The notes under the pieces: generated by a model
The model's input: the letters and a program-made list of their open reading frames with translations, nothing else
Database searches by the model: none
What the model was told of the DNA's origin: nothing
Source: Pelomyxa schiedti
Lineage: Eukaryota; Protista; Evosea
NCBI GenBank assembly: GCA_020536535.1
Contig: JAHLWZ010000824.1
Coordinates: forward strand, 38,228 to 102,227
Direction of reading: 5' to 3'
Length of the DNA: 64,000 nucleotides
In this document: positions 1-64,000 of the stretch, piece by piece
How the letters are laid out: every line of letters begins with the position of its first letter
How positions within the stretch are numbered: the stretch's first letter is position 1
Made by a program: the position numbers and the translations under genes

Positions 1-1484
1 CAATAACTTCTTTTCTCATTTTTGATAAATTATTCTCGAGAATTGCAGCTATAGTTGTTTGCTAAAATAAAGTGAGGTACAATCCACAAGAATGAATGCT
101 TACGGTTGGTTTTGGCTTGCGCGAAACAGGTTGCAAAGGCGGCCCTGTTGTCTTTATCTTTTTCTGTCTCCGCTTTTTTTTATCCAGAACCGGTTTGGCT
201 GTAATCTTTGTAAGTTGGAGTGCTTTAGAGCCAATCATAGCTGTGGAAATTTGTTGAGGTGAAGCCTAGATCTGATTAATGTTGTGCCTGGTTTTTGGAA
301 AACTAGGTTACCATACTGGAGTTGGGTGAAGTTTTCAAACCGTTAGGCTTTTCATTGCGTAAAACGGCAGCTGTAGTGCCCCAAGCGGACAGTTGCGTTG
401 GAGAGCTCGATGCTGAAAACTGTGAAGTTGGGTGACCCAATTGCTGTGTCACTGGTGCCGTTTGCAAGTTACTTGGTGCAAGTGGAATTGGTGACGTCTG
501 AGTGTTTGGCTGACCTGAGAACGGGTGTGATGACGCCCAGACAGTGCCACTGAACTGAGGATCCCGTTGTCTCATAGAGCTGGTTGTGTAAACGCCACCA
601 ATTCTTGAAGGGTTCTGAGAGTATGGGTTCAAGCGAGGTTGTGCCATCTGCGAATCAGGAAACCCTCTACCCCTGCCAAGAGTATCCACGCGAGAATGGT
701 GTGTAGTATTACTGCGCTCTGCATTCCTTGTGCTATAGTTGGTTCCCTCCTGTTGCTGTACATTATAGGTTGGTGCAGTTGCAAAATTGTTTTGGGAGCT
801 GGGTTCCCCTTGGTATCTCCTAAATCCGTCGCCACGCCCACCCCGGAAATTCCCACCCCCACCTCTCCCATAATTACTAGCCCAATCCACGTTCAACCGC
901 CTGGGCGCTCCCCTCTGCGGCGACTGTGATTGTGTCGGTGGGTGAGTACCACAAGAAGCCGAGTGCGTGGGCGTGGGCGATACGTACGACGACGACGGGG
1001 GCGGAGGCGGGGGCGAGGTGGGTGTGGACGTGGACGTGGACGCGGAGGCGGAGGCGGCCGACGACGACGATGACGACGACGGCAGCGGGGAGCGCGGGGG
1101 GTCGGTGCTCCTCCTGGCTCCCAGGATGGTCACGCTCACGGGCTTGCTTAGCACACTGCCCAGCTTGGGTGCTGCTGCCTGCACCTGCGGTTGATGCTGC
1201 TGCTGCTGCTTGGGCTTGGCATTGCTCGGCCGACCGCGGCCGCCACCTTTCTTTGCTTGCGGAGGAGGGGCGCCGGGGCTGCTGGGGGAAGTGGACGGTG
1301 ATGTCTGCGGGGGCGGGGCACTGGGCTGCAGGGAGGCCTTACTAGAGGGAGGGGCCTGGTGCCGCTGCGGCTGTGGTTGTGGCGCCGACGCGGGGTGCTG
1401 CGGGGGAGTCTGTTGTTGCGGCTGTCTCCTTGTGATTATCAACTTTAGAGGTGGTTGCGTTGTGTTGTTACTCGTTGACGCCAT
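1..1484 (-). CDS. 5' part of an unknown protein with a Pro/Gln/Ser-rich disordered N-terminus and RGG-like motifs; runs off the left edge
   Basis: ORF 303..1559 has an ATG at 1484 (MASTSNN...) after an A-tract; it contains GRGGGGNFRGGRGDG and GRGRGF; no folded domain is visible. Confidence 0.6.
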
Positions 1485-2196
1485 CTCGGCGCCCGAATGT
1501 TTTTTTTTTTCTGAAAAGGTGAACAATAAAAAGCCTGGAAGAGGGATCATGTGCAGCACACAGTGACGCGGGTTTGGTGGATATCCAGGTTGATGTCTGC
1601 CCCTACCTCTCGGAGATCAGGCTCATTACGCCCCTTTCCCACGAAGGTGGGGCTCTGTACCGGTTCCGTTTTGCAATGTGACTGTTGTTGTGATCTCCAC
1701 GGTTGCTTCATGTCCCTCACTAATATGGACCATTGACGTTCTGAAAGCCCCTCAGGGCGATTTTACCCCTTTTTCCCTCTTATCCCATTTGGCTGAATAA
1801 AATAATCAACAGACCGGAACGCTGTCGTCTTCGTGTCATCGCCCAGTCTCGGCGGTCTGGTGTTTTTTTTATTCAGCCATTTAGAGACATTAAACCGCAA
1901 CATAATGATCCATGTCAGAGAACAAGTTCCAAGAATCATCGGGAAACTTAGTTCTGGACAGAGCCGGCCATTCACAGGAACGGCCGGAGTGTTCATTCTA
2001 ATGGCCTTTCCTTGAATCCCCCGCCGTACGTAGTATATTAATGACCACTGGCAATTCTGCCATCAGAAGGACCCAACTTGGCGCATGTGCGGGTGGTTAG
2101 TCGTGCGTTAACACAAATGTTGTTGTGGGGCACAGAATCCACGAAATTGAAAACACATTTTTTGTGTTGCTATTTTGCAATATCAAAACTCTTAAA

Positions 2197-3212
2197 TTAG
2201 AGGCGCTTTGGTGGGAGTGGTGCACATGTTCCCGCAGCGTAGAGGGAGTCAGTGTAGTCATTGGTTTGAATCTGGAGTTCCTTAGGGCCTACCTTGAGGA
2301 GGGTGTTGTTGATCCAGAAATCAGCAACAAGGGCTTGGCAGTTCAGTTGCATTTTGAGCTGTTCCTCACATTGGGTCCAATCAGCAGGGTGGTATGGGTC
2401 GGAGGCAACGAGTATATTCTGGTAACTGGTTGTGGGTCAGTTTTGGTCAGCAAGAGTAATAACAAGTAAGTACTTACTCCGTGTTGTTGATCACGGTGAC
2501 TAAGAACGAGGCGGAGTACTTGTCATACAGATTGCATGCCATCTTCACTTCCGAAGCTGTTACGGTAGCAGTGCCGGGGTGGGACTGTGCGTACCACTCT
2601 GTAGACTGGTAGGAGGAATATAATTAGAACAAGTATTACAAGCATCAGGCGAAAGGCTCACCTTGGAGAAAAAGTCGGCAATTTGGGTAACGTATGGTGA
2701 ATAGTATCTGTACTCAAGCTGAGGAGTATTTATATACTGATAAGTATCCGTAGATACGAAGATATTATTAAAGTTGGAATCCCTGAGCCAGCTGAAACAC
2801 CGAGTCAGCTTCCATTAAATTCATATCAACAAACACACCCGCCAGGATGGAATCCTACTACATCATTAGCCAGATGAGCTCCGTATCCCATGGACCAAGT
2901 AATTGGGTCGAAATCGGGATCGGTGCTATTGTACACTTCGGTAGCGAACTTGAGCTGGTACCCGGCGTATTCTATAGGGAAAAAACCGGTAAAAAACTGC
3001 ATTCAAAAGTAAGGGAAAACTGAACCAAGGTTGTGCCAGGCAAAAGAGAAGGAAGTGAAAGCATCAGGAGAATAAGTTCCCAACTGGAAAGAATACTCGT
3101 TCAGGAACTCGTACTCTCCCTCAGAAAAAGTGAGGGACTGGTGAGTGACTGGGCCCCAGGCATCAACAGATGCAACAGCAACCAGCAAGAGCAATGGCAA
3201 TGTGGCCCACAT
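2197..3212 (-). CDS. Secreted zinc-dependent phospholipase C / S1-P1-like fold protein (multi-exon)
   Basis: Signal peptide followed by WGPVTH, then GTYSPD and GYGAHLANDVVGFH metal-ligand-type motifs; the spliced frame ends ...CAPLPPKRL-TAA. Confidence 0.7.
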
Positions 3213-3549
3213 GGAAAGTGTTGTTTTAATTTTGTGCCTAAATGGCTTTGGTTTTTTGCAAAAAGGTCCGGGAACTTTTGGGGACGACGCATACTTGGGT
3301 CTTTGTAGCTAAGAATCGGAACGAAAAATCTAAGACACAAATTGTGATCAAGCGTTACCGTAAGGTTATTCATCAGATTATACCACCGGCCCAAAATATC
3401 CAAGTGGAAGTGCTCTGTCTCCTACAACAGCTGTCAAGTATAGAGGCAAAGCACTGTTTGGTGTTGAGAACCACATTGCACTTGGCCCGACCTGAATCCT
3501 GAGCCCTGACTCTTTGGGTTGTCTCAGCTTTCACAGAAACGAGTTTGTG

Positions 3550-4691
3550 ATGTTGCCACCACCCGAGGACGACAATGAGGGGGGAGGAACGCTGTTTCCC
3601 AACGTGTTGCGACGCCGTCGTGCGAAGCAGTCCGCAAAGTCCCTCGCCGCCATGTCTTCGACTCCTTCATTGACGCCAGAGATTCAAACGGAACCTGTAC
3701 GACTGAGTCCGACTTCTCGCTTCTTTCTTGCTTGATGTTGTTTATTGGCACTGCATTCCAGCAAACTTTTCGTTGTGTCACTGGTTGCCTGCGCAATACC
3801 AATTTTTCAAACTGCAAATTACAGGGTGGAAAGCCAAAGTCTGGATGGAATGATGCCACTACTACAAAGTTGGCTTATTGTAGAGCTTAAAAAAACAAAA
3901 AACAAAAAAAAAAAACCCAGAAATAATGAGGCAGTGTGAATTTATGTGATATTTTTGAGAATGTGCCTTACCAAATGTGCATGTGACTAACTGACAATAC
4001 AGTGCTGTGGAGTTGGCAAATATTCCCGACTTCCACTTTGAGGTTACTGAAGACACAAATGGTTTATAATCCCTATTCCTTCATGTTTAATTCCCTTTGC
4101 GTGTTCTTTCCAGTAAAAATGGGCCAGCAGGAAGATGATACCCTGCCACAAATTGCAATTGCCCCAAAGTTGGCAGCGCCAGTTGTTCCCACCATAAAAG
4201 ACTTAGAGAAAGACCTAAGACATGCAATACCACATAATGTACTGCTTTATGATGCATTCCTAGCAACACTAAACCGTTTCTAGGATACTGGTATTGATCT
4301 CTCCCTTCTTATATCTGTCCTGTCTCCTCCTGCATCTGTGATAGAACCGGACCACCTTCAGGACTTTGATTCACTCCTCAATAAAGTAGCATTAGAGATA
4401 CAACAGGAACAAGAAAACAACCCCACACCTGCCTCTTCCTCAATCCCAACCATCCATAACAGTCCTCCCAAAATCACACACGCACCTCCCCCCTCATCCA
4501 CCTCCTCCTCATCAGCTTCTGCATCTGCATCAGCCTCAGCCTCAGCATCCGCATCCGCCAGTTCCACTCCACTACGCACTTCAACAACCACAGCAGCACC
4601 AAATAGCAGCACTCGACCCAGAGTGCGGCCTGATGGTTCTGTGCCTTCCTCAAAATCAAAACGGCCACCACACACAAACCAAGGCTTCTGA
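3550..4691 (+). CDS. Hypothetical protein (multi-exon, Ser/Ala-rich C-terminus)
   Basis: Successive exon-like ORFs at 3514-3735, 4002-4283 and 4338-4691 separated by short intron-like gaps; no domain recognised. Confidence 0.5.
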
Positions 4692-4777
4692 TGTACAATA
4701 TGGAATTTGAAAAAAGACCAGAGAAGTTTTTGTTTAAAAACGGAGAATATTTGGGCAGACTCGGTTCTGGAAAGAAA

Positions 4778-7452
4778 TTAGACTAGAAGAAAGACGGCAG
4801 CCAATAGGATAAGAGAACCAGCTCCTGATGCAAGATAAGGTTCCATAAAGAAGGAGCGCGACTACTAACCTTTCTGGGATGCAGCACTGATACTGGTACT
4901 TGTCTGAGTGGAATCTTCCTCTGAGCTGGTAGCAGCAGACCCTGATTCTGTGTCCGAGTCTGATTTTAATGATTCCGATTCAGAGCCGGAGTCAGATTCT
5001 GATGCTGACAGTTCCTCTGACCCAGAATCTGAATCCGAACCTGAATCCGAGCCCGACTCAGATTGAGACTGGGAGTGTAAGTGGGAGTTCGAGTGAGAGT
5101 GAGAGAGAGACTGTGACTGTGACCCAGGATGTGACTCTGATTGTGATTCTGATTCAGAGTTTGACGTTGAGGCAGACCGGCCTGTGGAGTGAGAAGTTGA
5201 TTGAGAATTCGATTTCGAACTGGAATGGGAGGTTGTGGCCGATGTTGACAGATGGGAGGAAGAAAAAGATGTAGTGGTAGAAGTAGAAGTGAGTACAGAG
5301 GTGGAAACGGAATCACTGTTTAAATCTGAGCCCTGAGAGGATGATGTTTGTGTGGAACCGGAGCCTGAAAAAGTGTGTGACGATTGCACTGATGTGGAGT
5401 GGGATTGCAAATCAGAGACCGAATCAGATGTTGATGTGGAGTCTGATACAGAAAGACCAGAGTTCGAGATGGAATCTGATGTGGAGGTTGAAGTGGACTT
5501 AGATGTTGAAGTTGAATCAGATGTGGATGTAAGGGAATTAGAAGTGGAAGCAATTCCTTCCTAATTGTCAGTGACTACAAATTATACTGTCCGCAAGAGT
5601 AGAGCATACTGCAACAGGGTCAGAACAGTCAGCAAGACTAGGCCTTGTTGGAGATATAATCAACTTAATATCTGCAGATGTCATTAGGAGAAGTTTTTTC
5701 CAAAAAGAATACAGACCATCCAACCAATACAGTACGTCGTTGGGGCCGTTCTGTCATTATAATAAATAGTTTAGTAGATGAAAGAATTTTCCCATACCTG
5801 AAAATAGACTGCATTTATTAGATCCGGGCATGCAATTTCTGTCAGGTTTACAGTGAAGAGTTGCCATGTACTTGTTACTCCTGTCAATGTGGCTGTTGTA
5901 CTGGAGAGAGTGTTCAGGGTGTCCTTCAGTGTGACCAGCAGCTTTACAAAGGTGCCGGTCATCCGAGCCCAAAATTGAAGTGAATCGAACTGGCTCCTGC
6001 ATTTATTGGGCTATTGAGTTTTGATTTTTATACCCCTGTGGTGTATAGTACCTCGTGGCTGGAATGTTCGATCCAATGTTAACGCCACCCCAACCAGTAA
6101 AATTCAGAAACAATGAAGAAGTTCCCGCATACTTGACGGCATTATCAATTGACCCTACAGTTCCCCACTTTTCCCAAGGACCTACGGCTGATTTACATTG
6201 ACGCAAAAAGGGATTTTTCAAGGTACCTTCAAAGTCGTCATCAAATAGAATCCCGAAGTCGTTGGGAGGTTCACAACATTCCGGGGAGCTCCCTCCGTAT
6301 CCATAAGGCACCTGGTCAAATTGGCTTGGGCCGTCAACAACAGCTCCGCCAACGATGGAATTTACTATAACAGTGATTTTCTGCCCAGTGAGTGAAGTGA
6401 CACGAACGTGAAGAGGAAGGGTTTTATCAAAGCCATCTCCTGAATGAAAAGTTAAAGATAGATCACTGGGGTTTTCAGAAACCGTTTGGAGAAACTTCAA
6501 ACTCATTCCACGTCTTGATGAATTAGTGACCAGTAGACAGATTGAAAATTACCTGGCGTGGAATTGTTTCCCAAGGGTCCGTTCCATTGTGTTGAGAGAC
6601 CTCCAGAGACAGTATCCCAACGCGGTGGTTTACAACTGTAAAAGCAGTATAGTACTGTGAAGAACCCTACATTTCTTTGCTGTTGGGAATAAAATGAAAC
6701 ATGGAAAAACTCACAGATTTTGTCAATAGTTTAAATGGGCCTTCTACGTCACAGGAAATCATCCTGTAAGTCACGTTTTCGCTTCCCATTCCTGTTCGGG
6801 AATCCTAAGCATCCATGTTAGTCGTTGTGGTAAGTATATTTTATTACCATTAGTGCATCAAAGGCCTGAGGACTCAAATCAAAATGGGCATATGGCTCTG
6901 TACAATCTGGGCAGCTATCAGCTATCTTTTGCAGAGATAAGTCACATCAGTAAAATCTAGTGACGAGAAGGCAACCATAATTCGGATAGCACCAAATGGA
7001 CTAACCAATTCATAACAAATGCCACAAGAAATAACATCCTATGCAAACGAGTGTTACAAAGTACACTAAGGAAAATGACATACAGCTCCATACGCAGGCA
7101 TGAAGTATGTCACATTACTTGGTGCTGCAGTGTAATTATAACCAGGACCAGATGGTCCCTGAGTAGGTCCAAACTAACAGAATGTTAGTGATTTTCGTCA
7201 AATTACAAACACAAGGGTAAAAAGCAGCACCTGGCATTTTCCAGAGGTCTTTGTTAAATCCACACTTATAATTTGAGGGAGGAAAGTGGTGTCATCCCAT
7301 GTGACATTCCCATAAAGTTTTTAAAAAAGCATGAGTACGTACTCGTAGTGCGTGATCATGCCCTCCTGGCACGACTCCATTGGTCGTGATGGGTCTCGTG
7401 TCCCTTCGACAACCGCCCACACTACAACAAACAAAAGGAAACAACCGCGCAT
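4778..7452 (-). CDS. Expansin-like protein (DPBB + CBM63-like) with an extra beta-rich domain, a Ser/Thr stalk and a GPI-like hydrophobic tail
   Basis: Signal peptide MRGCFLLFVVVWAVVEG; spliced motifs SCGICYEL, DSCPDC and HFDLSPQAFDAL; Ser-rich ORF 4865-5410; last exon GAGSLILLAAVFLLV-stop. Confidence 0.8.
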
Positions 7453-7578
7453 CGACGACGTTTCGGTTTTCTTTGTAAATCTGCAAAACTCTGATGAATT
7501 CGGCCTTCGAAGAAGCTTCAAGTTTCAGATAAAAAAGATACACAGACAGCACCATCGTGGTCGTCGGTTTTTTTGGCG

Positions 7579-8203
7579 ATGGCGGCAACGCACGCACCTG
7601 GAGCACCTCCGTCGTACGACGATTCAATGGCCCCAACACTGTTGTCTAATTTCAGTTGCACGGCTGATGAGTTTTGCAAAGTCCGAAGGAAGATCCTCCA
7701 CAAGCTCAAGGACCCTGAATGGTTTATTTTGTGCCGGTTGGACCCACAATTTTTTTACATGGACGCAGCGTCATTACGCCGCACTTGGTAGCTATCGGCG
7801 GCAGGCACGAGCACAGAAAGCTGTTCTCACCAAAAGAGTTATATTTCTGTGGTGTGATCTTTGAGAGGGACGGCAGCCACTACGAATTATTCTCCCCTCT
7901 CATTGCCTTGGAAAGATCCTTTCAATGGTTATGTACCATCCTACGTGCTGATAGAGAGTAGTATCTTCTGAATGTTGCTTCTCCCAACAACCTTCTAGGA
8001 GAGGCATTTGGCACTGGGATAAGTTCAATTCGAAAATAATTAACGGACCAACACGAGAACTACAGTGGAAGTGGGATGTATGCCAGCCCAACAATTTTGA
8101 AGAGGTAAAAGTGGCTGTAAAATACCCCTCTAAGTGTTATGTTGAGTTCTTGGAATTTGCAGAAGACCCCTATGGCAAAGAGCGATTCCGTATGTTAACT
8201 TAA
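7579..8203 (+). CDS. Hypothetical protein, about 3 exons, Trp/Cys-rich
   Basis: MAATHAPGAPPSYDD..., LYFCGVIFERDG... and GIWHWDKFN...RMLT-stop can be joined through GT-AG gaps; divergent from the expansin gene. Confidence 0.55.
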
Positions 8204-8236
8204 AGCAGCCTGACTATAAGATAAATGTTGTTTTAT

Positions 8237-9944
8237 TCAACTCCTTCTTGGTCTGGAAAATATAGGCCTTTGGCCAGGGGTTTCAGGGGGTGGGACTACT
8301 TCAGGCTCTGGTCTCTCAGGTATCTTTCCACCCCGGGCCTGGAAGCTTGCTGCCATTTCTCTGAGTGCCTGCACATGAGCTAGTTCCTTCCTAGTTGGAG
8401 TGTAAGGAGGTATAGTCAATCTGGCGGGCTTACTTTCGTGCGTTTTCAGACTTTTCCATCTTCTCCTTATCGAATCTGGCTTGGTGCATTTGTTGGGATC
8501 TCTTCATGGCAGCAAATTGTGCCTCTGCGGAACTTCGTGGATCCAAGCTGTCGTCGTACACAGCCTGAAAGTGGTTAAAGGAAGTCAGTAGCGGAAAATA
8601 ACTTACCATGTCGGGACTGTCATCACGAGCCCTCCTCTCTTCCCTTCGAGCAATTTTCTTAGCTACGATTGCTTGGTGTCCTGTTTCTTTTGGTGCTAAT
8701 TCATCCAGGACGACAGCATCAGTTGAGCGTTTTTGCTTGGTTGCTCTCTGTCTTTCATATCTTAGTGCCTCTTGACGACTCTCCCACTCAGCTTGATCAA
8801 CTGGAGAATGGTGATAAACTAAAAAAAACCAGGAAAGGGAAGAAGAGAACCTATTTCCGGGGGTACAGGGGGTCTCTCCGGCAGTTGAGGTCTTGCTTCT
8901 GGTTGAGGCACTGGCCTGGCAGGTCTGGCTGAGGTTTCTACATCATCAGTGGCCTTGGCAACAGACGTTTTTACTGTGTTCATGTTAAGAGCAAGCAAAA
9001 GTGGCAAGGAAAGTACTTTCACCGAGTGTATCGTTATCAAGATCTTTAAATTTCCATTGGTAACTGGTTCGGCGGGAGTTGGTATTTCGGAACAGAACGT
9101 CATTGTAGAAATCCTCTGAATAAGGGGGGAAAAAATATATGTTTGGAGTTTTGGGAATGAAGAGGGGGAGAGGCTTGCTTGGTTAGTTTCAGCTTCTAAT
9201 TAAAGATGGCGAAAGAAACGAAAAAAGAGTTCAGAATGGGACTGTAGGTACCAGGCAGTGAGCCACTGTTCCATTGCTCAACAAAAGTGGAAAATAACTT
9301 CTTCGACTCGTCACCAGTTAGTTGGTCAATGTATATGTTGCGTTTGAGCAGTAGCCATTCTCTAAATTCAGCTTGATGATGAGAATCATAAAAATCTTCA
9401 TCTGACAAAAGAGAGATTTGGGCATTTCGTTCTATGTAAAGATAAGTCCGAGAAGAAATAAAATACATAAGGTGAACTTACTTGACAGATATGCAAGGGC
9501 TTTTTGCGCAAGAGGGTCAGAGGTGTTTATAGGAGGTGCAGCACTGGCACTAGCACCAGCCCTTACAGCCCCTGTTGTAGTACTTTGAATCCGTGGTTTC
9601 TTGTGATCACCTTTTCAGTAGACCATACATAAATAAAGTATGTGAATAAGAGAGATGAAAGAACCAGGAGACTTCGAACGAGAAGACGACGACGAAGGGG
9701 AAGAACGAGATCCAGATTTGTGCTTGTGGTGCTTGTGGCCATGCTTGTGGTGATGGCGGCCGCGCTTTTCCTCGCTGTGGTGATGCTTTTTTTCGTGATG
9801 GTGGCCGTGGTTTTTTCTCTTCTGGGGGAGTTCACTGGGCACAGAAGGCCTCCCGCCGGTACTACTCCTAGTACTAGTAGTCTCAACCGCAGCTGACTTA
9901 GTATCGGAAGGCTTCGGATCTTCCCTGCCGCTACGATCACCCAT
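8237..9944 (-). CDS. Style cell-cycle inhibitor 1 (SCI1)-like nuclear protein
   Basis: His/Lys-rich N-terminus; DEDFY...EFREWL...KKLFSTFVEQWNSGSLP matches the SCI1-type core as I recall it. Confidence 0.6.
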
Positions 9945-10163
9945 TTGTTTTTTTTTTCTCTCGCGGAAGAAAAAAAACGAAAATTCCTCTCAGACTCTGT
10001 TCCTCTTCTTTGCCGGACACGGCGTCTTTGCTCATGAACTCGGAGCAGGGCATTGGGTGTTGTCTTGGAGTTTGGTACTCAGTCGATCATTTGGTGACCT
10101 GATCAAACAAATCCAAATCGATACGCCGCCGGCCTTTCGTTTGAATACTTTTGTCTAGCGGGA

Positions 10164-12244
10164 TGTTGGAAGACGTGGGTATCCTCGAGTTCACTGTGGA
10201 CGTGCCTATGATGGACTTGTTACTCAACTGGTCTGATCAATTGGAGCGTGGTGCCCGAACCGTCTGCGCCGCCACCAATTGCCCCAATTGTGCCCCGTGC
10301 CCCTCGACCCACCGCGGAATTGGACAATTGGAAAAAGTAGATGGGGGGAGGCAAATGAAGGAGCTTTTTGGGAGAGAGGAAATAAAAAGGAAGGAACAAG
10401 AGACCACAGAACAAAAAGAAATAGGAGAGAGGGAAGCTGAGAAACAAGGACCAAGTAAAACACCCCAAAGGGAGAGTGTGACCCAAGAAACCAAGATAAA
10501 CAACGAGGCTGAGAAATCACAGAATTTAAACGTCACTGCAACTGCTTCCCTGGTAGGAGATAAAGGGAGCCACCAAGAGGGAGGTTTGAAAGGAGAGCAA
10601 GAAAATCTGTTCTCTCGGAAAGAAGAGAATATTGGGGATATTCCATGTAATAACTCAAGTGTTGCCCCATGTGTATCAGCAGAGTTATCTGAATCTCCAA
10701 GAACAAAAGATGTTGAGCAACGTACATCAGAAGAAAAGGCTCTTGCTGCGTCTCATGAAGTACAATCACCTGGAGAAGGCTCTACAAGTGAAATAAGGAC
10801 AACTGTTTTTTGTGAGTTCTATCGACTACAGTTCAAAGGTGAAACTCTCACCTATTTACCAAACAAACAACAAAGCACGATTCCCTGACAGGCAAAGGGC
10901 AAAGCTCTCTCATGTGCATGTGCTTTCATTCCAATTGTTTCTCATTCTCTTTAGCTTACTTCAAGTCGCCCGTCTGCCCCCAAAGATAGAAAACATATTT
11001 CAGACTTCAGAAGCTTGAAGGTTCCAAACCCAGATACAATCACAGCCAAAGTATCCTTCTGTTCTGGCATCTTTTTTCTTGTACTTATAACATAAATATA
11101 GACTTATAAAGTGATTGTGGTTGAGGATGATGAGTCAGATCGCCACAGACCCCCTAGGGGAGGTTCTTTCGTCTTCTTTTAGTGATGGGACTCCTAACCT
11201 ATTGAGTATAACAGTGGGTGTTCCAATGGGAATGTGTATGCTCCCTGTGGACAGCAAGACAAGTCTGAAGTGCATTGCCCGAACTAGTCCTTCTGCAGAC
11301 CCACGAAAGGCACCCAGTGGTGGTATGTGATGCCACTACATTTCCATTCTTTCTCAAAGCAAATTTTCCACAGGTGATAATTTTGCATCATTGGGTAATC
11401 CTTTCTAACTCGCCTTTTTCTTCATTATCTAATGCCATTTAAAGCAAGTGTAGTGTTAAAGCCAAGACCCGGCAGTCAACCGTTCTTGAAACCTGACTCC
11501 AGCTCTGCGGCACCTTCCCCTGAACCCCAAACAAAACCAGTTAAGCCAACATTTGCTTTGCCCAAGCCAAAAGAAAAAGGTATTACTTGCAATCCTTTCA
11601 TGACTCATTGCAACACAAGGTGAAAAACCCGGAACACCTGTTTTCCAGCTCTCAAAGAAAGTACTCCCTCCTCCGGCTGTCGTAGCCTCCACACCTACAA
11701 CAGCATTGGATGGAACTCCAGAACCCACACCAGCAACTCCGCCATCCCAAGAATCAACTGTGGAGCCTCCAAATAAAGAAGAGAGCCCACCCAATGCAAC
11801 AGTCACAGAATCCGCTGCAGCAGCAAAGACAGTCACTTCACCACCTCTGCGTCCCACACCACTCACCCCCACCAGAAAGCAAATATCCATAGAAAAGCTT
11901 ATGCAACCAGCTCAGTATGTGCCCATGCCGCCAGCATCAACGGTTGTTCTCAAACCAGCTTCTTCCCGCACACCACTACCAAAGGCTACCGTGGTTTCTT
12001 CTCCTGAACCCCCCAGCCCTTCTAGCAGTATGTATAACAATCAAGCTGTATCCTTAAATTCACTTTCTCCAAGACAACATGGGACCCACTGTTACTGTTC
12101 ATCATGGTCCCCAAGCAACCATTGGCCCTGCCACTGAGAAAACCCTGGGTAATTCAATCCTTTACTTCAAACCAAAAGTGATTAACTTCTGACATAGGCT
12201 CTGGTCAACTAGATTACCGCAGTGTTTTAAGGAAGAAGCAATGA
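10164..12244 (+). CDS. Hypothetical protein with an acidic linker, a possible C2-like segment, a Pro-rich region and C-terminal DYRSVLRKK
   Basis: ORFs 10151-10888, 11432-11623 and 11706-12137 can be spliced into one frame ending GSGQLDYRSVLRKKQ-stop; it could instead be two genes. Confidence 0.5.
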
Positions 12245-12449
12245 GTCAAATCACCCCTATGTATTTATCTGTAAGTCAACGAGAAGGAAGGAAGTTTTCT
12301 CAACAAGTTGTTAGAGCACTCGCACCAAAACCCACCAGGGTTCTCTTAAAGAGGTTGTCAGGGGCCTCAATCAATATATATATATATATCAATCAAGATC
12401 CGAGTTCCACGAATACGTTGTTAAACAAAGGTTAAAAAAAGTCGTTGAC

Positions 12450-14387
12450 ATGTCAGTTATGAAAGTGGTGTGGGTGTTGGCACTCGTGGGGTTTGTGTTG
12501 GGTGACAGTGGGTATTTTATGAGCAAGCAGGGCGATTCGTGCGCCCACACTTGTCACACTCTTGGTCTCAATTGCAATCCTGTGCGTGGTTTTTTTTTTT
12601 TTTTTTTTTTGAAACTCAAAATCATGAAAACAATATCCCCCCGCGGGGGACTTCTTCCTTGGCATTTATATGTAATGCAAAATGGTGCCTCTCGAATTCT
12701 CACTGACAATGATGCCATTCTCTGGCACAGCATATTGTGACAAACAACTCCACTGCATTGTTTCAGCAGCTTGGTGTATCGTGCAAGGCAGACAGCAGGC
12801 CTTGGTGGGCACACGATCAGCCCAATTACGTTGTGGAGCCAACAGATCCTAACTATCAAGACTGCCTTGGTATTTCTCAAAGCTCTCACTTTTGTTGCTT
12901 GGCATTTTTCCCCCAACTTAAATGGCGAATTAGGTTACACTGCTGTTCCTGGTGGTGTACTATGCGGTGCCTCTCACCCCGCTGTGCAGCGCCTGTGCCG
13001 TTGTGATGACCCTTCACCATCTGAGCAAACTTTTGGCTTTGGTCTTTCAAGTGGCTCTGTAACGTAGCTTATTCTCTCTCTGTTGTTGCCAACAACTTAC
13101 TCATCCCCAAGGACAACCGAGACAATTGTTTTTCAGCACTGGCTTGCGGAAGGGGATACAGTAACCAAGAAACCTGTATCGATCATTTTGTCTGACTTAT
13201 TGTAGGGCGCTATGACTCATTTTTGGATGACAATTCCAAATGGGTATGAGAACGGACTACTTGTGCGCTACTATGTCGATGGGGAGCTTGATGCTTCCAT
13301 AGAGTTTGAACCTCCTTTGGCTTGTGGTGTAGGTTTTGGAGATTCGGTGTGTATTCCATTCTGCATGACATTATTGTGACTCTGATTTGTTAAGCAAGCT
13401 CCTTGGGGCATTCATTGGTTTGGAAAGGGTGCAAACTCAGGAAGTTGGTTCAATAACTTCATTATTCCTTTCAAAAGCAGCATTGTTGTTACTGTGCAGC
13501 ACACTGTGGCCGATTATGTGCTTTTTTTTTCGGTTTTTGCCTCAGGCACTTAATTCCTTTTTTAGGGTGGATTCTACATGATTGTACGTGGTGCTACAAG
13601 TATTTCTTTTTTTTATCTTAGCAATGGCCACTTTGACCCCTTTCTCAGATGTCCCAATTCGCATTGGAAATTTGGTCCTCCCTTCCAGTTCCAAGTTGAC
13701 TCTGCACAAATTCTCAGGTTTAGACCACTACTGCCACTCGGATGGTAACGTCAATTTACAGCTGATGTGGCTCCTGTGACCTATGTTGACTTTGTGAACA
13801 TTGCCTCAGGCTCTGGTCTCCTATTCCTTCATACGATACAAGTTGACTCAGCTAACCTCAATTTTCTTGAGGGGTGCTACCACATGTACACTGGTGAGCA
13901 AGAGTTTCCAGGTATGCATCTCTCTGCCCCTACTGCTATTCTTTCTGAAACCAGACAGGTACCGTACTCTCCACTGGCACTGAGGACTACTACGGTACGC
14001 ATCTTAGAATTTTAGCAAGCCCGACCGATTCCATAACTAACTCCACCCAGATAGCGGTTGGTACTTTGATGCGGGCGAATTCCACATGCCTGTGTCTGGC
14101 TACACGCATTATAGCAACAATGACAACCGCATACAATGGTCCGCTTACAGGTTAGGAACCCCGAATCAAATCAAATCATTTTCTAATCCAAGAGTTCAAT
14201 TTCTACCTTGAACAGGCTCCATGAGATGGATCCACTGCAATTCGACGATGGGATGAGGTTCTCCTGGCGCAACGGAGATACTGTTGACGCTGCTGGCATC
14301 AAATGCATGATGGAAGAAGGTGGAACCATCATCGGAACACCTTCCACGTCTTCTATTGAAGCGTATACGTGGGTTTACACCTGGTAA
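12450..14387 (+). CDS. Secreted GH172/DUF2961-family glycoside hydrolase with an N-terminal Cys-rich module
   Basis: Signal peptide; MTHFW, RYYVDGE..ASIE, NFLEGC, STGTEDYY.SGWYF, WSAYR.HEMDPLQF and the YTWVYTW-stop terminus are typical of DUF2961. Confidence 0.8.
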
Positions 14388-14741
14388 GATGAATAAACAT
14401 TTCTAAACTTAGTCTTTCCTCTTTCGTCGAACAAGGTGCCAGTTCTCTCTGCTGTGGTAACCGTCGCGATCCGTTTGTTGAGCGGCAACAAACAGTGACG
14501 AGTTTGGCTGTCACACGGCCGAATGATGGGAAAAACGCCACCAGCACTGACAATTCGAAACTGAAGGGTGGACAACAGTCAAGCAATTGTTCCAACACCA
14601 AACCAACAAATCCCAAAACACCAATCAAAAGGTACAACCAACACAGAGCAAAGAAATAATTCGTTGCTTGTCATTAAACACTATTCTGTGCCAGTAAAAC
14701 CAAGGTGGATAGAGGTAGGCATAAGAGTACTCTGTGTGGCG

Positions 14742-14899
14742 GCTGTGGTTCTTCTGCTGGCTGGTGGGTTGCCTATTAATCGCGGTTAGAACTACATCAT
14801 AATGAGAATGCATATCTTGGATTCTCACGTGGGTCTGGTCTTTCTCTGCTGTGGTTCTTCTGCTGGCTGGTGGGTTGCCTATTAATCGTGGTTAGAACT
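14742..14899. repeat. 52-bp direct repeat (14742-14793 and 14848-14899), 1 mismatch
   Basis: gctgtggttcttctgctggctggtgggttgcctattaatcg[c/t]ggttagaact occurs twice, 106 bp apart. Confidence 0.9.
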
Positions 14900-15236
14900 G
14901 CGTACTCAAAAGTTGGAAAACGAGCTGGGTGTGTGGTACAGAAAAACAACAATAAAAAGAGGTGTGCCTGTGTGCTGAAACAACAATAAAAACCTAACAC
15001 CTGTTACGGGTGTGTAGGGTGTGTATTTGTAGATCTCGGTTATTGGGCATAACTTGGTACGTGTTCCTAGTTTTTTTTATGTTTTGACTGCTGTGTGGGT
15101 TTTTTGTAATTGGGAAGATCCCAGAGATCCCAGATCCCAGAGAAAATGGTGACGGTACATAATGGTGACGGTACTCTGTGGCGTTGCTCGACTATGCAAT
15201 GGGCTGACCAACATACCCTAGGAGGGTGTATGAGGT

Positions 15237-16739
15237 TCAAATCTGGCCTCGAATTTCTTTTTTTGTTTGATTTGTTCTTTTCGGAATGCCGGAATTGAGT
15301 TGTTTATGTGGTCTTGACAGTTTTAAGTTGGTTCTTGTCTCAACTACTTCAGGAAAAAATTCTACACAATTCCGTGGGTCTTTGGCGGGTCGATCAAGTG
15401 GCTGCGTGGTGTTTTCTGGTAGTGTTAGTGGCTGGTTGTGTGGTTGCAATTGATGATGGTGAGGGTGATGACTCGTGATTTGGAAGAGGGAACCCATCAA
15501 GAAATCAGAACACAACTTGAAGCCGCCGAGTTCTCCCTTTTTGGGGTCTACAAACCAAGTCTCCCACTCTTCCCTCTCCTGCCTGTCACCTTCATCATCA
15601 TAGTATCCAACGGTTTTGGCTGCATCAATCACGAAAAATCCATTGCAAAAGAAGGAGACCTTCATCGGAGACGTTGATGCTTGGAGGGGCAGAGTGTATG
15701 CTATTACAAGCGTCTGGCTTGAGTATGATTTGACTGTGTCTATTACCATCAAGTCCACTGTGGTCTCATCAAACGCTGAAACATATAAAATAATCTGATT
15801 TTGGTCTGGAGCATTGAAAAATGGACTCCACACTTGGTGGGTATGTGCAGAGTAGGGGAGGCTGATAAGACTGAGGTGTGCATCAGCACTTCTAGGCTGC
15901 AAGAACATCACAAATGGCTCATTGTAATCAGTTGCAACAGACAGAAAGCCCGCAAACCACTCCTTATTTACACACCAACCATAGCATCGGAACCGCATAT
16001 TAGACACAGCTTCTACTGGCCATATCTTCCTCTCTTGTGATACAGCGTGGCTCTGCCACAATTGCCACTCTCTCGCTGTGGTTTTTTCATAGACATAGCT
16101 CAGTTCATCTGCCCAGACGCCATCCTGGTGTTGTATTTGTATTGTTGGTGCAGTGATAGTTCCGTTTGTCTGTGGCGATACTGAAAATGAGACCCATATG
16201 TTTTCGTCTGGGTTGCAGAGTAAGGTTGAATTCGTGGACTGCAGCTGGAACTTTACTACTTGTACGTCAATGAGGTAATCATGCAGTAAACGGATAATGA
16301 TTGGGGCGTGAGGTGCCAGCCACGAGTGGCGTCCAAGAGATGTCAAGGCCTTTAGTTGGTTCTGCAAAGTGAGCAATACTTGGGGGTTATTGGCCAAGTC
16401 CATATACTCCGGTTCTGCTACTCGATATTTCCCGAACTGGGCATATGGGTCCTGGGATATTTGGTATTCCTTGTAAGCCTGTTCTGCACCCAGCCTAAGC
16501 ATGGAGCAATTGTATGCAGCCCATTCTTCAGGGGATTGGGGGTACCGTAGTTGCGGTTCGTCTTGCTGTTGTTGTTGCTGTTGCTGTTGTTGTTGTTGTT
16601 GTGGAGGTGGCGGCGGCGGGGGCGCCGCTTGCTCTGCGTGTGGCTGAGCTTGTGCCTGGGGTTGGGCGTTTGCACCCTCATCACCCCCAACATTGGCATC
16701 TGTCATATTGCGGTCAGGCTGTGGGTCGGTGCCGTCCAC
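15237..16739 (-). CDS. Intronless ~500-codon ORF with polyQ and an unknown beta-rich domain; probably the 3' part of a gene starting at 17425
   Basis: Uninterrupted ORF; the listed start is GTG and the frame stays open upstream to about 17060. Confidence 0.7.
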   Translation of the reverse strand: MDGTDPQPDRNMTDANVGGDEGANAQPQAQAQPHAEQAAPPPPPPPQQQQQQQQQQQQQDEPQLRYPQSPEEWAAYNCSMLRLGAEQAYKEYQISQDPYAQFGKYRVAEPEYMDLANNPQVLLTLQNQLKALTSLGRHSWLAPHAPIIIRLLHDYLIDVQVVKFQLQSTNSTLLCNPDENIWVSFSVSPQTNGTITAPTIQIQHQDGVWADELSYVYEKTTAREWQLWQSHAVSQERKIWPVEAVSNMRFRCYGWCVNKEWFAGFLSVATDYNEPFVMFLQPRSADAHLSLISLPYSAHTHQVWSPFFNAPDQNQIILYVSAFDETTVDLMVIDTVKSYSSQTLVIAYTLPLQASTSPMKVSFFCNGFFVIDAAKTVGYYDDEGDRQEREEWETWFVDPKKGELGGFKLCSDFLMGSLFQITSHHPHHHQLQPHNQPLTLPENTTQPLDRPAKDPRNCVEFFPEVVETRTNLKLSRPHKQLNSGIPKRTNQTKKEIRGQI

Positions 16740-16859
16740 GACATTGTGCGCTGCGGGGCGGGGAGCGGCGGGGATGTTGCTGGCTCTGTCGCGGGGCAGA
16801 CGCGGGGGCGGCGCCGGGCAGGGCCCAGGGCGGCCGGGGGAGGCTCGGGGCGGCGCCGC

Positions 16860-17425
16860 GGGGGGGGGGTGTAGCCACGGCGGCGTGTGTGGGCGGTCGG
16901 GGAGGGGTCTCGGTGGCGTGGGGCTTGGTCCCGCAGGTGCCTGCTCCGTGCAAGGGCTGCAGGGGTGGGGCGGAGGAGCACCCTGACGCCCCGGCCGATG
17001 TTGACGACGCCGATTTGTTCGAGGGCGTAGAAAGCCTCTTCGCTCGTGTTGAATCGCAACTTACAGTAGAATTGACCAGGAAAGGCTGGGGTCGGTCTAG
17101 GCTCGCTCACTGTGGCATGGATTCCCGCACGACCCAAATTCGACTCGATCTCGGCCGCTGAGATCCTGATGTGCCCCCTGATATAAAGCTCATTGCCGAG
17201 GTGCGCCGGTGACTGGAAAGGTATTGGACGTTTCAGTCAAAAAACGGCATAATGAATGAAAAATAAAAACAACCAACAAAAAACAAGTTTATCCACTGGG
17301 CGCACCAGTGCATTTCGTTTGATTTTGATGATAGTTCTCGTTTTTTGTTTGTGTGGCGGGTTTTTGACTGAAACGTCCAATACCCTCGTCGCCCCACAAT
17401 CCAGACCTTCCTTGCGTGAAAACAT
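16860..17425 (-). CDS. RRM-like N-terminal coding region interrupted by a MITE
   Basis: ATG at 17425 gives MFSRKEGLDCGATR; after the MITE the same frame reads NELYIRGH..AAEIESNL..FYCKLRFNTSEEAFYALEQ..VRVLL, an RRM-like secondary-structure pattern. Confidence 0.55.
17224..17380. mobile_element. MITE copy 1 (157 bp), Tc1/mariner-like non-autonomous element
   Basis: 20-bp perfect TIR ttggacgtttcagtcaaaaa/tttttgactgaaacgtccaa, TA on both sides, second copy at 29783. Confidence 0.92.
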
Positions 17426-17619
17426 GGCAATAATGATTTCACCCGGGTCACCAGATCTGTCAATGCAGGCAGAAAAATGGAATGGCGGAAAAACTGGCAG
17501 ATGGAAATGAAGAAAAATTGTAGCTTTTTTTGTTAACTGCGTTCTTTTCTTTAGTTTGGCTTGTTGTATACATGGAGAAGTTTATGATTTTGGGTTGGGC
17601 TAGATAGATAAGAGGTTCT

Positions 17620-20600
17620 TTAGGTGTGTTTGGTTGTGTTTTTCTTGACGAGTGCAATCCTCTTGCACTTGGGGCAGGTTACTGGTGTGAAGTTGTTTTT
17701 TTGTGCACAGGCGTTGTGGAAGAGAGTTCGGCACCGAGGACAACGCGTTGTTATTGACGTCTGAAAGGAGAAAATGGGGTCCCGGCTGTTGCAATACTCA
17801 CACAAGAAGCCTTTCCCTTGGCATGTCTGGGTTTGGGGGTGAGTGAGGTTGATAATTCATTGGTAAAAAAAGGAGGTAGTAAGCAGACCTCACAGTCGGT
17901 TGTTATGTGGGCCAAAATCCGCTGTGATACTTTAAATAATAACGGGAGTAAAGTCCTTTGTGTGGCAGCTATCAGGTCGTTGAGAGAGTACATCGTTTTA
18001 TTCTCGAGGAAGTGAATGTTTCCTTGGACAAATTCCAGTAGAATGTCTCTAGATGACCGTGAAATCATATCGTGTTGCAAAGAAATTCCTACCTGCTCTT
18101 GCAAGTGAAAACAAATTCACCCAACAGAACGAGCTGACTTCGGAGTTCCTGTATGATATTAGGTTTTTTCTGGGAATTGTAAAAATGTAGGGATACAATG
18201 ATTTGATCTATGTCAGCAATTGTTGTGAGAAGTTGTGGGTTGAGTGTGGCCACATCGAATATGGCGCTTTTTGCGTGAGTTGCAATGTGGTTCCTTGCAG
18301 TGGTGCTTACAGGATACCTATAATTATAATGGTGTTAGTGTTATTTGGAGTAAAGAGGCATACTGGGCACCATCCCACATATAAATTATGCGTGCTGGAA
18401 TGACACTCCGCTCGTTTGTGTGACATTTATTGCAAAAATACTTGCCTGTATAGTAACAATACCGAGAAAAGCTGAAAAATCCTAATGAGGCTGGTGGATA
18501 TGAAAATTTTTGAATAAGAAATGAACCAGCAGACACTTTGGTCTGGCAACCAGGGCAGATGATGGTGGGGTCAGTGTTGGAAGCTTTATTATGAACGATT
18601 AGGCTATATGGAAGACCATGAGTTTCAGCTTGTGTTTCCTGAGTTCAAGGGTAAAATAACACTGTCTCAGAATTAAAAACGGGCACATACCTCACTCTTC
18701 ATTTTTGGGTTGATTGGTGTTGGTGTAGGAATGGCCGCCGATGAAGTAGTTGTCACGGATTCGGAGGTATTCATTGGATGTATTTCACCGTAGGGAGTAG
18801 TATTGGATGGTGGGGGTTGATAGTCGCTGAACACCATATACGGGAGTACAGGGGAGACTTTCACGTCACCTCTGTGATTTTTTTTTGTGGGAAAGTAAAT
18901 TATCTGGAAATAGACAAAAGTGGCATTACATAATAGTTGCCGATGCTAGCACAAGTGTTGGAGGGGGTGCTGGTGCGGGTACGTCCTATGGCGAAATAAA
19001 ACAATACTTATGATATGCTCACAAACCTTGAGGGATATCGTGCGTTTCGGTGTGGCAATTTGTGCTTTGGTAGGAGTGGTAGTATTGGAAGTGTTTGCAG
19101 GAGGTTGAGTACGGAACAAAGACTGATCTTGAGTCTTTGAGTTGCCCTAGTGGATATTAAGTGCAAAATTTTAAAATGGAAAGTACCCAAGTTCCTCTTG
19201 TACTGAAAATCACTGTTCCAGAGTTGGCACCTGGAGATAATGGTCCAGGTGACAAACTTCGATTAATATGCGGTTTGGTTTGCTGTGCTACGGCTGTTGT
19301 GGATACAGATTTTTTTAATTGTGTATGCGTTTGAGGTGGTGAAGTAGGATGAAGGGGTGGAGGTGTTTCTGTGGGTTCAGTTGGTTCTGGAGGTGGAGGG
19401 GTTGCAGGAGGAGTCGGTGCTTCATCTTGAATCTGGGGTATGGGTTCCCCTTCCGCAGAAGAGATGGACTTTGTCTCAGTTGAGTCAACTGAGGGTTGGG
19501 TCTGTATTTCGGTGTTTAGTGGAATTGGTGGTCTTTCCCCTTCATTTCCATTAGTTGTGGATGTGGTGTTGGTAGCTGATTGCTCTGCCTGAGCTTCAAT
19601 TTCGGATATTTCAATGAACGGCACTGGAGAACATAGTGTTGGCAGAGGTTCCGATACTTGACCCGGGAGTGCGGGATCTAGAGGTTCTGTCTGGGGTTGC
19701 TGAACTGGTAGAAGAGATTTTGGGGGAGAGATGATAGGTGGGGATGGAGCTTTTTGTGAAGAGTCTTCTGCGTATCCGTAAAGGGGCTCTGAGCTTATCT
19801 CGACAACTCTCGTTTTTCCTGGTTTTCGAACTTTGTGTGAAGCTGCAATAGGCTGTGGCTTAAGAGGTGTAGGGGGAATATATTTCAGTTGCTCTACACT
19901 GATAAAAATGTTGGAGGAGAAATGGTATTTTAACTTTACATTCGTTGGCTAAGAGGCCCAATGCTCAGATTGAACTCTAAAGATTCAAGGCTCAATAGGA
20001 GTTGCAAAAAACTAAATACATTTTCTTCATTACGAAGGAAAGCGTAATCATAATACAGGCCACTGAGAGATATTAGAGTAATTTGACAATAAAATATGTA
20101 ACTGTAAATGGTCTTTATCTTGAATCAACAGTCTTATACACCCCGCAAGAGTGCGAGTATTAAGACCCTGCTTGACAAATAGAAAGGCTCGGTCAACGTC
20201 ATTTAAATCGGCGGCACGAATGTCGTACATCATCCTGTGGAGGGGTGATGGAATTGGCGTGGGGGGAATCAGGCGCTCGACTTTCTTGAGAAAATCCCAT
20301 GGCACAGCTATACCTAGTGAAGATCAGATGACTGCTGAAAGAAAACGCGTTCTTGTATAGATAATAATGAAGCAAGTACTTTTGAGACCATGTGTCAAAA
20401 TTGCGTCTATACTAGACAACAAAAGGGTTGTTGAAGGGTGAGTCTCGTCAATTGGTGTAACTTCAGCCTGCTGTATATGAAAGGATTAAACCTTCTGCGA
20501 TATATTGTGTGCTGTACCGCTGTCGCAATTTCGATTGCAGATGAAAGGTTATCAATCAACTGTGTGTATTGTGAAACAGCTTGTGATGCAACTGTTAAAA

Positions 20601-22070
20601 GTTATGCAAAAAAGAACAAATAGTAAAACATGCCTCCAACAACTGTTGCCAGATTGGATTTGGCAGAGGCTATGACTCCATCACTTTTATCTACAGCGAT
20701 CTGAAGCACTTTATTGATCTCTTCGTCTGTTGGCAGTTCCAGCATTGGAGACTCACACAACATGTGGTGTCTTGGAAGTGTTGGCAAAGGCTCCAGTGAC
20801 TGCGAGAATGGAGTGGTTCCCATCCAGTTGGTTGTTTGGCTCACTTTTTTTTTTGGAGTGTTGATGGGATGCGAAGTCTCATTGGAAGGTGTAACAAGTG
20901 GCTCCTGATCTCTGCCTTCGTCATTCCCACTGTGGTCTCCATGTTCAAATGTAACAGTGGAATTTACCTCCGTGACATCTGATCCCTCTACAGCACATTC
21001 CTCCCCATCCACCATCACAAAACCAGTGTTTGCAACAGTTGGACTGTGATTTGGAGACTGCATCAGATATGCATTTGCGTCCACAATAGCAGCCGTGATT
21101 TCATTTTCCTCTTGCTGGATCGGGTCGGAGTTCGTATTGGGTGGTGGTGGTGGCGGCGGTGGTAACTGCTCAACTTGCGTGATGGTTGGGCTGGTTGAAG
21201 GTTGTGGCAGCACTTTTGGCTTAGGTTGGATGATTGGTATATAAAGACGTCAAGGAAAGGTAGTAATTACAGTAAAGTAATGGGGTGAAAAATTATTAAG
21301 AGACACTGGTTTTTGTGGATACATTGTTGCGACTTCTACAGTTTCCCAGTAGTTTGCTTTATCTAAAGCAGGGTCCACAAGCGGAAGCTTAAATTGAGTT
21401 GTTTTCAGACTAGCTAAAAGATCCAGAACGATCGTGCAGTTTTCTTCAGATCTAAGATAATAAAGGGGAGGGAAAAAATCGCTTGTGTAACAAGAAACCT
21501 TAAAAGAGCTTGATCCGTGTAGAATTGCCTGAGTGCATTTCAGTCAAGAGGAAAGAAAGACAATGACCAACTTTGTTTGTTGGGCCCACACAAGAGCTTC
21601 AAGATTGTCCGATAGGTTCCCTTCATTTAAGGAAGCGCGCAGGAATAGTCTTAGTCTTCCTAACAGTTGTGTCCGTAAAAAGTGATAGATGGATGAACTA
21701 TTGACCCTGAGGTGTCTTTGCAGTTGCCTTGATTTCAGTCATCATTTTGGCACAACCAGGAGCACAGTCTGTGATACGCTCCACAAAATCAAATGGCGTG
21801 ACTTTGAAGAAGTTTGTTCGTTCTGGAGAAGAATAAGGGGGCAAGGATTTATATTGTAATTTAACCTTTCAATCCATGAGAAATGACACATTCCAAGGTA
21901 TTTAGTAAAGTATTTAGTGGAGGAGACAAGTCAGTGACAACAGCTATTCCCCCATTTGATTGATTGTCAGCGTGCCTCAAAAATATGCTCACGTGCTCCT
22001 TCACAGCAACAACTAACTCCGAAACGGCTTTATTGTTGATTGTTGTTTGAATTGAGGTGAGAACCAACAC
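17620..22070 (-). CDS. RUN-RUN-Rubicon-homology (PLEKHM1/Rubicon/DEF8-like) protein; start codon not resolved
   Basis: Two RUN-like blocks (LECVISHGLK..LRLFLRASLNE and IDAILTHGLK..PWDFLKK..AFLFVKQGLN); RH zinc motifs YCYYTGKYFCNKCH, IPARIIYMWD and CEYC..CPRC..FHNAC..CPKC. Confidence 0.85.
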
Positions 22071-22349
22071 ACACAGGGAAAAAAGTCAAAGTGGGGTACG
22101 CCGTGGGTGCTTATTTATGCACGAATGGTTTGGTTTTAATTCGATAAGATCTTGTTTGTTCTTGTTCGTGGAGGCAGGGAAGTACTGCTGTTCGCCGTGA
22201 TCATCGTCCTCGTGGTTTTTTTTTCCTTCTTTTTCCTTGCTGTTGTTCTTCCAAAAGGGTTTTCAGATCCCACCCTTCTGAGAAGGTGACCCGCAAAACG
22301 CACACAAACGGAACACCAAACCAACAAACAAAAAAACTGATCAAAAGTG

Positions 22350-24563
22350 ATGGGAGACACAGGCTCGTCTTCGTCTTCATCTTCAACTTCGACTGCTGCG
22401 GCGTCGGTCCCTGCGACGCCTGCGACGTCCTCGTCGGTGGCCGACGTGTTGGAGTCGGCGCGGAGGGGGTTCAACCCGAGGTCGGCGTTCGCGAATATTC
22501 CCAAGAGGGCCGTGATGGTGCCCCCGGTGCCAAAGGGCGTGAAGCAGATCAAGAAATGCATGTCGAATGATGTTGTAGTTTTATCTGACTGCGATGGCGC
22601 CCAATTCCACATTATGCACAATCAGGTTTTTTTTTTTTTCCCCTCTCCCTTCTTCATCTTCTACCTGGGCTCCTTTCTATTGTGGGATGGAACCTTATAT
22701 TGCAGAGGTTATCTATGATCATGTGCTGTGGATTGAGGAACTGCAAAGTTGTGGTTCTTGATAGCGCCGTCGTGGCATCGAGAACTTGTAGAATTGTAAT
22801 GTGTGACAACTGCGAATTTGTATTTGAGGATGTGGATGTGAGAAAGGTTGTGCTTCTCTCACCCTTCTCCAAGTCACTATTTTGTAGGTAGAATGTTTTA
22901 AAACAACAAATTGTCGCGTTGTTTTCATTGGTGATGAAGCTGTGCTTGAAAATGCACGTGTACTATGGCGCGAAGCTTGCACAGGAAACACGGTGACTCG
23001 TGGAGAAATTGTAAATGATGAAGGATCCCCATACCTCGAGGTACAGTCACAATACACAAGCACTTATCATAACTTCCATTCTACTACCCTAGTATCGACC
23101 TCTCTACTCCGTTCCTGCCACTGATACTTCTGCTACAAAACATTACTGTACTACCCTGAACCCAGTCCAGTTCTTCCACAATGTAAAGACAGCAGCCATT
23201 TTGCCAGGTATTTTACAACTACCAATATATGTTCAAACACAAAGGGAGGTTCCGAGTCACTTCAAGTTACAACTGATGGCGTCTCTATTTGTACTGCATT
23301 ATTTCCCTTCACACTACCTACACTCCCTGGCGACGAATTACTTAATTCTGCAAAATCAATCCCCAGTTCCACTGATGTTATGTCTGTACGCTTCACACAA
23401 CACAACATACGATAATTAATAGGCAAGTAAAAAGGCTCTTGCAGCTCTTCAGGGCACACCTTTTCCTCTGTCTGAGGCTGATCTCACTGCTGCTTACGAT
23501 CTTGAAAGAGTGGAATATGAAGATCCTGAGCCAGTTCTTATCGAAAAGGCATCATTTCTCCATTTGATTCCTCATGGTCACACTCTTTAGGTTAAGGAAA
23601 TTGCTGCTATTATCAAGACAGCCAAGCATGTGGTAGTATATACTGGTGCAGGAATCAGTACCTCGAGTGGGATACCAGACTTCCGCGGACCTCAAGTCAG
23701 TAGATGTACGTGCTCATTCCCCGCACCTATTTGGTAAATTAGGGTTGCTGGACAATGCGCGATAAAGGCAAGCGCGCTGGTGGAAAGAGTTTGACTGGCG
23801 CGACTCCTACACTAGCTCATTATGCCTTGACGGAACTTGCGCGCCGCTTGATGGTTCATTTTATTGTAACGACCAACATGGATGGTAGGCACCCACCACT
23901 AAAATGGGATGTTTAACGCTGCGCAGCCCTCCACCTACGGAGTGGATTTCCTCCCAATCTGTTAGTTGAGATGCATGGTTGTTCTCACAAGGAGTTTTGT
24001 GAAGGGTGCCACCAATTTTACATGCGTTCGTTCAATGTAAACTCCCACAGGATGGACCACATAACTGGTTTCCTTGTCATCTCTATTATTTATTTTAACA
24101 TTATGTGGAATGCAGAACGGAAATGCAAATTCTGTGGAAGCAACTTACTGGACACAATAGTCAATTTTTCGTAAACCGCTATCCATACAATCAATATGCA
24201 AACAAATGAAAAAGAGACACCTACCGTACGCCCCTCGATCCCATCACAGCATTGCTTCACGCCAGGAAAGCTGACGTGGCAATTGTAATGGGCACATCAA
24301 TGAATGTACAAGGAGCAGCCAGTTACCCTGACAAAGCTCTGCAAAAAACGAATGGAAAGCTTATAATTATCAACCTTCAGGTTACTCCTCACCCACACAC
24401 AATCACACCAGAATCTCACTTCACACAGAATACACCCTATGACCACGTGGCTTCTGTCCGTGTATTTGCTCGTACGGACCGCTTCATGCAGTACCTCATG
24501 TCGCAACTGGGAATCACTGAATTTGATATGACCACTGATGTTGTATCTACTTGGTCTCACTAA
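22350..24563 (+). CDS. Class IV (SIRT6/7-like) sirtuin with an N-terminal CAP-C/TBCC-like beta-helix
   Basis: [51 protein letters not shown] and IINLQ; the N-terminal region has LSDC/LRNCKV/CDNCEF repeats. Confidence 0.9.
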
Positions 24564-24646
24564 AGTGGCCATCCGATCTCTCTTATCCCGATTTTTAAAA
24601 TCATGTGAATTCCTTTTTGAATATTTTTTTCGGCTTTCGTAAATTG

Positions 24647-27014
24647 ATGAGCCGGAGTGTGGACGTTCCCGTTTGCACGCTCAAAGAAATCCCGCGTTGG
24701 ATTGTGGCCAACAAGCCCGTCACTTTTTCACTCCAAGTACTGCTGCGTTGTTGCCTATCAATCATTTTGTTCTAAACCAGCCATCTCCCACAAGTTGAGA
24801 GATTCCGCCGGCGAGCCTGTCTACGTGGACACCGGCACTCTCAGCGACTCCGCCGCCCCCGTGGCCAACGCAATCCGCTGGCGCATCCAAGTTGGACTCG
24901 GCCCCGACGAAGCGGCGTACCAGCTCGAATCTGGCCAGAATCCAAACGCCAATAGATCAAAGCCCAGTCCTTTGAAAGTCAGATGTGAATGGATTGGGAA
25001 TGGCGGCAAAACCAACACGATGAGGCTGCAGTTGCAGCACAACAGCCACGTCACTAGAGTAGTGAGAGTGTCAATTCAGGGATGTGTGGAATCGAGCATG
25101 TTCAATCGTTGGCATAATATCCGGGGTTCTCCTTTTACGGTAACTTTGATTCAAAGGCAGTCTTTGGTGAGCTCTTGTGGATGGCACCACGTTGCACAAA
25201 ATGGTACGTGACTAATATCTGCCATAACTGGGTGTAGATAGAAATACATTTATGAATTGTTATTATTTAGAAACCTGAACCTAATTCACATTTATATGGG
25301 ATACTACTGACTTCGTAGAAAGTGTGTATGGAATCCATGTAATTTTATTTGGGCAGACTTTGGGGAACTAATAGCATGGGGGAGCAATGCACATGCGCAA
25401 CTTGGCTTGGGCGATTGCCGTGACAGGCGCACCCCGGCGGTGATTCCATCCTTGAGCAAAATGAATGTAACTTCCCTCAGCTGTGGCTATGAACACACCG
25501 TGGCAGTCTTGGGTATGTTGGCAACACCCGCTATTTTGGCTCATACCTTCCTTTCAAGACACTGGTTGCATTTTTTCTTGGGGATCCAACCTTAGTGGTC
25601 AGTTGGGAGTTGGTGCACACACTAAGAGGGAGCAAGTCCCCACAGAGATTACTGATTTAAAACCTAAGCATATTGTCAGTGCTTCCTGTGGCGCATATCA
25701 CACTGTTGCATTATCAGGTACTAACACATCATGGCCAATCCCCTTTTTTTCCCACTTGATTTACAGAGTCCGGGGATGTGTTTACCTGGGGTATAAACGA
25801 TCGAGGACAGTTGGGAGAGGAGGATACCAGCCCTATTTTTTGCACTCCACGGGAGGTTGAACACCTTCATGGAAAAAGCACTATTTCGGTAACATGTGGG
25901 CTTCATCACACAATTGCCCTTCTAGGTTTCTAAAATTTCTACCCATAATTTTGCCCACAAATTCCAAAAGATGGTAATTTGGTATTTTCCTGGGGTGCAA
26001 ATGAAAATGCGCAACTTGGACTGGGCTTCCGATCTATCAGTGCTTTACCAACAGAAATAAGCAATCTCAGAGGCAAGAATATTACAATGACATCTTGCGG
26101 TGAAAGTTACTCCATGGCTCTTCTTGGTTATTCTCCTTTACTATTTGAATGTCACAAATACCTTAATAGACACTGGAAAACTTCTTGTGTGGGGAGTAGA
26201 CCCGTGTAAGACTCCACCTACTCTCAGGTTATTACCAGTGGAATTCGTCAGTGGGCTTGGAAGAGTTGATTCTGTATCAAGTGGTTCCAATCACGCAGTA
26301 CTTGTCTCCGGTTATTTGCCACTACTGCACGATAAATACTCATATCCATCTCAAGGTGGCCTTCTTTTCACCACTGGGTTAAATGATTGGGGTCAAAGAG
26401 GAAGCGGGAACACAAAGCCGATGCCAACAATACACCAGGTTCAACATGTTCCCAAAGGGTGCCTTGCGGCTTGTTGTGGTTACGCAAGCACAATTGCCAT
26501 ATTTGGTACCATGCCCTTACATGCCAAATTTCACACACGCCAGAGTCTGGAGAAGCGTACTCATGGGGAAATAACAGTTGCGGTCAATTATCGCTGGGTA
26601 AAGCCACCAGTATAGAGGCCCCGCAACCAATCAGTATCCTAAATGGTAATTCCCTTTTTTTAATCGAGTGGTTCTGAAAATGCAGCTCACAAAACACAGG
26701 ACAACTGGACGGGCACATGAGAAACCAAGTAATACTGCTGTTGGTGTGTCCTTTACCCCCTGATATCCGACTCACAACCAATCCCCACAAACACAAGCTT
26801 ATTGAATGGAGGCGGCACGGGTCGATTCTCAGCCCACTGCCCCCAGGAATCCTGCAATCAATACTGGAGTTGATCTGGCTCCCACTCCCTGTCATCAAAC
26901 ACCATTCCACCTGATTTCGTGGAGGTACGTTCTGGCAGGAAAAAACCTGTTGTACCTTCAAAAGTTTCAAAAACCAAGGTTCCACAGCACCGTATGACTG
27001 TGTATTCAAGATAA
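24647..27014 (+). CDS. RCC1-repeat protein with an N-terminal filamin/Ig-like domain
   Basis: Repeated WGxNxxGQLG and SCGxxHT motifs; HNIRGSPFTV filamin-type motif; 3' end approximate. Confidence 0.85.
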
Positions 27015-27134
27015 AGGACACAGAAGGAAAACAGCTGCACTTAACAAAACAAACTCAGCACAACCAAGGAAACAAAACACCAATTCTTAACACAAGAAGG
27101 AGTGACATCGGAAACAAGCACCAAACAAGGGAGA

Positions 27135-27374
27135 ATGGAACAACAGCACTACGACGTTGCTGAAACCAACACGAAAGATGTGCCTCCCAATCTCAATTTC
27201 GATCCCGGACGCAACATCGCCGATGACGTCATCGTGACGCAAGCAGGCCGGGAGGCAGAGCCTACCGCTGAGGGGGCTACGGTGCCAAACGAAGAGACTG
27301 GAGGCGACCGACTGGGCCCGGAGATGACTCGCAATGTGCTTGGGGGAATGCGCAACTGGCGCGAGGGCGACTGA
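27135..27374 (+). CDS. Small acidic hypothetical protein (79 aa, single exon)
   Basis: ATG after an A/C-rich leader; GC-richer than its flanks; MEQQHYDVAE...NWREGD-stop. Confidence 0.45.
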   Translation: MEQQHYDVAETNTKDVPPNLNFDPGRNIADDVIVTQAGREAEPTAEGATVPNEETGGDRLGPEMTRNVLGGMRNWREGD

Positions 27375-27571
27375 CGTCACAACAGCAATTGATTCTTCTA
27401 CGAGAGACCCTGAACCCACCTACATCGTCTCTCGTGCTGGTGACTCCAACAACGTCCCTTCAACCGTCGTCGTTGTGCGATTTGTAGATAAGAAGATTCA
27501 GAGATTGATGAAAAACTTTTGTTTCCTGCCGTTTCGTTCACAAACACAAAAAAAAATAAAACCCAAGTCTC

Positions 27572-29779
27572 ATGGGCTGGTCCAACATCGTTGTTGTTGC
27601 CGTTGTGAGTGTGATTGCGACCCAACTTGGTAGTTGTGAGGACTACCGCCCAGCTCCTATTTTGAGGACTTTCACCAGCACCGCAATTGAACAAGTCATT
27701 CTTGATGTAGGAATAAATGTCACGTGCACCAAAATCCTAATTGCCCTTTTCCCCCTTTTTTCTCAGGTTACTAGCAATATAGAGGATCCAGTGATTGCCA
27801 CTCTGTTCACTGGTATTTTATTGCTTCCTTTTTTTCTCCTCATGTCTTTTTGTTTTTAGATTGCTTTCCAAATACCCTTGATACAACAGTTCAGCACCAT
27901 GGTTCACCCTCTCTCTTTCTTTTTCCTCCACTACTTACAGTTGTGAAATCAAAGACTCCTCTGATACCTTCATTATAACTGGTGCCTCCCCCTCTGCAAA
28001 CAAACTTACCCTAATGTGCTTTAGGGGATATTGATGCCATGTGGCTGAGGGACTCCACAGGCCAAGTTACTCCATACATGGAAGTAAGCCTTGTCCTGCC
28101 AAAAATACTCTCTAGTGACTGCAAACATTAGTATGCCTCTCTGGACTCTGCACTGCAAGTTATGCTTGCTGGAGTCGTTAGGCGCCAGGTTTGTAAAATG
28201 CTGGCCTTTCCTTTTCCACTCAGTATAGATATTTTTCAGAGTAAAAGTGTGGCTATTGACGTTTATGCCAATTCATTCAACTATAATGATAATGGAAATG
28301 GTCACCAAGACGACATAAGAACTCCAGCAATGACAGGATCTGTGTTTGAGGGGAAGGTCGGTAGTTTCTTTCTGTTTCCGCTATGCAAACAATAAGTAGT
28401 ATGAGTTGGACTCTCTGGCAAATGTGATGCACTTATCGTATGAATAACTCTGGGTTCAAATACCTGTTGAATTAAAGTTAGTTATTTGTACTGGAAGTAC
28501 ACCAACGATACATCCATTTTTGATTCTGACTGGCAAGCATCAATGGATCTGATTGTCCAAGTACCACTTCTCTACTCTCTGTAGAATACCAAGTTCTTCA
28601 AAAAGACTATTAGGTACCAGCAAATAAGTACTTTGGATGAACTCGGTGAAGAGCAGTACCTATTCCAACGAGAAACAACAGCACCAACTGACTCCTTGAT
28701 GCTTAGTGGCCGTGCTGCTCCAGCAAACAAGTCTAGAAATATCATTTTTTTTTTCTCATGCAACTAACGACAAATCAAGGTGTGGCCTGAGTCGTAGCCA
28801 CTTCCGCCCGTCAGACGATTCCACAACACTCCCATATCTGATTCCGTCCAATGCATATGCTGTGGTTGCACTGCGTGAACTTGCTGACATTCTCCGGACT
28901 GGTCTTTCAAATAATGACAAAGCCGATGATGCTGTATAGTTAGATGCCCTGCATATCCTTTATTAAACATTTCCCAGGAATCTCTTGCACAAGAGATTTA
29001 CGATGCCATTTATTCCTTTGGGCTTATTGATACACCTGATGGCACTATATTTGCATATGAGGGTATCACGTAATGAGTCAAGCCTGATACACATAACACG
29101 TTTAGTCGATGGATTTGGAAGCACGTACTTTATGGATGATGCAAACTGCCCCTCACTTCTAAGTTTACCTTACCTCGGATTCTGCAGTTACGATGACCCA
29201 ATTTACCTCAGAACCAGAGTATATTTCCCCCCTGAATAGAAGTACCCCAATTAAGTTGCTCCAATAGAAAGCAATCCTGAGCAAGAGCAATCCTTACTAC
29301 TTTTCTGGAACAGTTGCTGCTGGGGTTGGAGGACCGCACGTTGGCCTCGGCTATGTACACTCCACCTTCCAGGGAACTCCTCTCGCCTCAAATTAATTAA
29401 CACAAAGATATGGCCAATGTCCCTGATTATGCAAGCACTGACATCAACCGATGCAACAGAAGTATCACAGTGCATCGATGTTCTGAAGGCGGCAGCACTA
29501 CAGGGTTCGCAACTGAATCGCGGACAGGTTCTTCTATCTTCCTCATTCTATTGCTCCCACTCACCAACACACAGGGATATGGATTTATGCACGAATCCTT
29601 CTGGATGGTATGCACTATCATTAAATTACCTTGTATAACAAAAAAAACAGAACGATTCTTCCCGTTTCACCAGGCCATGGTTTGCATGGGCCAATTCACT
29701 CTTTGGGGAGCTCATCCTCAGCATTGTTTACAAAACACACCCAATCTACACTTTCTCAAAAGCCTCCCTAAATCTCTAA
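27572..29779 (+). CDS. GH125 exo-alpha-1,6-mannosidase (secreted, many introns)
   Basis: CFPNTLDT, TGDIDAMWLRDS, YELDSL, FRPSDD, MDDANCPSLLSLPYLG, GGPHVG, WPMSLI, MHESF and RPWFAWANSLFGELI. Confidence 0.95.
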
Positions 29780-29782
29780 ATA

Positions 29783-29940
29783 TTGGACGTTTCAGTCAAA
29801 AAACGGCATAATGAATGAAAAATAAAAACAACCAACAAAAAACAAGTTTATCCACTGGGCGCACCCAGTGCATTTCGTTTGATTTTGATGATAGTTTTCG
29901 TTTTTTGTTTGTGTGGCTGGTTTTTGACTGAAACGTCCAA
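29783..29940. mobile_element. MITE copy 2 (158 bp)
   Basis: Same TIRs and TA flanks as copy 1; differs by 2 substitutions and a 1-bp indel; lies right after the GH125 stop codon. Confidence 0.92.
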
Positions 29941-30105
29941 TAGGTGAATGAATTTGTGGATTTCGCTCCCAGCGCGGACGCAAAAACGATTTTCGATCGC
30001 AATGAAAATAGCGGGAGTTCTGCTGGTGAGGCGGTTTTTCGGTTGCGTTGTCGCACGACTTTAAGATAACTGCTAAAAGTAAATTAATTTGATTGAGGAA
30101 TTTGA

Positions 30106-33100
30106 TCAAGAGTCCTTAGTGTCTGGTGTTGTTTGAGTAGTGGGTGTGGGGGCTGGTGTTGGTGTTGCTGATTGAGGAGGTGTTTCTGTTGCGATGCTTG
30201 CTCTCAGGGGTGTTGATGTGGGTTCTTGTTTCCTGTTGAGGGAGAAAAGGTCCATCAGCCAGGAAGAAGTGGAATTCCTGTGGTGTCCTGATGATCCCGG
30301 TGTAGAGGTACCGGGATTGGTTGTTGTTGTTGGTGTTGGTGTTGGTGTTGTTGTTGAGGTGGAATTGGATAAAGTGGCAAGGTTTGGTGGGATGTTGGAT
30401 GTGCTTTGTGATAGGCTTTGCCGGTTGTGTGTTGTTTGTGCTGGGGGTTGGTTTCCGGGAAGAGAGATGTTGGTGGTATTGTGTCTGGAATGCTTTGGCC
30501 CGGGACTAAGGGACTCAGAAGGGGTGATGAAATTGAGTTGTGAGGTTTACCTGTTGAAGGAATATTCTTGTGCCCGAATTTTCTCCAAGTTGCTTGTGGT
30601 TCGTACAAGGTCTCCTGTTTGTATTGTAGTGAGGGCTTCTGTGAGTCTTGCTTTATTTATTTCAGCTTGCTCTAGTGCGGCAGCTTTTTTTTTTGGTTGT
30701 TAGTGTTGACTTGTCGACCACATGAGACATTTGTTACCTTCAAATATTCTGGATTCTCTCTTCAATTTTTCAAGTTCCTCTTTTGCTTCTTCGGCCAGAG
30801 CCCATTTTTCAGCTGGTGACATAGAGTAGATAGTTTCTCTTTTGAATTGGCCTTGAAAGGGTAAAGATAACAAAGGAAGAGAGGAAAAAAGGAATACAAG
30901 AGGCAGGGCGTCCATCTATCGTTTTCGCTCTTATATTAGCATATTGCTGCTCGAGAATTAAGGATGCTTGTTCTGCTTTGGCTCTGGCAATTCCAGTGGT
31001 TTTTTCTTTTTAAAAATTATATGTCTAGCCTAACCTCAGTTTTTGATACCGTCTAGTGATTTTTGCTGCTCCTGGAATTTCGCGACAGCAGAACTCAAAT
31101 CTGAAAACCATGCATCCTTTTCTTGTTGGGTGTTGGCACAAAGGGTTAATTTGTGGCGCCTTGTAGAAACGGTGAACCCAAAGGGCATTGCTGAAAAATA
31201 TCAGAGACACAATATTAAGAGAGTAGTACGTTGATCAGCCACTTCTGACACGGCAGCGTCTTTCATTGAAAGAGCTAAATGTAACTGATACTTGAATTTT
31301 TTGAAGAACGAGCTGTCGTACTAGAGAAAGTTAAAGAAAAAAAATAGGTAACAAAGACATACAGCACAGACAACAATAAGATCATTAAAAAGTATGAGAT
31401 ATCGCTTAGTGGTTTTTTTCCCTGAAACTTCTATGAGTTCACCCTCTTTAATGAACTCTCGGGAGGCAGTCACCAGTTGCTTTTTTCTCCCTTCAATAAT
31501 CCAGCAAGTACAAAAAAAAAGATACCAGGTTAATGTCTGCCAGACCACCAATTGAGTTTTGAAAATCGATGATTTTTTGTTGCCGCTCATATTTATGCTG
31601 GCTGTGAAAAATTAGAAAGCGGAAATACAACTGGTGATAATTATCAGACCTTTGGTTGACCCAATCAGCAAGACTTGCTATTTTTTCGACTGCTTTTTTC
31701 AGATCATCGTAGTCAGGGTGATCCTTTGTTCTTAGTTATTTCCAGGAAAAACTCTTATCAGAAAAGAACTTGGTGGAGAGTTTGACTCATTTACCTTTGG
31801 TGTATGTTTCAGGAGATCCTACACTGACTTAGTATGAATGAAAGATTTTAAGGAAATTCACCTGCAGAAGTAGTTTATACCTGGGGATGCGTTGTATTGG
31901 CAGAATTAAATAGCTGTCAATTTCTTTCTCTCTGTGTCTTGCCGGGAATTTCTGTTGTTGCTTCTGTAGTTTCAAAGTTAGTGAATTACACCTATGGAGC
32001 AGTGAACATGATAAAAAGTCCAGAAAGCATGTGAAGAATCGAATTTTTTCAGTGTGCTGCGAGCAACATAAAAATTTTTCACATATTCTAGGAGTGTTCA
32101 GAATCACTTAAGAATTGATACCAAAACAACCAGTGTATACACGGAGATAGTCACTCTGATAACGCTTATTAGAATTGACAAACCACAAAAAGGGCAACCA
32201 TTCTGTTGAAAACATCACCAAGCTTTTGTGTTGTACTCCACTTGGCAATTCGGGATCGCAGTGTGGCAAGTAAACTTTCGTTCACAGTTCGAATGATGGC
32301 CACATCAGAAAATATACTCTTGAGCTCTTCGTCACTTACAATTTTTGATGCTCGCAGGGGCTCCATAATGATCTGTGTGCAAATTAGTGAATGCAATAAG
32401 AAATCCCTTGGAGGACTTACATCAACCATTATCTGAAGCTGTTCAACATAACTTCTGTAGTTGATTTAATTGCATAATATTATGGATTGACTACAAACTC
32501 TTCAGAGGAGAGAATTTCTTTTGCACAAAAGCCGCGGTATTCATGCAGATTCCCTAAGTGGGAGTTCAGTGTTTGTTTGTTTGTGGAGTAAAACTTTGCT
32601 TTCGGTCCACTCGTTCCCGCCAGCCTCGTTGAAGGACACATGCTGCTGCAAGGTTGGTAAGTTTCGATTTGTGAAAAATAAAAAAATAAAGTAAATGGAT
32701 ACCCTTCAATCGCAACAAAGATGCAGTGAGGATGATAGAATGAGGAAAGCTCAACTCAAATAATTTTGCAATCATCACAACTTGGTATGCCTGAGATATC
32801 TCTTCAAAGGTTTTGTAACGCCAACTGGTGCTCTTCCGTCTGGATGATACTGATTGCGTTGCAGTGGTTGCTGCGGGTGTTGACTCTGCTTGTGAGGGCG
32901 TACCCTCAGTGCCGGGCAGAAGTGGGTGTGTTGTAGTGGGGACAGTTTGTAGTGTATCGTCCAACTGGTAGAAGACATCAAAAGTGACACGGGTAGCCAA
33001 GGCAGCCAGGGCTACACCATCTGTCTTGTGCCTCTCCAGTGATAAAGAAATTTGTTCAAAGGGAGCAGGCCCTAAATCACTGTAAGACTTGAAGTTTTCC

Positions 33101-33585
33101 ACCACAAGTAACATGAACAAGGAATTAACTGGAAGTGAGTTTTTCTAAAGCAGGGGAATAGAGCCTGCACATGTCCACATCAGCAGCCATTGACACACAC
33201 CAAGCCACAACAGCCTCCCCTCCCCATGCCCACACATGTTTCACTTTTACTTTTCCCCCACCAGATGCAGCACCACTTGCAGTTGCAGTTGCATTTGCAG
33301 TTGAATTCGAACTCGCAGTTGCAGATGACGTGGCCCCGCCGCCGCCGCCGCCACCACCACCACTACTAGCAACTGCGGCCGACGACGTGGTCGTCGTCTT
33401 GGATGACAGCTCCCCTGTTGCCGTCAAGGGAGTGAGTGCTACAGAGGCGCGGTTGCGTGAGGGAGTCGGGGGAGGGGGCCGCTGCGGAGGGGGAGCCGAG
33501 GGGGTCAGCGTGGGCGACGCAGGGGGAGACGGGGCCGGCGAGGTCGGCGGGGTCGGCGACCTCTCGCGGCTGCCCCCCTTGCCCT

Positions 33586-33628
<43 letters not shown>

Positions 33629-33901
33629 TGTGGGGGCGCCTGTTGGCCGTGCCGGTATGCTGGCAATGGAGGTGGACGAAGACGAGGAGGAGGACGAGGG
33701 AGGGGGGCGCGAGGGGGGCGGGGGAGCAGCAGCAGCAGACGAGGTGGGTGATGTGATGGGGGTTGGTGATGGTGTGGGGTTGAGGGCGGACTGGAGCTGG
33801 GAGCGGGGGATCTGGGTGGACTGGGGCCGGGCCTTGTTGGTGGGAACTGGCGGCGGGGGTTTCTTTGGTGCTGGGGTAGAGTGCAGCGCCGGGTCCGCCA
33901 T
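30106..33901 (-). CDS. RhoGEF (DH-PH) protein with a Pro/Ser-rich N-terminus and an IQ-like motif
   Basis: EILSSEE, IFSDV, SYLILPIQRIPRYKLLL, REFIKEGEL..RYLILFNDL and LQRGWR. Confidence 0.9.
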
Positions 33902-34107
33902 CGCTTCGTTTTAAAAACAAAAATTCCGCGAGTTCGTTTCGTGGAACGATCTGGAAAGAGTTCCTTGGACCGACAAGACTCCCTGGATTTCCCTTAGGAT
34001 GGTGCACCGTCCTCACATATGTAGGGCATCAGTGCTGTGACCAAACAAGCACTCCTACTGATCAAATGATGGGACCATTTTTCGAGAACACCGAAACTGC
34101 TTAATCA

Positions 34108-35819
34108 ATGTCGTGTGCACTCAGTGCTGTTGTGCGTGTTGTTCTGGCGTCGGACTTGAAGGAATGCACCAAGACAAGGGAGGGCGAAACTAAGTTGGGT
34201 CAGCTGTTCGCGGTCGTGCCGGCGTCGCTTGTGGCCTGCAGCCCCATTGCCGAGGAAGTGCTCCGCAACCGGGGCACGCCGGGGAGCCAGCGCGAGTGCA
34301 CTTGTGGGACGTGCAACTGCGAGCTTGTCGGGCCTGAGGTCCCTGGACTGGGACGTCTCGATCTGGTGGGACTCAGGGCGTGGTTGACGTCTCAATCTGC
34401 CATTAGATTTGTGGTTTTAGGTGTGCCTGAGGACATTGGCCCGAGAGCCAACTTTGGCAGGTTCACTTTTGTTGATTTGATTTGCGGATTATGCTTTCGC
34501 TTTTCTTTTTTTCCCCTACATATGTTCATTTTGTTAGAAACGCTCGTATTAATAAACAGTAGTTAACTTTCACCAAGGGGTGGTGCTAAATCTTCTTGGA
34601 AACCTGCATTGGATAGGTTGGGGTCTAACTCTTTAAATAATAGTGTTGAACACTTTACCTTACTGTGATGAAGTCTGTGCAATGTTCAGAGCAACCAGTT
34701 TCTTTCTGGATCAGAGTTCCTCATTCTGGGTTCCCTCTTTGTCTGTGACCTGCTGAGTCAGGTACCATCTCTCTTGTTTTCTATGCACTTATTGCTTGAC
34801 TTCTTTCTGCAAGGATCACTCCACTGTAGCCAAGATGCGGGAAACTGTTACACAAATAGATGAAAGATTATGGCCTATTATAAGATCCATTGTCGGGGCT
34901 GGTAAGATACCAGTAGTTATCGGTGGCGGGCACAACAATGTAAGCATATGATAGTGTCATTATCAACGTAACTTTGTCAGGCTTTCCCAATCATGAAAGG
35001 GAGTGCATTTGGTCTTGCTGACTTGGGTGTAATGTAATCTCTCCTCCCCTTTTTCCCAAGCAGCTTAACACTGTTTCTAGGCAAATGGAGCGTTCAGTGC
35101 TAAACGTGATTAATTTAGATCCACATTCTGATTTCAGAAGGCTGGAAGGCCGCCATAGTGGAAACCCCTTCAGTTATGCCTTTGAAGAGGGCTTTTTGAA
35201 CAAGTACCTACCACCTCACCTTCTCTTGTGTTTTATTAAGTCCACCAGGTATGTTGTACTCGGTCTTCATGAAAACTACAACACACAACATGCACTAAGT
35301 CAATTTTCATCACATCCTGACCGTCTTAAATTTATCACATACGAGGATATATTCGTGAAGGAGGTTTCTCTTACTTCTTTCTTCAAATCTGTGTTACATC
35401 AATCCAACAGCTGACGACTTTCAGGGCGGCGGTGCGGGACTCTATTGATTTCACACAAGGTGCCTGTGGCCTTGAAATTGATGTGGATGCAATTGAGAAT
35501 GTGCCCGCAAGTGCTCGTACATCAAGTGGGCTAGAGCCGCTTCATGTATCTCCCAAAAATAGATGCTTCATGGTACCAATAACATTCCCATTCCCTGGAA
35601 TACATAGGCAAGGCAATTTGCTCATTGTGGAGGTTCAACACTTGCGAAGCTGGTCTACTTGCACATAGCAGAAGCTGCCCCTGTTCTCAGCCATATAAAG
35701 TATTATTTTTCCTCTCAGCACCGTGGTTAATACCAAATAGAGTGGATTACAAGACTGGCAAACTTATCACTTACATAATCACAGACTTTGCAAAAGCTGT
35801 CCTAACAAAAACCAGTTGA
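34108..35819 (+). CDS. hutG: Formimidoylglutamase (arginase/ureohydrolase family)
   Basis: LGVPEDIGPRANFGR, VIGGGHNN, INLDPHSDFR..EGRHSGNPF, GLHENYN, EIDVDAI and HIAEAAP. Confidence 0.85.
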
Positions 35820-36063
35820 GATCCTTTTTTTTGTACAAAACAGATGTGGGTGCTAAAATTTTCGATTTTTTTAAGAGAAGAAAATTTTGGTTATGGTGTG
35901 GTTGTTGTGAGGGAACTGAAGGAGGAACACGAACGCCTTCGAATGGTCTCACCTTCCCGGGCCTCGATCCTCAGTCACCGGCCACCTCTCGATCTCGTGG
36001 AATCGCTTGCTCTTCACGGACTTCTTGGTGTTCCAGAATATTATGTCATACTCAGCCTGCTTG

Positions 36064-36160
36064 CCATCGGCATTCACCTTCCCGGAAATGAGGAGCGCCA
36101 CGGCACGTTGACAACGCGCAGCGTGGCGCTCCTCATTTCACGGAAGGTGAACGCCGATGG
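36064..36160 (-). other. 97-nt near-perfect intergenic hairpin (candidate structured RNA)
   Basis: 39-bp arms ccatcggcattcaccttcccggaaatgaggagcgccacg / cgtggcgctcctcatttcacggaaggtgaacgccgatgg (3 mismatches) plus an inner gcacgttg/caacgcgc stem. Confidence 0.8.
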
Positions 36161-36665
36161 TGGGCCCCCTCTTGCTCAGAGCGACCAAGGAAATCACGTG
36201 CCCTTCTGATAGGACCAGTTCTTCTTGTTGAATTTTCAACAGGGAGGAACAGAGCAGCTCAACGTAAAATTCTGGTTCAGTTGCATAGCGATAAAGGATC
36301 CAGTGGCTGTTTGTCTTGCAGGGGGAGGGGTGGGAAAAAAAATGGGAAAAAAAAAACTAATGCCCTCATTCGCATGGATTTCTAGAACTATCGGACTGAG
36401 CGAGCCACCCACATAAACAATTGCCGGCATTGTGACCGTTACTTGTATTCTTCTGTTGCGTGGAATGCGGGGACAAACAATTGGTTTTTCGGGAGAAGGG
36501 TTGTTATTCAAGTTACTCGATGGTGCTTGTTTAGTAAAACCCAGATAAACAGTACTTGGCAATTGACGAACACAACTTGGGTGGTAACAAGTTGACGCTG
36601 ATGCGCTCAACTTGAGCCGCGACCAACATGCTGTATTTTTTGTTCAAACTACTCACGCAACAAGT

Positions 36666-39600
36666 ATGGGGACCGGTGGTTCCAAAAGTGTTGTCTCCAC
36701 AACAGCAAGCACCAAAACGCCTTCGTCGGAACCCGCAGCCCCGAGGCTCGTAGACCTGTGCAAGAGTGACCTTGTGGCGCCAGACCAAAGGCCCCCGCTG
36801 ACTTACACAGTGGCATCTGAGTTTATCGGGACTCATTCTAGCCCAGGTGACCAACTGCACCAGAAGCTACGCAAGTCTTTGGATGCGTTCCGGCAGCAAC
36901 TCTCCCCTCAAGTGGCAAAATGCTGGGCAAGGTGTTTTTTTTTCTTTTCTTGGCCCCAAATTCCTGGATTTCTTACTCACTTCGATGTTAGTTTCAAGGT
37001 TCTGCAAGAGCGGTATACAGCATCAATGGGAGGAGATGCAGAAAGATCCGCTTTAATGACACCGGATTCAGCAAATTTTGTACAGAAGGCTTCTGTGAGT
37101 GAACCTGCTAGAACTGCATTCTTTGGTCTCACTGGTGTTGGTATTCCAGATTAGTGCTCTTCCATTTCCTCTGATTGATTCACAGGAAAGTCTCAGCTGA
37201 TAAATTCCCTTTTGAAAGATCAAGACAGGGAGGGGCGATTGCTCCCTACAGGGGGAGCCTATACTACTGCCAGAATTTGTTGGTTAAAGTATGCACCTCT
37301 GGCACTTGCTCGCATATATACTGTCAAAATTGTTACCGGTGCCTTCGTTCAAGGACCCACACTGGAGGACTTGAGTGGATGCCCTACTTTATCCAGTGTT
37401 TCTCAGCGCCTGAAAGCCCACATTTCCCGTCAATCCATGCCAGAAGGTGAAGGTGGGTGAGTAAACTTTCCCGGAAACATCGAACTGACACTTTTTTCAG
37501 TAGAGAAGATGGCGTGGCTGACAACAGCAATTGTTGTGGAATATCCAGTTGATTTACTTTCTTCAGGACTTGAAGCAGTCGATTTAGCCGGTGCTGCTTC
37601 TAATGATGAATACTGGCCAACTATTTTCCCCTTCATTACCGGGTTTTTGTCTATATACCGTCCACATGGTATCGTCTTCTGCTTTAGAACGGGTGCATTT
37701 GAGGAAGGAGAAAAGTTTGCCTTTTCTGTACTGGAAAAACTACTGGCTGGCCTACAGTACAGAAATGGAGATCTCCCAGACTTTTTCTTTGCCAACACGT
37801 GTGTGGATCATGATATCATTAGAAGTGATCTGAATATAGCTGATGACGACCCACTGAGCCTACAAGATGTTGAGAAGTATAATCAAACTCGCCTGGACTT
37901 GTTGCGAAAAACAGCTCCTATCTTGTTGGACCTCCCTGCCACCTTCCAGCAATGCACATCTTTCTGCTGTGTTAGTGCTAAAGACTTTCTATTTCGTAGT
38001 GATGAGAATGCAACTGAATTGACTTATGGGCTATTCATGAACAGGTTTGTGCACTGGGTTGTCGCTGGCCAACAGCGGCGATGCCTACAGGCACTTGAAC
38101 AGATTTCCTCTGCCTGTCGCTGCTTCTACAATAACTTGCACACTGTACAAGCATGCACTAAAGAACTAATTAGCAGAAAGGCTGAAGAACTAGACATTTT
38201 ACTTCTCAAGCAGAAAGAGTCCCTGAAAGTAGATATTACGAATCGTCTCCAATCCTTCTCGGAACGTCTGACAACCAGGCTGAGGGCAGTGGAGAAAGAT
38301 TGTCTCTCTCATGCAGCCCACATGAGCACCCCCTTTGACAATGCTACATTATTGAGATGCCAAGTTGAAGCCGAGGCAGCCGTCATCAAAAATCTTACTC
38401 ACTGGGTGCAGGAGAACGTCACTCAACCAGTAGTCAAGCATATTGACAGTGAGATAAAGGCCTCTGTAGAAGAGAGTACAAAACAGTTCCGCAATTTGGA
38501 AGACGACATTATGAGAGACTTCTTCAGGCAGGCACAACATAGATTTAGCTTGTCACCTGTGAAAGTTCTGGCCACAGGGGCTAGCCTTACTTGCGCTGCA
38601 GTACTAAGTTGTGCACTGCTTGCGGTTTTTTTTTGTGGACCTGTATTAGTGGCTGGGGTGCTCACTACATGTATTTCCGGAGTTTACTATTCAACGAAGC
38701 ATGTTGATGAAGAGTTCAAGAGAAAGGTGGCAAAAGAAATGCTAGGCTCCTTGAGCAACACTTTTGACTCTGGTCCATGGCTAAAAGAAAACCTAAACAG
38801 AGTTGAGCAATTGTTTGAGGGATACAGGAAAGCTGTTAAGCACCAGGCCGCTCAGCAAATTACCATGCACATTAACTACTTCAGGGGTTCTAATGTGAAC
38901 CAGTGGTGGGAATTGCGTCATGCATTTGGTCTACTCATAGCCGACACATTGCTAACCAAGAACTCCTTTTGCTGCGTGACACCACCTCATGTTGACTTCT
39001 CCCCAGAATTTCAGATTGGAAAGGGAGGGTGCTCCGCAGTTTACAAGGCTGAATGGCATGGTCAGTCAGTGGCAATTAAGGTCATGGACCCTGAAGTTTC
39101 TATTGATGATGACCAGAGAGTATTTTTCGAGGAAGTATTCAATAGCACGACACTGGCCGTCAATCCCTCAAGTAATGTTCTTCAGTTCCTCTTGCTTTTC
39201 AAACAAGACAACAAGTGGTGCTTGATGTATCCCCTTCTTACTTGCTCCCTCCGAGATTACTTGGAGAAACACATATCTGAACTTTCACTTGCAAGAATGC
39301 TCTCTATTGCAAAGTCCATGATCATTGGGATAAAGAATATTCACAACTGCTCACTCATCCACCGCGACATCAAGTTAGAGAATATCCTTGTACGAACAGA
39401 AGAGGAGCGAGTGACTGATGTAGTAGTGGCAGATTTTGGCTTCAGCGTTGTTGACCCTATATGCTGCCCAGTTTTGCGCACAAATGTAGGTACCCTAGGC
39501 TACTACGCTCCCGAAATAGTTGCCCACAAGCCGTACAACAATAGTATTGACATATTTGCATTTGGAATTATACTGGCGGAAATGACCCCCAAGCCCGAGT

Positions 39601-39785
39601 TGATTCGCACCAGAGTAAATGACAGGGGCTGGGAGATACACTCACTAATAGCACCCAGCACACCTCCCCAAGTTGTGGAATTGATATCTAAGTGCGTGGC
39701 TATTGAGCCGGAGCAAAGGCCAACAGCCTGTATGGTACAGAAGCAAATTGAGAACCTCGAGACACAAAACTTGGGAGCACTCTAA
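36666..39785 (+). CDS. N-myristoylated dynamin-like GTPase - hydrophobic segment - protein kinase fusion (DSTYK-like architecture)
   Basis: MGTGGSKS start; spliced GLTGVGKSQLINSL, YTTARI, VDLAG and NTCVD; kinase motifs GKGGCSAVY, VAIK, HRDIKLEN, DFG, APE and DIFAFG. Confidence 0.85.
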
Positions 39786-40186
39786 CCCTTCCAGTAAGCC
39801 TTAAGTAATTCAGTTGTATGTCTGTACTTACAATCTTAACAGTTTAGTTGACACTGATGATAGAATTAAAAGAGTCCCACATACATTCTGGGACACTTGT
39901 ATTTCACATGTAAAAAAATAAAACACAGTGAGGCAAAAATTAAGAAATGGTTGGTTGTTGTTGTGTGCTTCACCAGATTTTTATGGAGTGCCCCAGGACA
40001 CCTCACTTGGATAAGAGATTAATGTCACAGGGCGCGAGGGTTTGGTGAAGTCAGATTCACCCATTGCAGGGCTTTTGACCTCTAGAACGAATTCGCACCA
40101 ACTGTTTCGCGTTCCGGTCTGTTGATTATTTATTTTAGTCAGCCAACGTGGCTCGCAGAAGTCGGTTTTTTGTGCACTCAAAGAAA

Positions 40187-41821
40187 ATGTTTAGCGGTGG
40201 TGATCCGTTTCGCGTTGAGAAGTGGTACGACACGTTGGGCGATGAGACTTTCGAGACAGTGTTCGTCGACATCTCTCTGCAGGAGGCTGAGACCCTGGCG
40301 CGCTACCGCGAGCTCTCCCGCATGCTTCACGTGACGAGGGAGGTGTTTGGCAACGAGGTCGGTGGGCAGGCCGTTCCCAGCGAGCCCCCAATGTCCCACG
40401 ACGAGGTCGCACGCCTTAACGCCGTGACTGCCAGGCTCGACGCCCCAATTATGCGTTTCGGGAAAGCCGCTGTGAAGCTTTGTGTGCTTTTCATTTTTTT
40501 TTTTGGGGGGTTTGGGTTTTGCTGCGTCTTGTTTTCAAGTTTCTACATGAGAATAGATGTGCACAGGAATAGGACCACTAAAAATCAAACAAAAAAAGCG
40601 ACCAGGAGTCCAAAGGATGCTGTTATGCTGTCCGATGCAATACTAAATATTATCGAGAGGGAATTGACACCCCAGCTCAGTTGTGTAGGTGGATATTTCT
40701 TAATTGAAGACTAATTAACGTATTAATGTAGCCTGAGGACGAGTGGACAAGGAAAGCCGTCACTTCGTTTGTGAGAGGGTGTAGTTTTGGAATGGGTGTT
40801 CAGAGTGGGAAAGAAGCCGTTGATCTCATGATTAAAAGCCAAAGGGTCTTTGAAGGTATTTAACTATTGTCTGCAATTGATCAAGTGTTGAGCCACACCA
40901 GACATCACAAAGCTCAAGCTTTTGCATGGGCCTGAGGGCTTTGTACTTCAGCTCGCTGTTAGGAGGTGGGAAGAAATAGATCCTGATTGGGAATTCAGGT
41001 GCTTTGTTGTTGATGGCATTATGACAGCTTGTACACAATACTATGAGTGAGTAGTTCAAATTATCCCTTGAAATTACTAAAGGAAAAAAGCATGATTTAT
41101 GTACCGGACATAGCTTCCCAGCGTAGCCTTGTAGCCTCCACAATTCTTGACTATTTTGAGAGCAAGATAAAACCGAAATTGTTGCATCTGAACTCATACA
41201 CCCTGGACCTTGCAGTAAGACCCGATCTCAAGGCAGTTAGAACCATAGAACTCAACCACCCACCTCCAACAGCCGGCACGGCACTTTTCAAGTAAGATTT
41301 CTTTCCTATTCTCCCAATAATTCACACTGGGCATCCCATTATCTCCTCACAGCTGGGACTCAGCGGCCGACCGACAAGTGATGGAATCAGGACCATTTGA
41401 ATTCCGAGTAAATAGCAGCCTGCCGGCAGATGCATTCTCACGCATCCACCCCCCGATACGTGAATTTATATCGGCATTGAGGCGTGGTCTTGGGCCGGCC
41501 GAGGCCAGGGCAGTCTGCAGATCAACACCCACTGGCAGCAGAGGTTCACTTTGCAGATACACCTGCAACATTTGCAGTTCTGGGATTCCCGACTGCGGGC
41601 CTCCTCGGCGCCACTGCACAGTCTGCAATGACTATGATGTGTGTGATTCCTGCTGGTCCCAAAGCACCCTGCCTCATGCCGCACACGAATTCCTAGTAAT
41701 TTTAAATCCACCTTCCAGCACATCAACTGCTTCTTCCTCCACGTCCACTTCGTCTTCCTCAGTTGTAAATGGTGCCCGCATGCTACACCCCAGTCAAGCT
41801 TCGTACTGTAACCTTATGTGA
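40187..41821 (+). CDS. CDC123/D123-like ATP-grasp protein with a ZZ zinc finger and a CaaX end
   Basis: VKL.TRSPKDA, WEFRCFV, YTLDL, IELN and TALFSW; CNIC..HCTVCNDYDVCDSC..H..H; ends YCNLM-stop. Confidence 0.8.
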
Positions 41822-42263
41822 ACCAATCAAACACGCATTACTGATGTATGGGATAATGTGAACCTCACCCACCTTTAAGAAAAAAAAAACAACCCCACAA
41901 ACGAAGGGGCTATTTTCTCTTGAGAAGGGACTTGACTCGACAAAGAACCTTGTCTGTCACTAGAAGTGTGGTTTTTTCTCCCAATTGATGGATCTGACAG
42001 AAAGTTCTTTACTACATCAACTCAGATTGGAGACAACCAACAGCAGAGAACATCAGACGTAACCTTGGGGCACCTATCACTCCAATCTGCCCAGCCCTTT
42101 TTGTTTGGTGGGTTCAAACTCAGACAGCGAAAAACATTCAAAACGCCGACATAATTGCCTTTTACGGTAGGACGGAACATACGATGCGAAGAAACAAAAA
42201 TTTTCCGGCATCTGTCTTAGAGTTGCACACAATTTTTTTTCCTGCACTTGAAAAAACAGCAAG

Positions 42264-45200
42264 ATGCTTGAACCACGCATCAGCGACGGGTGCCGGCACG
42301 CGACGCTGCACGACCAGAGATCTCAGATCTGCGCTACGCCCGACGTGGACTACGTATGTCCGGTTGTGGTACCGAAGCCGTGTTACCCCGCGATTTCGCC
42401 GCACCGCTTCGGCCGTGCGCCGCCCCCGAACCCCGTAACTCCGCCTCCAAAGTCCCTCGTTGCCGTAAACGCGAGGTCTTGGAGGCTGCCAAAACGGCCG
42501 GCGATGTCATCGCCACCTTTGCCGTCTTCGCGCTTTTGTGGCACTCTTTCAGCCTCTTCGTCGTCGTGCTGCATCGGCAGCGTGAGGGGAGACAGCCCGT
42601 GCAACCCACTGCACAGCTCCTCGCCGAACTTTTACCCGCCGGTTCCCTCGTATCATTCGAGGGGGCAGGCGTCCGCCACACACGTAATTCCACCACTGCC
42701 GCTGCCGCCGTCGTCGGCACCACCCACGTGGTCCGCGCGGAGTGCATCGGCAATCACTTTGGTTGGTCAATTGCCGGAGGAACAACCGGTTGTCTGGGGA
42801 GATTCCCGTCTCCTCCCTTCCCTGCGGACGGCTCAATCAGAGCATCAGTTAAGATTTCCGCGGGGCACCTCACCAACATCACCAACACGCTTCACGCCCA
42901 CATCATCACCTCTTAACACACCCCCCGTTTTTTATACAATAGAGATTTCACCAATCCACACACCAACTAATTCTTCCCCGAAATCTTGTATACTTTCCCA
43001 AGTCACTGCATCAGCTGTGCGTAATAGGCTACTTTCCTTTATGAAACTAATTTTTTTTTTCCCGCAGGTTGATCCTAGGATACCCCGGTGTCAACAGATT
43101 GTAAGAAACTGGTTATGTAAATTGCACAGAGGTTGTCTCTCCCTGTACAAACAAATTGTAATTATCCAAAAAAAAGAGCGCAACAATTGTCCTGCCAGAA
43201 AACATCCTTTTGTAAAACTCATTCTCGCGGAAAGAACGCTTGTCCGAAAATTGCAATTGCTTGTTTTGCATTACATCATCCCTATTGAAAGAGGTCATGC
43301 CAGTGTAAGTTTCGTGGGTATCCCAAGTCACTTTTGATGAACAAACAGGAGACAATAACCAAAGAAGATATAACAAATCTATGTGGTGAGGCGAGCCAAC
43401 TTCTTAGCCTTCACACGAAAATTCTCTCCAAATTTGAGCAGGTACTTCTTTTAGCATTCTAAATCGACACTTGACCAGCTCATACTAGCTTGTTAATAAC
43501 TGGCCCTGTGTGGATGGTGTCGGTAAAATTTTTGTTGAACTGGCCTTGAATAATGAGCTGCGTTTTTATGGTCTGCCATTCCTCGAAAGGAATTTTTCCT
43601 CATTAACAATAGGTTCTTATGTTGAGCATTCCCTAGTTCATGCAGACACACTTGCAAGACTTCAGGACAACGACTATGTCTTTGCGGGCTGGGTTCAAGA
43701 AGTACTGTTATAACCTTGCTATCACGCTCACAAACACCTTAGAAATTCTTGAGCTTGGGAGAAGATATGGACCTTAAGGAACTGCTCGAAGTTCCTCTAA
43801 ATCACATTCATTTGTACGCTACTATTTTACGAGAACTTATTGAGTGCACCCCACCTCAAAACCCCGATCTCACAAGCTTGTTCGAGGCAGAGTCCTACCT
43901 GCAGAAGGCTTGCACTGTACGTACATTGTGCCGTGTCAGTGGTCCTGTATTTCTGTGCTGTTATCTATTTTCCTCTTTTTGTTTTCCCTCTAAGACCTCG
44001 TAGGCTGTTGCTGATGCTAAAGCAAGAGCGATTGGTGTAAAAAATTTAGTCGAGGCTGTATACAAATTTGGTGGCTACTCATCAGTACTTCACTTCGACT
44101 ATTTTTTTTTTTATCATTCACTCTGAACTAGAGCTTCCAACATGACCCAAAGCGGCAATTTGTGGGTGATTTTGATTTTACCTCTCCAAAGAACAAAACT
44201 CCTTGGTGAGGTTCAGTTATCTTTGACTTGTATATTAACCAACACCCAGGAAGGCATTTGTATTTTCTGACCAGATAATTATAACATCGCCAAGAAAAGA
44301 CAAGAAAAGGACTGAACTATTTAAACCAGAAGGATCAATCAAATTTATAGACATAAATGACATATCGGAGGAAACCGGTGTGTGCAACTCCTCTGGATTT
44401 TGTCTCTCCAAATTTGTCTCTCCAAACGAGCTCATCCAACTTATAGAGAGTCTGTCTCTTACACTCACATACCTCAAGAGAATGAAACAAGTCTTCAAAC
44501 TGGACGGGCCTGCCAAAAAAAATGTCGTTGAGAGTATTATACGTAACAAGTTTGAAAGACTAAATGTACTATCTTTTTATCATTTCTTTGTTACTAATTT
44601 ACATTACTTACAGCGCAAGCGGAATGGTTTTCCCCTCCACTTTTTGAAATATTCTGATTTTTTTTAGTATTTGGTTCCACATTGAGTGAACTTGTCCATA
44701 GTGAGGACAGGGATGAAATCGGCTACCCACTGATAATAGAACGTGGTCTTCAGTATCTTGAATCACGTTGCTTTTCTTTCCCCTCAACAAGCCACTCATT
44801 CTTTCATAGGAATCAGTGTGGTTGGCTTGTTTCGAATCCCTGGGCCCACTGCGGATATTGCCCGACTGCGAAAACTAGTTCAAGGTACTCTTTTTTTCGA
44901 TTGTTTCCCTTAGTGACCGTGTTAGATGATATAAATTTTACATTTTCTGATGAAGAAGATCCCTTCTCTGTGGGATCTCTCGTCAAGATGTATTTGCGGG
45001 AAATGGCTGAACCCTTGTTTCCTTTTGAATACTACGAACGCATTCTTGCTCTGCAATGTGTTGGTAGGCCTATTACTTGAATGATAATTACTTTAACCTC
45101 ACGGCAAAGATAAACAACACTTCATGGAAGAGATGGCAGTAATACTGCAAGAGTTACCTGTGAATAATCAAAAAACTCTTATATATCTCTCTGATTTCAT

Positions 45201-45437
45201 GGAGATACTCTTTGCACACTCATCCACAAACAGGATGACCGGTATGCAACTAAGGGGTGTGGTTTCAGCACAACTCACTTTGCAACAGCCTACAACACAG
45301 CCATTGTAGTTGGACCCAATTTACTTCGTCCTGCAGTGGAAACCATGGATACCGCACTCGAAATGCCCAAAGTAAACGCTGTGGTGGCCAAGTATTTTGA
45401 AAACTACAAGACGCTAAGGCCTCTCTTTGCACCCTGA
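42264..45437 (+). CDS. DH-PH-RhoGAP dual Rho regulator
   Basis: LILAERTLVRKL and LLEVPLNHIHLYATILRELIECTP (DH); GLFRIPG, VGSLVKMYLREMAEPLFP, NRMT and AIVVGPNLL (GAP). Confidence 0.85.
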
Positions 45438-45620
45438 AAACGAAACCTCTGCCCTCAAACAAAGGACCAAAGGGTACTTTTGTTTGTTCTTCTGTAAGGA
45501 GTAAAATAGAAATACGGGATTATTGATAGAAAGCCAAGCAAAGTAAGAAACCTAAAGCTCCTACTCCCGAAACACACAATTTAAAAAACAACCACCTGCA
45601 CCATAGTAAGTGTTTATTTT

Positions 45621-48600
45621 TCAGGAATTTTGCAAGGCAAAATCGACATCAAATAGCTTTCCAACCCTGATGTACAGGAGGCTGGTGTGGTCTGGCTTAC
45701 CAGGAAATTCTGCTGAACAGTTGGGTTGCCGTGCATTTGGGTTATCCTGCAGCCACGTTCTGTTGTAGTTTTTAGTGTTTGGTTGCTTGTTAGAGTTGAA
45801 TATGAAGTAGCAGCGTCTCCTACCTTATTGGGTTGGTGGTATTTAGGCAATACTGCAACACGCCAGTTACAACTTGTTGAGCATCCTCTATCCCACCGCA
45901 TTGCTCATTAATTATTGAGGTAAGTTTGTCAGCCCTAATTTCATGAGTGTAGGGAGGGGAAAAGCATTTCTACATGTAACGCTGTTTGAGGTCTTGCAAC
46001 AGTTCAGGGTGTTTTAACGCAGCATCATCCCAACTCAAGCCAGTGAGTGTGGCTGACAGGTCCGCTGGTTCCTTGCCGAGATTCTTGGCATCAAGGTTAT
46101 CATGCACACCATCACTGGGAAGAGAGCTGAGACCAAAAGGGTGAAGATGGTTGTAGTTGTCTTTACCTGCACATTAAAAATACATCTCCCTCCTCTACTT
46201 CTTTACACAATACAGTCAAATTCCGTAAATCGGGGCTTCCATCAGGGCCATGTAATCCAATGCGCCCCCCTGGATCCCTAACACTCTCCCCTCGGTTGTT
46301 GAGACTTGAAAGGAGTAAGAGAGGAAAAAAAGGGAAGAATAGGCTCAACGTGAAATCGAGAAGAATTTGAGAAAGTCTTTTGGACCAGTGGAAAACCTTG
46401 TTGAAAGACAGTCAGTCTCACAAAAAGGGAGAAGCAACCCACTTTACAGTCTCCGACAGAGATGATCATGCACATCCATTTATATGGTATCTTCGGTGCC
46501 TTTTTTTTAACGGTAACTTTGGCAGGAGGTGAAAGTGTGCCAGAAGCTCTCAATCCCACCATTCTTGCTTGGCCACTTTTTCCTAGTCAGCAATAAAACA
46601 AGCCAAAACTTCACATACGTATGCACAGGTTTTTGTGATGGTAAAAAGGTAGCTGATAATGTATGACCAAGATTGGCATTGCACGAACCAGCAAGCTGCG
46701 CAACTTCGTCCATACATGTCTCGGGAGATGAATTTTCTTCTGCTCTAAATATAACACCAGCAAGGAGGGTGGTAGAGCCAAGTGTATCGTACCTGAGAAT
46801 ATTGTTTGTACAAAAAAAAAAAGGAAAGAAATTCTACGTATTGTCTTGAAAGTGTGACCCAAAAATTGATCTATTTGCATTGGCAAGAGCCCTTAATAAC
46901 AGGTTGCCAAGTTCCTTTACAGTTTTTACATTTCTGCCCAACAAAATAAATATATCAGAATGAAAATGAAAAAATGAAGACTAGTAAAATTTTTCAAACC
47001 TGCAATATGTTGTTGAAAATTCCACAAAATTGTTTACGGCACTAAAAGCTGCAAGCTTAGGCTTCTCACCCCAGTTACCTTTTCAAGGTGAATTGCTTTA
47101 CTTAAATCGGGACATTACAGCCATCTGCCAAAGCAAAAATAATTTTATCTGTGGCTAGTGATACAGAGTACTGATCGCAAATTGGATCACCCACCTGGAG
47201 AGTGTTCAAACACTCGGAGTAATGTGAACAATAAAAACCTTCTTTCCTGGAGTGGTGCTTTCCGGGTAGGTAGAAATAACATGTCCGCAAAAGGACGGAA
47301 GTGAACATTGTAATTCGGGCTGTGCACTGCTGAAATGGCCAATGATTGCTGATTTCGCTGTGTGAACGAGAGGAATCTGGGTTTGGAGGGTAATCATTGC
47401 ATTCTCATGGTAATAACATACCTCAGGAAGGCTGTCAAGATGTTGATGTAAAGGAAATTTCACATCCACTTTCGAAGTCAAATCGACCCTATTAGTGATT
47501 ACTATCGAAACCCCTTTCCCATTTGGAACTACCATACAAAGAGAGTGGACATAGTTGGCTGATCGTCGTCATGTGCAACCATCTTGACGACACGATAGCC
47601 TGTGTGCATGCAATTTATGGGAAGTGCATAATGAGCTAACTGAGCAACACTGCCAGTAATGTTCCGTACTCCAAGACTATAGGTTAAGTATTAGGAAACC
47701 CTGGAAAATTTTGGTAACCTGAAGACAAGTACATCAAGCGCACTATTTTGCAGAGGAGCTTCAAACACCTGATCCCACTGAGGGTTAAACGTCCCACCCT
47801 CTATTGAGATTGACTTCAGAATAGATAGTAATGAGGGTTTGTTTACTTTGTGGCTTATAACGCTGGAGCTTTGTGGCATCAGGACCCAGTATTTTGATCT
47901 CTAGTACAATTTCCAACGGGTCAGATATTTTTGATAAACCTCTAGCACTAGAAACCTAAGGAACTTCTATGCATAGTCTTGATTGTGATGGGAAAAATAC
48001 CATCATGTGAACTTGTGTGTATACATTAGGGTTTGTGTTGGCAGGAAGTGTGTTCTCGAAAGCACAGGGATCCATTGTTAGGAACCAAGGTTTTCGAACA
48101 TAACCACAGTATCCATTTTGCATGAAAAATCCTTGTGACAGAATAAGTGGAGCATCGAGACAAACAAAAGAAACCGTCATTTGCCCAGTGATCGGGTGTA
48201 TTTCTATTTGGAAAGAAAGGAATGATTTGAACTCCATGGGTCATCCAAAGCATTCTTTACCCAGGGATTACATGAAAGTGAAAAAAATTAAAGGCATACG
48301 GGTCTCTCTCAGTGATCGACTTCGATGGTAATATGGCAGTGATGTTTGTAAAGTTTCTTCTTAAGAACAATTAGTAGATTATTTCATTCTTTAATTTTGA
48401 TTCAGTTATAAATAGATAATACGATTTCCATAATATTGGTTTTTTTTAATCGTTGGATACTGGTCAAGGCCACTGAAGTCTATGCGGTCGAGTTGTTTCT
48501 CTTTTACCACAAGAACGTCCCAAGGTCGCACTGTCTTCAATTAGCCCAAAGGAAAGAATCGATGTCATACTATTTTCGGGCATCTCGTCAAGAGAGTGAC

Positions 48601-51160
48601 TATGGAAGTAAAATAGCCTCTGAAGATCTGAGTGGCTTTTATGAGGATGACCCTAGTAAGAGATAAGAAGGTACCAGTATAAAGGGAACTTACCATTAAT
48701 ACGATTTTATTTTGTAAGGACGCTGGAGTGGGAAGCACAAAAAGTGGTGATGGTCGCTTGGCCAACAGAGTCCCTAATTTTTCTTCAAGAATGGTTGCTG
48801 CCAGAACCTGTTTGTAAGCTAAGGGGAGTGCCTAATGCTGAATTATTTTTTACTTGCTGCTCTTCTGTGCATCCATGTAATGACAGATAGATGATGACAG
48901 GCCAGCTATGGGAGAGTAAGAAAAAACCACATTGAATTCCTTTTTGAATGTGGGATGATTCCATACGGAGTTGTCCGGAATGCTTGGTCTCGAAGGAGGG
49001 TGACAAATTGCTCAAATAAGCAGAATCGGGTTACAGGATTTTTATCTTTTCCTTCAACAAGTGACACTATAGTGAACTCAATTAAGTAAAAATAAGGTCA
49101 TGAACCCAACCAACCTTGGAATAATTTTACACATCCTTTTGAAAGGGCAGACGAGTATGATTCTAGTGAACTATGTACCGAGCTCGAATTTATGAAGTAC
49201 TGTGAAAGTGGTGCATCCATGTCCTTGTGGAAAGTTAGGTGTATTGTTGAATCCAATGTATACTTGGTAAAGTTGATTGAAGGAGGGATAAAAAATAGAG
49301 TTTTCAGAAGAGGTGAGGTACTGCTCGAACCCATCCAACTGGAGGGAACCCTCATCACCATAAGTGGCAATTATTTCCCTCACATCCTTTAGAGTGATCC
49401 CTTTTTCCTTGTAATTTATCAATTGACAGAAAGAGGGAAAGAAAGATACACTTTGGTCATCGCGGAGAAAGGACATAAACGAAAGCTCAGATATACTTTC
49501 ACCTGGGGAAATTCGTTCAAATAAATTTACTACTTCGTCTCGTCTGAAAAGTTCGTAAAGAAGAATATTGAATTTCGTGCAGTTGAGCCCAGGCTTGTTT
49601 CCTGCAAGATCCTGCAAAAGGAATATAAATAATTGGGAAATTTGAGTGGGAAGTCAACATTGTACAACGTCTGAAGAAGTGCTTTCGTTACTCGTACATC
49701 ACTTAAATATGTCTAAGATTCAACACTAATTGTGAGGGACACACAGGGTTTTTAAAAGCCCCTTGACTTGTTGCATTGTAACTAGTGCATCCGGTTTGTT
49801 TGAGGTCAAGGAGAGCCAGGCGTTTTGAAGTAATCTTTGTGACAGTATGAAAAATTGCTACTGAGGACAGGGGCATACTCCTTGTGAAAATTATCAACCT
49901 GAAAGCTGTTGGCCCTAATATATTCAAAGGCTTCCACCCATTTGTCTCGCAGCTCTGAGCTGGCTGCTACAAAATCATGGATTGCACTGTGCAATCATTG
50001 GGAACGAACTGAATTGGTGGAGGGAAGTAACCCATCACGCAAAACAACGCTGAAAGACTTTGTAACAGCGGCATCTGCTGCCATCTTGCAAGTCAGAAAT
50101 GTGTGAGTTACCTGACCTTTGTGACACTCAGAGATCATGCTTCCGTACAAAGTAACACTGCCTTCTCAGTAATGTGAGATAATCAAGGAAGAATGGGTGA
50201 TAGTAACACACCCCACAAACGAACACTGCTACTTGACCCTGGAAGCCTAAAAAACTTTGGCCTCTGATCGGAATATGGACTAGTCGGTGCCGTTATCGTA
50301 ATGTATCGCCGATTGTTACTGTCCACTTTCACCTCACCCATTACGGGAACCATTTTTCGTTGCCATCGCATTTGAAGGTTCATATCTGACATCTAACAGG
50401 GGTGTACACAAAGCCTGTGAGTAAACAAAGAGCAGAGTACCAAACAAGTACTACCAAAGGTGGTGGCGGTCTTGTCTCTGTAATAGAGTGAGACTTTCTC
50501 AGCATTGCTGCCACAGAGCCCTTTCTTCCCTATTGTCATGCAGATTTTTTTTTTTAATATTAAATCAGTGAGTTCCTTGGAAATAGACCATACCTTTCCC
50601 AGTATCTCCTCCATTGCAGTAGGGGTTGATCCCGAGGCTACTGAAGAGGATATCCTTGGCCCAGAAACACCACCTCTGGTGCTGGTTGTTAAATTACTCC
50701 TGCTAGAATTAGGTGATGTAGTAGTTGCAGTTGTTGATGATGTAATTGGTGACGTTGGCGTTGACGTTGGCGTTGGTGTAGATGTAGAGGAAGAAGCGGA
50801 TGAAGAAGAATACAGAGTGGGGCTGATAGAATGGGACAGTGACGAGGACGACGAGTGGGAAGACGAAGGGGACGTGGAGGGCGATGGAGAATGGGTGGTC
50901 GAGGGCAGCAGGGAGGGCGACGGGGAACGTGACCGCGTGTGGTGGTGGTGGGTGCCACTAGAGGTGTGGGATTTGCTGCCGGTTGTGCTTGTGTTGGCGC
51001 TGGGGTTTGTCATTGTGGGAGATGTGGATGACGACGAGGAGGAGGACGAGTGTGGTGAGGGAGGCGAGGACGAGGACGTCGATGTTGTGGACGGGGGTGG
51101 CGAGGAGGGAGGAGGGCTGGTGACGGAACCTGAGAAACTCAGCCCAGAGGGCCTTTTCAT
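45621..51160 (-). CDS. Degenerate PI-PLC (PH, EF, X/Y, C2) fused to a PP2C-like domain
   Basis: DMDAPLSQYFINSS, LSKGC, PTPASLQNKIVL, FFMQNGYCGYVRKP and FNPQWDQVFE; then PICD, ALADGCNWG, SVGDCK, RDPGGRIG, SDGVHDNL and GKPDH. Confidence 0.8.
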
Positions 51161-51589
51161 TTGCGGGTGGTTGGTCGGTTCGGGCTTGTGGGAAGGGGTA
51201 CGAGCACCGAGAGGTGGTGGTAGTTTTCTGGTTTTTTTTTTGTTTTTCGTAGCCTCAGATGGGTTTCCCGGGAGTTCGCGGAAGGGACGATCTACGATCT
51301 CGGGCCATGCTGAGCCCTCACAACAGAACTGACTACTCCAAGAGGTACTCACTTCCTCTCATAATCTCCCCACGAAAGCTCCTAGAGACTCCCTGCTAAG
51401 CCACGATCATGAGTAAGGCAGGAAAATAAAAACCAAAACAAATAAACAAGGTGGTGAGGCGATCGCAACGCGGGATCTTGCGGAATGTCGACAGCGATAG
51501 GCAGTGCATTTAACACAACTGTGGAGTTGTTCGAAGAGTTCAAGCTGTTGTTTGCCCAGTACCAATTTTGCACCCCAAATGAGAATCAC

Positions 51590-52560
51590 ATGAATTCACT
51601 TCTCACAAAAATGAAGGTCACTCATCCTTGACTTCATTTTTTTTGGATTCTGAGGTTTTTTTTTTCCCCCCAACAGGCACAGGTTATGATGTTTTCTGTG
51701 ATGAAGACGAGCTTATTCCCCACCCCTGAACCAGAACTAGTGAAAGAGCTGGCTTTGTCACGAGACATTTTTGAGCACGCCTGCTTGTTTTGTCTCAAGA
51801 CCAAGGATATACTTGGATTTTCAAGATACTTTGCTCTTCTTCGGCCGTTTTATTTTGACTACCGGTATTGTCTCGTTCACGGTTTTCCTTCTTCAAATTA
51901 AGCTGTGATACAGGACCAAGATAGACACTTCTGCACGGGAACAACTTCTTCTTGGTCTTAACTTGCTTCACCTTTTAAGTCAAAATAAGTTGGCAGAGTT
52001 TCACACTGAACTCGAGTGTTTACCGCATGAAGTCCTTTCTTCAATGTAGTCTACAAGGTTTTTCCATCTCTGTCAACAAACTATGAAAGGTACATCAAAT
52101 TCCCGGTTGAATTAGAACAGTTTATGATGGAAGGCTCGTACAATAAAGTACTTCAAGCAAGAACAGGGGTGCCTTCTGAGTGGTGCAATCTTTTTGTGGA
52201 TATTTTGTCTGAAACAGTACGGTATGCACCGTTGTTTTTGCCCGATATTTTTTAGCACTTATTGCCACAAGGAATGATATTGCAAGTTGCAGTGAGAAAT
52301 CTTATAAAAAACTCCCCGTATCTGTTGCTAAGGAATTTCTATACCTCCCTGAGGAGACAAATTTCTTAAGATATGTTGAAGAGGTAGGCGCGGGATAGTC
52401 CTGTAATAAAATGACTAACCTCCAACAGCACCACTGGTTTGTTGAGGATGGCTATGTTGTATTCAACAAAGTGGACACAACCAAAGTTACTGAAGTACCA
52501 GCAATGCGACAAATTAGAGAAACCTTATCCTACGCAAAAGAGTTGGAACGAATTGTCTAA
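51590..52560 (+). CDS. PSMD8: 26S proteasome lid subunit Rpn12
   Basis: [50 protein letters not shown] and [11 protein letters not shown]-stop. Confidence 0.95.
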
Positions 52561-52696
52561 CTTACACAAACAAAAATAACAAAGAAAAAGAGTCCTGTTG
52601 TGGACCCTCATTTATTGCTTGTGCAAAACTATTCATTATACCAACACTTGTGCCTCACGCGCTACAGAAAGTATTTGTAAACGCAATTGGTCAGCC

Positions 52697-54169
52697 TCAT
52701 GAGATGCTTGCTGGACTTGATTCCCTAAGTCCCTCCATTCTGCCAGCTCTTCAAAATGTTCAGAAATGTGGTCCTATTTGTGTGAGTCTGGTGTGTTACT
52801 TTGGTTGGAAACAGACCAGAAACGATGAAAGAAACTGAGCTGATCTCTCACTAGTTGTTGAGTGCCTTTCCACAAACTTCCCGATGATTTGAGCCATCAT
52901 AAGCAGGTCATTGTGGTTTTTGGCGTTGGGTATTGAGTCTGTGGTGAATTTTACACTTTGCAGTTGTGGAGGCGGTTGTGGCGGGTGACGCTGGGGGTGT
53001 TTGTGCGCGACTGGTTGCGTGCTAGCGGCTGAAGTGGATGATGAAGCTGGTTGCGAGTCGTCGTGTTGCTGTCCTTGTCTTCTTCTTTGGTTTCGCCCTT
53101 TCAGATTGATTCTCTTCTTGGGTTGGTCTGGTGGGACTTCCTCCACAGGGGGTTTCACAGTTTGTGAGGCAAGAGGCATGGCGGAAGGTGCATTAGGCGG
53201 CGGCGGGTCAAGAGAAGGGAGTTGCTGTGTTGGAATATCAATTGCAGGGAGTTGTGGTGCTGCCGTTTCATTGTTTGTCACGGTCAGTGGTAAAGAGGAA
53301 GTGAGAGGAAGGGGGGTTGTGGGATCTGTTGGGTCGACCAAGGGAAGAGGGATGGGATCACTGGTGAGCAACGGCTTTTCTGTTGTATCAAAATTGGTGT
53401 CTAGCGGTTTATTTGATTGTTCCTGATTAAATGCGGCATCAAGTATCTCGTCCATGGTTGTGGAAGTTGGGAGCTGAAACAATAAGTACTAAAATTAGTA
53501 GGATAATGGAATCCAACCTCCAGAGGAAGCAAAGATGGCGGGTGAATACTTTCTAGTATGGAAACTGATTCTCTGGAGGGTGCTCTTATATCTCCAGCTA
53601 GTATTGGGGAAGGTGGAGGAAAATTCAAGGCTGGGGGACTTGCCACCCCTGTACGTAATGTAGTGGGGTGATGCTTGTGTGGTCTGTCCTGTCTGCGCCG
53701 TTGTTTTTGTGGTAACTGCGTGTTATTTTGTTGGAGTGGCTGTCTTGGTAACAAAAAAAGGGTGGAGGAAGATGCGTTAGAAGAAAACATCGAATATCTA
53801 TCAATTTTAACTAGTATATCTGAGCTTTACAAATAATACCCCAACGTATAAACTAGGTTCCATAATAACAGGTTTTTTTTTTTGTATGCACACTTTCTCA
53901 ACGTCAGAAGTTGGTTCTTCCTGCTGCTCCAGTTTCGTTTCCACAGCAGGGTGGACAAGAACCGAAGGAGGCAAAGAAGATACGACAGTCGCGGATGCAA
54001 CATCTTCCATGGGATCTACGACGTCGTCGTACAGAGCCGTTAATGTAGGGGGTGGCCTCTTGGCCGCCTCGTGCCGCACTCTGCCATCTCGTTTATCTCT
54101 TCTCACACCTTTATTTCCATCAGCCGGCTTGCCCAGATCACCCGGCGCAACGCAGCCAGTATCGCCCAT
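52697..54169 (-). CDS. Hypothetical Pro/Gln-rich protein
   Basis: Exon-like ORFs 53807-54169 and 52796-53482; no domain recognised. Confidence 0.5.
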
Positions 54170-55182
54170 TGATCAGCTTGTTTTTCTTATAAAATGATGA
54201 TTGTTGTTAGTGACTATAAAAGACAATAATCAACAGGCTGTAATTTTCGTTACCGTCGACAGGTCTGCTGTTTTTTTATTGTCCCAGGGGCGACCCTAAC
54301 ACATGAACTTTAAAAACAAACCGAGTGCAGCTTTTTTCTTACTTCTGGAGGTGCTTACGAAGATTTGTGCCTTCGTTTCTCATTCACAATACACAAGTCC
54401 ATGTTATCTTAATCTTTTGTGCACTCAAGACTATCTTATAATATGTGACCCCAACGGAATACACTCCTGCTGCACCGTCCTTTCAGGGCTTACACAACCG
54501 AGCACCACGTTGAACAATTAGTCGATTTCAAACAAAACAGATGGCTACACCAATCCAAGAGTGTGTGATATATGCTGAACAGCAAATTGATTTGTCTCTC
54601 CTTTCCAATTCCACAAGGTTTCCAAAAGTTCACCCTCACCACCCTCGCGACGCCAAGCACCCACTTCTTTCCAATGGCTCTCCTCCACAATACACTCCTC
54701 ACCCATCATGAAAGAATTAAGAGGTCATCAGCAGAGTTTTGGTCTTCTGCGCAGGAACATTATCCTGTTAAAAAGAGTTAGTTGCTATCCAGAACCTGGT
54801 GGCCATGAACTAACAACAAATAGATCTTCATGAGACACATTGAATTCGGCACATCCCATTATAGTTCGTCTTGTTGCTGCAATCTTTGGCGTGTGTTTTG
54901 CACAAAGAAATGGCACAGGTCAACAAGTGGATCCTGAAAAATTTCCGGGGCCTTGCCAGTTTCACAGTTGTGCCCCACGAGACATCAGACATCAGGGGAA
55001 CGTTATTGGTTTGCACCTTTATTACACTGCCAAGGCTTTCCCCCACAACACCTCACAGCTTCAGCGTTACGCGAAGATTGATCGCTTTTTTAATATCCTC
55101 TAAATTGACAGCTCAGAATTACACCGTGAAAACAAAAAAAAACAACAAAACCAAGAAAATACGAGGTGTGGGGAGAGTGGGG

Positions 55183-56640
55183 ATGGGAGACAACACTAGA
55201 GGGACAGTTACGGTGACTACCGCGAGATCTGGATCTGGTGATGTAGTTGTGTCTGTGGCACCGACACAAGAAGACCGTGCTGTTGAAAGCAGTGCGGTGT
55301 TGGGAAACAGTGCTGCACTGGCTGGAAAGGCTAAACGCAAGGGGAAAAACTCTGGATCCAATTACGACGACCCGTGGACTGACGGCGCCAGCTTTCGCGT
55401 CGTTGGCGTTGTGATAGCGTTCATACAGCTGCCAGTGGCAGTGTTCTTGCTGATGTTGTATGCTAAAAAGGATGGCTTCTGGGAAACTAGCTGGTGGGTG
55501 GTTTTTTCGCCACTGCTCGCGATGTCGTTGATTCTGTTCCTCATCAGTACCAAGCGATCGACTGCACCACATTCAGTCCGTTTCATCTGGGTTTTTGGAA
55601 TTGTGAATCTGGTAGCCTTTATAATACTTCTGGTCTTCAAGTTAGTGCTCTCAAATTTTGGCAACTCAATTCTGATTCCCTTCTTTCCAGGCTGGAATAT
55701 AACTCTGACATGTTGGCTAATGTGTTGTATATTTATGTTCCATGGTGGATTCTCTCAGGAGTATGTCTATTGCAACAATTTTCCTTGTAATTATTTCACT
55801 CCCCTCCCTTTTTTCGCTGGACCAATCACCCACAATATGCAAATAGGGAGTGTTTGTGATCGGGCTACTCTCATGTGTCCGAGCCTTCATTAAGGGATGT
55901 GGAGTGCATCCTTCTCTCATAGAAATGCATTTGAGAGTGGGGATAGCGATGATAGCATTTTCTATCCTGATGACGGTCATCATTACAATAATGTACCTGA
56001 AGCAATCTGGAAGTTTAAATGCCGGCTGGTATATTCCTTTTTTTTTTAACACAAACACCAGCCATCCATTAACTCGGTATTCAGGACGGTCATTTTCATT
56101 CCTTGGTAGCTTTACTACTTTTAGATTCTTTATCTTATTGGGGTAAGGTGGATTATAGATACTTTTGCATTTCTTATGGGTGTATTTTTAATCGTTTTCT
56201 CATGGGGTGCTGGGCAAGATGCACTCTTCCCTGTATGCACATTTTTGTTGTGACGTTGCATTTACATCCTATAGTTGTTCCAAGTTCTCAATTTTCAGGC
56301 TTTGGTGATATCATTCACTGTATTTGAAGTTCTCCTTGCACTTTTTCTAGATGGAGAAGACGGACTTCCGATCTATGCACCATTCATTGTGGCACTTGTT
56401 GTAGATTTGTTGTTCGTCACCTGTGGAGCGGCACTCATATTTGGCAAAAACCGTCAAAGGAGTTTATTTGCTCACAAAAAACGCAGCAAAGTAGCCCGTA
56501 GAAAACCCCCTGCCAAGAGGGGCACTTACCAATCGGTGCCTGACACCACCGGCACCACCCTTCCTGCCACTGATGAAGTGAGAATACCTATACCCGAGAC
56601 ACAAGAAATAAAACCAACAACTATAACAAGTAATGTGTAG
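55183..56640 (+). CDS. TMEM185/TMEM60-like multipass membrane protein
   Basis: Repeated TM hairpins with KKDG..SWWVVFSPL, W.VIFIPW and LFLDG...YAPF patterns. Confidence 0.7.
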
Positions 56641-56707
56641 ACTAAAAGATAAAAAAAAGTATTTTTTTTCCCCATTCCCATTAAACCTTTTGAGTGTTGG
56701 GTTCTCA

Positions 56708-57838
56708 TCAGGAAGAACTAGAATGTGGAGTCGGTCCACTGCCAATTCCCATGAGAGCCCACCAAGGGCCGTCACGAGGTGGATTGGCTTCAACAACATC
56801 CATCCACTTTGATACGAACGTGCAGAACTTTCCCATCTCGGAAGCGGGATCAAGCTCAGATAAGGCCTTGCGGCAGAACCGCGCATACAACTGCCTCCTC
56901 AGGTTCACCATTCTCCACAGCGCGGGCCTGTCCACGGGCGAGCCGACAGCCTTCTCGTATCCCACAATGATGGAATCCGTGAACCGCAGCGGGTCCGTCG
57001 CCGGCCGCTTCAGCGCAGCAGCCTCGTCAGCCGACGGGCCGCCAATGTCCTTCGAGTCGCCGGCTCCTACCAGCATCACGGTGGCCCAGATTGGCTGGGC
57101 AAGGTCGTACAGGAACCACGACCTCTGGGCCTGGTCCCAGTCGAACATGCACGGTGCGCCCTCGTGCCAGTGGTAGTTGCTCGGGTTCACGTCGCCGTGG
57201 ATGATCCCATAATGGCGCTCGTCGCGTGCCCGGGCCTGGTCGTCGGGGTGCACGTCGACCCCGCGCAGTATCCCATCATGCAGTTCCGTCCACTCCCTGA
57301 ACCCGCGGGTCCCCGAGCCGCCGCCGCGGCGCTCGGCCACAAACCGCCTCGTCAAGGCGTGCAGGGAGCCCATCCACGCGCCCAGCGCCTCGGCGTGCTC
57401 GTCGGTGGTCCACTTCCTCTCGTGGTACACGACGGGCTCGCCCGGCGCGTAGTCGAACGCGCACACGACCAGGCTGCCGCTCCTCACCACGTACGAGCCG
57501 GCGCGCGACGCCACGGGGCCGCACACGGGCAGCCCGTGCTCCCGGAGGTACACGAGGAGCTCCACCTCCGCCGCGATGGCCTCGTGCCTCGTCGACGCGG
57601 GGTCGGGCGTGACCCTCACGATGAACTTGCGCGGGGGCTCGGGCTCCGAAGCACTCGCGGCCGTGGTAGTGGTCGTGGTCGTGGCGGCGCCCGAGGGTGC
57701 AGCAGCAGCAGCAGCAGTGGCTACGAATGTGTGGTTCTGGGACTGCTTGAGGCACGTGCCCAGGGTGATGTCCCAGTTCTCTTTTACTACAGCTCGCACA
57801 ACTTCTACGTCGATGGGTATCGTCTCGAACAGCGGCAT
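56708..57838 (-). CDS. APH/type II homoserine kinase-like phosphotransferase, intronless
   Basis: FIVRV, AEVELL.YL, MGSLH, IIHGDVNPSN, MFDWD and FLYDLA. Confidence 0.88.
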   Translation of the reverse strand: MPLFETIPIDVEVVRAVVKENWDITLGTCLKQSQNHTFVATAAAAAAPSGAATTTTTTTAASASEPEPPRKFIVRVTPDPASTRHEAIAAEVELLVYLREHGLPVCGPVASRAGSYVVRSGSLVVCAFDYAPGEPVVYHERKWTTDEHAEALGAWMGSLHALTRRFVAERRGGGSGTRGFREWTELHDGILRGVDVHPDDQARARDERHYGIIHGDVNPSNYHWHEGAPCMFDWDQAQRSWFLYDLAQPIWATVMLVGAGDSKDIGGPSADEAAALKRPATDPLRFTDSIIVGYEKAVGSPVDRPALWRMVNLRRQLYARFCRKALSELDPASEMGKFCTFVSKWMDVVEANPPRDGPWWALMGIGSGPTPHSSSS

Positions 57839-58029
57839 TTGTCCTTGCTTGTAGTCTTGCTTTTTTTTTTTTTGTTTTCTGTTTGCTTGTTGACCCCTTT
57901 TATTATTAAATCTGTGATTGTCATTGCTGTTCGCCAGTTTGTTGCTGCCCTCGCCAAAATTTTGTACATCTCAATACAGAACAAGACCATGTGAACAAAT
58001 TTTCTGGTTCCTTAAAAAAGGCCAATATC

Positions 58030-59131
58030 TCATAGTTTGGGAGAAGGGAAAGTGTACATGTCAAGCCTACGTTGTATGCGGGTGGGAATAGACTGACGAA
58101 CAGAGTCTACGCGAGACAAGTCAATCTTTGACACCAGGGTTGTCTTCTCCATTTTGGCTTGCACAATGACTTCTCCCCAGGGTGATACTAGCATGGAGTG
58201 GCCCCACGCCTTGTATGCGCTCTCTGGATTTTGTGCTGGGGATACCCCTGCAACATAGCTGGAATTCAAGGTGAGAGAAGATAGGGGGGGGGGGTACATA
58301 ACGGGAAATACCATTGATTATCAAGAGCACGCGAGCGCAACAGCAGTTCCCAATGGGCAGGTCCAGTAGTCATGTTGAAGGCACCGGGAAAACATAGCAT
58401 TTTGCAGTCATAGCTTCACAGTAGTGAGCGAGGTGCTTGTGTTGGAAGGTTGGAAGTTACTGGTATGAGTATATTCTTGATAACTCGGAGAACCTCATGT
58501 CGTAACATATTCCAATTCCAATCTTGCACCACTTTGTATCCAAAACAGTGAAGGCATTTCCCGCTGTAAGTGTCTCAGACTCTGACAGTGTGTAAAAAAC
58601 CTCGAAGTCTCCCCAAAATATCATAGTAACCGCGGAAAGTGATTCCACCAGGCACATTGATATCAAACAAGTGGCACTTGCGGTGAGTAGCTGCAAGTTC
58701 CCCGGTTGGTGAAAATGCCATGCATGTATTGTAGATATGGTCACCCTGTCTCTCTGGGATCGATCCACCAATTACATAAACGCCACAGCGCCTGGAAACC
58801 TATACATTTTTTTTGTTATTAAAAAAAAAAGATAGTAAAAGCTTTCACTCCAATCTTCGGAAATTACATAATTAACATAACAGCACGTTTTATTACTATC
58901 TCGAGAAACCAACTTCCGACAGCATAGCAAAACTGGGGCCTGACAGTAAGCACTCTGAGTAATCGGCGAATACCGATGTCGAGTACGGGCACACGAACAT
59001 CTCAGGCAGGCAAACCACTTCCGCCCCCAGTCTCCCAACTGCGTCCTCGATTGCCTCGCGTGCCTGTGACAAGTTGTGCCCCTTGTCCGTCCCCACCATA
59101 GTCTGACACCTATTCGCGCAGGGTTGGTCAT
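58030..59131 (-). CDS. NIT2: Omega-amidase (nitrilase family)
   Basis: [59 protein letters not shown] and WGHSM. Confidence 0.92.
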
Positions 59132-59299
59132 TCGCTTTAGGATTATGGGGCCCGTGCGTAGTAGACGAAGGGGCAGGGGATGTCTCACATCGCGAAGCGG
59201 AACTCCATCTCCCTCTCTCCAGTGAGACTCACAAGTTGGGTCTCTGGTTTCTTCTGAAAGAAGAATGTTGATCAGAGTCCAGGGAAGGAGACGCTTTCA

Positions 59300-60614
59300 A
59301 TGAGCGAGGATTCACGAAAGTGGATTAGTTGGCCTCGCCTCGGTGTTGCCAACTTGGGTAGGGATGACACAGCAATGCGGGGTGAACTGGCTTTTCTGGA
59401 GGCGGGGAACAGTCGGGACTTGAAGATCAGAGTTGCTCCATGCGAAAGAAACACTCTTCTCAGTTACCGGGAGGGGGGAAGTGAGTGTACTGCAATCTCA
59501 AGATGCTTTTTTGGAAGGTAAACTTACGCTAGTAAGGAAGGGAAGGTTTCGACTAAACGTAAACGGCATAAAAATGGTCAATAACAGAAAATTTACCAGC
59601 CACATAACAGAGGGCATCAAACTGAATATATTACTCTCCTTCTAAAAAGGCAAATTAGCTTGTGGTTGGGGTGTGGCAGGCTCTGTGGCGCTTTTTCTGT
59701 TTGTCCAAATTGCGCTCATGTGGCGTGGTTCTTCCGCCAATCGTCAGGGAAGCTTCATGTTAAAAAGGACTCACTTTGATGGCACTGATGAATATGCAAG
59801 AAGGGAAAACTGGCACGAGGTATGTGCTCCCTTTTTTTGTTGGGTATTTGGTTCTGTGCCTTGTTCTTAGGAAGGGGGTATTTTCTTTTCTGATTTTGGT
59901 TGTTTAATTGGTCTAGTAACGATGCTATTGGTTGTATAGGTTGAAGTACAAAGCAAAGAAATAATCAATTTGTGTGATGAGGCGGAGGCAAACCCAGAAA
60001 ATTCAGCATCCTCGGCTACGCAAATAAAATCAGCAGCAACCACTATCCAAGGGCTTGCTGATAAAATTGCTCAGAATGAAACAACCAAGGTAACTATAGA
60101 TACATACACCATCGCTGCGCTGCCTACCAAATAATGTGCACTATTTCTGGCCAGTCATTACTGCCTCCATCCTAATCCTTGTTACCAGAAAAGGAGGAAA
60201 AAGCCAGCACACAAGCCAGGCAATGCTCGCCAAGAAGCGCAAGTCACTAATGCACCCCTGCCAACAGTGTCACCTCACAAATCGGCCACTTCTCCAGTTT
60301 CTTCAAGTGTCAATGCTACTCCCAATCCTGCTCCCCCTCTCACTGCCACTGCCACTCCCACCCACATCCACACCAATGCCACTTCAGCCAACTATGAATC
60401 ACATTCCACAGACACACCCCATCCCCCCTCTTCTGTTAATGTCAAACATCACTACAAGAAGTCCCCAATCAAAAAGGAACCGGCGGAGGACAAACAACAG
60501 CCCGCCAATCCGAATGTCTGCTCAACTTCACCAAATTCGAATCCCAACAACATTCAGACCAACACCAATCACCCCTCAGAAGAAACCTCATCAACGTCTA
60601 CAAGTTCCAGCTGA
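59300..60614 (+). CDS. Hypothetical protein with a low-complexity C-terminus
   Basis: Chain of short ORFs ending in the Pro/Thr-rich ORF 60267-60614; start and exon structure uncertain. Confidence 0.35.
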
Positions 60615-60897
60615 ACTCAACCCATAACGCCCTGCCACCAACGTCCTTTGTGTACCCAACCGACTGAGCCAAGAAAAAAAACGCTTGTGCCTTTCGCCTA
60701 GTGGGGGGTTTTGCGGCGCCTTAGAAGAGTTTCGTTGGATGTGAATAGAGTCTACAATTAAAATGTAATTTCCTGTACAGTCAATTCTGTTGATCAAAAA
60801 CGGATCAACAAGTGGTGCATGATGTTCAGTACGGTATTGCCGTAATTGAACTTTCAGGTTTTTGTAAATAGATAGATATTGGAAAGGGTTTGTTTGA

Positions 60898-62194
60898 TTA
60901 CCAAGAGGATGTGGGGTTGCCAGCAGGAATCCAGGGGGAGTCCGTGGGACGTGGAACTTCGGCCGGCATTTCGTGTATGTATTTGGATGTGTTGCTTCTT
61001 ATCAGCGTTTTGAGCTGAAAGGTGGGGCTGTTATCTGAGGGTGTTAATTGGATTGTGATTTTGGTTGGAGGGGAGTTTGCTTACTTGGTCTCTCTAAGGT
61101 TACAATTTCGCAGTTGGAAGGGTTCCATACATCGTGAAAGGCCTCCACTGTCCAGTGGAAGTATCTCATGAGGAGAAGACGCAAAGTAATACCATGTGAT
61201 ATCTAAAAAATTGAGCTGTTATTTTTCCCGGATTGCTTTCTTGCCACTTACTACTACAACACTGGGGGCACAGCTTTTCTTCATTTCACTTTGGGGTATT
61301 CATGAGAAGCACTGCTGAGAAAAGAACAAACCGAAGCAAGGTTCCCAAAAATTGTGATACCCGGTCATATACATCCGCTCCTGACTCGCCGCTTGGAAAT
61401 CGAAAATAGAAACTCCCAACATGCCGCCGTTGTTCGATAATTGCTGGCATCTCCTTTGGGTCTTGGTAGTTTCCCCACTCTTGTTCACGGAGCCGAGGAT
61501 CTTCTCGTACATTTATCTGATGCGGGTCAAAAGCTTCCCGGATTTTTTGGAAAGTCATCCTAAAGGTGATATGTAATGTTGTCACGTCAAAGAATCAATA
61601 ATCGTGAGGAAAAAGACTTACTCGCAACGAAGATAAGGTGAAACAAAGAACTGCACCGGTTTATCGCCGATCAGTCCCTTAAGGTGGCGGCCAGCTAAGG
61701 TTGCTTGTTCATCCCCCGTGGCTATTGTTGGCTGGTTAAAACAAAAAGGAGTATTGCATATAAAAGAACTACGTGAGAGTGGAATCTTGTTATCTGGAAC
61801 AGTTGCATATATTTCCGGATTGGTGTTAGCCGTGCTCTCGCCGTGTCTTACCAAGAAAAGGTACCGAGGCATGTGTAACAGTGCTTGCTACAGCGATGTT
61901 ATTACATACAAAATAGGTGGGCAGAGATTCCCATTATAATATAACAACAACCTCGCGCTTCCAAGACACGAATTGAGCAAAAAAATCCGGAGGCAAGCTG
62001 GGAGGTGCTGAAGCCGTACTAATCAACGCGGAAGTTGCAACTGCAACTGCATGAGGCCGTCGTTCCTCCTCCACATCTTTGGAGTTCTGCGTCAGTCTAG
62101 GGTCTGGCTCCGTGCAATTCGACACGGTGGTGGTGTGCGGGATGGCCGCGTGCTGGGCAGTTATGGGAGTGATGGGCACTTCGTGGGCACTCAT
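60898..62194 (-). CDS. Histidine phosphatase (phosphoglycerate mutase family)
   Basis: LVRHGES, SPYLRC, LREQEWGN, GESGADVYDRV and HGITLR; ORF 61934-62194 splices in frame as the first exon. Confidence 0.88.
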
Positions 62195-62402
62195 TGTGCT
62201 TTGGTGTTAGTTTTTTTTTTATTGCACCGCACAAAAAATTAAGATGAACTTTGTTCAGTTCGCCGCACATAGAGAAAAGAAAAGCCTCTCTTCGAAGATG
62301 ACTTTTGATGTTCATTGTTGTGTTGGTTCTGGTTCGTGGATGATCACAGGGCAGAGTAGGCTGAACCCTAGGTCATTCTTGTAAAAAGCGGCTGCACAGT
62401 TT

Positions 62403-62983
62403 TTAAGAAGTGCTGTAGCCCTGATATGATGTTGTAGTTCCGGAGCCTGAGGATATGTGGTCACCACCGGCATAGACGGGGCTCTCTGTGGTTTTGGTGT
62501 TAGGTTGTTACGGTGATTATTAGTGCTTATTGGGGTCAGAGGACAGGACACAGACCAGCAGGAATAACAACGGGAGGGGGAGCCGGTGGGTGTGAGTCAT
62601 TCCTGGAGAGCACATTGTCCCGGATTTCAAACACCAGCATGCAAACTTCCAGGAAGACCCTAGTTAGTACGATGAATGCTACAGCGTAGATAAGTCCAGT
62701 AAATGTCCCCAGCACGGCCCCGCCGGCGCCATTAATGAGTGCGCCGCGGTATATGAAGTTCACTACCATCATGAAGCCCACCAGGAACGCGCAGTACCAC
62801 ATCCACTGAACCAAGGCCATTCCCTGAGAAACAACGGTTTCTTGACGTTAGTGTCATTGCGACGAAATGTCCTCGCCACAACACGGGGACGGACGGTACT
62901 TGGTAGAGACGAAAGAAGAGCAACTCGGTGGGTGCCAGTCGAGCATTGGGTATAATGTGCTGAACAGACAGACGGCTCTCCAT
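62403..62983 (-). CDS. DUF4282-like small membrane protein
   Basis: MESRLSVQ...LFFRLYQ / GMALVQWMWYCAF..TM..LTRVFLEVCMLVFEIRDNV resembles the DUF4282 RxxLE..F.I.. pattern; a plausible last exon ends YQGYSTS-stop. Confidence 0.6.
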
Positions 62984-64000
62984 TTCTGTGGGTTTTTTGG
63001 TTTTTTGTGAAGCTTTTTTTCCGATCACCATCCTTCAAAACTGCTGCAGTCGGTAGTCAGGACTGTCATGTGGGAGAGTGGTACAGGGGAGTGGGGCTTC
63101 CCTGTCGATGGGAGTAGGCCCCCGGCTCACTGTCAATCGTGCAATTCGCCGCAGATTGGTTCCACGAAGATGGCAGCGAACCACGCGGTCGGAGATGGCT
63201 CCGCTGCTGCGCGAAATTATGGTTCCCCCACGCCTACCACACCCACCAAGGCGATGATGGGGTCTTTCCCTGTTGTCAACAACACTGTAAGCACCAGTCC
63301 CATCCGCGTGGGTGGCAGTTCCCAAGCCGCATCATTGTCGACTCCCTTGCGGCCTGGCCTGCGCCGTCCGCCGAGATCCACGAGCGTCGGCGACCTCGGC
63401 GCACGCCGCCGCGACTACGACCTCTCGTCGGCCGCCGCCGCCGAGCAACACATCGACGGTTCTGCTTCTGTGGACCTCTATGGCGGCGAATCCGTAGACC
63501 TCGACGACGACGACGACGACGACGCCGCCGTGGGCGCCGACGACTTCAGCGAAAGGCCAAGCGACGCGGTCGCGCTCGGGGAGCACGAAAGGCGCGAGTG
63601 GATGAGGCGGCGGTGCCGCAACCAGCAGCTGCGCGAGTCGGACGCGGCCGGCGGCGCGCACCCGTCCGGCCCCAGGGCAAGCAGCCGGAGCTTGAGCGCG
63701 AGCGGCGAGTCCGGGACGGCGGCGGCCGCGAGGATGCTGTTTGGGTGCGTGGAGGACCACTCCATGTTCTCGAGGTGGGAGGGCTACGCTTGGTTCCTGT
63801 CTCGCATGGAGCTGGCCGAGGGATTTGAAAGCGATGAGAGAGTGGGTGGCGTCAGCGTAGGCGGCAGTAGGCACAATGCAAGCGGCCTGGACTTTGAGGA
63901 ATCGTGTGCGAATACTCCTGGAAGAAAAGATTCCCAAAAAACCAAAAAACCCACAGAAATGGAGAGCCGTCTGTCTGTTCAGCACATTATACCCAATGCT
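62942..64000. repeat. Perfect inverted repeat of at least 66 bp (62942-63007 vs 63935-64000), truncated by the window edge
   Basis: agcattgggtataat...ggttttttg is the exact reverse complement of caaaaaacc...attatacccaatgct. Confidence 0.92.
63170..64000 (+). CDS. GC-rich ORF open to the window end (absent from the ORF track), running in frame into the duplicated MESRLSVQHIIPNA
   Basis: ATG at 63170 gives MAANHAVG...DDDDDDD...SQKTKKPTE-MESRL with no stop; 263 codons precede the ATG at 63959. Confidence 0.6.
   Translation, partial: MAANHAVGDGSAAARNYGSPTPTTPTKAMMGSFPVVNNTVSTSPIRVGGSSQAASLSTPLRPGLRRPPRSTSVGDLGARRRDYDLSSAAAAEQHIDGSASVDLYGGESVDLDDDDDDDAAVGADDFSERPSDAVALGEHERREWMRRRCRNQQLRESDAAGGAHPSGPRASSRSLSASGESGTAAAARMLFGCVEDHSMFSRWEGYAWFLSRMELAEGFESDERVGGVSVGGSRHNASGLDFEESCANTPGRKDSQKTKKPTEMESRLSVQHIIPNA

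Follow-up and report, generated by a model that had tools for sequence, protein, structure and literature searches.

The locus considered here raises the question of what becomes of a coding exon of the anaerobic amoeba Pelomyxa schiedti once a MITE has inserted into it. Is the element now removed from the transcript as a new GT-AG intron, or has it disrupted the gene? The window, by which we mean the whole stretch of 64,000 nucleotides that was analysed, comes from a genome with 7.43 introns per gene, about twice the figure for Mastigamoeba (PMC8887013). The published assembly was built from amplified single cells with Illumina and Nanopore reads, and the published transcriptome consists of five Smart-seq2 libraries (PMC8887013). 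The features at the insertion site, with coordinates read along the minus strand, are as follows.

17381-17382, no strand assigned: gene-upstream copy of the TA target-site duplication; together with the host G at 17383 it forms GTA
17224-17380, no strand assigned: body of the MITE, 157 nt, with 20-nt perfect terminal inverted repeats (TIRs) and arms 71% complementary over 80 nt
17222-17223, no strand assigned: second copy of the TA target-site duplication, from reading of the sequence
17213-17383, minus strand: proposed GT..AG intron, 171 nt, a candidate from sequence

On the minus strand, host sequence ACG AGG G-TA leads into the TIR TTGGACGTTTCAGTCAAAAA, which starts at 17380; the inverse TIR TTTTTGACTGAAACGTCCAA runs to 17224 and is followed by TA-CC TTT CCA G/TCA, the slash marking the proposed acceptor. 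The MITE cuts a GTA valine codon at position 15 of the host gene. It has no coding capacity, and the ORFs that run across it are due to chance only. The earlier note on this DNA had stated that excising the element plus one TA (159 nt) restores ACG AGG GTA CCT TTC CAG TCA, that the frame ends at 17237 with the element present, and that an in-frame GT-AG pair would allow 171 nt to be taken out at a cost of four codons. On re-reading of the minus strand, all of its statements about the sequence proved correct; the frame that opens at ATG 17425 stops at 17237-17239 when the MITE is present (a 62-aa ORF).

Contigs of a DNA run (16904-17249 and 17354-20400) span both insertion junctions at flank depth, and no empty-site joint was seen in that run over 14800-20400. 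Full depth at both junctions together with the missing empty-site joint indicates that the insertion is real and is fixed in the sample from which the run was made. The library type of this run, which covers 97% of the stretch, is unrecorded, and we took it to be DNA. A search for an empty-site allele or a close duplicate found each flank to be single-copy in the own genome, and a pattern for the spliced junction or the empty site gave no match among metagenome contigs. In Rfam, the hairpin (17218-17386) matched only plant MITE-derived microRNA precursor models, and these below threshold (MIR8562, 42.8 bits versus a gathering score of 211); the matches are generic hairpin likeness and not a family match.

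The element belongs to a family of repeats. A search of the own genome (52.4 Mb in 5,337 contigs) gave 74 matches to the MITE, about 40 of them in sense orientation with 78-100% identity, and 30 of those at 92-100%. The closest other copies are 99-100% identical to the MITE at the site and, as judged from sequence identity, the family is young. Its TIR ends occur 84 times in the genome, compared with 0 for a reversed control pattern, and each of the 24 full copies examined is bordered by TA on either side. One further copy lies within the window itself.

29781-29942, no strand assigned: second family copy in the window, 98% identity, TA on each side

Like Stowaway-like or Tc1-mariner-type MITEs, the element is a short non-coding hairpin with perfect TIRs, an invariant TA duplication and dozens of near-identical copies, mostly near gene ends. 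Its assignment to a superfamily is based on the TA duplication only. A search beside solitary TIRs for an autonomous partner sharing these ends gave none; the ORFs found there are olfactomedin-like or Sel1-repeat, and none is a transposase. At these loci (L046-L051; C80:26465, C88:46262, C239:42233 and C58:2223), solitary family ends are followed by unrelated inner sequence, some of them beside N gaps. These loci may represent longer elements related to the ~158-nt family.

What was hit by the insertion can be read from the host gene and its relatives. The host gene comprises the following parts.

17384-17425, minus strand: first 14 codons, MFSRKEGLDCGATR, with the sole in-frame ATG upstream of the insertion
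16871-17212, minus strand: coding sequence of the N-terminal domain, predicted RRM fold, in the frame given by the earlier note, with paralog homology from the first residue on
15237-16739, minus strand: open frame of the C-terminal domain, 500 codons, first ATG at 16706, transcribed

The 169 codons that follow the proposed acceptor have paralogs in the own genome on contigs C3640 (E 1e-17), C180 and C238, and the 500-codon frame at 15237-16739 has paralogs there on C1406, C180, C238 and C992. On both C180 and C992, a single ORF without interruption encodes the two domains (742 aa on C180, 735 aa on C992). These single open frames suggest that the gene family is intronless and that its members begin with an N-domain of ~100 aa, which a Pro/Arg-rich linker connects to a C-domain of ~400 aa. 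All paralogs examined are a single open frame at the position equivalent to the insertion. The family has at least five members (among its coordinates are 15237-17425 in the window, L038:556-2781:- and L041:212-2416:+), and the linker is rich in Pro, Arg and Gln.

When the empty site is rebuilt, it reads ..TR-V-P-F-Q-SP.. and matches the conserved paralog N-terminus ..R-V-K-F-R-SP..; in the alignment, TRVPFQSPAHLGNELYIR lies against SRVKFRSPRDVGNVLYVR and WVVFTSPRDLGRKLYIR of paralogs. Across the insertion, MFSRKEGLDCGATR-VPFQ-SPAHLGNELYIR in the window corresponds to M-SSR-VKFR-SPRDVGNVLYVR on C180 and to MSSGW-VVFT-SPRDLGRKLYIR on C238. The valine whose codon was hit belongs to a V-x-F-x-S/D-P motif that is kept in three of four paralog N-termini, the fourth having A-x-F. 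The RRM region of the window is 36-45% identical to the RRM regions of the paralogs, and all 19 family-invariant residues are present. The position of the paralogs' start codon reads GGG in the window, not ATG.

The open frame itself is weak coding evidence because at 16700-17200 the sequence is rich in GC and all three minus-strand frames are open, with a further 215-aa ORF on the plus strand. Because of the paralogs, the coding status of the target rests on homology and is independent of the open frame. The earlier claim that the insertion struck an open coding frame is thus borne out by the paralog homology across the insertion point.

The N-terminal domain is predicted to have an RRM fold. 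A profile of five family members matched RRM4 of PABP in the PDB at E 1e-6, and an AlphaFold model of the N-domain (pLDDT 77) has the beta-alpha-beta-beta-alpha-beta order. In Foldseek, almost all of the top 50 matches are RRM domains or RRM-containing proteins, with a best E of 1.9e-3 and none reaching 0.001. No Pfam RRM model reached E 0.1 on the window copy, and Pfam was silent on both the 500-aa ORF and the 169-aa piece. The host N-domain thus shares its fold with RRM proteins, whereas the ~400-aa C-domain is without known relatives outside the species. An index of 5.8 billion proteins, queried with the 500-aa ORF (whole and as residues 95-480) and with the 169-aa piece, returned no homologs; for the C-domain, 1.84 billion representatives yielded three matches, each of them from P. 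schiedti itself. A look-up of the exact 489-aa product of the locus in public records, which may omit those of the window's genome, found no entry. On these searches, the gene family appears to be species-restricted and amoeba-lineage-specific. Two of its members, L034 (C238) and L037 (C1406), are near-identical paralog copies that differ by a frameshift at ..GEYR/LVSPEYL.. (the slash marking the position), and the NCBI model of the C238 copy spans the frameshifted region by a predicted splice. Allelic variation, recent duplication or a fault in the assembly could account for the pair.

Our preferred reading, to which we give a probability of roughly 55%, is that the insertion is recent and mainly disruptive, the RRM part being untranslated and the C-domain part still transcribed. 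A young, non-autonomous, TA-targeting Stowaway-like MITE would have cut valine codon 15 of an intronless, lineage-specific gene that belongs to a redundant set of paralogs, and the effect of this recent hit would be largely disruptive. Since the stretch from the element down to 16706 offers no in-frame ATG, translation of the RRM part would have ceased, and any protein still produced would be limited to the C-terminal part, started at the ATG at 16706. The in-frame GT..AG pair would then be a chance by-product of the G-TA-C target, and some splicing may occur.

Among the alternatives, the one that survives best is that the inserted element now functions as part of a 171-nt GT-AG intron, such that the mRNA is in frame without VPFQ and encodes the full protein with RRM and C-domain. 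We consider this possible but rather unlikely. The proposed donor combines the host G with the T of the TA duplicate, and the first host AG past the element (17214-17213) would serve as acceptor. Read from 17383 to 17213, the segment opens with GTATTG and closes with CCTTTCCAG, with a T-rich tract and CTGAAAC before the AG, which is the arrangement of a U2-type spliceosomal intron; the acceptor is also the first AG after this tract with its branch-like CTGAA motif. GT and AG are in frame with each other, which favours an intron. Excision of the 171 nt would drop the four residues VPFQ, with 12 host bases lost, and the removal of the element would be imprecise. In the AlphaFold model, the four codons lost on splicing correspond to a tail of low confidence that is not part of the RRM core, again in favour of an intron. 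However, splicing would delete the V-x-F motif, which three of the four paralogs retain at their N-termini (the fourth has A-x-F), and this speaks against an intron.

A yardstick for what is spliced in this region is provided by the neighbouring gene.

17574-17620, minus strand: end of the upstream Rubicon-homology-domain gene, containing its stop (17620) and the end of its RNA contig cover

Over 2.6 kb, the Rubicon-homology gene (17620-20235, minus strand) has eight RNA-proven GT..AG introns, each 40-62 nt long. That the RNA contigs skip these eight introns means that the contigs represent truly spliced RNA. The RNA of this gene ends at about 17574-17598, and the ~150 nt from there to ATG 17425 make the gene spacing very tight. 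The proven donors of the gene are loose (GTA, GTT or GTC), a point in favour of the intron; the splice signals proposed at the insertion are acceptable for this genome. A second candidate donor, GTAAGT at ~17061, was rejected, as its use would remove RRM sequence that is conserved among the paralogs.

Length and structure weigh against splicing. The proposed intron measures 171 nt, compared with 40-62 nt for the eight proven introns. Exon gaps in HSP70 genes have an approximate median of 47 nt (29 gaps, four of them above 100 nt); relative to this median, the proposed intron is larger by a factor of about 3.6. The transcript is predicted to fold into a hairpin of -68 kcal/mol (z -7) whose basal stem of ~30 bp contains, and would bury, the donor; pairing of the donor in this stem is aided by the palindromic GGTACC target. 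Length as an argument for a knock-out is weakened, however, by introns of 167 and 233 nt in HSP70 paralogs, both inferred by homology and one of them carrying another MITE. The 233-nt intron is that of paralog L052 (G000:C496:146182-146414), situated at the conserved ..KDAVIT/.PAYFNDSQ.. (the slash marking the intron), where L054 and L055 have introns of 59-60 nt. Bases 29-112 of the L052 intron are a repeat of ~84 nt that is present in at least 30 copies at 86-99% identity. By its sequence, the L052 intron is a candidate for a MITE inside a working intron, and the repeat within it suggests that long, MITE-bearing introns probably exist in this genome.

Direct evidence was sought in three RNA runs from one sample and study (52-98 million letters each), whose contigs were mapped to 14800-20400. 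The contigs cover 15336-16555 of the host gene, and depth continues into the 16670-16856 bin, so that the 3' two-thirds of the gene are transcribed. This transcription, together with the intact open frames, is consistent with the intron. Over 16857-17417, however, the three small runs contained neither an RNA contig nor a joint, and the earlier proposal that the 171 nt are spliced out is to that extent unsupported. The missing RNA cover is itself weak evidence of absence because the libraries are tiny and 3'-biased (Smart-seq2), the region is very GC-rich, and contigs drop rare forms. Because the insertion is so young, the intact downstream ORFs are silent on selection and cannot be counted in favour of the intron. 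The frame also changes again downstream of the insertion, a further point against it.

How readily such a layout arises by chance can be estimated from the rest of the family. We surveyed the 24 full copies on both strands, which gives 48 copy-strands. A G precedes the TA in 12 of the 48 (25%, the chance rate), and four of these 12 have their first downstream AG at a length divisible by three. The in-frame GT..AG layout is thus found on 4 of 48 copy-strands, or about 1 in 12 by chance, which counts against a functional reading of the layout at this site. Long open frames are not enriched around the 23 other full copies relative to random TA sites of the same loci, and none of the 23 is demonstrably within coding sequence. 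Copies L002 and L026 lie a few bases past a stop codon, and L003 has an ART-domain ORF on one side and the start of a NAGLU gene on the other. The earlier note had gone on to suggest that insertions of this kind could be a route to intron gain; with G-TA at the chance rate of 25% and copies that are not enriched in open frames, a general route of this sort is not supported for the family. Flanks at the chance rate, no excess in open frames, and copies beyond stops or before starts make the family unlike introners.

The downstream change of frame suggests another possibility, namely that the RRM part was already dead, or an untranslated leader, when the MITE arrived. The loss of one base from a run of Cs would have uncoupled the C-domain, which would start at ATG 16706, and the MITE would then have hit a leader or promoter.

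16860-16869, minus strand: C10 run (G10 on the plus strand), near the frame switch, where DNA contigs break

A codon-likelihood scan trained on the paralogs places a switch of the best coding frame at ~16810-16850, just downstream of this run. One extra C would fuse the RRM frame with the frame of the 500-aa ORF, as in the paralogs. With ten Cs, the RRM frame ends at 16703-16705 and overlaps the C-domain ATG at 16706 as ATGA. A short intron as the cause of the frame change (16810-16870) was judged by reading and rejected, as the stretch is very GC-rich in comparison with the proven introns, which have 25-44% GC. The position of the frame switch favours an earlier uncoupling, as do the end of RNA cover at ~16750-16856 (an estimate from bin depths), the location of other family copies near gene ends, and the GGG found in place of the paralogs' start codon. 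However, the RRM frame is fully open and has kept its identity to the paralogs (36-45%) and the 19 family-invariant residues. Moreover, the DNA contigs end exactly at the C10 run, with 16870-16903 uncovered, and this break suggests that the length of the run is uncertain in the reads. Because the source was amplified single cells, an error in run length is plausible. The C10 run may reflect either an error in homopolymer length or true slippage, and we find it improbable that the RRM part had been lost before the insertion.

Least likely is an assembly artefact, in which a chimera caused by the repeat or by amplification put a MITE copy at this site. Amplified single cells were co-assembled and contigs collapse within the repeat, but each junction is spanned, at flank depth, by an independent contig of the DNA run, the TA duplication is perfect and no empty-site joint was seen.

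The recent, mainly disruptive insertion favoured here can be set beside known cases in which a transposon has become an intron. In the introners of Micromonas, Aureococcus, dinoflagellates and Florenciella, an element with TIRs and a target-site duplication likewise sits in a coding exon, with a splice site formed from the duplication and the host. Introner families consist of many intronic copies, whereas in the present family 1 of 24 examined copies is in coding sequence and splice-compatible flanks occur at the chance rate. Most introner copies are intronic, but the other copies that are readable here are located after stops or before starts. In introners, the element or its duplication regularly gives the splice sites, but here the donor needs a host G and the acceptor is purely host sequence. 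A further likeness is found in maize, where Ds and dSpm alleles of wx, adh1 and bz carry exon insertions that are spliced via cryptic sites, as proven by cDNA. The site would resemble the Ds and dSpm cases in that a single exon insertion would be removed imprecisely, with one splice site at the element end and one in the host, to give a slightly altered protein.

Introns that arose from transposons and draw their splice sites from the duplication or the host are well documented (PMC11282704, PMC9860276), which lends some support to an intron at this site, and the Florenciella introners take both splice sites from the insertion site (PMC9860276, PMC11282704). The mechanism proposed in the earlier note is one already known and matches both introners and single transposon-derived introns (PMC11282704, PMC9860276). 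A literature search returned no paper linking Pelomyxa with introners. It is conceivable, but we think it doubtful, that MITE families of P. schiedti (this ~158-nt TA family and the ~84-89-nt element of the HSP70 intron) are now becoming introns and that the locus is a freshly born intron. If true, such an intron birth would be the first introner-like process reported in Amoebozoa, seen before better signals are fixed.

Should the 171 nt be spliced, the locus would offer a dated, single-event snapshot of the birth of an intron, with the intronless paralogs as the state before. Should they remain in the transcript, it would represent an ordinary recent knock-out or N-terminal truncation of one redundant family member. 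The wider question to which the locus points is whether several MITE families of P. schiedti feed its high intron density.
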